Shown here: one piece after another, positions 1-64,000 of the stretch | How the letters are laid out: the number at the start of each line of letters is the position of its first letter | How positions within the stretch are numbered: position 1 is the stretch's first letter | NCBI GenBank assembly: GCA_037379345.1 | Contig: CM074514.1 | Coordinates: forward strand, 31,062,001 to 31,126,000 | Origin: Perna viridis | Taxonomy: Eukaryota | Length of the DNA stretch: 64,000 nt | Direction: 5' to 3' | Notes under the pieces: generated by a model | Told to the model about the DNA's origin: nothing | The model's database searches: none | The model's input: the letters and a program-made list of their open reading frames with translations, nothing else | Program-made: the position numbers and the translations under genes

Positions 1-1127
1 ACATGACCATAAAAAGAGACAAAAAAAAACGTTATCTTAAATTACATGGACTGGGATGCCATTCAACAAAAATATTTGTCTCTATCGCCTTTTCCCAGTA
101 GTAATAAACGTCAAGAAGTTCACGTAAAATCGCTTAATCAGTGAAGTTTGTGTCTGATCAGGAACATTTTAAAAGTGAAATGTGGATTTTAATGCCCATC
201 TTTTATAACCATGTAAAATAAAGGCAAAGTGGATACCATATGGAACGATGTTTGTCTGATTGTTATAGTGATCTAAGATACTTTGAGATTTTACATATAC
301 ATTAACAACCATCAATGTTCTTTCAAAATGAATATAAAGCAGAGGAAAATATCAGAAAAAATACACATAAATTTCATCTCCGTCACATATAGAAATCGGA
401 TATGACGAAACACAACAAATCCACCAGTGTATAAACTAATTACAAAAAAGTAAACACTTTGAGAGATCACCAAAAGGTCTTCAACAAGTGAAAGTACACC
501 TTTATGTTAACTCTTGAAGCCTCCGAACACAAAAGTAACACTTTGACCACTTAGGCAGGTGGGCCTAGGGTAAGGGACATAACTCCTAAAATCAGTGATA
601 TGTTTGTATCATATATGATTTCAATTTTAAGTTGAAACAGAATGAAATCAATCAAAGTTACTTTGATGCTACATGAGATTGATATGAAGAGCCTAAATAC
701 AAACGTTCCAATAATTTGTAAGTGTTAGAATCCGGCAAGGACTGAATAAGGGTAAGATAAAACACCACTATAAGAGTGCATTTGAACTATTTGTACCAAC
801 GTAGATAAGTTAATAAATCATTTGTTACACCACCTGTTTAGTAAAATTGTTTATCGATTCCATATTAATATGCATTACAAATGATGAAGAATTCAAGAAT
901 ATATACAACTCTGTCACATTCTGTTGACAATTTTTTTCACTTCTATACAACTGTATAGTTTAAATACGTCATTTCCAATAACAAGGATCGTTTTAAGTAA
1001 ACATATGGTGTTTAAATACAGTAATATGTTTTTGACATGCATGTCTCAGTCCTTTTAATATTATGCAATAATTGTTTAAATGTCCACCAAATTTGTTTCA
1101 ATTTTTTCCTAGATAGCATATACTCAC

Positions 1128-1235
1128 GTTTATAAGGATTCTGTTTACACACATTTTGGTCGTTGGAATCCGGTAAAATATCACAGTCCACAGGGAATGT
1201 TTGATTTATTTGGCTAACACAACTCTCTCGGACAT
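1128..1235 (-). CDS. SEA-FZ gene exon, Frizzled domain end (DVRESC..FPVDCDILP..VC)
   Basis: Supplies FZ Cys8-10; AAG acceptor, GTGAGT donor; phase 1-1. Confidence 0.88.
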
Positions 1236-4200
1236 CTTTCAAATAGAACATTTATAATTACATTAGTTACAATATTTGATAGATTGATAGTTTTACAAGC
1301 TATTTCAAACATTAGCTAAATCAGGCATTCAAATATAGTCGATGTTATCTTGAATTGCTCACAAAGCTTCAAAATGGTAAAAGTACATTTTGTGTGCGAG
1401 ATTGAACAAAAACGTTCTTTGTAAGATCTACGTATAGTTTTGGCAAAAAATATCTAAAATACAATCCAATTTTTTAACTACGACTCATATGATATGTCTT
1501 TATCTTTTATATAAGGAAAAAAGTCATATAATTTTTGTCATGTAACTGATTCTTTTCCAGTAAGTTAAAATTCGTTATACTATTTCTTCTCGTACCCTCC
1601 AGCAACAATAAATAAGTATTTTACATGTACAATCCTTATAATGTCTGTCTCAAAAGCACAACCTCCGAATGGAAAAGCTAACGACGATAATAACTGACAT
1701 ATAAACATTAACATGTACAAAGTTGACTTTAATAATATACTTGGAAGGAATATTGACATCAAAGAGATATGCAACTCCTCTCACCAAGATAACATAAAAC
1801 ATGGAAAAGTAATATCATTTTGACAAAAATAAGAAAAGTCTTAGCCTTGACCAATATTCAATTTCATTCCAAAAGATATATATAATTCATTGTTTGTTAG
1901 AGAATTATTGGCAGTGTATACATTATAATTAAACTTACGATCCCAGAAAGCGCTGCTTTCGGCATGACTTATATAAAGGAACTCCCAAGTTTTGAAATTG
2001 GATTAATGGTCATGAATCGAAATTAATGTAATTTTTTACTTTATATTTTTATAATATTCGCAACCGATTGTTGTGTACAATGAATATCGTACAAACATGA
2101 ATCAAAACATTGTGTCGAATAAAGTATATATAGTTTATCGCAAAGCATTGATAACATTTTCTGTCGTTCCCTATATCTTATCGCATAAATATTTTTGTTT
2201 AAGACATGACCATCATCATAACATGGAGTTAAACCTACCTTTACAAAATTGTTTACATGGAGGAATCCTTCTATTGTTTACACATTCAGGCGACAACAAC
2301 GAACAGAAAAACAAATTTGAATATGCATAGCACGAATCGTCCATAAAAGGATCATATTTTTCTATATCATTATTTAGTTGCTCAAGATTTTTATGTCCAG
2401 CCCAATTGGGGAACGATGTTAAGCTATAATCCGTTCTGTTTATACATTTTTGTATTGAAACAGGTTGACAAACACCTGAAATATAAAGTAAACACTTGTT
2501 TTCTCTCATGTTTACGTTCACAATACAGCTCATGGATGGTATGTGTTTGTTTTCCATGTCTGATCTTTGTCCCTGGATTACATTGTTTTGAAAACCGCTA
2601 GAACCTAGGTTCCCTTGATTACTCTTTGTTATTAACGTCATTGTGTAATTTTGTAAGTACAACATACCATAAAGTGGCTTTGGCTTTGGATATAACAGTT
2701 GACACTCGTTTTGAAGATAGGAATATTCAATAATCTTATAGTTAACATAGCTTTAAAGAATCGAAATACTACTAAAAATTATTAAAGTATGAAGGTCAAC
2801 AGTAAAATGTCCAATCTGATATAAGGGTTTAGGTCTAACACACTTTACTTAACCCATAATAATAACGAAAACAATCAAAAGGCAGAACTCCTTACAACTA
2901 ACAAATTTTAATTAGATAAAGGATTAGATGTAGATCCCTAATGATAGTTTTTTGTATTAATTACGAATATATTTACTCTAGCCAGAATAAATCGTCGAAG
3001 AGTCGGCAAAATTGTCTTCAAATCGAAGTCGTCAAATTTTACACCCGTCATTCGGTACATCATAACAAATTAAGAAAATATGAAAAATGTGCTAATTTTT
3101 TTCTCTCATATATTTGATCTTCCTGTTATCAATATAGTATTTTGAATTATATATGTCAACAAGTTTACTGAAGCAGTGCTTAGCAGTTATCAACAGCAGT
3201 GAAATAATTATTGAGATGGAAATCGAATAAAATCGTATCTTACCTGGAGATACAGTTGAAGGTACTTTAGGAGGTGCTGAAACAAACATTGAACATAATT
3301 GTACGAACAACAGTCACGTGTGCATACAGTTTGGTACATTAAATATAACGGTATCATCACATTTACAGGTTTCATAACGGGTGGAAGTTGATTATTGCAA
3401 AATATCAATTCAAGTAATTTAATTCTATGACCATAGTGAACGAGCGTCGGCAAATTTGTTATGAAGTTAAAATCAGAAGAGTTATAAAATATTTTTTTAT
3501 GATTCCTTTGGAATATTTAGTCGCTTTGTCATCGCCAAAAATCTAACCGATAATCGGCCTAGGACGTCGTAAAGTGATATTGGAGAAAACATAAGAATCG
3601 TCACATCGTCGCTTATACCAATAAAATTCTATTGATAACATGACACAATTACACAACAACCAATCTCAACAGCGATATTTTTATATTACTTGTTTGTTTA
3701 ACATCATCGCATAGTATTGAAAAATAGTTATCCATTCATGAAGCGATAAAACAACCAAACCATAGAAAACAAGACGCCCCCCCAGGAGCCTGAATCGGCC
3801 ACCTTGTTAAATTTTGCCTTTTTTCAATTATTTTGACTCAGGAAGACTTTGATAGGACTTGTGTGAAAACTGTATGGAAAAAACTTTTCATCTTTCAAGG
3901 GCAATAACTCTTTCAAGGGGTCATCCCTGAAGACTTTTGGATATATATGGTAAATACTAGTCTGACTCCTATGTTCTATTTCAATAACGGCAGCCATGTT
4001 TTTCCGCGTATAAAATCCCCACATCATTTTCGAAGATTTTTGAAAACTTGTTAATGACAACGACGACGGACGCCAAGTGAACTTTACAATGAATCCCAAA
4101 TGGAATAAGGCAACGTTTTAAAGAAATGTTGCATCTTCTCTGTTTGCATTTTTTTATTTATCAAAGTGAATATCAACCGGTAAGATGTCATTTTAATCGA

Positions 4201-7200
4201 GTTGGATATGATAAAACAATGAAAGCTACAAACTAATTGTATATTACCATATTTATGATAATATTAATAACAATAACAAATGCATATGTGCCATTAGTCC
4301 ATATGACTTAATCGATAGAAAATCTGTAGTTTTTTAATTGTCAATAAATCATAATGAGTGTAATTGAGTCAGAACCTCCATGAAATACAGCATAGCTCTA
4401 CCGACGTTCATTGTTGCTTGACATCACTGTAGTTCAACATACTTACTTTCTTTTTGCAGCAACATTTCAAAATAGTGGATAAAAAACAAAGACGACCAAA
4501 TCCAAGTCATGCATACCAAGTAGATAATATGATCATTTGAGGACAATTTGTTGAGGAAATGTTTACCAGTAGTAATGAAATTTCAATCAAGTTGGCGAAT
4601 TTTCCTGATTCTCTTACTGATAGGATCAGACTTGGTTTGAAGTAATTTGCATTAAATCATTTTCTAGTTTGTGTCGTTTACATGTTTATTTCCAAACATC
4701 TACCAATTTTACCATGGACTATATTTAGAACAAACTTCAAATTAAGTGTCAGTCCCTGTAAGAATCAGGTAGTGGGTGAAACATGGTAAACTATTTGCAC
4801 CGTCAGAATCAAGGAGAACAGACAAGATTTTCCATATCAGGCTGGACCATTGAGTTACAACTTCATTAAAATACACTGAAAATGAACATTTCAAGGGCAG
4901 ATAACTCAGTCAAAAGCCTCCATTTTCTAACTTTCTATTGAAATATTTCTGACCGAAGCCAGTGATGCAGAGATTAAGTAATGTTATTTTCAAATAGAAA
5001 AAGTATCCTTTAGTGATATTACATTGTCAGATCGGTGGTTTTTTTTCTCATTTTGCCTGATTCTTACAAACGCGTACATTGAACAGAACATTCAGAAAAT
5101 TATAAGTGCAATAAAATTTGGTCAGGCTGACTGAAGCTTGCAGCAAGGAATACTTCTTGGGGTATAATTTCGTACAAAATATAGTTGTATCTCGAAATAA
5201 ACATACATTAGAAGTAGATCAACCTAATAAAATATTCAGGAAATTCCAAATCCTTTTTAATATTAACGAAAAATGCATCTTATGGAAAATCTATTTTTGA
5301 ATTGTGATTTTTGGAAAAAAAAGATCAAATGTTGTGAAAAGCAACAAATGCTCCAGAGTATAACCTCAACCCAAAATAGTAAACAATATCTTTAAACATC
5401 ACCAAAAAAGTATACTGACTATACTCGCACTATAGTCAAAACACTTTAAGAAGAATTTTCTAATAGCATTGCCTACATTAACTGGAAATGACAAACATAA
5501 GCAATCTATAATATTCTGAAAGAGTGACACACATTCTGTATTCGGAGACACAAAACTATATACCCACACACACACACACTTATATAAATATACTCATAAA
5601 GTTTGGAAAAAGTAGATACCTCTAATTTGAAAATTGGAAACGTCCTAGCTTCGATTTTTGATAGTTTACGGCTACCTCAAATATCTACAGTGTAGTTTGT
5701 TTTTAAAACAGACATATTCTACACAATAATATTCTATAATATTCTGAAAGAGTGACACACATTCTGTATTCTGAGACTCACAACTATATACCTACACACA
5801 CACACTTATATAAATATACTCATAAAGTTTGAAAAAAGAAGATACCTCTAATTTGAAAATTGGAAACGTCCTAGCTTCGATTTTTGATAGTTTACGGCTA
5901 CCTCAAATATCTACGGTATAGTTTGTTTTTAAAACAGACATATTCTACACAAGACAAGTTAATAAGTTACTCAACACGCCCTTGTACCTACCTATTGGTG
6001 TTATTTTTACACTTTTGACATCTATGAAGAAGACACTGTCATCTAAATCTTTAATGAGCATAGCCTGTATATTTTCTGATGTCAATGATGTTATATCTAC
6101 AGATGATTTTAATGTAACGGTAAAATGAATTAACACACTTCCTGATCTACAATAAAAACACATATAAAGATATAAATATTCTGAATACGTACATATAAAT
6201 AAGTCGGCATCGACATTAAAATATCCATGGAGATCGGTTATGGGGAAATATAAAATATATAAACAACAATCTATAAAAATTAAACAACCATGCCGCGCCA
6301 TCAAACAAAACAAAAACAATATAACAAACTATCAACCGGTTCAGGTAGATCTTACTGAAAACGATCTACTGTATTAAATCACAAAAGATAATGGAAACTT
6401 CATTTCTGTTAAATTTAAACGTATGCCATTCCCATGTCATGGATTTGTAAATAGAAATTTGTGATGGATAGAGTTTGATAAGAAATTGTTCGCAATTTTC
6501 GTCTTCCTGTATTAATATCATTTCATTTGCAATTGATGAAAAAAGTCATTCCTGACAAGAGTTGTTATCAGTTTCAATGACCAAACCGTTGAAGTGACAT
6601 TTCTGTTATATATTCGTAAAAAACACATATAATGTTAAACATTCCTGTCGAATAAGTAAAAAAAAAAACAAGAACTAAAGAAAATCTGACAAAACTCGCC
6701 TAACTGATAATGTATTCACACTACATGTGGTTAAATGTACCACAAACTACTTCCAGATGATCAATATCTACTACTCATTAGAAAAAGTTGATAATTGAGC
6801 AATAAAGTATGCCAGAATTGTGCATTATGACGTGGAATGATTTACAGCTACTAAAAATAATGAAAACAGCAGAGTTTTGAAACGAGTATAATTATATAAT
6901 TTCAAATTCGTTTTGAGAGCAAAATTGAAATTGCCAGCTATTTGGATTATAAACTTTATAGGCTTCATTTTTCATTTAATTCAATAAAGGGTGTTTTAGA
7001 AATTGAATTATCTCACTGGGTAAATCAAATTTACATCTAAATGAAATGCTTTTCAACCAAAGACATGAAGTACTTAATGAAAACAAAAACAAATTCCAAC
7101 CAAATTAGAATCTATGGACGGTTCTGTAATTGCCTGTATTGGTTTAATTGGCAATTCATAACAGTACTTACATTTTATGTTTTTTCATGTTCCTTTGTCA

Positions 7201-10200
7201 GCTAATATTTTGTCATGTGTTTAGAACCCATAGAGAGATAACAATTTGAAAAAAAGAAACAGTAGCGCTCAAATTAACTTTAGGTATTTTAAGCAATCAT
7301 GTACCTGTGGTCTTCGGCAACTAATACACGCGTGTACCAGTGATCTAAGGCAACTAATACACGCGTGTACCAGTGATCTAAGGCAACAAATACACGCGTG
7401 TACCAGTGATCTAAGGCAACTAATACACGCGTGTACCAGTGATCTAAGGCAACTAATACACGCGTGTACCAGTGATCTAAGGTAACCAATACATGCATGT
7501 TTCAGTCAATTCCTTATTCACGCAAAAAAAAAATCAAATTACCATAAACCCCCACAATGAACATGTAACTCAAAATATATACGGAAATTGGTCACAAAAA
7601 TTGAGTGCTTATTAAAATGGTTTTTTTTTTCTCCAATCATTAAACATGTATGTAGATCTACTCAACACTTTATGACAAATACAGACATTTAAAGTAAACA
7701 TGATTGTTGCTTCAAAATTAGATTTTTTTGCCAGCTGAATCCTGTCCTGTGATTGGAGTGTTTCCTTGTAGTTAACTGAAGACAATGGGAGGCCTTGGGC
7801 TGAAATTTTAATCCTGGTGGGGTTGTTGTCTCCCTGACATATTCACCAAACCCATTCTCGTTATATTTATCGTCTTTGTTTGTTTGTTTTTTTTTCTTGA
7901 TCTTTTGTATCTGAATGTAACTTGTTAGCACAAAATGTACAATATTTCGATATAAAATAAGTGTTTGATGTATATTGATTGAAACGTCGAACTGGTTCAT
8001 TTGCTCACTTTCATATATAGTAAACGTAGAAAACCAGAATGGGTGGGTCATCAAATTCTACTACGATTCTAAGTGTTGTATCAGTTATCAAAACTTACGA
8101 AAATGAGTCGATGATGGTTGAGTTATAAACAGATTTATATGAGCTCGAATGAAAAATTGCATTCATCTGAAAAAGAAGAAATACAAACTTAGATATATCA
8201 ACAAATATATCAATCAAAGAACATTTAAATCCCATCGATATTTCTTTTATTCTGCTTTCTTTTTCGCGATGATCTCCACAGATTTACTCTAATAGAACGC
8301 ATCAATGCGTTAAATTTCTATAACCAGTACCCCAGATGGGGACAACAGTAATGCTTTTAGAAAATTCACTGCAGTTTTTGAGATTTATTTTGTGTGCGAA
8401 TATGCTTTATGTTTGAGCGAGTGTCTCATTTTAAGTACAGTCTTCATAAGAATTAGACAGTAGGTAATTTATGCATATCAAAAACCCATCGAATCCAGTT
8501 TTATTTCTTGTTCAGAAACAGTAACTGACCACATAAGCAGTCTTAATTTTTCATTTGGTTGTTGCCCTTTTGAGATAAAAATCATGTAGAAATTGGCACT
8601 TTGCAAAAGTTATCATTCTTGATTTGGTTTCATTCGGTGGATTTTAGCGGTAGATAAATATATATTTTTTCAGAGTGCAGATCTGATTGCTGAATTTATT
8701 GTCGTTTTGTTAAAGTAGAGCATATATAGACAGGTTGTTTGATGGGTTTTTCTACACCATGAATCACATTTCCATAGGCAATGTTTAAATGGTCTAGTAC
8801 TTAAAGAGGGGAAATATTATTATCACTTTCGGGAATTTTTTGTATCCACTAATCAGCTAATTTCTACAACTAAATTCACGGGTGTGTTTTCCAAGTTAAA
8901 TGTACCTACGAGTAAACATTGCAAAACTTTACAGAGTTTCAGAATATTCTTTCCAAATAGTCTTTTTGTGTCAGATTTAAATTAGGTAAGTCATAGGTAG
9001 AGTAAATAAGCATGCATGAAATAATATTGGTGACACTAAAGTGATCAATTTTCCCGATCAACGAGTTTATTGATAACACATTTAAGCTAAACAAAGTTTT
9101 TATCATTTGATTTACTAATCAACACTACAATAAATCAATGCTATATATATACTAATGACGGGGTCCATGTGAAAACCAGACAGTGTGTGGCACATGGAAA
9201 ATTTTGTTATCATAATTTTTTTACCCATTTTACGATTAAAAAGAAATAGAATACATAGAAAGCATTGAAATTCATTGAAAAAGGGAAAACAACTCTTGAA
9301 TTTTGCGACATTTGGTTGCTTTGTTGGTGAACTTGAAATCATTTTCTGAGCCATCCATTGTCTATTTAAACCGGTACTTTTACTATTTGACATTAATATG
9401 ATATATACACTACACTGAAACAAAAATTCAGAGGGATACGTTTTACACTGTGCCAACCAAACAATATTATCTGCCTAATTTTCACATGGACTGCCTCATA
9501 AAATATTTACGTATACATAGTCTACAATACTATAGGGCTCATGTATATTGCATCGCTTCATTTAAAAGCACGGGACTTATTTACTTAACAAGATCCCAAA
9601 GTGTCAATATGACGTCTTCTCTCAGAATAAAATCAAATTCAATGTAACTTTTAAGACAGTAATTTGTCTTCCGCCCCCTATGATCAGATACGCCGTGTTT
9701 TTTTTTTTTTTTTGCAATGTTGGCGACAACAGTGTATAATTTGAATCTCTTAACAATATATTCTGGTGTCTGTTATATCTAGCATGTAAAAAATATTATC
9801 AAGGATCAGAAGCATTTTACAAAAGCAATATTTCTCAATAAGCAAATTTTAATCAGCCTGATAAGGAGGAACGTCTTATATCAGCTGGTACAGTTCATCC
9901 TATAAAGTAGATGGTCTTTGGTTGATAAGGTAAAACGTATTGGCTGTAAAAACCGTTCGAGTTGTTTAATGAATGTGTTTAATTTTACCGGTTCGTGTAT
10001 ATTTAACAGTTACAGTAGTGCATAATAGATACAAACTACGCTTCCCATGATTACATAATAGATAAAAAAATGAATTCAAAAAGTTGCAGTAGCTTCATTC
10101 AATCATTTTTGATTGACATATCAATAGTTTCTGTATCAAAACCGAAGATGTTAGGGATATAACTTATCAGAGTTAAGTCAGGCAATTACAGAATAACTCA

Positions 10201-11538
10201 TATTGTTGAGTCAATTTAGGTCGATACCTGTAATTCAGAATACATTAAAAAAATGTTACCTATTCTAAACATCGTTTCCTAAACCAAATTTAACTTAATG
10301 CATTTTATGCTTTAAATATTATTTTTACATCTTGAAATCTTCTGCTATGTATACTTTAAGATGTTTTACAGTTTTATCACTTTTATTGCATTAAATGTCA
10401 AAAATATGCTATAACAAACTGATTCACAAAAAATAACAATGAGTATTTATTTTTATTCCCATATATGAGGGTTTTCAAACAATTTTAGAGTTATTGCAAC
10501 AGCCAAAGTTACAACATAGGTATGTGCCTTAATTGTAAAGCCTTTCTATAGTTCTGAGATTTGCGAAAGAAAATAAAGTATCCGCAGTGAAACAAGAAAA
10601 ACTGTTGGTTAATTTCATAGTTTGATGATTTGAGCTAATTTGACATTCTTTCACAATGCTATGAAAATGATATATGCTACTGCACATGTACATATTGTAT
10701 AAGGTGAAGTTCTTTGGAATGTTTTATGATTTTTTTTATATTTTTTTAGTATGAACAATCAATTAAAAGATTTGCAGAGCCGGCTTTTCTGACATTTCTA
10801 GCAGAGCTGGCTCTCGTAGGACAGTTCTCTCAGAGCTGGCTCTATGAGAACGGTTTTAGAACCAGATTTGGTAGACCTATTGAAAGAGCTGGTTCTAGAG
10901 AACTGTTCTGTGACACTTTTAAAACTGTCCTAAAGCCGACCCTTCTGACAGTTGGGCTAAGAGGTTATAACAATTCCTAAATTCACGAATCTAACTGACC
11001 CACTTACTTTGAATATAAAAGAACTTGAAAAATAACGATACGCCTCCGATGTGGAGTCCCTCAATGAAGGTTTATATACAGAAAATGGTCCCTGGATTAT
11101 CCGTAAGTTGCCCTTTATCCTGTTGGTTCTGAAAAGCACTGAAGAAGAAAATATGTAAGTTTAATTTATCAATTTTAATGCAAAGCTTAAGGTCAATGCG
11201 TTATCAAGATAGGAAAATCAAGGAAACCAGGGTTCGAAAGGTCAAAGAGGAACATGATCCAAGGATAACAACTAGACAAAGAAAACAGACATACACACTA
11301 AAGAACATGGAATACTAGTAATCAAAATAGCACCCACATAGATACATAAGTAAATGTGCAAATCGGAATCTATCGCACTAGATACATCGATAGAATAGAC
11401 GTCTTCTGCTTGTCTAGAATTACAAATATGTTACATCATTTGTTACGACAATTAAATTGCAAAACATTGGGAAAGATAAAAACAACAATGGTAATTGCAA
11501 TTTATTGATTTTGAATAAAATTCCCTCTCAGGAAAACC

Positions 11539-11573
<35 letters not shown>

Positions 11574-14500
11574 CTCAGTATTTACTTTAAAATGCCCGTT
11601 TACAACATGATGACACTTGTTGACCAGAGAAACGCAAATGGTATATAGTGCTTTAGGTGAAAATAGGGTGTGTATAAACGGAGTTTTGTTTTGACAACGC
11701 GAGATCAAACGAAGTTTGTGGATATGCACAGCATTGTTTTTGTTGATTGTTGTTTAATTTGTACCTGACAACTGTCACAGTCAGTAAACAAGAGCCAAAT
11801 ATTAGATCATTAACAGTGATCCTCAGGAGAAACGTGCTCTTTTCATTGGTCAAAATTGAAAAAAATGGTATGAATTATACGTATACTAAAAATTATTTTT
11901 GTATGAAAGGTGTCGTTCGTGGAACTAAATAAGGATATTAAAATAGAGAAACTGAAGATATTTATATCCAATTATTTCGTCATTATCATTCGATTTCCGA
12001 TTAGGCTGTCACTCACTATTACCAATATCTCATCACAGATGATATTAAGGCTTCGATTTACAATACTATTAGAGGGTTATGGGATCTGAGAACTGAATCG
12101 AGTAGGTTAATTGTTGATTTATAACCCTTTATGATCTAATTAGGACTAATTATAATTAGTAACGTCACAAGAAACAGCAAAATAAGTTGTTCCAGTACTT
12201 CTTGATTTGTCTGAATATTTCTTATCTTCAAAAAGTTTTAAAAACTTCCTTGTGATATTTGCCTAAAAATGTTTTTTTAATGTACAAAATGAATTACGAT
12301 ACAATATTTGATATGCATTTAGGAGTAGTAGTGATTTGCTGCAAACAGGAAGAAACAATGGAATTAATAGAACATTAAGTAATGCCCGCCACGTAATGTT
12401 AAAAAAGGAGATGGGTTTTTGTCACATAATTGGTAAAACATAAAAAGTTTGCAACTGTTTCATAACATCTAGTTTTATTGAAATATTCTAATATTGTTCG
12501 TGTAAAAGCATATTTTTTTCTATCGAACATTTCTGATATTTTCATTGCTTATCTAAAATTGTTTAAGTAATTATATCTGTATCGTTTTTGTTTTACTATT
12601 TAAAACCAATCAGATGGTCTTATATAAGCACTTTGGTAGAAAATTTTACATTAAAATATTTTAAAAAACGAAAGATGTCTATCACTAGCCTATTCCTTCA
12701 ATGCAAAACTGTCGTTTACAGTGATACATCATGAAAGATTCAAATCTATAAGAAACAAATTTCAAATTACGCAATCATCCTCACAGTAGTAAAATTAAAA
12801 CATGAGTAAAATGAATCAATTATTCTATTTATGACATTTCCGCCAGTGCATTCTTTTTTTAGTTATTGGTTTCTTTTTGTATACCAAATTTGATGCAGCT
12901 AGGGGAGAACACAATGGGTCTATGCATATCATTTATTATATTTCAAAATTTACAAATGTAAAAATTCCTAAAACGCTGAGGCTGCAGTCCTTGTATTGCA
13001 CATGATAGAAACTCTTGTTGATGGAATTGGATTCCTATTTCCTAGTTTTGGTTATGTGTACTTCTTGTATACAATTATGTTTGGATATAGATCTTCCCAA
13101 GTTTTTGGTCATGAGGCTGCTGTTGAAAGGTAACTCATTGAAACATGTGTACAGCCTATCGAAATCTGCAATAGTTGTATGATTGGTATTTTTAACTTTA
13201 TGCAGACGAAATCAATATTTTTTTTTTCAAATTAGGAAATCCAGATAGTACTTATTGCTTTGCATATGATTTGAGTTAGTTTTACAGTATGTTAAAAATA
13301 TTCAGAACAAGTTGGATAAAAATTCAAATAAAAATGTAACTACTTTTCAAAATTATATAATGGATAAGACACAATGTTGACAACCTGTAATCAGATATAG
13401 TCAAGATGTCATAACAGCAAAGACTTGATTTTTGTTTATATCACAACAAGAATATAAACAACTATCACAAATACAACAGACGCAGAGGAGTAAAAAGAAC
13501 AATATAGAATTAAAGGTACTTACATTATACCATAATTATTTTGACATTACCTGTTGATGTATCGTCTTCATCTTTCTTTGCTGCAAAGAGAAATCGAACT
13601 CTTTTTTTTAAATGTAATATGATTAAAGGTTGTTACCTTATCTGGGTGAAGAATCATTCAGGCCTCCCGATTGTCAAGTGATTAAAATAATCAAACCGTT
13701 TCTCAGAAAGTACATGATCTGGCGATTAAATGTTACGTAAGTTGTAGGCGCATGAGTTAGATACCGTTTGCATGGTTTCTCCAATATAACGAACAAATTC
13801 TTTAAAACTCAGACTTTCGTCAAAATTCTAAACTTGTCTTCCCATTCTATTTGTTTTTTTTTAAACTACGCAAACTCTGTCACCATTTACAAAATAAAAT
13901 AATCATGACTACAAACAAGTCACCTATAACTCGTAATGTAAATTTGTTTGATAATATCATCTTCATGAAATGTGGAAGAAACAAATATAACAACAAATAC
14001 ATCTGATGGCTTTGTTCTGAAAACAAAATTTCAAATATGGGAGAAAACACTTTAAGTATTACCACAACAGCTTTCCAATGCACCTGATCCATGTGCCTGA
14101 AATTGTAGTGGAGTTATGATTTTACATTTACACTTAGTAATACATGTTTCGTTCGGTTTTTCAGTGATTTAGCAGTTTCCGACTCAGAACTTTTTATTGC
14201 TTCGTACTTTTTTCTTTTGCCTGAAAGTTGTTAATCTCGGTCATACGATGGTTTTATAAATCTATACTTGAGTCGTTAATTTATACATTTATACAGTAAA
14301 GATATAACTTCTATACTATGAACCGAGCCTTACCCTTTCGAACTTTTATCGAAATAAATGTCATTGATCTTCAGAACTAGACACTATAAATCAGAAATAA
14401 TTGTGGAAGTGTTCAATACAACTCATGTCTAGTTATCGCGAAACACATTTTTCATATCTGGTTATCAGTTGGTATTGTATTGGTATTGTTACAGAAACAT

Positions 14501-17500
14501 TGTCATAACAGAAGATACGTTACGGAAAATTAAAGGAAAATATGAAGAGATATAAGTGTCGTATATTAAGATAAGGAAACATCTCAATTCTTACAGCTGA
14601 CAATTCCCTTGAAAAAAAAAAAACTTTCGTTGCTTTCTAATATCAGGAATGGACAAGTTTGAACGTAAAGACATGCCGTGTTTTATAATGCATATGACAC
14701 CATCGATCAATGATCATTTAACATGTACGTAAAAAGAGTCCTTTATAATTGTGACATTGAGGAAGAAAGTAAATCAAATTTGCGAAAGTTAATCTGTTTC
14801 CAACTTAAAATCACATTTCCTTTATTTGTTTCTCAATTGATCACTTCAATCGACTGAATATCTTTATTAGTTTCTATATGAAGGCTATACGGAATCCCTT
14901 TTCGATTTTTTTTGCTTATTGACTCTTGAGCCGGTCTTCGTTACAAGAGCTGTTAATGCATAGTGCCGATCACCTAAATCTACATAAATCAGGATCTTCA
15001 TTTACACAGCGAACTAAGTGAAAAATCATGGACGACATAGCATCTAGCCCTAATTCATACATTCTAAATATCTGACATTATTTTGTCAAATTGGCGAAAT
15101 TTCATTTAAAGGGTATATTAGGTATAATATTGTTTCACTGTGTCAAAGTTATAAATGTACATCAATGGTAAATAAGCTTTATACACGATTTAGAACTCGG
15201 AAGCCAATGGAAAAAAATGAAACACAGATAACGATAACAGATTGACAGATACAACTTATACTGTAAATTCGGATATTATTACATCCATTACAAAATAATT
15301 TACTTGATTTGTAATAATCTTTCCAACTGGTAGTTTCTCTTTGAGCAAATCACGTTATTTCGTTTAAACTGTCTAAAAAATAGAAACATTCATTAATTGT
15401 TCGGTTTTCACCCTGCTATTGGCATTTTTTATACGGACTTTCTTTTGACTATCCTTTAGACTACTGTTTAAATTTTTTCAGCTAAATAATATTGATATTA
15501 CCCTTCATTTATTGTGATTTTGTTATTTCAAATATGTGAATTTACTTATTGTGATATTTAGCACAGTCCAGCTTCAGTAATGAAAATGTTCAATATTTTT
15601 ATCATTACGATTTTAAGTCAATCTCATTTTCCAACAAAAATTATTACCAGAATTACATTGCTCAAATAATGGTTTACTTGTTATCAACTATGTAAAAATG
15701 TAGAAAAATTAATACAGTACACCAAGAGTAATGTCACTTAGGTTAATTAATGTCAGGTTGCAATTTGTCAAAAGTTAAATCGAATGTAAGACATTTTCAT
15801 TTTAATTGGCCGTTATTGACACCATTCGTAAGAGTATTGAATCGAAACTCAGATATTGTACAGCATTAGCCTATGAAACACCATTCAGTGACATTTTAAT
15901 TGAGGATGAAAAATCTGAAATAATGGAATCACTTACGGTTTATCACAGTTACTTATGTCAATGTTGGCCACAGTAAAATACATGGCTTGCACATTGATTT
16001 AATGGACGTTTTTTTAGATATTAAAGTAGCTTAAGACAGCCATCTGTAAGATATAGTACCATTTTATGATAAATGATGTATTTCCATTGATTAGCAATCC
16101 ACAACAATTCTTACAAGTTATGTCCCATTTATACAGCAAGTCTGTTACTAATAGTTAGTTGCAAGCATTACTATTTTTGTTCGTATTGTTGCATTTATAT
16201 TGTGATATACAAACTGAATATAAATTTGCATTAGAATTTGTAAAATTCAAAACAAATTGATTACAAAAGGCCGGTTACCGGGCTTTTGATATTTAAGCGA
16301 CAACATTGTCGCAAATTAAAACAAAATTTGTGTTTTAAAAAAGCTGTGCATAAAGATACAGACTTCATATTTATGCAAATTAATTGCATTTTATTGTCAT
16401 AACCATTTACCAAGTTTTAGGGTTGGAATTAATTAATATATAGTTTCAAAACCATATACACGTAATGCAAATTTACAATGGTGAATTTTAATCAAAGTAT
16501 TGAAGTATCAATGGAGGAGACGGAGATAATAATGGAAATTTGATAGCCAAAACTTGTGATATTAGCTCTTTGTTAAAATAATAACAGCGTTTTTAGTTCG
16601 TTTCCAGCGGTCGATTTTACGTTATTTTGATTAATCCAGTCAATAACCGTCAGATTTTTTCCCATCGGCAGATATAGAGAGAACGTCCAGAGATATCTTA
16701 GTATCCCTTGGGAGATTGCTTCTTTTGATATCAAACTATGACCAATGGAATGTAACAATTAGAAAAAAGTTATCTTTACAATAATACGGTCCAGATTTAC
16801 GTAGATGCAAATGAAATCAGAAAATAACTACTGCTTTGTTCTTTGGCGATGACAACATCGATTGACAAACAAAGGCCCGAGAATTTTAATATTAGCAATT
16901 CTAATAAACAGTGGTCTAATCTTTACCTAAGATAAAGTAGTTTGTGTTTCCTGAACGACGTTTAAAGTATTTAGAATAGCATGTCTAACTAGTGGGGCGT
17001 GATTGTTAACAAATACGAACTTAAATGGGCCCAGGAATATGTCTTACAGAGTGTTGATGTTAAAATCAGCAATCTTCGTTGCGTGCATCGATTCTTGGCT
17101 TGTGAACGTGTTCCGCTTTATTGAAAGTTTTGAAAATGAAATGGATTTTTACCAAGATAATGAAGCCAAGATCAAATAAGGCATAACAACTGATAGCAAT
17201 AGTACCAAACAGGTAACAGGTACGACAATCATATTGAATCCTGTTAAAATGTCTCATTCTAAATATTTTTAAATCCCAATGGCAGATCCAGGAGAGGGCT
17301 CCAAGGGTTGGGACAATTACTTTGTTGGTAATTTTGTTCATTTTGTGCCTAATTTTGTCGAAGTTGAGCAAATGATGGTCTCGTCTTTAATTTTTTATGG
17401 ATCGAAACCCATTTCCCTTTTTATAAATTTCCGCGTCTGCCCCTCATTCTTCATTTATATTTGTCTTTCAGACATGTATTGTCGTAAAATTTAGCCATTT

Positions 17501-20500
17501 TCCACAAGACATGCAGGTGTTGTATTAAAAATCTTGGTCCAGTCGTTAAAGCGCTCATATTTTGACCAAATTATTCAAAATGTACACCTCATGTTCATGA
17601 ATATTTTAAACAAAACTAAAATGATAGGGAAAGATGGATAAAACCCCTTGCTAATATACTGAAAACTTCAATTCAGATTATTTCCTGAAATTTTCATTCG
17701 AAACAAAAGCCTTGGATGGTGTCGTCAGAAATACAGTTTAAGTAGAATTTATAGATATCATTATTGGGATCTGAAAGTTAAGATGAAATAACCATCATTT
17801 GAAATATGAATCAAGCTTTCAAAATACAATTGTACAATCAATTATAACTGTAGATTCTCCTTACTTTATGGACTCACAAAAGAAATCGAAAATCTAAAAC
17901 TAAGCTTATTATACTAAAAGTACTCGCAAAAGATTACATCAATTGCGACATATGCATGCAATTTCCGGCATACAATTTTCTCAATTACTTTTAATCAACG
18001 AAATGTCATTACTTATAATCCGACAGAACCATTTTAATAGAAACAATTTTGAATGAAGAATGGAAACATGGACAAAACATATGTAAAGTACGAACACAAA
18101 AGAGAAGAAAATATGTGTATTAGTTGTATACTTACTTGATAAGACTACTATTAATGTTATCACCAAGGCTATAAGAAGAATAGCTATCACAATACTAGCA
18201 AAAATCCGGGCATTTTTCTGTCTTTGGTCTATCTTCCGAAAGTGCACTTCCGTTTGTCGCCCAGGTCCACCATTGTAACTGTATTCATAGCCAATGTTTT
18301 TATCTTTTTGTACTACGTGTTCGTCATTTTGAAATTTATTCCCTTCTTCTTGGAAAATAGGATTGTCAAAGCACGCCTGAAGAAGAATAGCATTGTGGTC
18401 ATCATTCGTTTTATAGTACCGATTAGAATTATTAACTATTTTTAAAGGTATTTTCCTCATAAAGTGTCCACTCATACTGTATCTTTGGGGGAAATGATGT
18501 CCTGTTCAGAGGACATCAATATCTTGAGACATTATATGAATTGGTATTCCCATAATAATTATTTCTTCATCCAAAATTATCCAAAGTCATAAGTCCCACG
18601 CGAATAATAACAAGCAAGAATGATTGTAACTCAAAGTCCAAAACTCCAGTATGGCGATGTGTTTTGGGCAGCCGTCTATTAGAAAGTTTTGTATTTCACC
18701 AGCCTTTGGCTTATGCATTCAAGGGTACATTATGAAAGATCGATTAAACAAACCTTTCATTGTGTCCACCGATATCTAAACTAACTTACTACCAAATTGG
18801 TATTAAGAATTCTAAATTTCTACACCATTGGGATGAAACTGCATTGTATACACTTGATGCCGGCATTGTGATAATTTAATTTTCTCTATTTCTCCATTTG
18901 TTATAATGTAATTAAAATTTATCACTTATTTCGTTGATTATATTGAACATCAATAAAAGAAGAGAGATCGGAATGGTAATAAGGATAATAAAATCAAGAA
19001 TAACGTCTGCTTGACAATTATCGCGGGAGTTTAAGATGACACCTAGAAAGCTATTGAAGCGCGAGGGACTCCAAAGGTGTCAGCCGTTTCATGAACATTC
19101 AGCCTAAAGACAACAAGATGGTCTATTTGTGGTATTTCATATCTTGTCATATCTTAGATAAGGCGTAACAAGGCGACGATATTGGAAAATGATATGATTT
19201 TGTTCTGATTCGATGCCCGGTAAGATTTATAGATATATCTAACGGCAATAATGTAAGAAATCATTAATGATAGACCTAAGCTTGAAGTGGGGAATCCCCC
19301 CTGCTAGCTTGCCTCTGATGTCTGATTTAATGGTAAGGAGCAAATGTATATTCCCTGAACAATCAAATCAGAGAATATAATAAATAACGAAGAACAACCC
19401 GAATAGTATAGGGGCTTTCACTATTTTAAACTATCAATGGCGAACGAAAAATAAAACTTAAGGGAAAGTATTTTAATTTTCCCACAGAAAATCCCAACAA
19501 ACAGTCGACACAAAGCACTAAATATCAAACATACGACGGAACCAGCATATTCATCTGCATTGGAGACGGCAGTGACTGATGTTACAAATGATAATATCAA
19601 ATTAAAATTTTAATATTCTGAATGAAGTGTTAAATGCAGGGTACATGCCACATTTTAAGAAACTGTCCATTTAGAAAACTGACAGATTATATATGGCCGG
19701 CACACTGTAACTTTTATGCTACTAATTGTTTTGTTCAAATAACAAAACAAAACAAACAAATCAGACAAAAAAAAACAAACAAACAAACAAACAAAAACAA
19801 AAAAAAAAACAGATAAACACACAAAACAAACAAAAACAAAACAAATAGGTGTGTTTGACTTTTAAACAAATAGTTAAAAATTCATTCAGAAAAGTAGTCT
19901 ACCAAACCTCTCTATTAAATATTTCCTTCAGGCTAATTTCTATCTGATGACAGATTTTTGACTTTTGAAGTGGGGAAAAACTGTTAGAGCGGTAAATTTG
20001 TTAATTTATCAATATTTGTTACATGCCTTACAGATCGGTCGACGATTCCTCCGTGTAGGTCGGATGTCGTAAATCTACATACTGGTTGTCTTGACGATAC
20101 GATTCAATTTTTGTTTTAAAATTGAAATATATTTCTTCATAAGCAACTCACTCAAACTTATTGAAATTTGATATCAGACCTTATAATAAATGTTGCGTTA
20201 CAAGTAATCATAGTTAGTATTGTCCTGGTATTATCACATTGTAGGCAACATGAAAAGAATGAAACAATATACCAATGCTTTCAATACGGCATTTTGTTGC
20301 CAACTGAAGTAAAGCCAAGACGCCAGCAAGACATATTATTATGCTTCCGAAAGATAAAAAGATCTCCGAGAGTCAACGATTTAAGTATATGTTGTTTTAT
20401 TAACTTGAAAGATCCCACATCCATATAAAATAAGGAAACAGAATTACAACTGAAAGTTCATTTGTCTGTATGAAATTTGCTTGATAAAACATGTATTTTT

Positions 20501-23500
20501 ACAAAAAAGGCCTTAGTTACTGTATATTGTTCTCTGTTTTAATTGTCTAGAGAGTCCTGCAATGTATTAGTCGAGTGCACTGATTGACAAACATCAAATA
20601 TTTTTCTCCAATTCCTAGCCGGTGATGCCCGTGACTACTTTTAACCACTGGGCAGTAATTGATTTTTTTAGGGAGATGTTTCCAGCCATTTTACATTTTT
20701 TCCAAGTTCTCTACTGCGCGCATGTTGAATATCGTAATTTTTCCATCTTAACTGCATATTAAATGGAAGAGTAGAAACATAACCCTACCCACATACACGC
20801 TTGTTTAATTTGAATGGTTGTATAACCTATATATGTAGTTATTACTTTAAATCTGAATACTTTGTTTATTATTTACGGTTACGGGTTTTGAAGACCATCA
20901 TTTTTTCGCTAACTTAAATACTAAACTGTAAACCACACTGAAATACTTTGAACAACCTTTCCCAGATATATAAACAAAGATATAAAAACAGCTCCATGTT
21001 GTACAAATGGAAATACAGGAACCTTCCCGGAAACAATCAGAATTCCGCTGAATTACATTAGCTTTACTTGAAATAATATATAAAAAACTATTCCATATGC
21101 AGGTTACATTCAGTAGTACAAAACTATAGTTTTTGTGTAATGAAAATAGATATGGTCATTTTTTGGTACAGATGGAACCACAATACAAATCATTTTACTG
21201 TATATCAACATCCTGAATTATTTATACTGTGATTTATGGGTAATGTCATTTATTTGTACAGAGAGACATCGCTGCTTGGCTATTATTTCTCAGGATTAGC
21301 ACTTAGAGGACAAAACCAGGATGTAAATTGTTATTTGCCATTAATGGATGACGAAGTAATGAGTTCTACGACGTACAAAGACTAACTTAGGTCAATACAA
21401 AATTATATCTTTGCATTGTTTCTGGTGACCATCTACGTCAGAGGATGGCCAATGTTCAGATTATATGTTATTGTTTGTAATTTACCACATTCTAGGTCAT
21501 AATTGGATTGTTTCATAACTTTTGTTGTTCCCATATATCGTTTTGGATACTCATTACGCTAGAAGTAAATATATGGTGAGAGATGGTGTACGATTGATGG
21601 GAATCGACAAGTTGTCATATAACACGTATTGGTTATAGCAGAATGATATGTGCAGCAAACAGTTAATTCTCAGTCCCTGTAAGAATCAGACATTAGGTGA
21701 AACATAAAAAAACCATCATTTTGATAGTGTAATTCGACTATTTGCACCATTAAATCATTGAAAATAGACAAGATTTGCCATATCATGCGGTCCATTGAGT
21801 AACAGTTTCATTGAAATGCACTGAAAATGAACATTTCAAGGGCAGATAAATCTGTAAAAAACCTAATTTTTCTAATATTCCATTGAAAAATTTCTGCGCA
21901 AATCAGTGATGCAGAGATCAAATAATGGTCTTTCCAAATAGAGAAAGTATCCTCGAATGATATTACATTGTCAGATCGGTTGGGTTTTGACATGCATGTA
22001 TCTGGTTTATTTTCCATTTTGCCAGATTCTTAAAAATACTTACACTTAACTGTGTACTCAGTCGAACATTTTGCTATTTGAAATTAATACAGAGCTCTGG
22101 ACCTCAAGCAGATGAAGTGAAATCTCAACATCTTTCCTCAAATGTTAATTGTATACTATTCAAAAATATCATTTTATTTTTTTTTACAGAAAACAGCCAA
22201 ATATTGTACTAAGAAATTAATTCCTATCTTTAAGTTGTAAAAAAGGAAAGGAAGCTGCCAAAGACAATCAAATAATGATTTAGGTACAAAAATTCAAATA
22301 AAAAATAAAAATAAAGATATACAATAACACAAAGCCAGGGGTTAAGAAGTTTGGTCCTAGCATAATTAAATAAAAATAAATAAAATAACTAAGGATTACT
22401 AAAAAAAAGTATTACTCGCGTTTGGCTTGCATGTACGCTTATATTTCTAGAATTCTTCTTTAGTCTTATAAATGTTTATATGATATCTCATTTGATTCAA
22501 CCGCAGAGTCGATGAAAGACAAAGGTTTACCCAAAATATGTTAGATAAAAAACAGCAGGAGCTCAAAATTTACTTGACTAAGTTATTATCCTAAAGCTTC
22601 AAGGAGGATCTGTGGATACTAAAGGACTTGCTATTCATTTGAATCAAGTACAAATTAAGTTCATATCATGCAAGCTTCCGCAAAACCATAAGTCATTTGA
22701 ATCAAAACTCAAAAAGACAATAGTTACTCTCTGAGATTGTCGTCGAATTAGACAGACTAATTTTAAAAATTAGACCGTAAGCTAGATTCCATTTTACCCT
22801 TTAACTCGTAACAATTTTTATTTAAAATTTATTTGTTCTAACAGATTTCAAGAAAAATAAGCTTTAATAATCACTATGCAAGTTAAGATTTGAGATCAAT
22901 ATAACACTGCAATATTGAATATTATCCTACATAAACTTTAGTAGTAGTAAGGATGGCGATGCTGGGAAAAGCCTTATGAAAATGACACAGTAAAATGTTG
23001 CTGAGCTTCTTATAACATCTGAGAGAAACTGAGTTATGTCCCTTTCACTTGATGGTTCAAAGGTATTGATCTATCATAGTTTCCATGAAGTACATATCTT
23101 TAGTTACGAATAATATTACTAGTGATAAATTTAAATATTTCCTTCCGCCAAAATTACAAACATCCACTATTTTCCCCCTTTACTACTCTAATGAACTTGT
23201 TTTATAGTTTTCAATTTAGGGTAGTAAAGTATTGTACATGTACAAAATTTATCTGTTTCATATATCACATTTCCGTTTTTTAGTAAGAGTTGGTGATGAC
23301 TTTGCATTCAGTATAAAATGATCATACACTTTACCACCAATATCAAGAACAAACATTGGAACGAATGCCAGAATGCCCATGTACTCCAAAACTCGTATAA
23401 CTGATGATGTAAATTATTGTCCAAAACTCTCCACTCAGTTAAGCTTGTTATCTTCTAATAACATTTTTATGCCGAAATTAATTGGCATGTATGAATGTAT

Positions 23501-26500
23501 GAAGTTGTTCGTCACTGAACCAAATATATATGCACAATACGTACTATTAAAAGTCACTTTGCGCTAAATACGAAGTTCAAGTTCAAAATTCGAAATATTT
23601 ATTTCACCAATCATGGGCCTCAGGGGCCATGATAAAACATTATTTTTTTTACTTTTGTGTATAATTTTAAAATTAAAACGAACAACTACAAATGATCATT
23701 CATACGATAGTGTACTTTGTAAGCCAGTGAAGCAGATAAACTGCACGTTTTTTTGCAATATAGGAGGATCCTATAAAATGATAAATATTGAAATATACCT
23801 TGTTGACACTATTTAGTTATTTATTATAAGAGACAATGTAATATGATATCAAATTCAGATGTTCCAGGTTGTACATTACATGTATATTCAGTTTCTTAAA
23901 GAATTTACACTGAAAATTATTTTGAATGCATCAAAGAGCAGTAACTCCTGTCTTATAAACATCTTTTTCACGATTAAAATAGGACTGATACAAGGATTGA
24001 TTAATGTTAATCTAATGTGCAAAGTATAATATTCCAAAAAAACCCTTACAAACTATGCGAGGTCCAGATTGGCCAACATGATCCTCTATAGTTAAATAAT
24101 TTCATTTTTTTTCGACACTTATAGTGGCCATTTCGCATTTAAACGCCGTTAAGTTCAAATTTATTTCTGTAATGAGGTCTGAACAGCCTCTTCAGCCTGT
24201 ACTAACTATTGTAGTATACGTAAAGGTTATTGACTCATAATATGTAGTTTCCACGCAATTCCAGGATTATTGCACTATTCCGGTGTTCAACACAGACAGG
24301 TGTAACAAAATATCAAAAAGAAAACAAAAAGATGATGATGTGACTAATGTAATGGAAATTGAGTAAATTAACCACGAAATGCTTAATTAATGATGTCAAA
24401 CCTGTTACGAAGGTCTCGATAAATCTGGCTATCATTACTTAGTATATATTATACATGTTTTGCCATAGTGACACAGCTTGTATAATAACATTAACACCAG
24501 GCTTCCAGATGGAATCTTCTAATAATTACAGGCAATGACTTAAAATTGAACATAAAAGAAAACCAGTAACTGTTTTGTTATTAATTGTTTAGATGCATTA
24601 TTTGATCAGCCTGCTTGTATACTAATGGTTGTATCGGATACTAAAATTAGTAGAATAGCTAATGGTCTAACAAAAAATAGGTGAACTGCATTTCTAAGTT
24701 GTGAACGACTAGGAATGTAATTTGCGCTGCCGAGAGGAACATCTAGATAAGTACCAATCGGGCTTAAGAAGTGCACCTACAGTTATGATGGGTGGTCTTA
24801 CGATGACATTTTTATACCTGCTGGGTTGTTATCTCCTTGACATACTCCCACATCAATTTTCGTTCTATTTTAATATTTGATTTACTCATTGCAATGGAAC
24901 TCTGTTCAATAGGTGTCCTTTAGTCAAATATAAAAATACCAATCATATGTATTTCAAATTTCGATACGCTGTACATGTGTTTCAAGGAGTAATCTTTTAT
25001 CAGCAGCATTTAGATTATAAACAAGAAGTACCCAAAACCAAAATTATTGAAAGAGGAAGCCAAATTCAACACTGATGAGTTATACCAGAGTATGTCATAT
25101 AGGAACGACAACACGTGGTGCCATGTTTAACACCAGGAATAAAAGCCTCAATTTTATTCAATTTCAATTTTGTTAAGTTCAAAAACTGCTCAAAAGAATA
25201 GGTAAAAAGATAATTAATAATTAAACTAAAACCACACACTCACAAACAAACAATATAAATAAAAAATCAGTGTTTCATTCCTTCCAGTATAAAACTTTAA
25301 ACATTGTATAAATTCATATATAAAATGTTGTGCACATTTTTATTCTTAACAACTTAGTTAACAATGTCAGGTCTTTGTCCCTGGATTGCATTCTTTTGAT
25401 TACCGCTATAAACTTGGTTCCCTTGATTACTCTTTTAGTCTCGATGAAAGCACACAATAAAGGATAAAAGAAAATACGTTCTCTACTGAGTCTCGAGAAT
25501 CAGTGTTGCATTTTTATGTATAAAACAAATTGAATGCTCAACATGTGTACATCTACAATTTACATCATTCATATCGCATAATTTTAACTTCTGTACAGAA
25601 TGCAGCAAAAAATATTGATACGCCTATATAATTACGGAAATAGTATGGTAAATTAATTAGCATTATTGTTACAACCTGTAAACGATTATCAGATTCCATC
25701 AGGCTGTTGAACTGACGCACTTAGTACAGTATAAGCAACTGTTTAGGTGCATATCATTAATTGGACAATGAGAAAGAGTAATCAAGGGAACCAATGTTAT
25801 AGCGGTAATCAAAAGAATGTAATCCAGGGACAAAGACCAGACATGGAAAACAGAGATACACCACAAAGAACATAAAGTATCACTAAAATCATACATACAA
25901 AGTAACAAAAGCAAATAAGCAACTCGGACTCCACTTAAAATTGGGAGCATGGATCAGGTGTACCGGTAAGTTAAGTAGTTAGCAGTCGTAGGATTAACAG
26001 TAAAGGTCCATGCCAAAACGATCATTAATCGGATGAAAAGTAAGCATTGGGAATAACTAACCTTTACTTTAATCCATCTGAACATGCATATTTCATGTCA
26101 AAAACGTCTTTAATGAAGATCCTTCTTTGAAATATATATACACTTAGTTGGGTTTAGGTACTTTCGTAAAACAATCGATGGCTAGGCCCTGGTGTCGAAA
26201 GGTTTCACAAATTGTTATAAGAATAAACTTTACATCATTAAACCCATGATTATCTTATGGTTACCTTGAAAACAAACAGTATATATCATATGTCTAGATT
26301 GAAATACTTCAATTGGATTGTATGGAGCTTATACCTGGTTATTTACAAACATTACGGATCTGTCAATCATACAAAGCCCAATACTTTAATTAGGTTAATG
26401 GTATATCGTAGTACCCTTTTTTATTTCTTTAGATCAAACAGTTCGCGGCACTTTCTTTACGTTCATACATGTAGGGCCCCTCCTCCGCAATGACATACGT

Positions 26501-29500
26501 ATTGGGATTACGCATCGATCTAGATCGACGTTAATAAATCTGACCGGACTATTGGAAGAACAGAATAAGTGTGATGTACATGTAACCATGCAATGTCTTT
26601 AACCAGAAGGTGTCCAAAATTTGTGATATAACTGATCATCGTTATTCATATAAAGAAAGAAATCCGGTCGTATATTTAAATGATATGTAATTCATATAAA
26701 TCTTTGGAAGTTGAAAAAAAGAAAATGTGTCCCCGTGGCGTATATTTGTATTGGGTTCCAAATAAAAAATGAATTGTTGATATAAAAGTCAGGTGTTTAC
26801 TGAATTATTCGCGTCTGTTTTTGTAAGATAATACACACGTATATATATATTGATGATATGTATCTTGTATATAATAAATCAAAGACAATATATGATACCA
26901 AAAATAAGGTTAACGATATGAGTCACATGTATATAATACATGTGTATCATTACATGTAACTGACTGATCGATATTTTTGGATCGACAAAAATGTAATAGA
27001 GCTTCTAACAATTCTCCTTTTTTCTCATTAACTATATACTTGGTACACATTTTACACAAAACAGAAAACAATTTTAATTAAAATAACATTTCAATATCAA
27101 ATCCATCTTCCAAAGTAAAGAACAATCTTTTGATTCTGCAAGGAATAGCGAACAAAAAAGTATTTACAAGTCGCTTACCAAATTAGCAGAGCATTACACT
27201 TTCATACTAAACTGAATAGAAGTCGCTAAAACTATGGTTACAATTGATTGGAAGGATGTTCGTGCATAGAGTGAAAATTTGTGATTGTGTTACGACCTGT
27301 CAGTACTTAAAATAGATTTTAGAAAGTTCGAAGTACGTGTAATTATAATATCATGCATTACCACTGATTAAGTATGAATACAAATCTATTCAGAAAAATC
27401 CTCAGATTTAAGAAGGGGGACCTAGGGTAAGGGACACAACTCTTAGGAATCATTGGAACGTTTGTATTCATTATTTTATATCAATCTCGTGTAAGCATCA
27501 AAGTGGTTTGGACTGATTTCATTCTGTTTCAAAAGCTTGAAAGGTTTTGGTGAAATTGAATATGTCACTGATTTCATGAGTTATGTCCCTTACCCTATGT
27601 CTAACCCCTTAAAGGACCGACTTGATAAGAGCTTGTAATAATACGGAATCAAAGAAGACCTTTTGATAACAAATAAAATCTAATTTGAAGAAAAAAAATC
27701 GCAGCAATCATTTTGATGGCTAAACTTACTGTACAAAGTACACGCATAACAGATTCATATTTAACAAAATAACTCGACATTGTATACTATGGTTATCAAA
27801 CTGCCCTACTCTTTCAACCCGTGATACCGCGAGAGAAATGATGGTGATGATGATGGTGATCGACGACGGATGTTATGCATTGAACGAGAATGGAGGATGT
27901 TCAGGGTCTCGAACGACAATTCTGTAAACCATTGATAAAATCGTTGAAAAGATTTAAAAAATCCTGTTCACGACCCTCTACATCAACCGGTCATATTCAA
28001 AAGTTATAGTGTTTGACATTCGGTCGTTTGATAGTGTGACAGGGATGAACTTTTATATATGAAATGGTAATACAAGTACATGTATGCAACTGCCAGATTT
28101 ATTACTGTGCACTAACAGACATTGTCCATATATATCAAACGATATCGGCTCTAATGCTGGCGCTGTGTATAGTAAGTGAGCGGGACAAAAATAAATGAAC
28201 GCATACATTTTATCGACATGTACTAACATTCATCAATTTAGTTAAGTACAGATGGGCACTGACTGACATCATAATGAATCAAGCAAAATTATAGTTCTTT
28301 TATAATTACCGTCAAATCACCACCGTAATATCAAACAAAACATTTTAAATATCTGTTTCATGCATAAACTTAATATTATTCGTAGTATGTATGTGATTTA
28401 TATAATTGTATATCTTAAGGAGCAAGTAAGGTTATTCTGAAGTCAAGTACTGTTACACACACATACAAATCTCAATATTTTCATTATATTAATAAATTAT
28501 GAACTGAAACGCTTCTATAGAATGCATTCTTCTCAATATATTAATTCTTTTTTACTCAAATTGTATAATGATTGTGCAAATATGGTTTCAGGGATACATT
28601 CTTTTTTGTGACCTTAACTGTTAAATGCATATTTTATAGTAGAGTATGTGTTAACTTCTCCATTTACATCCCACTGAGGTCTTTCCATTGGTAGGTGGAT
28701 AACAAGATCACGTAAATAGAAAAAAAATATCAAGGTTTTCTACATATTCCTGGGTTTATGACATGCACTTCATGCATAACAAGTTTCACAATTAATTTCT
28801 CTTTTTAAGGTGAGCTTGTGTAAAAAATAATTTTAAACCCACTTGTTTAAAGTAAAAGAAGACATGCATTATAAAGTATTCAAAATATCTAAAACTTTCC
28901 AGAAGCTTATTTTGTTTCGAAATAATGAATATGTTGATATATCTATATATGTGTACGCTCCTTATTTTGATTTCAGAAGAGCCTAAAGATACGAATGAAT
29001 ACTGTTGAATGAGTTTTTAACGGATATTATATAGTTATGGTTGAGGCCATCAATCCGACACAACACTAATAAAGGTTAAACAACAATGACGTAGTTACCA
29101 ATTAATCGCGTCTGTACTTTTTGACATGTGTGAATCAATCTAATTATTCGAGTAACTAACTAAGGGGGTTTTAACATCCTTGACTACCCTGTCGGGTCTC
29201 GCACGGACGGCACAATTATTCGAGCTATTTATTACTTTATTTTTAGTTAAATAACATATTGTAACATTTGGCGCACGATCTGGACGGACTGAAAATGGTT
29301 TAATTTAGCTCAACTGGTCTTAATTTGTCGGTTAAACGGCCGAAGAATGACGATTGGAACAGGTTTAACCGAAAACAACTTCATTTAAGATTTACTAAAG
29401 GTTCTAAAGAACATGGACCGCTCACCTGGAGAATTGAAATCATTTAGTCATGCCATAAAAAACGTCAACTAAAAAGGCCACTATACTTTTATCATTTCTC

Positions 29501-32077
29501 ACTGAGCCATTTGAGCAACACAAAAATATGTAAAGATAATTAAGGTTCACATAAATAAAAACAAGCAAAAAACGCGTTTTGAACTCACAGTATTTATTAA
29601 TAATAATGGCAGCCATGTTTGTGTGGCAGCCATGTTTGTGAACGAATAAACAATTCTCACACCAGTTTTGTGCTCAATATCCAGAGAAACATGTTTACAA
29701 AATTTGGTAAGAATCTTTAGTTTAGTTGCAGAGAATTAAAATTTTGAAATAAAAACACGAAAATGCAAAAAAGAGAAATAAAAACATCAAAAAGGGCAAT
29801 AACTCAATATGGTCAGCAGAATTTCACGAAAATTTCATAGTGGTTAGTTTTTATCTTGTGAACACACTGATGTCAAAATGTGTCTAAACCTATATGTTTT
29901 AGAGAAATTTGCTAAGAACTGTTTCATACCCTTTTAGTTAATGTTTAGTTGAAAATGAAAAGCTGACAGAAAACGAGACGAACTTTAGTCTTCTTACACT
30001 GTAAACACGATTATGGGACTCATACACAGACCACAGATCATTGGACCACTCTGCATTATTTATACAAACTATTTTTGAAGATTTATTGAAGAAAATTTTT
30101 TTCGGGCACGTGTATACATTTTCTATGTATCCAAATGGAGATTTAGAACCAATGACGTAGCACTTCCATATATAGTAAGTAGGTTTTACTTCTTCTTTTC
30201 ATTTATGCATATTAATTAGGTCGTCGTGATAACACAAATAAATCATTCTAACTTTATGTAGCGCTCAGCTGATGAGAAAACGTTTTTTACACTCGTATCT
30301 AAACATACTATAGTTTTTTTATAGTTTCGCTTTTTACCCTTTGACCTTCAAGACGCTCTTTCATGGAACCGCAAATTATCTGATCGTAATTCTGTTTCCT
30401 GATTGGCCAAATACTGATAACTTAGTGGCGTTAGAAAAAACTGCATTGAAAATTAAAATTGCGTGTCTTGTGTTGTTTCCCGAATGAATGCAGAAAATTA
30501 TAAGTAAAAGGAATAAATTTTACTGCGTCGGCTATCTTTATTTCTAAAGATAGTATAGTTCTTGTTATAAATATAAACTTTTTAAAAATGAATTTTTTTC
30601 TGTCATGTCTCCTTTAAAGTAGAACTCCATATCACTGATTTACCGCACATAATTGTAAACATCAGATGCAGAACGTTTAGGAATATAAAATTGATTAAGA
30701 TTCGTGTTTCCAAATTGTAGCATATCTTATTTCTTACATTGTGTTCTTTAATTATATTAGTTTCAATGATATTAAAGTAAGACAATATACATATTACAGA
30801 GTTTATGATTCTTGGAAATCAATAAAGTGAGTTTATTTCAAGATTACGGTTTAAAATGTATAAGCATCACACTCGGATGGTTGTTAACCAGAAAACACGG
30901 CGATATGTATGCCTTGGCCTTTCGTGTACAGTAATAACAATATCTTTTACACTACTTATGGTGCTTAATGGAATTCAAACACACTAATGAAGTATATCTA
31001 TACAAAATCCAGACATAGTGATTCATGGTGTAGAAAACCAAACTAAACTAACAGTGGGTCACGTTTTTCAGTTTACTTATGCTATATTTTTTAAGTAACA
31101 AAATCCCTTTCCGTGTATTTTTTAACACAATCATAAAATAACGATAACTCTTGCAAAGTCCCAATTTCATGTACAATATATCATATATATTTTTTCTCAA
31201 AGTGCAACATTCAAATGAAAAACTAAGACTGATTATGTGAACAATAACTGTTTCTGAACAAGAAATAAAAGTCAGTTCAGTGGGTTTCTGACCTGCATGA
31301 ACCACCTCCTGTCTGAATTTTTTACAAAGACTGCTACTAAAAAGCTCTATATAGTTGAAACAATTGTTGAATGTACCCATTTTTAGACATCAGTTTTAGT
31401 TTATAAATCCGTAAGGAATTATTATTTTGAAAGTCATACATTTCAAAATTTAAGTTCTGAAAATTCCTTGACAGTTCTGCCTTTCTAAATAGTTATATAC
31501 TGAAAAAGATTTGACAACAATTTTATATTTGGATTATTACCACCGTTAACCATTGTTATCCTGTCATCTGTGTATAACCTAACTTAAGGAAAACTTAAGT
31601 CGAAAATTGCTTTGTCAGAAGTCGGCTTACCTTTTTTTTAAAGCATTATTGACATTTGCTTGTAATTCAGAATTCCAAGATTTTCAGACACACTTAGCTA
31701 AACATCTCATCGTATTAGGTAACCACGAAGCTATTCTATTCTCTTTTGTGCTACTTTTTCGATTTCATTCTCAATTAATATATTTACATAAAGATATTGT
31801 AATCATCTCTTTTATTTCCTTTTTAAAAATTTAATCAACGGTCTGAGTCCACGGATGGACCATCCATTTCGATTATTTATGGTTGAAAAATGTATAATTA
31901 TGTTTGTACATTCCAACAATTTTAACTTGCTTACATGTATTTATTGATATAATATATTACTAAGAATGCATGTTAATCAAGAATTATAGACATTTAAGGA
32001 TAATTGTAAAATTACAAAACATAACTTACGTCATTCACAAGAACTTCCCTGGAAATAGAACGAATTCTATCAGACAT
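1128..32077 (-). CDS. Spliced gene, 3'-partial: type II transmembrane SEA + Frizzled-CRD protein (corin-like). join complement(32030-32077 putative, 18136-18376, 13551-13580, 11008-11138, 8099-8166, 5992-6146, 3244-3276, 2239-2475, 1128-1235); continues off left edge
   Basis: All junctions are GT-AG with compatible phases (0,1,1,0,2,1,1,1,1) and give one open frame: cytoplasmic tail with FDNPIF, a hydrophobic TM (IFASIVIAILLIALVITLIVVL), SEA with FSSGSVLI, a Pro/Ser/Thr linker, and an FZ domain with 10 Cys. No protease domain is visible in the window, so corin-like refers to architecture only. Confidence 0.85.
2239..2475 (-). CDS. SEA-FZ gene exon, Frizzled cysteine-rich domain (Cys1-7)
   Basis: CQPVSIQKC..YSLTSFPNWAGH..CY..LFFCSLLSPEC..IPPCKQFC is the canonical FZ pattern; tatatttcag acceptor, GTAGGT donor. 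Confidence 0.92.
2535..2625 (+). repeat. Dispersed repeat family A (short copy)
   Basis: ttttccatgtctgatctttgtccctggattacatt...ggttcccttgattactct, shared with the other copies. Confidence 0.85.
3244..3276 (-). CDS. SEA-FZ gene 33-nt microexon (APPKVPSTVSP linker)
   Basis: tttgtttcag acceptor, GTAAGA donor; phase 1-1; Pro/Ser/Thr-rich. Confidence 0.75.
3768..4080 (+). mobile_element. Fragment of Helentron/HINE-like non-autonomous element; related fragment at ~29410-29950
   Basis: aacaagacgccc..gagcctgaatcggccacct start, aagggcaataactc and ggcagccatgttt blocks (both also in 29600-29810), and a gacgacggacgccaagtga end. The family name is inferred from recalled motifs. Confidence 0.5.
4750..5074. 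mobile_element. MITE family B copy 1 (TIR core tgtaagaatcagg / cctgattcttaca)
   Basis: 13-bp perfect inverted match near the ends; colinear with 21671-22040. Confidence 0.8.
5505..5952. repeat. Tandem duplication with a 228-bp period
   Basis: 5505-5726 vs 5733-5952 are near-identical, differing by a few substitutions and one CA unit. Confidence 0.95.
5992..6146 (-). CDS. SEA-FZ gene exon, SEA end (SGSVLIHFTVTL...FFIDVKSVKITPI)
   Basis: GSV-hydrophobic SEA motif; tttttattgtag acceptor, GTAGGT donor; phase 2-1. Confidence 0.85.
7316..7500. repeat. 33-bp minisatellite, 5 near-identical copies plus a partial (ggcaactaatacacgcgtgtaccagtgatctaa)
   Basis: Direct tandem units; accounts for the periodic ORFs QLIHACTSDLR and VALDHWYTRVL in the ORF track. 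Confidence 0.97.
7790..7870 (+). repeat. Short dispersed repeat fragment; second copy at ~24815-24870
   Basis: gggttgttgtctccctgacatattcacc vs gggttgttatctccttgacatactcccc. Confidence 0.55.
8099..8166 (-). CDS. SEA-FZ gene exon, SEA middle (MNAIFHSSSYKSVYNSTIIDSFS)
   Basis: ttctttttcag acceptor, GTAAGT donor; phase 0-2 links both neighbours. Confidence 0.8.
11008..11138 (-). CDS. SEA-FZ gene exon, SEA domain start (VLFRTNRIKGNLRIIQGPFSVYKPSLRDSTSEAYRYFSSSFIFK)
   Basis: ttcttcttcag acceptor, GTAAGT donor; the L-x-D-x-x-S-x-x-Y pattern is typical of SEA N-termini. Confidence 0.85.
11211..11370 (-). repeat. Dispersed repeat family A (diverged copy)
   Basis: aatcaaggaaaccagg...gaaaacagacatacacactaaagaaca aligns by eye with the 42471 and 54909 copies. 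Confidence 0.65.
11541..11573. repeat. (TCA)11 microsatellite
   Basis: Read directly. Confidence 0.95.
13114..13157 (+). ncRNA. Degenerate minimal type I hammerhead ribozyme (probably inactive)
   Basis: aggctg-CTGTTGA-aaggtaactcatt-GAAA-catgtg-TA-cagcct: perfect 6-bp stem I, core boxes in the correct order, GUA cleavage triplet; A6 is mutated and stem II is weak. Confidence 0.55.
13551..13580 (-). CDS. SEA-FZ gene 30-nt microexon (TKKDEDDTST)
   Basis: ctctttgcag acceptor and GTAATG donor; phase 1-1; in frame between the TM exon and the first SEA exon. Confidence 0.7.
17279..17445. mobile_element. Possible short TIR element remnant (ggcagatcca ... gtctgcccc)
   Basis: Short imperfect inverted termini around an AT-rich core. 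Confidence 0.35.
18136..18376 (-). CDS. SEA-FZ gene exon: cytoplasmic tail + transmembrane helix (alternative in-frame ATG at 18475)
   Basis: ACFDNPIFQEEG...RIFASIVIAILLIALVITLIVVLS; GTAAGT donor at 18135; lies within ORF-track ORF 17981-18475. Confidence 0.85.
19740..19846. repeat. A/C-rich (AAAC/AAAAC) low-complexity tract
   Basis: Read directly. Confidence 0.85.
21671..22040. mobile_element. MITE family B copy 2
   Basis: Shares cagtccctgtaagaatcag, cactgaaaatgaacatttcaagggcagataa and cagtgatgcagagat with the 4750 copy. Confidence 0.8.
25364..25433 (+). repeat. Dispersed repeat family A (short copy)
   Basis: gtctttgtccctggattgcattcttttgattaccgctata..ggttcccttgattactct. Confidence 0.9.
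25775..25976 (-). repeat. Dispersed repeat family A
   Basis: agagtaatcaagggaacc...gcaactcggactccac...ggagcatggatcaggtg. Confidence 0.9.
27412..27608. mobile_element. TTAA-flanked MITE (Kolobok/piggyBac-type TSD); partial copy at ~555-660
   Basis: TTAA-gaagggggacctagggtaagggacacaactc ... gagttatgtcccttaccctatgtctaacccc-TTAA; cctagggtaagggacataactc also occurs at 564-585. Confidence 0.75.
32030..32077 (-). CDS. Putative first coding exon of SEA-FZ gene (MSDRIRSISREVLVND)
   Basis: ATG in aaaATGt context, 16 codons, then a consensus GTAAGT donor in phase 0, which matches the phase-0 acceptor (tattcttcttcag) before 18376. No transcript evidence. Confidence 0.5.
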
Positions 32078-33689
32078 TTTCACTTTGCACCACTACATTC
32101 TCAATCGTAAACACCCCTTTCACAGTCCGGGTAAATGCCTTCGTTTCTACTCCGAAATTGTTTTTCTATTAATTCATCAATTAGGCTAATGAATCGAATG
32201 CGGGTTGCGTCTGTTCATGATTTTAGTAAGTAAACAGGATTTGTTACAGGTGTTTGTATAGTATAACTGGGTCGTGTCTTAGTTATAGATTTTATAAGTT
32301 TAAGAGATATTTTAATTTGAAGAACGTGTTAATAAATATTTTTCATTAAGATTTAAGATGACGCAATCATACAGCGACTAAATAGTTTTTCAAGCCTTTC
32401 CACAAACTTCGGATTCCAATCGTAGCGCCAAGTAAGCCAAATTCGTAGAGCGATTCATGACATCGAAAAAATGCACACACTTAATGCGGTAAATTATCAT
32501 AAAGTAACTTCGTCAATATAAAGTAGATTTATTGTTTTGCCGATATAAAAATCTTGGCCCTAATATATGTTAAAATCCAGTCAATAGATCTGCATTGTCT
32601 TACTTTAACGTCTCAAATGCAAATTGAGAAAATTTACAATCTTCCAATTTTAAAGAGATTCGGCGGCCTACTCATGTGTACACATGTCACATTTATTGTC
32701 ATGTTCTGGAGTTTAATGTCCTTGACTGCTCACATTTTTTTTTCTCACGGACTGTCTTATTGTTAAACATTAAATGATACTTTTTGTAATACATGTAATA
32801 ACATCGTAATTTTTATCTACGATGCGCATTGATCAACAAAATTAAGACCATAGGCACATGCGCAACATGGTAACGAAGTGTTATCAACGATCGTGTCAAG
32901 TATTAATTCAATCTCCTCTGCAGACCTATAACCACTTCCTGAATTTTATCGTATCACTCTGCTAGCTTAATCGTACAGGATACAAGAGCGCAATTATTCA
33001 CAATGCAATTGTGGGGGTCCTCACTTCCACTAAAATCTAAAAATTTCTCTAATCCAACGCAATGTTGATAAAATACACCCATATAGCTTTTAAATTGTGA
33101 AATAAAAACCGCCATGTCATTCGGCGTTTCTGTCCGTAAATTAAGGTTCAAAAAGGGGGATACTTTTTCAAACATCAATTTTTCAGTAGCCACCCTAAGC
33201 CTTAAGTGCTCCATAAAATAAACATATATGGGCTGCTAGCTTTCAAATTCGATACTTTTGGTTCTTTACTGTCCGTACAATATTTTCATGAAAATATCTT
33301 TTTATAACCCACCAATCGTGAACGTTTCAGATCTGTATTTTCCACTGGGCTCCATGTAGGGGTAAAGATCTGGCTGAATACCGAGGAGACATAATTGCGC
33401 TATTGTAACCTACAAGGCTCTGCTATATACACGGCGTGAACACTGCTCATTACAAATCCGCGAAGCTATTTCCGCTGTACTGTACTATATATATAATTTG
33501 CATAAAGAGAAGGGTTACATGTACTTAGTGTGACAGTGGTATAATGCTTTGAAATAGTGAAATTCATATAGGTTAACCTCTACGCAGGAAATTGGTATTA
33601 ATTGCAATGAAATCGTGAGGATGTGGTTATCCAAAATATAAACTTGAAATTTGTCTGTCACAATGATGACGAACCGTCTCTGTGATATC

Positions 33690-33866
33690 TTGGAGATGCT
33701 CACCACAATTGCGGGAGATCGAAATTTCGATCCCCGGCCGAATCTTAACCGACTTTGAAATTGGTACTCACTATATGTACTTCTCACAAATACAAGTAGC
33801 AGATATGGAATTGAGTGACGACAGTTGGGTCGGAGTCAGATTAATGTGCCTGAGTGGACAAACATA
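33690..33866 (+). mobile_element. Decayed tRNA-derived SINE
   Basis: B-box-like ttcgatccccgg followed by gactttgaaattggtact and gttgggtcggagtcagattaatgtgcctgagtgg; related pieces at 45285-45376 (+) and 47690-47840 (-). Confidence 0.6.
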
Positions 33867-35594
33867 ATACTAATCATATGAATAGGAAACTAGGCACTAA
33901 CACATTATTTTTCCAATCATGTATACACTTTTTACACACTTCATTTGAACCATTCCAGAAGTAATGTATACGTTGCAGTGGTGATAACTATTGATTAACA
34001 TGTTTCTATCATCATAGATCTACTTGCATATATTTTTGTCAAGAGTTCATCTGAGGAACACGAGAAGCCTTGACATGTATGCACGAGAGGTGAAGTTCCC
34101 AAGGGATGCGCAATGTTTCACGTTGACTTGTTTGCACGAAAGGTCTTTATTTCCATTATATTAAGTTCTCTTAAGACCAGACGAGACCTTGCCATTGACA
34201 CGCAAGATGTCTTCATATCGATATTGGGTTCTTTTTGGAGCACGCGATGTTTTATGTGGGTAAACTTTATAATATTATCAGTTAAAACATGTTTTCGGAT
34301 CAATTTGTAAAAATAAAAAGATATTGCCATTATTTATTGAACAATCTATAGAGATATTTCAATGATATGTTAAGTGGTATCTACATTTGTATTTGACCTC
34401 ATAGAAATGATACACTAACATCTAAATAACCCGCATGCCAAGTAATATATTCTCTATTGCTACTATACAGTATAAATGTTTATGTGTTTCTCGAGATTGG
34501 CGAAGATGCATGGACACCGATAAAATAATATTATCAGTGCATGTAGACTTTCCATTTTCAATGATATTATTAAATTCAGTTCTTTGACTCGGTAAACTGT
34601 CTTCAAAGAATAAACATACGTGAAAGATCAAGTACATATTTTCTCCTATGCCTACTTTCAGTATAAAAAACAGAAAAAATATGTAAGCAATGTTCAGTAA
34701 ATTGATACCCTCACCCCTATTTGATAACATGTACCTTTGACCTCCAAGTTGATTTCGATGAAAATTTAGAATACGATGTGCACAATGGGAATAAGTGATA
34801 AAACATAGTGAAATTGTCAGAGGTGTAAGAGGAGTAACGGATAAGAGATGCACCGCACCCCCTATGTGGAACAGAAGGATGGAAGGAAGGAAGGAAGTAC
34901 GGACATTATTATCACTATATACTCCACTTTGCAAGTGAGGTATATAGATAATAATTTAAACGTTCACACGTATATTAAGTGATTAATGCGAACATTGTAT
35001 AACGTTTTAGTACATGTATGCCACATTATACCTATATTACATGCGATTGTAATATACCTTCAAATATTAAAATTAATTTTATCTTTTAAATCAGTATAGC
35101 ATATCGGTAAGAGCCCCGCAGGTCTGAATTTGGTTATATGCGTACACAGGCATTTTGATGACAAAAATTAGTAAAGAATGGTGGTTATCTAAAGGAAAAA
35201 TACTAACATTTAATGTCTGTAAACAAGATAAACAAGACCAAAAAGCATCTGTTGATACTTTTTTTTTTTAAAAATGTTTCGAAACGGATACGATAAAATT
35301 CCGGAATATTACTTATAATATTACCGGTCATTGAACTTGTGAATCAATAAATGATTTAAAATCTTTGGTGTCGATATTTGGACCAAAGCATCAAGTAAAC
35401 AGTTTGCCATCTTAAAAAGTAATCCATCGTACTTCCATGCTTTTCTATGCCTATGGTATTCTTACATAGCTACATGCGAACATTGTATAACACTGCTTCT
35501 CGGTTTACTACGGATCACTCGGCTAGCTAATAAAAATCACAATGTATGAGCTTTACTCGGTACAAATCCACGAAGCTGTTTCCCTTGTACTTAA

Positions 35595-35985
35595 GTACGG
35601 TTCTGCCTAAAAACCAGACAGGAGGTGATTCATAATATTTTAAGATAATCAATGAAACTGCATAAATACATTTGTTTTGTCCTAAAAACAACTCTTCCTA
35701 TGATCATATCCTTGATTCTGCTACGTATCGTGAAATATTTTTTGATTGCTTATAATGTAAAAATTCAGGCGGGAAATTCTTCCGTACTTTCTCTTAAGTA
35801 GAACATATCATTAACCAAATTTTAAGTTTTAATATTTACAGTGGACTAGTTTTATTTGCACTTACATTTCCTAATACAGTTTCTATGGGCCTACAGAAGG
35901 ATTTCCAATAAAAAAATATTTGGAATTAAGAAATGCATGAATCACTTAATATAAGCCTCTGCCTGGTTTTTAGGCACAGCTGCAC
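35595..35985. mobile_element. TTAA-flanked MITE with ~27-bp imperfect TIRs
   Basis: TTAA-gtacggttctgcctaaaaaccagacag ... ctgcctggtttttaggcacagctgcac-TTAA. Confidence 0.75.
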
Positions 35986-36626
35986 TTAACTAATTTACTT
36001 TTGAAAAAAAGTTAAATTTATCTATATATTCGCGAAATAGCGAACGCATCCTCTGCACAGGAGATTGGTTTGTAGGATGATCTCAATCTCTTTGAAGTAG
36101 CTCTTACACTGTAATGGATTGAACGTACAACTACGAACGAATTAAAAAATAGAAAGATCAATTACTTGTCAGATGAAGAGTTGATGTTTTAAACGAAATA
36201 AAAATGAATATGCAACAATAAATGCCCATTCAGAACGAAGAATGGACACGAAAGCGAATGCGGAACGAGCCCCGACATTCTGTATATGTATCGCTAACGA
36301 TCATAACGCATTAAAACGGGTTGTTAACGAATGGAACGAACGCATAGAGAATTCATAACGAATCCGATTAAATTACATTGTATTTTGGAGATAGGAAGTA
36401 TAAAAATAGTAGGTTATTTTGTAAAAGAAGCAATATAAAAAGAAAGGAACACCAGGATGTTATTTTCTTATGAAAATTAAAAAAAAAAATAAGAAAGATT
36501 GCGCGATCTTCAATGATTGTCTCCCGAAACTTCTGTTCAGTTTTCAGACCAGACAAGAGTGCTACTACATGTCAATTGCTTACATGATTATCATTCTGCA
36601 ACTCTTCCATATAAGACAGTTACATA

Positions 36627-36957
36627 CAGTACCAGAACCGATCCGTGCAACAAAAAGTCATCGACCCGTCAAACCGATCCATTTAACTGGTGATCGCATC
36701 ACGTGACCCCAGAGTGGTCAATGTATTTTACGGTTTTTGTTGTTTTCTTTGTCAATTTTATACATATTTACATAATGTTATATATTTAAACATCAATTTA
36801 TACTTGTTTTTACATTTCTTTTATTTAAAACAGATCTTACATCATTTTACATAACAAAACTGCGATCAGATCGGTCACCGGTCATCGCTCCGTCAGCGAT
36901 CAATCAGTCAACGGTCATCGGTCCGTCAAATCATTGCGCGGATCGGTTCAAGGACTG
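36627..36957. mobile_element. TA-flanked MITE with CAGT termini (Tc1/mariner-like)
   Basis: TA-cagtaccagaaccgatccgtgcaa ... ttgcgcggatcggttcaaggactg-TA. Confidence 0.8.
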
Positions 36958-37354
36958 TACATGTAAGTCAGTGTTTCAGAAATCAGTATCATGACTGAGT
37001 ATCTTACAGCTTAACTAAATAAGGTAATAGGGTGTCAACTAGATTAGTATATGATTGCTCTTTTAGTTTAACGAGTTCCAAGATCTTGATTCTCTACCAT
37101 TAACACGTGTGGGTAAATACTGCAAATTTATAATATAGTTGAATGTTGTTCTTCATCTTATTATAATTCTTATCTAATTAACATATGCTTTTTTCGTGCA
37201 TTATGTTTGGTTTTTCACCTTTTACAACCACCGCGATGTCTGTTTTTTTTTCACATAGAAAAGCAGCTTTAAGGTCAAAGGGTAAAAAGCGAAACTATAC
37301 CGACTGCGTCGGGAAAAAAAACTATTCATATATTTCAGATAGTCAGGGATTGGA

Positions 37355-37515
37355 ATTATACGGATTAAACACTGTTTCTCCCGAATTTATTAAATAAAAT
37401 ATGTAAAATCGGATATTCACTCACAAACCTGACAGGACTTATATTTCTTTTGTGAGTAAATGGTCCGATTTTACACATTGATAAATTCTGGAAAAACAGT
37501 ATTTAATCCTATAAT
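37355..37515. mobile_element. Palindromic hairpin element (~160 bp)
   Basis: attatacggattaaacactgtttctcccgaatttat pairs with ataaattctggaaaaacagtatttaatcctataat; inner arms aaaatcgga..actcacaaa / tttgtgagt..tccgatttt. Confidence 0.8.
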
Positions 37516-40500
37516 AATACATTTGACAAAAATGGAATAATACGGTAAATAGAAGGAAACCAATTTGAATAAAAAAAGATCCAGATTTAGCTTGAAGTTC
37601 ATAACTTAATTTTCTGTATTAGAAGTTATAGGGTTTGATATAGTATTTCCGCTCTCAGTCTCACAAAAGCGCTTGTAAGTTTCACTGGTTCGTGAAACAC
37701 ATCGATTTGGGTTTGTTCTGTTTTTCGTCATGTTTTATTGATTATGAAAACTTATTTTCTCGTGTAATATCATGACCATGGCCAGAATGAGCTTTTACTT
37801 TAATAACGTGGTTGCTTTCGTAAACAAATAAAAATACTTAAAACACAAAAATATATAGTAACATGTATCGAAGTTTTTACAAATAAAACTCTTAATATTC
37901 TTAAGTGGAACCCAGACGATAAAAGCCCCCTTCATCTCCCCTTGTTGTTAAGTTACTGAAAGTAACCAGAATATTACTAAAATACTTTTTTCTTTCTAAC
38001 AAAAGTGGAAACGAATGAAGCGTTCTGTGAACGGGATTAACTTTCTGATAAGCGACTACAACGAATAAAACGCTTTGATGACGTGGAAAACGATCACAAA
38101 ACGTTCTCTTAACGTTTTCGGCAATTCGTTGGTGTTCGTCTTGAGAATTCTCAACCTTCGGAACGAATTTAAACGGACTCAAACGAATAAGAACGAAAAA
38201 GAACGATTAAGAATGCAACATGGATGCTCTAGTCCAAACGAACTTGTGAGTTTCCTTTGCGCCCCTTGAACGTATAACAAAATTGCATTTCGTCCTCAGT
38301 TCTTTGGTCTACCCGTTATAGTGTAAGAGCACTTGAATCGTTTGTTACATTTTTGTGAACGTTAGTGTCTAGATTTTCACTTTCTGACAGTTCTTGTAGC
38401 ATTTAGAGAAGTGTCGGTCGTTTCCAAACTTTGTATTTTAGAAAAGTCCAAAGAGCCGCCAATGAGATTTTTAAATCCTTTCTTAAATTGTGAAAATCAT
38501 ATCATCACGACAATATCACTTCCAAAATGGTAAAATTTGAAATGATATACAGTTTTTATTGTCCTAATGCATTCTCTAAATTGTCATTGTCTGCGTTGTC
38601 TATGGGTCGAAATTTATGGCATTTGTAAAGAACTATGGGTTGTCATGGACCGTAATGTCTTTGGGTCGAATAGTCCGCTATTGATAAGCTGATAGCGTCA
38701 TTTTCGTAAACATTCTTGTGCCATGTATGACAATCCCTATCTTGGAAAAGCTAAGATTCAGTTTGTATTTAATCATCCAAGCTAGCAAATGTTTTCCGTG
38801 GCTGATGTGGTTCTCAGTTGCAATTACAAAGTATACGAGAATGAAGCTGCCATGATTATATTTTTAAGCTCCCGATTTTACATACACAATTAAACCTGAT
38901 ATCGATTATATTTCTGGCCATATGTATACAGGACCCAGTTGATAAAACAATACTGAATGCTTTATTAAAAAGTATTAAAGTATTATCAATGCTTATTAAA
39001 GAGTTATTTATAATATTAATAATCTTCAGTTGTCGGAGTTTGGAGGACAAACAATAGTTATATACTTAAGGATGTACATGCAGTTCGTGTCTTATTCTGT
39101 GCCAAGTGTTGTTTAAAAATGAGGTGGAGCATATGATGTTTTGTAATCATAAATCATACAAAATCAGAAAAAAAACAAGCATTTACATGTATTTGTAAAC
39201 ATTACTGGATACATAATTTTAGTTTTTTTTCCCCACAAATCAATTTGAACAATTTGACCTGATTTTAATAAACACAAATATATATAGGAAAGAAGCCACT
39301 GATTTAGTGACCACCACAACGTGAATATAATCTTAAATTATTTAATACAGATCTTTGTTATACCAAAATGTTTTGTCTGTCTACATTGTACATGTAGCGA
39401 TTCAAAGTTCATATTCAACTACGTGTACCAGCAAAATTACACACGCGGTGATTCTATGTACATGTACATGACGGGAGTTAGTAATTTTGTGCTTCTTTCA
39501 TTCTGAATTATGCAGAGTAGATGGGATCATTCTGGTTTCTGTCCTAGCAGCAATAGATCGTCATAATATTCATCAGCTATTTCTGTAAACACAATGGCAG
39601 TCAACCTATTGCTAGCGCTATTACAGAGGCATGTATAAACTTTAACATGTGGAAAACAACCTTATTCTGCTAAATAAAAACCCTCGAACTAGTCAATATT
39701 CAGGACGTTATATCCAATGATACTTCAAACTTGTCAATATTTACATGTGCATTACGTATTACTCTAATTTTTGTTTTACGAAGCCTGCATTATACTTCGA
39801 CGAATAATATGTTATATGTGTAATACCTATACATGTTTTAGAAAATATTCTGAAGTAGAACTTTTTTTTCAGAAAACCAACGAGCTAACACAAATTAACA
39901 AATTGAATAATAATCCTCCGTTTTAGTTGAACTTTCAGTAGTTATTTTTTTCCATAAATTATGATGGACAGATGTCAAGTGCAGGGCAATCAGACAGTAG
40001 TTTGTTGTAAGTTATAAACTATGAGTGATAAGTTGTTAATATTTAATTTTCTTGGTTGGTATTCAGCCAGACCAAGCCAATCTGTGAATAATGGCAAAAG
40101 AGACTTCCAAGAACTGCAATTTACAAGACAAATTAACTAGAATAACACGATTTTTTTTGTATAAACAACCAATTCGTCTACAGAAAGTTGTAGGTTTATC
40201 TTAAAGATTTTTAAAAGTGTTCACAAAATAAAGTTTCATAAAACGTACTCTCATATATAATTAACATCCGGTTTGCACCAATGTAAAACGATACCTACGA
40301 AATTTCGTAACAAAGATAAATTGATTACACGCAACAATGTCCTAGATATATTGCTGTGTAAAATATGTGGGTTTTTTGTGTAATATTTTAGATACTGTAT
40401 ATATGTGGTATCACATGTACGGAAATTGGCACGGTAGTTGCCGTAACTGTCGGACCGGCCGCGTTACGCCTGAAAAAACGTTTTGTTTTGCAGATAAACA

Positions 40501-42470
40501 TATTGATGGACATTAGGACCACTATATACATTACACATACGATGACTGATCGTCGAAACGGGTAAAAGTTTATGAAAAATGCATGTTTCAGCACTTTTTC
40601 TTCCATTATATTTTCTTTTTTTAACGTAGGCAAAAGATTATTTTCTATAATTTCTATATATATCAAAACAACAGGGATTTACGAAAACTATTGCTGCTCG
40701 GATGTTAAGCCCCAACAAACAAACAAACGAAAGCCCAAAGGTCCAAACAAACAAAATGTAGATATTACGCACAGATTACTTACATGTAGACATAAACGAT
40801 ACAGAAGTTCATTCCGTGTGTTCTCTCGACGTAGTCTTGGCATCAGTTCATTTAGTAGTCACTTTTATGCTCAAAGACGTTGTCATAAATGCAGGATATG
40901 TCATTGATGGCTTTAGAAACTAGCTATGTCTGTTTTTCAAAATGGCATAAAACAACGTGAACAAGTAGAGAGTGTAACAAGTTGTTTCAAAGACCAATCA
41001 CTATACTGATCAAAATCCAAACAAAACGTTATTGAAATCCGGAACGAAAGTGTTCAACGTACTTTCAAGTCAGGTGTAAGAGAATGTTTGTTATCAATGG
41101 AAAGTCACTGCAAATTAGTTCATAATCACTGTTGAAATATTCACACAATACTATCAATGGTTTCAAAGTAATTCCTAGGTTATACATACAATCTAGTTCA
41201 GTGATAATCTCAATAACTTCTTGATAGTTGTTATAATAGTAGGCGTACTATGGGTACTGAAGTCCGAAAAATTCCTCGCGTAGTAATATTAATGATTATT
41301 AATTAATACAAATAAAACTATAGTATCTTATTATGTTTACAATATTTCGACACCAACTGTGTTTAATTAATGGCCAGTAGTGATCAATTTCTACCCGATC
41401 GCGATATCCATGATGCGCTTAGTCTCGTATCTGAACATTATAGAGGGAAAAAATGTGATTTCAGCAGACGATAACTGTAATTATGTACAAATCTTTGATT
41501 ATGACTTAAAGAGAAAATATTATCTTAGATACCAGCATATACTACAGATGTAAATCACTGACTTAGATCCTTAAACGCTTTCTGATAGCAGTTCGAATAA
41601 ATCTTCTTCAATCAAATGACAATTTGCATCCAAATGAAAATCTACGGAGTCTCGGCACGCGCGATTAGTCAACGTCTGCTATTGCTTAAATTACTGCTAT
41701 AAGAAAAATAATAGGTTCTATGAAATTATTTATATTGCTGTCAAAACGAAACAATAATTAGTTTACTTTTCTGACAATACGTTTTCCAGTTCAATTGTTT
41801 GCATGACAAAGTATTTCCCCGGTAATTTTCTGTATGCCTAAACGAAAAGAATTGAACACAAACCATATTGTACAAAAACTAATTACTTAGCTTTGATACT
41901 TTAAGCAGATTGAGGTTAAATTGAATTAGACAGACTAACTGGTGGTCTCTTGAAGAAACTACACTGCCGTTCAAGATCAAAATTAAGAACCATTTTATGA
42001 CAAAGACAGCCTCAGGAACTTTATACTATGTTGTGTCAAAATTTGTTTCTTTTATTACTGACAAACATTCTCTCATGTAATATGGAAAAAATATAGAAAA
42101 CGAATCCAATCCCCAACGGAAACTGGGTTTTATATAAGAGTACCAGATATTTATGTCGTCAAAATGAAAATCGACGTAAATACATTTACTTGTAATATAT
42201 TGTATGGACCAATACATATAAAAGCTCGTTTTGAGTCAAGCTTCAAGCAGCGACAGACATTCGTTTCCTGCCTTACTAACAGGTACTGACAAATCTTTTC
42301 GAAATTCCTTCATTCATTATTCAATTTATATACGTTCTAGAATTTCTAGCATTTTCTTAGAGGGCTGTCGTGCCTCTAGAGTGAGTTTCGAATGTCAGAC
42401 GGTGTTTGGAAGGAGATATTTCCGCATACAACTTTGTTACATTGGATCCAGGATGACTTTCTCTTCTAAG

Positions 42471-42637
42471 AGAGTAATCAAGGGAACCAAGGTTATAGCG
42501 GTAATCAAAAGAATGTAATCCAGGGACAAAGAACAGACATGGAAAACAGACATACACAACAAAGAACTAAAGTAACTAAAATCATACATACAAAACAACA
42601 AAAGCAAATGAGCAACTCGGACTCCACTAAAAACCGG
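42471..42637 (-). repeat. Dispersed repeat family A
   Basis: agagtaatcaagggaaccaaggttatagcgg...gagcaactcggactccactaaaaaccgg. Confidence 0.9.
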
Positions 42638-43282
42638 TAAGAATTGAAATGCATTGAAAATCTATTTTCTAAAGGTACTTTGTGACCAAGTCGTTATTAG
42701 AACATTTCACTGCCTGTAAACTAATTATTCATCAATTTTCCAAGGAACAATTTAGAAAACAGCAAACTTATCTTTCTCATAACGGAATGGACATTTTGAC
42801 ATTACTCTTTTATCAAAAAACTACATAACAATTAGGTAATTACAGAAGAAATATCAGTTTGTTCATTGACCCAGATCTGTCAAATGTGATGTTTCTTTTT
42901 TAGGGTTTATTTTCTATAACGATTGATCCCCCCAAGACTTTGTTTACACCAAGCTACTTATTTCAATGCATTTTGTTACATTCTTTTGTTAACCGTTAAT
43001 ACAAAATGCACAGATCTTCTGGGAAGTGATACATTGCAACAATAAATTTTTTTTTGCTTGCTCGTATATATCGAAGTAGTAGATAGGCAGGCCGATATCG
43101 TCATAATGTAGATTGACGTAAAGATTAAGGTCTTTTATACTTATAGATTATGAACTTTTAATGAAGTCAATATAATCTAACAGGTTTATATATAACGTAT
43201 TGACTGAGTGAAAGTCCTTAATTTATATATTACCTATGTAGATAATGTATTTCTTTGTGTCTGTTTCGTCTGCGGCGCTTCC

Positions 43283-43629
43283 CAATCGGAACATCTCAGA
43301 CTTTCTAGTAACACAATAGAAAAACCTCGGCGGCACTAGGCAGATGGATATGTCCGGAATTTGACCGATCCGACTCTAAAATTATCATTAAAATGGTTTT
43401 GAATTTTGTACTATTACTTTTTTTCTTAGCTCCTCGCTTCGCGCCAAAATTCTTGGAAGAGTTATTGTTCTTTATTTCTAGTGTTATCCAACTAAAATTA
43501 TTAGCGCCACCTGGTGGATAGTACTATTTCGCATATGACTACAATTCCGGCAAGAAGAAACTCTCCTTTCTGCCACCGAGGTTATTTTTTAGTGTTACAG
43601 TAGCGGAAATAGCCGAGTAGTTCCGATTG
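43283..43629. mobile_element. MITE with long imperfect TIRs (caatcggaac.../...gttccgattg) and 10-bp TSD CGGCGCTTCC (Mutator-like TSD length)
   Basis: TSD at 43273-43282 and 43630-43639; inverted arms extend through aacctcggcggca / tgccaccgaggtt. Confidence 0.85.
43502..43518 (-). promoter_or_regulatory. Consensus CTCF-type binding motif
   Basis: Minus strand reads TCCACCAGGTGGCGCTA, matching the CTCF core CCACYAGRKGGCRSYA. Binding is not demonstrated. Confidence 0.5.
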
Positions 43630-45284
43630 CGGCGCTTCCGCGATGATTGGCTGAGAGTAATAATTACGGCACGTTACGGTTTATATCCGGATCTAAATTT
43701 AGAAACAACGCGTCAATATACATATAAATAGAAACATAGCGTCAATATATTTAAGAATAGAAACAAGGCTAAGTGGAATATCCTTTGAATCAAGTGATCA
43801 TAATTACCAATGAACAAAGAAGACTGGCTCTTACACCATATGTAATATATGTATATATTTAGGCCACATATTGGACTTATAGTAAAGTAAGTCTTTGGTC
43901 TGTGAAAAGAGAAACACTCGCCAGTTAATTTTCATTGGAATACTGATCTTTTGTTAAGTAGTACTTACTATTAATTGTTATCTCCCTTCCAAGATTTTAC
44001 ACTAAAATATTTCTAACAGCTAAAATCTAGATTATAGTATAATAGTCGTTTTTCATATATAATTGTACGGAATGCAAGTTTGCCAGAGGGACGTAACCAC
44101 CAACACCAGACAACCTGATTGGCGGTCTCGTTGGGGGAAATGAAGAACAGTAAACATTTTTGAAACTCAAGCTATTTACACTTCGGTAAGTAGCTAAATG
44201 GTTTTAAATAAATTATTCAAAAGTATCCGAGTTCTTGCCACAGCTACAATAAGTCAAATATTTGAACCAATCGACAGTAAACCAGTCTGTCTGGTCGAAG
44301 AGTTACTTCCAATTGCTCAATTTTTTTCATAAAAAAAAACTAAGTCAAAGTTGAGTATATGAGTCCATTATTTTGAGAAGAAATGGAAATGTTCTCTTTG
44401 GAACCATTGAATCTTCTATTGATAGTAGTTGTAATTGTAATTTTGTATGATGTTATAACATCTCTTTGTGTTAAAAATATTTGCGCAATTTGTATATGAA
44501 TGAAGGAGCGTCGAATGCTCACTCTTGTTTGAAGATTTCTTAGTCTTCCTGTTTCGTTCACACGTACGTTCAGACACAAAACGTTGTCACCATTGCTGAC
44601 GTTAGAGACCAGGAAAGTTCGCTGTGACATATATACAGCTAAGTGCTGTAATAGAAAAATTGCTTTAGACTAACCACTCGTAAATAATCAAATCCATTTC
44701 ATTTCTCTTAAAAAAACAAACGTCCAATTTTCTCTTTAGAATACGAGAACTGCTGAAGACCTGGCCAAGGACAAAATACCATGCTAGCTTCAAAAAGCAT
44801 ATTATTTCAATTTTGCAATTTCCGTTGTCTTGATTGCTATATAATTGAAACCATCGGAAAAAATGACAATGCACAATAACCGTTATTGGATCTTCACAAG
44901 GAATTGTGACAGTAGTTCGAGGAACTAAATTGAACTTCTATAATTTCACCAAGAAACAGAGCAAGAAAAATCTTTAATATTACTGAGAAAATCTATACTT
45001 CTTAGGATATTTTATATCACCAAAAATATAAACGAACACTTGTTACAAATTGGTAAGACTATAGTTTATTAAGTGCTCCGCTCTCTAATTTTGTCATATT
45101 GTGACTGGTTTAGTCTAACCAGCAGTGAACTTATGTAAATTCTTTAATAACATGTACATTTTCTGGTTTTTAGAACTGACAGCAGGCCGTATTAACTAAC
45201 GAATATACAAGTATATAAATGTAAGTGAAAATGATTTTACAAATATCCTTGAAAGGAGCCACGGTATTTAATGGATAGAGTGAT

Positions 45285-45376
45285 TTGACAACTGGTTGAC
45301 TCGGATTCAGAATAATGTATCCGAGCAGGGTTGTTGCTTCTGTGAGCTAACACAAACAAATCCGACCAGCGTGTCG
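45285..45376 (+). mobile_element. SINE body fragment
   Basis: ctggttgactcggattcagaataatgtatccgag resembles 33823-33857. Confidence 0.55.
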
Positions 45377-45679
45377 AACGTGTTCAAAACATTTTTTTCT
45401 TTAGTGTTGTGCATGTACATTTTTTATTAAGATGACCTTTGTAAGCATTTAATTTCTGTATGGAACCATTTTAGCACTGATACCTCGATCCTCTCAAATT
45501 TCACAAAACACGTAACTTTAGTATATTATTTGATCCTGCTACAAAACTTGAAACAATAAAACCACTGGAATAAAACAGTAGTTGCATAATACGTAATAAT
45601 TCGTATTTACCAATTTCCTGCTTCTTGTTATTATACGAAAATTAGAAATAGATTACCGAGGTTATTTTCCTCTTTCGTC

Positions 45680-45940
45680 TACCCGGGACTTGACGTTTAA
45701 TGAGCAACTCAGCGGGTGCATGTAGTAAAAAACCGAGGATGCTTACCCTACCGGTTCATCTTGTCCGCGCTCCCAGCTTTTGGTGGAATCCGAGTTGTTC
45801 ATTTATTTTTGCTTCTTTGTAGGTGTTATTTTGGTTATTTCATTTTCTTTGTTGTGTGCGTATGTTTTCTTTGTATTGTATTCATCACTGAATTATATTC
45901 TTTTGATTTCTGCTCGAATCTTGGTTCACTTGATTACTCT
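45680..45940 (+). repeat. Dispersed repeat family A (long copy)
   Basis: atgagcaactcagcgggtg...ccgagttgttcat...ggttcacttgattactct. Confidence 0.85.
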
Positions 45941-47689
45941 TTCAAAGAATAGAACAAAACCGGGAAGACCAATCTGACAAAAGGCGAAAAACAAGTTTCA
46001 CGTCACAAAACAGCACAATATGATTTCATCAGAGGAAGAAATAAAATCAAAGGATTAATAAGAACGTTGCGGATTTATAACTACTTTTCATTATCAAAGG
46101 TCGGGTAGCATTTTGTTCAATGAATGGACCTTATATTAAACAAGAGACTTTTAGTGTGTTCACCATGCATATAACTTGAAACTAGTATTTGGGCACCTGA
46201 TAATATCGCACTTGAGTCAACGGACCTCACATTAATAAAGTTGGAAAAGGACAGAAACGACCAGATTGCCCTAAACAGGAAGCAAATGTGCAACAGACCT
46301 GAAATAGCATCTAACGATATGGAACTCGATACTGAATTTGCATACCAAATATCTAGTGGCTATGATTTATAGTTGCTGAGAAAAATATTACACGAAAATA
46401 TTTTCCACACCCGACCGACATTAACAATTCTACATGCACGAATGCGACCCATCTAAAAATACAGCCCAGATACTGAAGTTAATATTCTTGTCACGGACAC
46501 CATTAAATTCAGACCCTACATTAAAAGAAACAAAGGAAGTACATTTGTAGTCCAACCAGTCACATATACAATGAAAAATCATACATGTAACACATCACAT
46601 ATGACACAAAATATTCATAAGTAATGCTTCACCTGGAACCTAAACATGATTTTGAACGAATTGAACTTGATATCTTTGTGAGTCGTGTGTTTTCAGATGG
46701 TATATGACCTGTGCTTAGTTTTAAAATCTATATCAGAACTTAGATCATAAGTATATGCACATTTTGAATTCCCCTGGGTAGCATTCTCATTCAATCATAC
46801 CGAGCTGTCAAATTTCGAGTAAATGGGTCAGGCAGGATAATAGAAATGTTGTATGAAATACAGGTAGCTACACTCTTACCTTTTTCTTTTCATCTTGATC
46901 TGACATGGTTGCCATCTAATATAAATTTCGCACTGTTTTTATTTACTTTTTCTATGCAAGAAATACGTTTATGCACTAGTAACAAATACACAACTGATAT
47001 TTTATTTAGTATTTAGACGGGCTTTAAACAAGTCGCTGGACCGGAAATTTTAAATTCATTTCTTTCATTTGATTGTGATTTCTGACACAGTATGACAAAA
47101 AGAAAAAGTTATTGCCTTGGCTTCACATTCCGATTTTGACTGTATTTAACTATTGAAACAAATAGAGTACAGTCTACCTTTAACAACATAAACCTTAAAC
47201 AACTTCATTTCATCTATTGTTTACCGTACAGTTTATAGTCGTTAAAGGCTAATCTAAAAGCCCATGGCATTCTGATGGCGTTAAAAGGTGAATGTTTACT
47301 GATGGAGAAGATAATGTTCCACATAAAATTTTAATTACGAAGGCTGACTGAAAGGGGTGTCCTTTTAAATTATGCAAATAATCTAACATGGAGATTTATT
47401 ACTTTATTATTACAGGTAATTTAATCCTATGGACAATACATGGCATTAATAAAAAGAGGAATCTCAGTATTTCAAAAATGGCATACAAAACGAGAATAAA
47501 CCTTACTTATTTTATATAAAATTTTCAAAGAAGAAGATACATGATGCAGTAGGCCTATGATTGTTGTCTCGCCCTGCTTACCTGCGACTGTTCACATTGT
47601 GTTGCTTCGTTCATCAACGACTCTTATCTCAATAAGATTGAATGATTAACTGATTTTTGTTTTTGTTTAACCTAGTACTAATGCAGCAG

Positions 47690-47840
47690 GTAGGCATTTC
47701 ACCAACACAATGTTCTGACTCCAAGCCAGCGGAATGGTTGGTGGAGAAGCATTGACTATTTTAATTTTTTTTTGTATTACTCAGCCGGGAGTCGAATTCA
47801 CAATCTCTCGCAGCAGATGCACACACGTTCGCTACCAGGA
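47690..47840 (-). mobile_element. Decayed tRNA-derived SINE, reverse copy
   Basis: gccgggagtcgaattcacaatctctcgc is the reverse complement of a tRNA-like head; atgttctgactccaagccag matches the body of the 33690 copy. Confidence 0.55.
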
Positions 47841-47889
47841 GACCCCCGTTGCGGATTTCCCACTAAACACTATTTACAGAATTAATGTA

Positions 47890-48031
47890 AATATCACAAA
47901 ATGCAAAATTGACCATGGGTAGTGATATAGACCACGAAAACTGATATCGGCCGAGCCATAGGCGAGCGCAATATCAATCCTCTTGCCCATATTGCTATCT
48001 AACACACAGGCAGTCCACATTTTGTGATATT
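47890..48031. mobile_element. Palindromic hairpin MITE
   Basis: aatatcacaaaatg / cattttgtgatatt arms around a central gatatcggccgagccataggcgagcgcaatatc. Confidence 0.65.
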
Positions 48032-49408
48032 GTCCTTACCATCATATACTATTCTGTTAGTTAATTGCAATGAAAACCTTTTTTGTGCTTTTACCCCTGT
48101 TCATTTTGAATGTGTTACTTGTTTAGCTGTCATGATTGTAGTGTGTAGTATAACTGTTAAATTGATATTTACTTAATACATATGAATTATAAGGAACTGA
48201 GTCAGACATACTGAAATCAAAAGGGTTATCTCGATTTCAGTGCTCTAAGAACTTCACATTTCCCTTGATCTCATTTTTATGATAAACACTATTTTCTTCG
48301 CATTTTTTCGTTTAGATTTTGTTTCGTTTTGTGTGGTTCATTTTTCATTTCTTCTGTGTTTTGTGGTTATCTATTGTCGGACACATTTTAGACGTCTGCC
48401 AATGATGTCAAAGTCACCTATGCTTTTTATAAGGGGAATAACTTTTAAAAATAAGCAGTGTTCCGGATTTTTGGCATTGGCCGTCAATACCAGTTATATG
48501 TCATACTCTGGAATTCTCCAAATCAGCTGATCAACGTTTAACCAATAGAAAGATGCACTTGATTACTAATATGCAATATATTAATTACCCGGTATGCATA
48601 TTTTCAAGATCTTCTGTTTACGGATGCATTTTGTTATTCATAAGTATTACACATATTAAAATGCAGGTTATTATGCGTAAGGTGTGGTACGGGTTATGCT
48701 AGTCGACTAAAGTTAAAGATAAGTTTTAAGATCGTGCAGATAGATGATTGGTGACCTTTTTGATATAGCATAATCTTTCAATAAAGGACTGTAGCTGGAA
48801 TGAGTATCATTGTTTAACCAATGAAGAATAAAGCTATGCAGTAAAAAAAATAATTTACAAAAAATGTATGTACAATTTGTATCATAACGTTGTACAGTTT
48901 TTGTGGAAAGTATACAATATCAAAAACAGTTAAGTATAGCAGTATCATTAGAAATCCAATTTTACTAAATTTACAGATTTCTAAACTTTGAATACAGTTT
49001 CCGATTCATGATAGCGTTTAAAAGTATTAGTAGGTATTTGTGTGGGTCGTATTTGCCACCTTTGTTCTTGTAGATGAGTTTTATCGTTCCTTGGACCTAT
49101 TGTTTAGGAATATATCAGGTGTAAAATACTAAATATACATATGTCAGGACGTGGGCGGATGGTTATCAGTTTACATGTCTTCAGCTGTGTTTACTTTTAC
49201 TTATGCTTGTTTTATGTTTTTTTTTTTTAATTTTTACATCGGACTCCGACATGCTTTGAATTGAGTTATCTTGTGTTATTATAGTGCATTTTGATATCTG
49301 CATTTGCCGGAACATTAGAAATTGGGCAAAATAACCAGGGGCGAACGGGCTTCGTGGCAAAACGTATCAGGGCGAATGGAAAACAAACAATTAAAAATCG
49401 GCAATAAC

Positions 49409-49512
49409 AAAAATTTTGTCTATTGAAAAATAACATAAATTTTCTAATTTTTTGCAATAAACCAAATATGCACATGGAAAATTTATCTTATTTTTCAATA
49501 GACAAAATTTTT
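49409..49512. repeat. Perfect 25-bp inverted repeat with a further ~10-bp inner extension
   Basis: aaaaattttgtctattgaaaaataa (49409-49433) / ttatttttcaatagacaaaattttt (49488-49512). Confidence 0.9.
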
Positions 49513-50421
49513 ATCAAAGCCAATTCTTATAAATTAATTTTAAAACATATTTATCTTTAAACTTGAAAAAAGTAGCTCTGAATTTAACTGAATAGGGGCG
49601 TGTCCATATTTTTGTATCCATCGAGATATAACAAAATTATTTTTACCAATCAGATAACAGCACTTATCACAAATGAATTTGTATGATATAAATTATAGCA
49701 AGCATGATTCCGACCGAAACAATCCGTATTTACCGCGTTTACGCATAGTTACATGTATTTATACGCACAAAGATTAATGGGAATAGTTAATATGAATTAT
49801 ACACGCGAACTACAATTCCATGTGGCTACGGCTGTAAATCATTTATAAAAAACATACACTCAATACAAATGTAACCTATAAAATTTAATCGGTCAATATT
49901 TTGTGCTTTCAATGCAACATCATAATACAATAATTTAAATTAATTAAATAAATACATAACAGTAATAAAAATCGTTCGGTATTTGTTGCTTGATCTACAG
50001 TGCTGTATATTTAGAATGCAGTTCAAACTTGTCTAAGTGTGGTGATTGACATGTCATCCTATTACGAACTTGGACTCGGATTAGTCTTACACTAACATTA
50101 TGAAGATAACTGTCCAGACCGCTTAAATGGCGCTGTTTCAGACAAAATTCTTAGGTTATGCGAGTCGTCGGTTATTTGGCCAATAACCAAAATCACTCTG
50201 CACAAAAATGATTCTTGTAAAGGTAATACGCGTAACAAACAAATACACAAAATCTGCACTAGTTAAAAGTGCAACATGAGCGTGACGCGAGATTTAGAAA
50301 TCGTTGTGAAGCACAGTTACAAAAACATCGAAACAACACCGATATAGTTTTCGGCAACATATACCAATTTAATTCTTAAGTGTTATAGTACCGTTTTAAA
50401 TCGAACTGCGCATGACTTGAA

Positions 50422-51023
50422 TCACGAATTATATTGCATGATGTCTTCATGGCTTATCGAATCAATCTCGAATTTTAAATCACACCATTTTTCACAGTTA
50501 AGAAAACCGTTTAACTGTTTGTCAAATATTTTGATGTAGTCTTGTGACAGGACAACAAATTTACATTCTTGGTAAATCATAATTGTTCCCCAATTGTGAC
50601 CGCAAACAAGACCATAAGCCTTTCCTTGCTTCAGGAATCCATCAAATTTCTTCTGTTTCTTTTGTGGCAAATCGACTTCTTTGACTTTATTAAGCATAAG
50701 CTTATCGCAAACAAGATACATTTTGTTGTTGACATGCCTCATAACACTGCCATCAGCTATTATTTCGGAACACTTCTTGCAATAGATGACGAATAACCCT
50801 CTTTGTTTATCACTCATTTTTGATTTTGCCATACTTCTTTCCATATCCTCCATTTGATAAACATTCTTTTCAGCTAAAGCTAGATCTCTACTCAAATCGG
50901 AGCTGCTGAGTTCATCAACAGCTCTGAGCATAAAGTACTGTCGCTCTATATTTTTTGACTCTGTCTCAAATTCTTGCCGTGTTCCCACTATAACTTCTCT
51001 GCCTTCCTGTTTTCGTATTCTTC
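50422..51023 (-). CDS. RLR last exon: end of motif VI, pincer, C-terminal RNA-binding domain
   Basis: GRIRK..ESKNIERQYFM..YCKKC..CGHNWG..KW; stop TGA. Confidence 0.92.
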
Positions 51024-54000
51024 CTAAAATTGAGAGTTCGCGATATCACATACAATAAATAAAATTGCTTTGTCAAAGAAGACAGTTTATACAATATATA
51101 ATCAATAATTATAAGTTACAGAATAGAAACTATGGGTAGTCGTATCTTCATTGTACAGTCGAGTAAAATTAAGGGTACCTTTGGAAAGCGATTTAAAATC
51201 GTTATTACGAAAATTAAAAAAAACATTTTCAAATTCTTTTATATTAGTACCTCAAAACGCCCGGTTTGATTTTGTAAAAATTTTACAATAATTTTTTACC
51301 ATTGTCTTTGAGCATCTGAATCGGAATTAGATGACAGAAGTTCTTTCATCATCATAAAACATGTCAATCAATTCATTTACAAGAATACACGATTACATTG
51401 CATCAAAAATATCCTACCAGAGAAGACCTTTGAAAGAGAGAAACAATTTAATTATTCCTGACCTCTCATTTGTAGACTACTGATTTCATCAGCACTAAAT
51501 CTGTATCTAATCATTACATTACATTGTGGTACATCAAGTCCTTCACTACCAACTGATGTGGCAACAATACACAAATGTTCTCCTCTACGGAATTTCTCCA
51601 GGACCTCCACCTGTTCATCTGCGGGACGTCCTACCAATAACATATGCACACTCCTTGAGACGTTTAGGTTCCCCATTTTAGCGTTCGTGCATCGTTTATC
51701 GTGCGTTTACACATCGTTTTGCGTTCGTTTAAACGCACGATGAACGCTCGATACAAGCGTTCATTTAAACGCACGAAGGGAGCGTTCGTTTAAATGCACA
51801 ATACGAGCGTTCGTCTATTTTTGTACTTGGATTATTTCCTCAATTCTACTGTTATTTTTTTTTTATGTACTATTATTAATTTATATATTTTCATTAATTC
51901 AATTTTCTATTTTCCCTTTCGTCATTATTTGTTAATATTATAATTTTTCATTTTTCGTCTATCGAGCGTTTAAACGTACGCTGTGAGCGTTCGTCTATCG
52001 TGCGTTTAAACGCACGATAGGAGCGTTTGTTTAAACACACGATAGAAGCGTTCGTTTATCGTGCGTTTAGTGAGCGTTTAGCATGCATTCAGGTATCGTG
52101 CATGCGGGAAACCTAAACGTCTCAAGGAGTGTAAACTGTTACTTTGATATACCTAAATTTGCTTTAAAACGTTTAAAAATTATGTTTTTTGCAGGAATTT
52201 TAAGCAGTAAACATTCCTCACAGGTGTGGGTGTGTGTACAACATGAACATGTATGTTGTAGTACAAAGTATGTAGATATACATGTACTGAAATGTTCATT
52301 CAAGGTTTAGTAACGAATACACAAATTATGTACTAAAATCATAACTTGAACTTGATTTTTCAAGTTTTTATATTCAATTGTCATGCTTTTAAGTAACAAT
52401 AGGAAACTACCTCCTTCATCCTTTGATTTGTGAGATCCTGTGAGGTAAGTTGACCGTAAGTAGTCAGGTAGTCTGTCTGCAAGTGCCATTGCAGTTGCTC
52501 TTGTCTTGACGAAAATCATAAATCTAGATTCACCCCTGTGCTTTTGGTGTTCACTTTCAAGTTTTCCAAGAACTGCCTGAATGTCCGGATTGGTTTCAAT
52601 ATTCCTTCCTATTTCTCGAATTTCAGCAAACACCTCTGTGGAGAACAAAAACAATGTATGATTACGATACTGATATTCCGCTCGGCAAATGTAATAAAAA
52701 ATCGCATATATTGTAAAAGCTATAATTATATAACGTTGAACTAGTCCAATGTAGATTTAGCATTAAAGGTAAACACGAGGAATGTATCCTTTAATTTGTG
52801 CCATTTATCTATATGTTAAGGGCCATTTTTTTCCTAATATTCAAAATTTGGATTTCCACCATTACGACAGTAATTTTAAACGTTATTAAACTGTCATTTG
52901 ATTTTATGAAGATTGTTTTTATTGTTAAAGACTAAAAAAGGCAGAAGAAAGAACGTGCATGGAAGAGGAAAGCGGCAATAAAAATGGTATTGAAAAAGAC
53001 TATGCTTATACGATTATTTGTTCCGAGTTATTTAAAATAGATAAAGACATAATTGAAAGGATGGATTCTCTACACATGTCCAGGACCTTAAAAATGTTAG
53101 TGTTTGCTGTACCAGACATAATTATTGAAATTATATTCGTAGACTTTGGCGTTAGTGTTAATATTTATATAAGTGTATCTGAAAATAAGTGCGCAGAAAC
53201 TGTGCGCTTTCACATGACACATATAGGTATCCATGTGATAACTTTTAACACTTGAGCTATATAGATTATTAACTGATAAATGTACCTAGTTGAGAGGGAC
53301 ATGTATCTAAGGACATGATTTATTTAAATAAATGTTGATTTGACAGACAGTTTCGATATGGATGTCGATAATCGAATTTCGACTTTAAAATGTAGAAACT
53401 GGGAAAGGACAACTGGTACTTCGTAGTTTAATTATACAGTTTGTCGAAGAGTTCTGTGTCCATTCATCTAGGTGTTCCAAGTAAACATATGTAAATACAT
53501 GTAGTTAACATTGACATATTTGATTTGCTTTTAAATTCGACATTCTGATTATGTTCGACATCGAATTTGAACAATATATTACGCAAAGTGGCGCACTGCT
53601 ACATTACATTTACATTACTGCCCGTTATGCCAGCTGGCATTTAAGGCAGCAACAAAGAATCTCAATTGGTGACGGTCTTTGGCCATCCTTTCAATAGTTC
53701 CCCAGGTTTGGTCTCGACCCTTCATCTCAGCTTCTATGGTTCTCCTCCACGTTGTTTAAGGTCTCCCTCTCTTTCTTTTGCCGCCGTCTGGTGTCCAGTG
53801 TAAGGCTACTTTGGTATGAGGTATTGTCTTTTCTGATGACATGGCCTATCCACTTCCATCTTCTTCTCAGCAGTATTGTTGCCATGTCAAGTTGGTTCCA
53901 TTTTCTCAATACTTTTTCATGACTGATGGTATTGGACCAGAATATTTGCAATATACGTCTTAAACACTTGGTATGAAATGTTGACAGTTTTGTTTGATTT

Positions 54001-57000
54001 TGCTCTGTCATTTTCCAGCACTCAGAGCCGTACAAGAGTGTTGAAAGTATGCAACTCTGGTATAGTTTAAGCTTTGTTGTTTTGCTATACTGGCAGGACT
54101 TCCATACATTATTGAGTGCGATAAAGATCCTATTTTTGATGTATTTGCTGGCGCCTACGTCAGCGCACACTGTGCTACCAAGGTAGGTGAAGGTGCTTGT
54201 TGTCGGAAGATTTTTGCCATTAATTTCAATTGGTGCGGTGTTCGACATGTTTAAGGTCATAACTTCTGCTTTAGTTTCACTGATGTTGAGACCTATATGT
54301 TTAGCGAAATTTGAGAGGCGATTGGTCTTATCCTGTAAGTGTTGATGTGTATGTGGTAACAAGGCTATGTCGTCAGCAAAGTCAACATCTTCTAGAACTG
54401 TGTTTATTTCCCATCTCCTTGCACCTTCGGTAGTTTTCCTCATCACCCAGTCGATTACTAAGTTAAAAAGGATGAAAGACATAACACACCCTTGTCTTAC
54501 TCCTGTCTCTACTTGGAACTTGATGTTACTGTTCTGTATGCTACTGTTCTGTATGTTACTGTTCTGTATGTTACTGTTCTGTATGCTACTGTTCTGTATG
54601 CTGCATGTAAAGTTATGGAAAAAGCTCTTGATTATATCTGTTATTTTGCTTTGAATACCATAAGATCTTAATATATTCCATAGACTCTCTCTGTGTATGC
54701 TGTCAACAGCTTTCTGAAAGTCAACAAAATTGATGTATATCTCTCGTTGCCGCTCAGTGCAATGCTCGACGATATTACGTATAACAAATATCTGATAAGT
54801 GCAACCTCTACCTTTCTGAATCCCGTTTGCTCTTTTCTCAGGCATTCATCTATAGCTGTTGAAATTCTGTTTATTATAATCTCGGCTAATTAAGATCTCA
54901 CTAGGTATAGAGTTATCACAGGAACCAAGGTTATAACAGTAATCGAAAGAATGTAATCCAGGGACAAAGACCAGACATGGAAAACAAACATACACAACAA
55001 AGAGCATAAAGTAACTAAACTCATTCATACAAAGTAACAAAAGCATATGAGCAACTCGGACTTCACTAAAAACCGGGAGCATGGACCAGGTGCACCTGTA
55101 GGTAAGCGTTCTCTGCTTTTCTTGAAACACTCGCAGAGTTGCTCATAAAAAGTCATAGAAGTATGATCCCTCGCCAGATATTGCAGTTGTTGAGTGCCCC
55201 TTTCTTTGGTATCTTGATAATGCTACCTTTAGACCAGTCATCGGGTAATTTGTTGTTGTTTCAAGCATGTTCGAATAAAGGTAGAAGTATAGATGCGACA
55301 ATAGTTGGATCTGCCTTGAACATGTAAGCAGTCAGATTGTCTAGACCTTGCGCTTTTCCGTTTTTCAGAGATTCTATGGCTGTAACTATTTCATCAACTG
55401 TTGGTAGATTTGTGTTCACTTCCGGGTAATTCAGGTCAATTATTTGATTAGTTGACGGTCTGTTAAGTATTTTCTGAAAGTATTCTGCCCATCGTGCTTC
55501 TTGTTCACGCTCTGAAGTAAGAAGTTTACCATTTTTTTTCACTGGGATGTTGGTATTGCCTCTGTATTTTCCACTGATGAGCTATGTTAACTTGTGAAGT
55601 TGACCTTGTTCTTCCTTTTCAGCAGCTTCTTCTGCTTGTCTAGCAATATCCTTTATGTATGCACTGCTACCATGCAACATAAATTTGGGTGTGTGTTTTC
55701 ATGTCGTTCGTAATCAGAAAGGTCATTTTACAAATAATTCGAAAAGTTCAATGTTTAACTTAACTATTTACATACTTTTGAATTCGATCCCCGTTCTTTT
55801 CTTTTATTTCATATTTTTGCAAATTGATTATTCGAGGCGTAAATATTCAAACGATTGACTTAAATTGATTCAGTACACGAGTATTTTGATAGAAGCACTT
55901 GCACTTTAGAAATATCATCTTGGGGACACTATACATATGAACTGAGAAAGTATCACTATCATATATGCAACTTCATCCAGGAGCTTAAAAATAGCATTTT
56001 ACTTCGGTATACTGTTAATGATTTTTTGTGAAGTGATTGAGTACCAAACCAGTCACAGAAAACATTCGCTAGTTACGATGAGTAAATCCATTCGTTTTAA
56101 AGATAGGGATGGCAAAACAATCAACAGAATCATGGAATGCTTTGTTCCATAACAAAATTAAAATTTGCGAAATGAGCAACAATCAAGCATTGTTTTTTAC
56201 CTTTCAATTTATTAACAATATCCCTCTCCTCATCTGTGTTTGCCATTTGGCTATTGAACGACTCATCCGCGTATCCCTGTCTTATCACATCCCTGACCTG
56301 GTCAATTTCAAGGAGTGAGTTAACTTCTAAACATTCTGTGTACAACTAAAATAGATCACATATACTTTGATTAAGTGTTGACAAATGAAATATTATGATC
56401 CTTTCTTGTTGATCACTTACTAAATGCATCGAGACATCAGAACCGTTTGAAATGATTAAAACGTGAACAATGAAATCATAAACAATCAACATACACATTC
56501 ATATTGTACACGCCATACTTGTCAAAGTAATACAAAAAAAAAGTAGACAGTGTAATTTCCAGGTGAAAAAGTTAATGCTTATATTTTATAAAATCATTAA
56601 ATGTTCGTTTTGTGTATTACGCCCGGATGATGCACCTTATGCTTGTACACTTAGTTTTAAATGCATGCACGCACATTTTACAAAGAGAAGGTCTATTGTA
56701 TTCATTTCAAATGGTCATCAGATCGTTACATGTTAGTCGCAAAAAGTATACGTTTCAAAAAGTATATAAAATGTTGAAATGGATTAGATAAAACCATGAC
56801 GATGCAAAGAGTATCCAATTTGAAAAAAAAAAAACTTATTCGAAGTTCGAAAGTTACATGCAAGTTAAACATATGGACGGGCGGACATTTGAAGAAATTA
56901 GAAATTCAGTATTTTACCTCTAAATGTCGCATGCATGCCAGAAGTAATCTTGGGACTGCAGGGTCAAGATGTAATACATATTCAACTTTGTCTTTGGTTT

Positions 57001-60000
57001 CAGCAATCCACTGAATGTATCGAACCTCAGTCCGCTGACGAGGCGGGTTTCCTAGGGCATTGTAGAGTTCTGAGTTTGTACCAAGATGATCAATAAGAAA
57101 ATTTGAAACTACAAAATTTGAATTGGTATAGGTTAATTTCCTAGATACATGTATAGAGCAAAACAGTATCTTCATTTTCCAGGAAAAAAACAACAAAATA
57201 TGATATGTTATAAGTTTAGTTTAATTGAATCGACGGCATTTCAATGCATTCATTTACCATCTCCAATTCGCAGTGAATTTTACTGAAGAAGAGATACCAA
57301 TTTCTTGCGTTGTTACAAATCAGCCAAAATAAGGTAAAAGATAAAATTACAGAATTAGCTTATAGTTATGAATAACTTATTATTGTTATAAACCACGAGT
57401 ACGTACATTTAAATTGTATTATATGCACCAATCAGAACATATGCAATGGAACAAACTTACATTTGTTAAAAAAACTTTTTCCTAGCCTTACAAATTAGGA
57501 TTTTACTGCTCTTTGATATTTAAAGTTGTTCAAAATCAAAATTGTTAATAGTTCTAGAAAGCCTGTTAGCAATCCCTAATTTAATAACATGCACCTTTTG
57601 ACCTCTAAATTGATTAGGATCTAAATTTATAAACAGTGCACAATGGGAATATGTCATAGAGGACGAAGTTCTCATAAACGTATTTAATGCAAAACAAAAT
57701 CAAAGCTAGGAAGCACTGATAGCCTGATTTCAGTTTAGCAGGAAGTCGCGTCTTTCGGAGCTTCTCATAGTTCAGTACTTTCGTATCTTTTTCACTAAAA
57801 GACGTTTAGGGTCTTACAGGTCTTCAATAATTATGTAAATTCATATTCTTTTTATTTTTCGTTTCATGCCATTGAAGTAGGCCTTTCCGGGTTAAGCAAG
57901 AAAGGCCAAAGTGCGAACAGTAAATAATATCCGCGCGGTTGGGGTTGTGGTTGGGAGGGGCACTCTAATACTCTAATACTTCTTCAACAAGGAGTGTCGC
58001 TGGGATTCTGTAACCCCACCTTATCCATATATTTTGCATTTGGAAAAAAAATGTATTCATATAGTTTATCAGATAAAAAGAGACCTACTCCAATATATAT
58101 ATGGAATGTCACCTGAATAATCGTACACTAGGACACACAATAACAATATTCATCATTCATTTATTCTACAAATACGAACAGAATTACAACAGGTAATAGG
58201 ATAAGGATAATTCTGAATATCCATATATTTCATAATGTAAACTTTATTTACTTACCAAATTCATATAACTTTGTTCGTTTTTCCCCACCTATTCACCTAT
58301 TCACAAGCTGGAAAATTGGCACATATTCTAGCGGCACGTCATATCACCTTATAAATAGGAAGTGTTCCCCGAGGAAATACCGATCTCACCAATACGCGAC
58401 AAGAAAAATAAAACGAATAAAGCCAAGGAAAAATGGGCGACAATTCACATTTAAAAGTTTCCTCCCCTTCCAGAATCCTAGCGATACATAACCGAACAAA
58501 AGATATGTATGATATTATAACTCGATTTTCCGTCTAATAAATAAAACGCCCAGTGTGTAGAGGCATTAAATTAATTTTGATTAAAATTTCAATGAAATCG
58601 AAATGAGTTAAGCCTTAGTTTGAGCATAATTTCTACTGTAATTGTCATTCCACGTAACAAAACAGACGATCCCTATCGGTACGTCCATTCGTTCGTCAAG
58701 TTAGTGGAAATATCTATTAAGCCATGTCGAAGCCTGTGCATACAGGAAACTTTTAGTCCCCATAAGGTAATGTTAATTCATTCAATAATGAACATGATTT
58801 ATATATACGATGTGCATACATAGTTATAACATAGTCTAAATTACCCTTTCGACAGTTGAGTTTGTGTTCAACATATTCCATAGCTTTGAAAAGTATTTGC
58901 TTCACAGGGTCTTCCCGTCGAGCAGTTGACAAAATATTTTCTAGAAAAGTAACATGAAATGCAAGAGAAAGATAGTTTTTGTTATTACATGTATCTATTT
59001 TAGTGGACATTTACCTGTAAAAATAGAACAAAAACGTCAAAATAATTTCAATTTGTCCGTGGCTTGCCATATTACTACTGTTAGATAGAAATCGCCGAAC
59101 TGTTTTCTTTCATACAATGTAGACCAAAGGACGGATATTAGTAAAAAAAATGTGTTATGTAAAACTACATGTACTCTGGGAAAATATTTCTATATAATCT
59201 TAAATATCTTTCCGTATTGAAATTTTGTGGACAATGTATTTTTACCGCCATGAGCGAATCAGTGAAATACGACGCTTTATTGCATGCTTACTTTTGGTTG
59301 CCAGTTTATTGGAAATGTACATATTTTTGCTGTCTTTTTTTCATGATCAGTATATAATGACGAAAATAAATATATAAGGTGTTTAGCATATAGCAACTTT
59401 CAACATTAGGCAAATTTAAACTCTTTCGGATGTGTTTGAAAACCAAAAACAAAGCGCGAAAATAAGTACCTGCAAAAGTAAGTAAATTACATTATCCTGA
59501 CCTTTGTCTGGTATTGAGCTGTACTCCAGTAGCTCTTGTTTGTGTTTTTTCACCACAGACAATTGACCTACATCTAAATTAGTCATTACAATTCTTAAGT
59601 GATCTTTAGCAGAAGCTACGTCCTTAGCTTTGTTAGATCCAGGTGAGGCAGTCAGACCTAAAATCTGTACATTATAACCGTATATGTACATTGTAAATAA
59701 GGGAAAACAGAAACTCACATTTAAACGTACATATAGATTTGGCTACTTGAGCACTTGATATACCACATCCACAGAAAAAGGAAATTACAAATTTTGTGTT
59801 TGGTGTTCTCATATAAGCATTTAGCATACATGTACTACACAGACTACAGAGGCAGCAATACTTATGACTGAAAACATCAGGATGAAATATCTGATGAAAA
59901 ATCATGATTACTCATCGTTTTAGAAGAAACTAGGTATTATTCAAACAAGGACTGATATCTAAAAAAGAATTTGGTAACAGACCTTGTAAGACGCATTTCC

Positions 60001-63000
60001 TCATATCCTTGATTCAGGCGTCTGTTACGCAGATATTATGGCGTTCATGGAGATCAGAGTTGGTAGTACTTGCACTAGCGCAGCGAATCAATTTTGAAAT
60101 GTAAACACCATATGCAGGAGATGAAGGAATATTGCTGCACAGGTAAGGGAAATTTATATTAAATTTATATTAAAATTAAAGTCTTCGTCTCTTTTATCAT
60201 AAATCTTAGTGCTGAGATGACCACTGTTGTCATATTAGAGATGTATGTAAAAAAAAAGATGCAGAACATGCTGTTTCCTAAGTCTCCTTTATTTTGAGTT
60301 CTGGTGGATATATTGACGGTAACCATTTACCAAAAGAAGAGTGTTGATGGACAATACATCATCAATCGGCTAGTAGAGGAGCACAGTTTGTGCCCATTGG
60401 AATGCCAACTTGTTGAAAAATAGCTCCTCCAAATGTGACAAATATGTTATCAGTGAGTAAATCAAGCATATCGCGAACCTGCTTTTCTGTGTAGCACACA
60501 TTGTGATGTTTTAGAAAAAAATATGTGGATTTGTAACCGAGAACAACATAATTTTTTGAAACAGCAAAAGATTAACGTATGAGTCCTTGCAAACGATATC
60601 TCAACTTATCATGTGATAAGGTAGTGTAAAGAGTTGAGGTCAAAAGTTTGGAGAGAACTTATTTCCGAAAAACTACGGGATTTTTGGTTTTGAAATAAAT
60701 CTTTAGAATTTCTAAGTATCCACATATGATTAATGCCACTACAAGAGTAGGTGGTATTGCAATAAGCTTGCTTTGATCAATCCTTCGCTGCCGACAATAT
60801 CTTTGTAAGATGAATTGACATCTCCTTTGTGGAGCAAGATGAAGATCCTGCAATATACCTTTCTTTGTATGGGTTCTTAAGAAGTTTGGAAATCCAATAC
60901 AAGTAAGGTAAGTCCTCACATTTTGTTTTGATGTTACCTGAAATGTTACTATCAATGCCAAATTCATTAATAAGGCTACTGAGGTTATGGGCTTTACAAA
61001 CAAATACAATGCTGTTCGAAGCTTTGTCCGCAGGAACGATAACATATTTCTCGTGTGGTGAGGAAAAGCATTCAAGTGCCTCACGATCGTTGAATACGGA
61101 CTTGGGTCTTTTAAGAACATATCTAATGTTTTAGTCAGAAGTTAACCTTTTCTATCGACACTCCCACGTGTCTTTTTAAGCAGGTGTAAAATGTGTCGTT
61201 TGGATAAGTAAACAAATATATATGACTTCATAACCGGTACCATTGAAGATTGGTTTGATTATGAATTACCAGGTTATTAATTATAAAACAATTTACTATA
61301 GAGAGAAACCGAATCGAGAACATGATAATCCCATTGGCAATGAACCTATTCAAAATGCCAGTTGGCTGTATGACGCATATAAAATGTCGGTTTCGGCCAC
61401 AAATATCGGCTAAGCATTGAAAGACATGATCACGGTAACAAATTAACATTGAAATGTCAGTAACAAAGAATTAAATTTGTTCCAGAGGACCGTGATTTTT
61501 TAATATTTTGTAAGAACTACCTTGGTGACCTGACGTCATGACATGAAGCCGTTGATTTATTTATTTGTAAATGTTGTTTAATTTTCGTTTCTTAATTATA
61601 AATGTTACTTCATATTATACATGCAATTATATACTAATATTATTGTTGAAAGAGTTGAAATAATAGTACCGCTATTGTTAATAAATAATTTTAGGAGGTT
61701 ATTGGAAGAGCCAAATATTTCGTTTTCCTAAGGAGCGCCTCACTGACAAAATAACTCTTTTGTCCATGATTCCTGGTGTAATGTATGCTTATTTTAACAT
61801 AGGTAGGCATGGTGACTCTCAGTAAAAAATAATGACAAATATAGTGCTTACCCATATTAAAATAAGCATGAAGCCCGGCATCAAGGACTTATTTCTTCAG
61901 TAACACGTGTATCAGGAATAACAATGAAACAATGAGTTAGAAATGCACACTTTACACAATGTTCTATTACTGTAAAAGTATACACTACCTGTGGTAATTT
62001 GCTCATTTTTTCTTCGTACTTTGCTCTCCTGTAGTGAACCATGATTTCATTGTAAGGGTCATGGTCGTGGCAATGGTGACACTCATCAAATACCAAAAGG
62101 CTGAAATCTCCAATAGACACCTTAACTTCAGCTGTGTCCATCAAATGATTGCATAGCGACATCGGAGTTAAGAAAATTATGCTTGACCGTTCGATTGCAT
62201 TTGCAAATTCACTGCTATCATCCTCATCTGCTTTCCACAGCTTTATCCTTCCCTAAAATATATATAGTTTATTCGTTATAACATTTTCTTTATACACAAA
62301 TTGAGTTAATATGATATATGTAATCATGTAAATGTAGATTCCTACACAACGAATTCCCGAGAACTTTATTTTTTCGGAGTAAACCTCTGCGTCTCCTTAG
62401 ACCAAAATAGCACTATACAAACAGACTAATACCCATGCATATAACTATTTACCCCATCTGGATGTTTCTGTGTGTTCTAAATGATTAGATAAAACCTAAT
62501 ACTTCTAGATATCCATAACATTAAGAATATCTGAATTAATCTACTTTCAAAAGATTGTGTATTTAAAGAAGTAGTTAATTAATGGATTTTATGCTAACGC
62601 ATGATCTTGTTTTTCTTTTTCAAAACATTGGGACATGTTTTGTTATTGACAAAATACATTTGAAAACATACTTACTACATTGTTGTTGTCGGTAAACCTC
62701 ACTGTACAGAATAATCGTGTCAATTTGCATATTTCGTTTAAAGAAGTTTTGGGTTGCCATATACGGAATATTTTAAAACCATTTATTTTCTTACCCAGTA
62801 AAGAGTAATCAAGGGAACCAAGATTCCGACGGAAATCAAAAGAACGCAATCCAGGGACAAATATCAGACGGGAAAAACAGACACACACAACAAAGAACAC
62901 AAGACAACCATTAACAAACTTATACGGACAAAGAAACAAAAGTATATGTGCAATTTGGACTCCACGTAAACTGGGAACATTGACCAGGTGCACAAATAGG

Positions 63001-63546
63001 GTATAAATGTCCTCTGCTTTTCTAGAAACACCTGCTGAGTAGCTCATAAAATGTTGTCTGGGATAAACGAAAGGAAAACGGAAAACTTTGACACATTGAA
63101 CAAATCATTTCTCATTGTGCCAATGGGTACACCGTTAAATGATGACAACCATAAAACTTAGAAAAAAATATATTTATCAATAGACTTATTCGGCCTATGC
63201 AATCCATATTCTACATTTTACAAAAATTTCTCTTCATTCTAGAAATCAAACCATATTATACCCTTTTTTACTTTATTCTCTTTTGACTTTTTGAAATGGT
63301 ACTAGAAAATTGCGCCGAAATAATGAAAGGTCACAAAAACGGAAGTAACCTTCCATGGATCTTTCTGGTTTAAAACAAAAGGGGGTGAGAAAAAAATTCC
63401 AAGTAAGGTTTACGCATGTTGATGCTATTATAAAAATATAGTAATTAAAAGAACCTGCATCTGTAGGTCTACAAATGTATCACATGCTCTTTTGTACTGT
63501 TGTCCAAGTAGCACATTGGTTTTGTTTATAAAGACAACTTTGCCTG
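50422..63546 (-). CDS. Spliced gene, 5'-partial: RIG-I-like receptor (DDX58/IFIH1/DHX58 family) RNA helicase. join complement(63455-63546, 61989-62252, 59502-59664, 58845-58940, 56918-57108, 56201-56345, 52411-52635, 51463-51630, 50422-51023)
   Basis: Continuous frame of ~648 codons. Motifs: Ia KVVF..LLGQQ, II DECHH, IIa PYNEIM, III GLTASPG, IV IFVKTR, V ATSVGSEGLDVPQCN, VI QMRGRIR, then pincer and CTD (CKKC...CGHNWG...KW), ending in TGA at 50422-50424. Orthology to a particular vertebrate RLR and presence of CARDs cannot be judged here. Confidence 0.93.
51463..51630 (-). CDS. RLR exon, motif V (EQVEVLEKFRRGE..ATSVGSEGLDVPQCN..QMR)
   Basis: Helicase C-terminal motifs; weak acceptor ttattggtag, GTCAGG donor; phase 1-1. 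Confidence 0.9.
51649..52131. mobile_element. MITE with ~25-bp TIRs (cactccttgagacgtttaggtt) and internal gcgttcgtttaaacgcacga repeats
   Basis: TIRs at 51649-51673 and 52106-52131; flanks CA and TA (possibly a decayed TA TSD). Confidence 0.88.
52411..52635 (-). CDS. RLR exon, motif IV (NPDI..SRFMIFVKTR..LTGS)
   Basis: ctccacag acceptor, GTAGTT donor; phase 1-1. Confidence 0.9.
54524..54602. repeat. 15-bp tandem repeat (about 5 copies) inside the RTE RT
   Basis: Repeated tactgttctgtatg(c/t), translated as NSSIQ/NSNIQ in ORF 53727-54845. Confidence 0.95.
54909..55150 (-). repeat. Dispersed repeat family A nested in the RTE ORF
   Basis: Interrupts the RTE coding sequence at the WRGI-I-LL / IPS motif. 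Confidence 0.9.
56201..56345 (-). CDS. RLR exon, Hel2i (LYTECLEVNSLLEID...)
   Basis: ctattttag acceptor, GTAAAA donor; phase 0-1. Confidence 0.85.
56918..57108 (-). CDS. RLR exon, Hel2i (..YIQWI..CMRHLE)
   Basis: aattttgtag acceptor, GTAAAA donor; phase 1-0; Y-x-Q-W and HL motifs of RLR Hel2i. Confidence 0.85.
57955..58371. mobile_element. Possible MITE with G-rich / C-rich termini
   Basis: ggggcactc ... ggaagtgttcccc imperfect inverted ends. Confidence 0.4.
58845..58940 (-). CDS. RLR exon, start of Hel2i (ENILSTARREDPVKQILFKAMEYVEHKLNCRK)
   Basis: acttttctag acceptor, GTAATT donor; phase 1-1; the DP..I...M pattern fits the start of Hel2i. Confidence 0.8.
59502..59664 (-). CDS. RLR exon, motif III (ILGLTASPG)
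   Basis: Joins the preceding LPQ to give LPQILGLTASPG, an RLR/Dicer signature; phase 0-1. Confidence 0.92.
59900..61200 (-). mobile_element. Decayed Penelope-like element (PLE) reverse transcriptase in RLR intron
   Basis: Manual translation across frameshifts gives KYVIVPADKASNSIVFVCK, LPYLYWISKLLKNPYKERYIAGS, GINHMWILRNSKDL, DNIFVTFGGAIFQQVGIPMGTNCAPLLAD, IDDVLSIN and NFPYLCSNIPSSPAYGVYIS. These are PLE-type RT motifs with deletions and stops. Confidence 0.85.
61989..62252 (-). CDS. RLR exon, helicase motifs IIFLTP, DECHH and PYNEIM
   Basis: 88 codons, phase 0-0; Walker B DECH. Confidence 0.92.
62802..63050 (-). repeat. Dispersed repeat family A in RLR intron
   Basis: agagtaatcaagggaaccaag...gaccaggtgcac...ctctgcttttctagaaacacctgctgagtagctcata. 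Confidence 0.88.
63455..63546 (-). CDS. RLR exon, motif Ia (GKVVFINKTNVLLGQQYKRACDTFVDLQMQ)
   Basis: ttttttcag acceptor (a CAGCAG NAGNAG), GTTCTT donor; phase 1-0. Confidence 0.8.
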
Positions 63547-63739
63547 CTGAAAAAATGAACAATTATTATTAAAAACGAAGATAAATTTGTAGGTCTCGAG
63601 GTGCTCCTAACCCAGTACAATACGATTTCCTAAGTGTAATTTGAATTCTAAACGCACAGTTAGATTGCGAACACAAGCTGTTCACTTGTCATATGCAACT
63701 TGAAGCTTTCAACGAGCTAAATTCGAATCTGCAATGAGT

Positions 63740-64000
63740 ATTGCGTATTCAGAACGATTTTTAACAAACGAAGAACGAACACAAAAGCGAACATGGAACG
63801 AGCCCTAACGTTCAATATACGTAACGCTAACGATCTAAACGCATTGATACCAATGATACGGACAATTTACGAAAAGAACCAACAAATAGCGAATACACAT
63901 TGAATCCGTTTAATTAACAATTGTATAAAAAATGCATGAAAAACGTAAGTTATTTTGAAAAAAAAAACGAATCAATATAAAAGGCATGAAACACCATGAT
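63740..64000 (+). repeat. Second copy of the left-arm sequence of the 36100-38330 element
   Basis: acgaagaacgaacacaaaagcgaacatggaacgagccc...cgctaacgatc aligns with 36235-36460. Confidence 0.75.

Follow-up and report, generated by a model that had tools for sequence, protein, structure and literature searches.

RIG-I-like receptors (RLRs) are understood as CARD-signalling sensors, and they cluster on dsRNA; in RIG-I's C-terminal domain (CTD), the role of H830 is the exclusion of cap1 RNA. RNase L and Csm6 are activated by second messengers. A design in which one protein is both sensor and nuclease is known among prokaryotic HEPN defence effectors, while in OAS/RNase L it is divided between two proteins.

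Several described systems resemble parts of the gene reported here. The Ig-type (L4) RLRs of lophotrochozoans share its Ig domain and its occurrence in tandem arrays (Yao et al. 2022, PMC8998645), although in the text of that paper HEPN, DZIP3 and zinc gave 0 matches. Passages of Kaur 2021 (PMC8195603) describe HEPN-Ig modules in oyster proteins, and the shuffling of bivalve HEPN modules onto many scaffolds, and its source data list one Lingula HEPN-TRADD-N-RLR among 10 RLR rows. This Lingula protein (XP_013399073.1, one table row) has an N-terminal HEPN on an RLR, as our gene does, but is arranged as HEPN, coiled coil, TRADD-N, helicase and CTD, with no Ig. A DZIP3-type HEPN also occupies the effector slot of cnidarian and bivalve NLRs, with Rx4H kept and RNase activity predicted according to the passages seen (PMC8260672, PMC9646362, PMC8662601), although there the sensor is NACHT-LRR instead of an RNA helicase. 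RNase L and Ire1 (KEN), together with HEPN effectors of prokaryotes (Csm6, for example), are likewise sensor-controlled HEPN-class RNases with Rx4-6H (PMC3710099); our gene differs from RNase L and Csm6 in joining sensor and predicted nuclease in one chain. In its searched passages, Anantharaman 2013 lists no RLR among DZIP3 fusions, and apart from the Lingula table row we found no description of either an HEPN-RLR or a Gly zinc site in the passages searched, which came mostly from outside the subscription journals. Automatic Pfam annotation already flags the HEPN domain in these RLRs.

The window analysed here is a 64,000-nucleotide stretch of the Perna viridis genome. It contains most of the helicase and the whole CTD of a minus-strand RLR gene which lacks a CARD and encodes an N-terminal HEPN domain, then Ig, helicase, pincer and CTD (Table 1); exons past the window end were traced by tblastn with a Mytilus homolog as query. 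The gene model has 13 coding exons and 1008 aa, with 0 internal stops and GT-AG at every internal junction, which bears out an earlier statement that the frame is otherwise intact. Helicase motifs I, II, III, IV, V and VI are all present, as is Hel2i, and the SF2 helicase with Hel2i, the pincer and the CTD are shared with vertebrate RIG-I, MDA5 and LGP2, from which the gene differs in lacking a CARD and carrying HEPN and Ig domains. Pfam DEAD/ResIII matches one exon of the window, RIG-I_C and Helicase_C match the 65%-identical P0002, and the nearest named proteins, at ~60% identity, are from Mytilus.

The exon structure is supported by homology and by assembled contigs from four sequencing runs. 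These runs (n=4, from 4 studies) were guessed to be RNA, none being recorded as such, and splicing was read from contig joints. In a single 1749-nt contig the exons for HEPN and Ig are spliced, via GT-AG introns, to a 5' exon and to two exons of the helicase (joints in 3/4 runs), and the joints 52411>51630 and 51463>51023 are also GT-AG introns; the five middle junctions are supported by homology. No contig among the runs extends from HEPN through to CTD, and full-length homologs show the same domain order. Minus-strand frames at 53727-55581 and 60659-61141 of the window sit in introns of the gene, and may be reverse transcriptase fragments of retroelements, which they resemble. A further minus-strand frame upstream of the gene (L013:2557-3378) carries a Walker A motif and appears to resemble the packaging ATPase of Polinton-type elements.

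Table 1. Exons of the RLR gene and altered CTD residues; plain numbers are window positions, and locus L012 lies beyond the window end
Feature	Position	Strand	Support or remark
Final coding exon, with the end of motif VI of the helicase, pincer, CTD, stop	50422..51023	-	joint 51463>51023 in 3/4 runs
Ser at K888 position (clade: Ser/Ala/Gly)	50545..50547	-	HMMER alignment
C-G-H: Cys matching C869 (the fourth) and a His invariant in the clade, candidate replacement ligand	50596..50604	-	ligand role predicted
Gly (codon GGT; residue 946 of the model) at the third zinc ligand, matching C864	50611..50613	-	29/29 clade vs 0/137 others
Met at H830 position	50719..50721	-	position variable inside and outside clade
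CKKC of the first zinc knuckle (matching C810/C813; residues 890/893 of the model)	50770..50781	-	invariant in 13/13 non-redundant clade CTDs
Exon, helicase motifs V-VI	51463..51630	-	joint 52411>51630 in 4/4 runs
Exon, Hel2 and motif IV	52411..52635	-	homology and run contigs
Exon, Hel2i	56201..56345	-	homology and GT/AG ends
Exon, Hel2i	56918..57108	-	homology and GT/AG ends
Exon, start of Hel2i	58845..58940	-	homology and GT/AG ends
Exon, helicase motif III	59502..59664	-	homology and GT/AG ends
Exon, helicase motif II (DECH)	61989..62252	-	homology; 5' end fits contigs' loose end by eye
Exon, helicase motif Ia	63455..63546	-	joint in 3/4 runs
Intron leaving window at its end	63547..64000	-	5' part of gene beyond, in locus L012
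Motif I exon	L012:2520-2678	-	beyond window
Immunoglobulin I-set exon	L012:4467-4721	-	Pfam I-set E=5e-09
42-nt linker exon	L012:5119-5160	-	joints in 3/4 runs
First coding exon: DZIP3-type HEPN (R125-N126-x3-H130), then long helix	L012:5510-6166	-	Pfam HEPN_DZIP3 E=3.1e-14
5' exon, no in-frame ATG	L012:8522-8842	-	contig joints

The last exon is an open frame that matches Pfam RIG-I_C-RD (E=1.9e-14), and all of the CTD motifs quoted in the preliminary description were found in it. An AlphaFold2 model of the CTD built from 97 sequences has a mean pLDDT of 92; its top structural match is RIG-I (4bpb), with Z 17.7 and an rmsd of 4.3 across 172 residues, a place shared with the CTDs of MDA5 and LGP2, and Z lies at 14-18 against RIG-I, MDA5, LGP2 and DRH CTDs. 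HMMER alignment to the human RIG-I CTD upheld the earlier by-eye placement of Gly at C864, Met at H830 and Ser at K888 with F853, K858, K861 and K907 kept, and in addition shows that C810, C813 and C869 are kept, that Gln stands in place of H847 and that two Lys lie opposite R811/K812. The kept residues are thus shared with the vertebrate receptors, while Gly at C864 and the replacement of K888, H847 and H830 set the gene apart from them. Judged by the sequence of its helicase and CTD it is an RLR, but one lacking both the CARD and the full set of four Cys.

The Gly at the third ligand is real and old, and extends across a whole clade of RLRs. It occurs in 29/29 CTDs of this clade, whose rows were chosen for their similarity and in part for carrying the Gly, the helicase-only tree recovering the 12 of them that it includes as a clade with support of 100/100; in the other RLRs tabulated (n=137, from the broad search) the same column holds 132 Cys, 5 His and 0 Gly. 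The underlying CTD alignment has 255 rows. Left out were L008, which is a broken fragment, and four rows whose CTDs are truncated, and 88 further rows, mostly vertebrate, stood outside the third-ligand tabulation. The Gly recurs in paralogues within this genome, three further ones having kept the third Cys. That the Gly might be an assembly error, a private variant or the product of pseudogene decay was suggested by the single base separating GGT from TGT, a point made in the preliminary description, and by the broken copies nearby. However, contigs from 4/4 runs (4 studies) cover the codon (50613-50611) with no alternative base, bearing in mind that contigs drop rare variants, and the gene has a spliced open frame with dN/dS of ~0.24 in the CTD against the neighbouring paralogue. 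Since the Gly is fixed throughout the clade, the single-base step from GGT to TGT has no bearing here, the run contigs and clade CTDs together refute error or polymorphism at this codon, and we regard the probability of any such explanation as vanishingly small; the proposal that this is a divergent but intact paralogue whose zinc site is changed stands.

Loss of the third ligand relative to every other tabulated RLR makes this CTD a natural test of how the fold holds its metal. RLRs hold zinc by four Cys (C810, C813, C864 and C869, as given in passages of PMC9557057), and here C864 is Gly. Among 13 non-redundant clade CTDs with a mean identity of 40%, only 8/123 positions are invariant, namely the three remaining Cys, the Gly, a His two residues past the last Cys, two Trp and the Lys at K907. 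The His is found in 29/29 clade CTDs compared to 22/137 others. In the CTD model the Gly and the His sit one at either end of the hairpin loop bearing the last Cys, so the His could reach the space vacated by the lost Cys, a reach that we read from the strand topology of the model and not from distances. We consider a Cys3His site, made up of the three Cys and the His after the last of them, to be the probable arrangement on the basis of this conservation and model. Taking the zinc site alone, zinc might otherwise be held by three Cys and water, or lost altogether, with the His kept for RNA contact or packing. Human RIG-I has a His in this column (H871) next to four Cys, near blunt-end RNA of which it is a predicted contact (PMC3045611, in the passages seen), and the 22/137 CTDs with His there are four-ligand CTDs, so the invariant His may be retained for another reason. 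However, the same passages report that H871E left RIG-I RNA binding unchanged, the residues flanking the His vary within the clade, and the invariance of all three remaining Cys in 13/13 argues for a metal still bound, so that we hold this alternative to be possible but rather doubtful.

The preliminary description had proposed the Cys of YLVCD or QECKF as spare ligands. These are present in 9/13 and 11/13 non-redundant clade members respectively, and the modelled strand topology places them away from the knuckles, which speaks against both; the QECKF Cys is a signature of the clade (25/29 vs 8/137). In one clade member, P0179 from Mytilus trossulus, Cys follows the Gly directly, so that the second knuckle gains a CxxC. 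The third zinc ligand, or a position close to it, is His and not Cys in five other RLR CTDs (P0021, P0026, P0040, P0051 and P0147). Two trees, in one of which the wrongly cut row P0170 is disregarded, show a sister group with a His ligand (P0051, P0026) and the helicase-only tree does not, for which reason we claim no Cys-to-His-to-Gly order of change.

The altered RNA-end residues carry less weight than had been supposed. In RIG-I, H830 bonds the first 2'-OH, and our gene does have Met at this position as claimed, but His occurs there in only 83/135 other RLR CTDs and the position is variable inside the clade, so that the argument from it is weak and its loss was dropped as a special feature. 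Lys at K888 is indeed lost clade-wide, always in favour of a small residue, but is present in only 65/135 other CTDs. Both residues are often replaced in other RLRs and neither change is therefore unusual on its own. The basic cluster that contacts the 5'-triphosphate in RIG-I is described in passages of PMC3045611 as K851, K858, K861, H847 and K888; 3/5 are kept here (H847 is Gln, K888 is Ser), fewer than in RIG-I proper, while K907 and the first knuckle's basic residues are retained. A weaker preference for 5'-triphosphate is plausible from this pattern of residues.

Upstream of the helicase, the first coding exon matches Pfam PF18738 (HEPN_DZIP3) with 53.4 bits against a cut-off of 27. Its RNxxxH motif is intact and follows the Rx4-6H pattern, with a polar residue after the Arg and an acidic residue upstream. 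HEPN domains of the Rx4-6H type are predicted metal-independent RNases (PMC3710099) and HEPN domains typically homodimerise (PMC12165695), according to passages of these papers. The motif is also kept in 194/202 DZIP3 HEPNs of pearl oyster (PMC9646362, in part); retention is therefore the family norm, and does not single out the HEPN-RLR fusion. The structure model of the domain is all-helical (pLDDT 89.6), with Csm6 (Z 7.5), AbiF (6.4) and LsoA (6.1) as best structural matches, tied with unrelated helical bundles, and Foldseek with this model returned nothing at E<=0.001. The first coding exons encode HEPN and Ig and no CARD at the N-terminus; of at least 9 CARD_2 matches in the genome none lies on the contig of the window, and the three CTDs with canonical CxxC have three of these matches 15-20 kb upstream. 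The earlier idea of a decoy overlooked an N-terminus outside the window in which a predicted RNase (HEPN) replaces the CARDs. When longer proteins were sought with the HEPN domain alone as query, 0/645 candidates matched, which is weak evidence. Two runs contain a second HEPN allele at L012:5981-6038, with five differences in 58 bases altering three residues. There are at least 63 HEPN_DZIP3 matches genome-wide, and most of the readable loci among the best 30 keep RNxxxH.

The CTD changes are, by sequence, the signature of one mussel RLR clade, many members of which have a predicted RNase in place of CARDs; all named members of the Gly clade are Mytilus. Among 120 homologs listed, 11 combine PF18738 with a helicase, and these come from M. 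coruscus, M. edulis, M. californianus and M. galloprovincialis; P0156 is a further case, as are P0164 and several partial or weak ones by custom profile, and two additional HEPN-RLR copies lie on the same contig as our gene. McoRLR6 (CAC5394238.1 = P0156) and McoRLR12 (CAC5409074.1 = P0005) both belong to the Gly clade and both have HEPN above the Pfam cut-off, the latter having been termed an Ig-type RLR in passages of PMC8998645. In the helicase-only tree the Gly clade is recovered at 100/100, and the HEPN-Ig members are nested inside it (96/95) among Death-type relatives. With Death-like N-termini on the earlier branches, this nesting suggests that the zinc change came first and that HEPN-Ig later took the signalling position. 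The region upstream of L004, a paralogue on C6, gave matches to neither HEPN nor Ig nor Death. Outside the clade, a predicted gene model of the freshwater mussel Potamilus (P0024) joins HEPN to a helicase from a different lineage and has a normal CxxC. A single origin of HEPN-RLR is rejected in the helicase-only tree (p-AU 6.6e-95), which together with the placement of the Potamilus protein suggests that the fusion arose separately.

In our judgement the chances are about even that this protein is a self-contained dsRNA sensor in which HEPN, as predicted from its sequence, would cut RNA on clustering and would not pass on a signal. The helicase and CTD would bind dsRNA ends or stems, and loading of several molecules on the RNA would bring HEPN domains together in the way that CARDs meet in RLR clustering; filament structures are among the structural matches of the CTD model. 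The HEPN active site might then cut viral and/or host RNA without MAVS. Within the CTD, zinc would be held by the three Cys and the His after the last Cys, and loss of K888 and H847 would weaken the 5'-triphosphate preference while blunt-end contacts stayed. The whole of this reading, a dsRNA-triggered one-chain RNase acting without MAVS, with HEPN in place of a death-fold domain, a Cys3His rewiring and an HEPN-RLR fusion that arose at least two times in bivalves, is put forward tentatively, and we rate it at somewhat below an even chance.

How HEPN sequence is conserved bears on whether the domain is a nuclease at all. HEPN is the fastest-diverging domain of the gene, with 35-40% identity between our gene and nine homologs and 35-42% among paralogues; dN/dS against the neighbouring paralogue is ~0.28, dS being near saturation. 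Such low identity could reflect a non-catalytic or weak adaptor, the dsRNA-bound protein using HEPN and Ig to recruit an unknown partner or to tune CARD-bearing RLRs in the manner of LGP2. The gene lacks a CARD, Ig domains are typical interaction modules, some animal HEPNs have been proposed as RNA receptors (PMC3710099, in the passages seen), and no report of RNase activity or of an RNase assay for a DZIP3-type HEPN was found in the literature passages searched. However, while the remainder of the domain drifts, the catalytic signature (R125, N126, H130, D72 and E119) is unchanged in 16/16 HEPN-RLR rows, and the second, independent fusion likewise retains it. An adaptor is thus in our view unlikely.

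It is also conceivable that HEPN is an active RNase controlled apart from RNA sensing, for example by proteolytic release, or that it serves RNA turnover instead of antiviral defence. The presence of HEPN modules on many bivalve scaffolds (PMC8195603, in part), and their abundance in this genome, would fit such a role. However, fusion to an intact RLR helicase-CTD has been maintained in the four named Mytilus species and in several paralogues, and the homolog McoRLR12 is expressed in the gut (passages of Yao 2022, PMC8998645), so that we think this improbable. Should the sensor-nuclease reading be correct, the exchange of signalling for an RNase would unite RNA sensing and destruction in one protein, with relevance to the antiviral defence of farmed bivalves. 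As the likely trigger (dsRNA) is known here, these RLRs offer a direct test of whether the expanded DZIP3-type HEPNs of invertebrates are active nucleases.

The neighbouring HEPN-Ig-RLR copy carries a frameshift within the HEPN exon, close to a run of A in the assembly (L019:9779-9815 on G000:C4, ~74 kb beyond the HEPN exon of our gene), and the letters of its CTD are present in contigs of all four runs. The frameshift is either an assembly error or the mark of a nuclease-less copy. Between our gene and this copy (L018-L020), dS is 1.1-1.9 for the exons of HEPN, Ig and motif I and drops to 0.2-0.6 elsewhere. This drop suggests recombination or gene conversion by which similar sensors keep different N-termini. 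At L005/L007 (G000:C4 31221870-31226349) and at L006 (C6) lie RLR copies from this clade that are broken by stops and frameshifts. Downstream of the CTD of the HEPN-Ig-RLR at C4:30.93 Mb lies a second set of Hel2i and Hel2 exons (L024:845-4559), a partial tandem duplicate.
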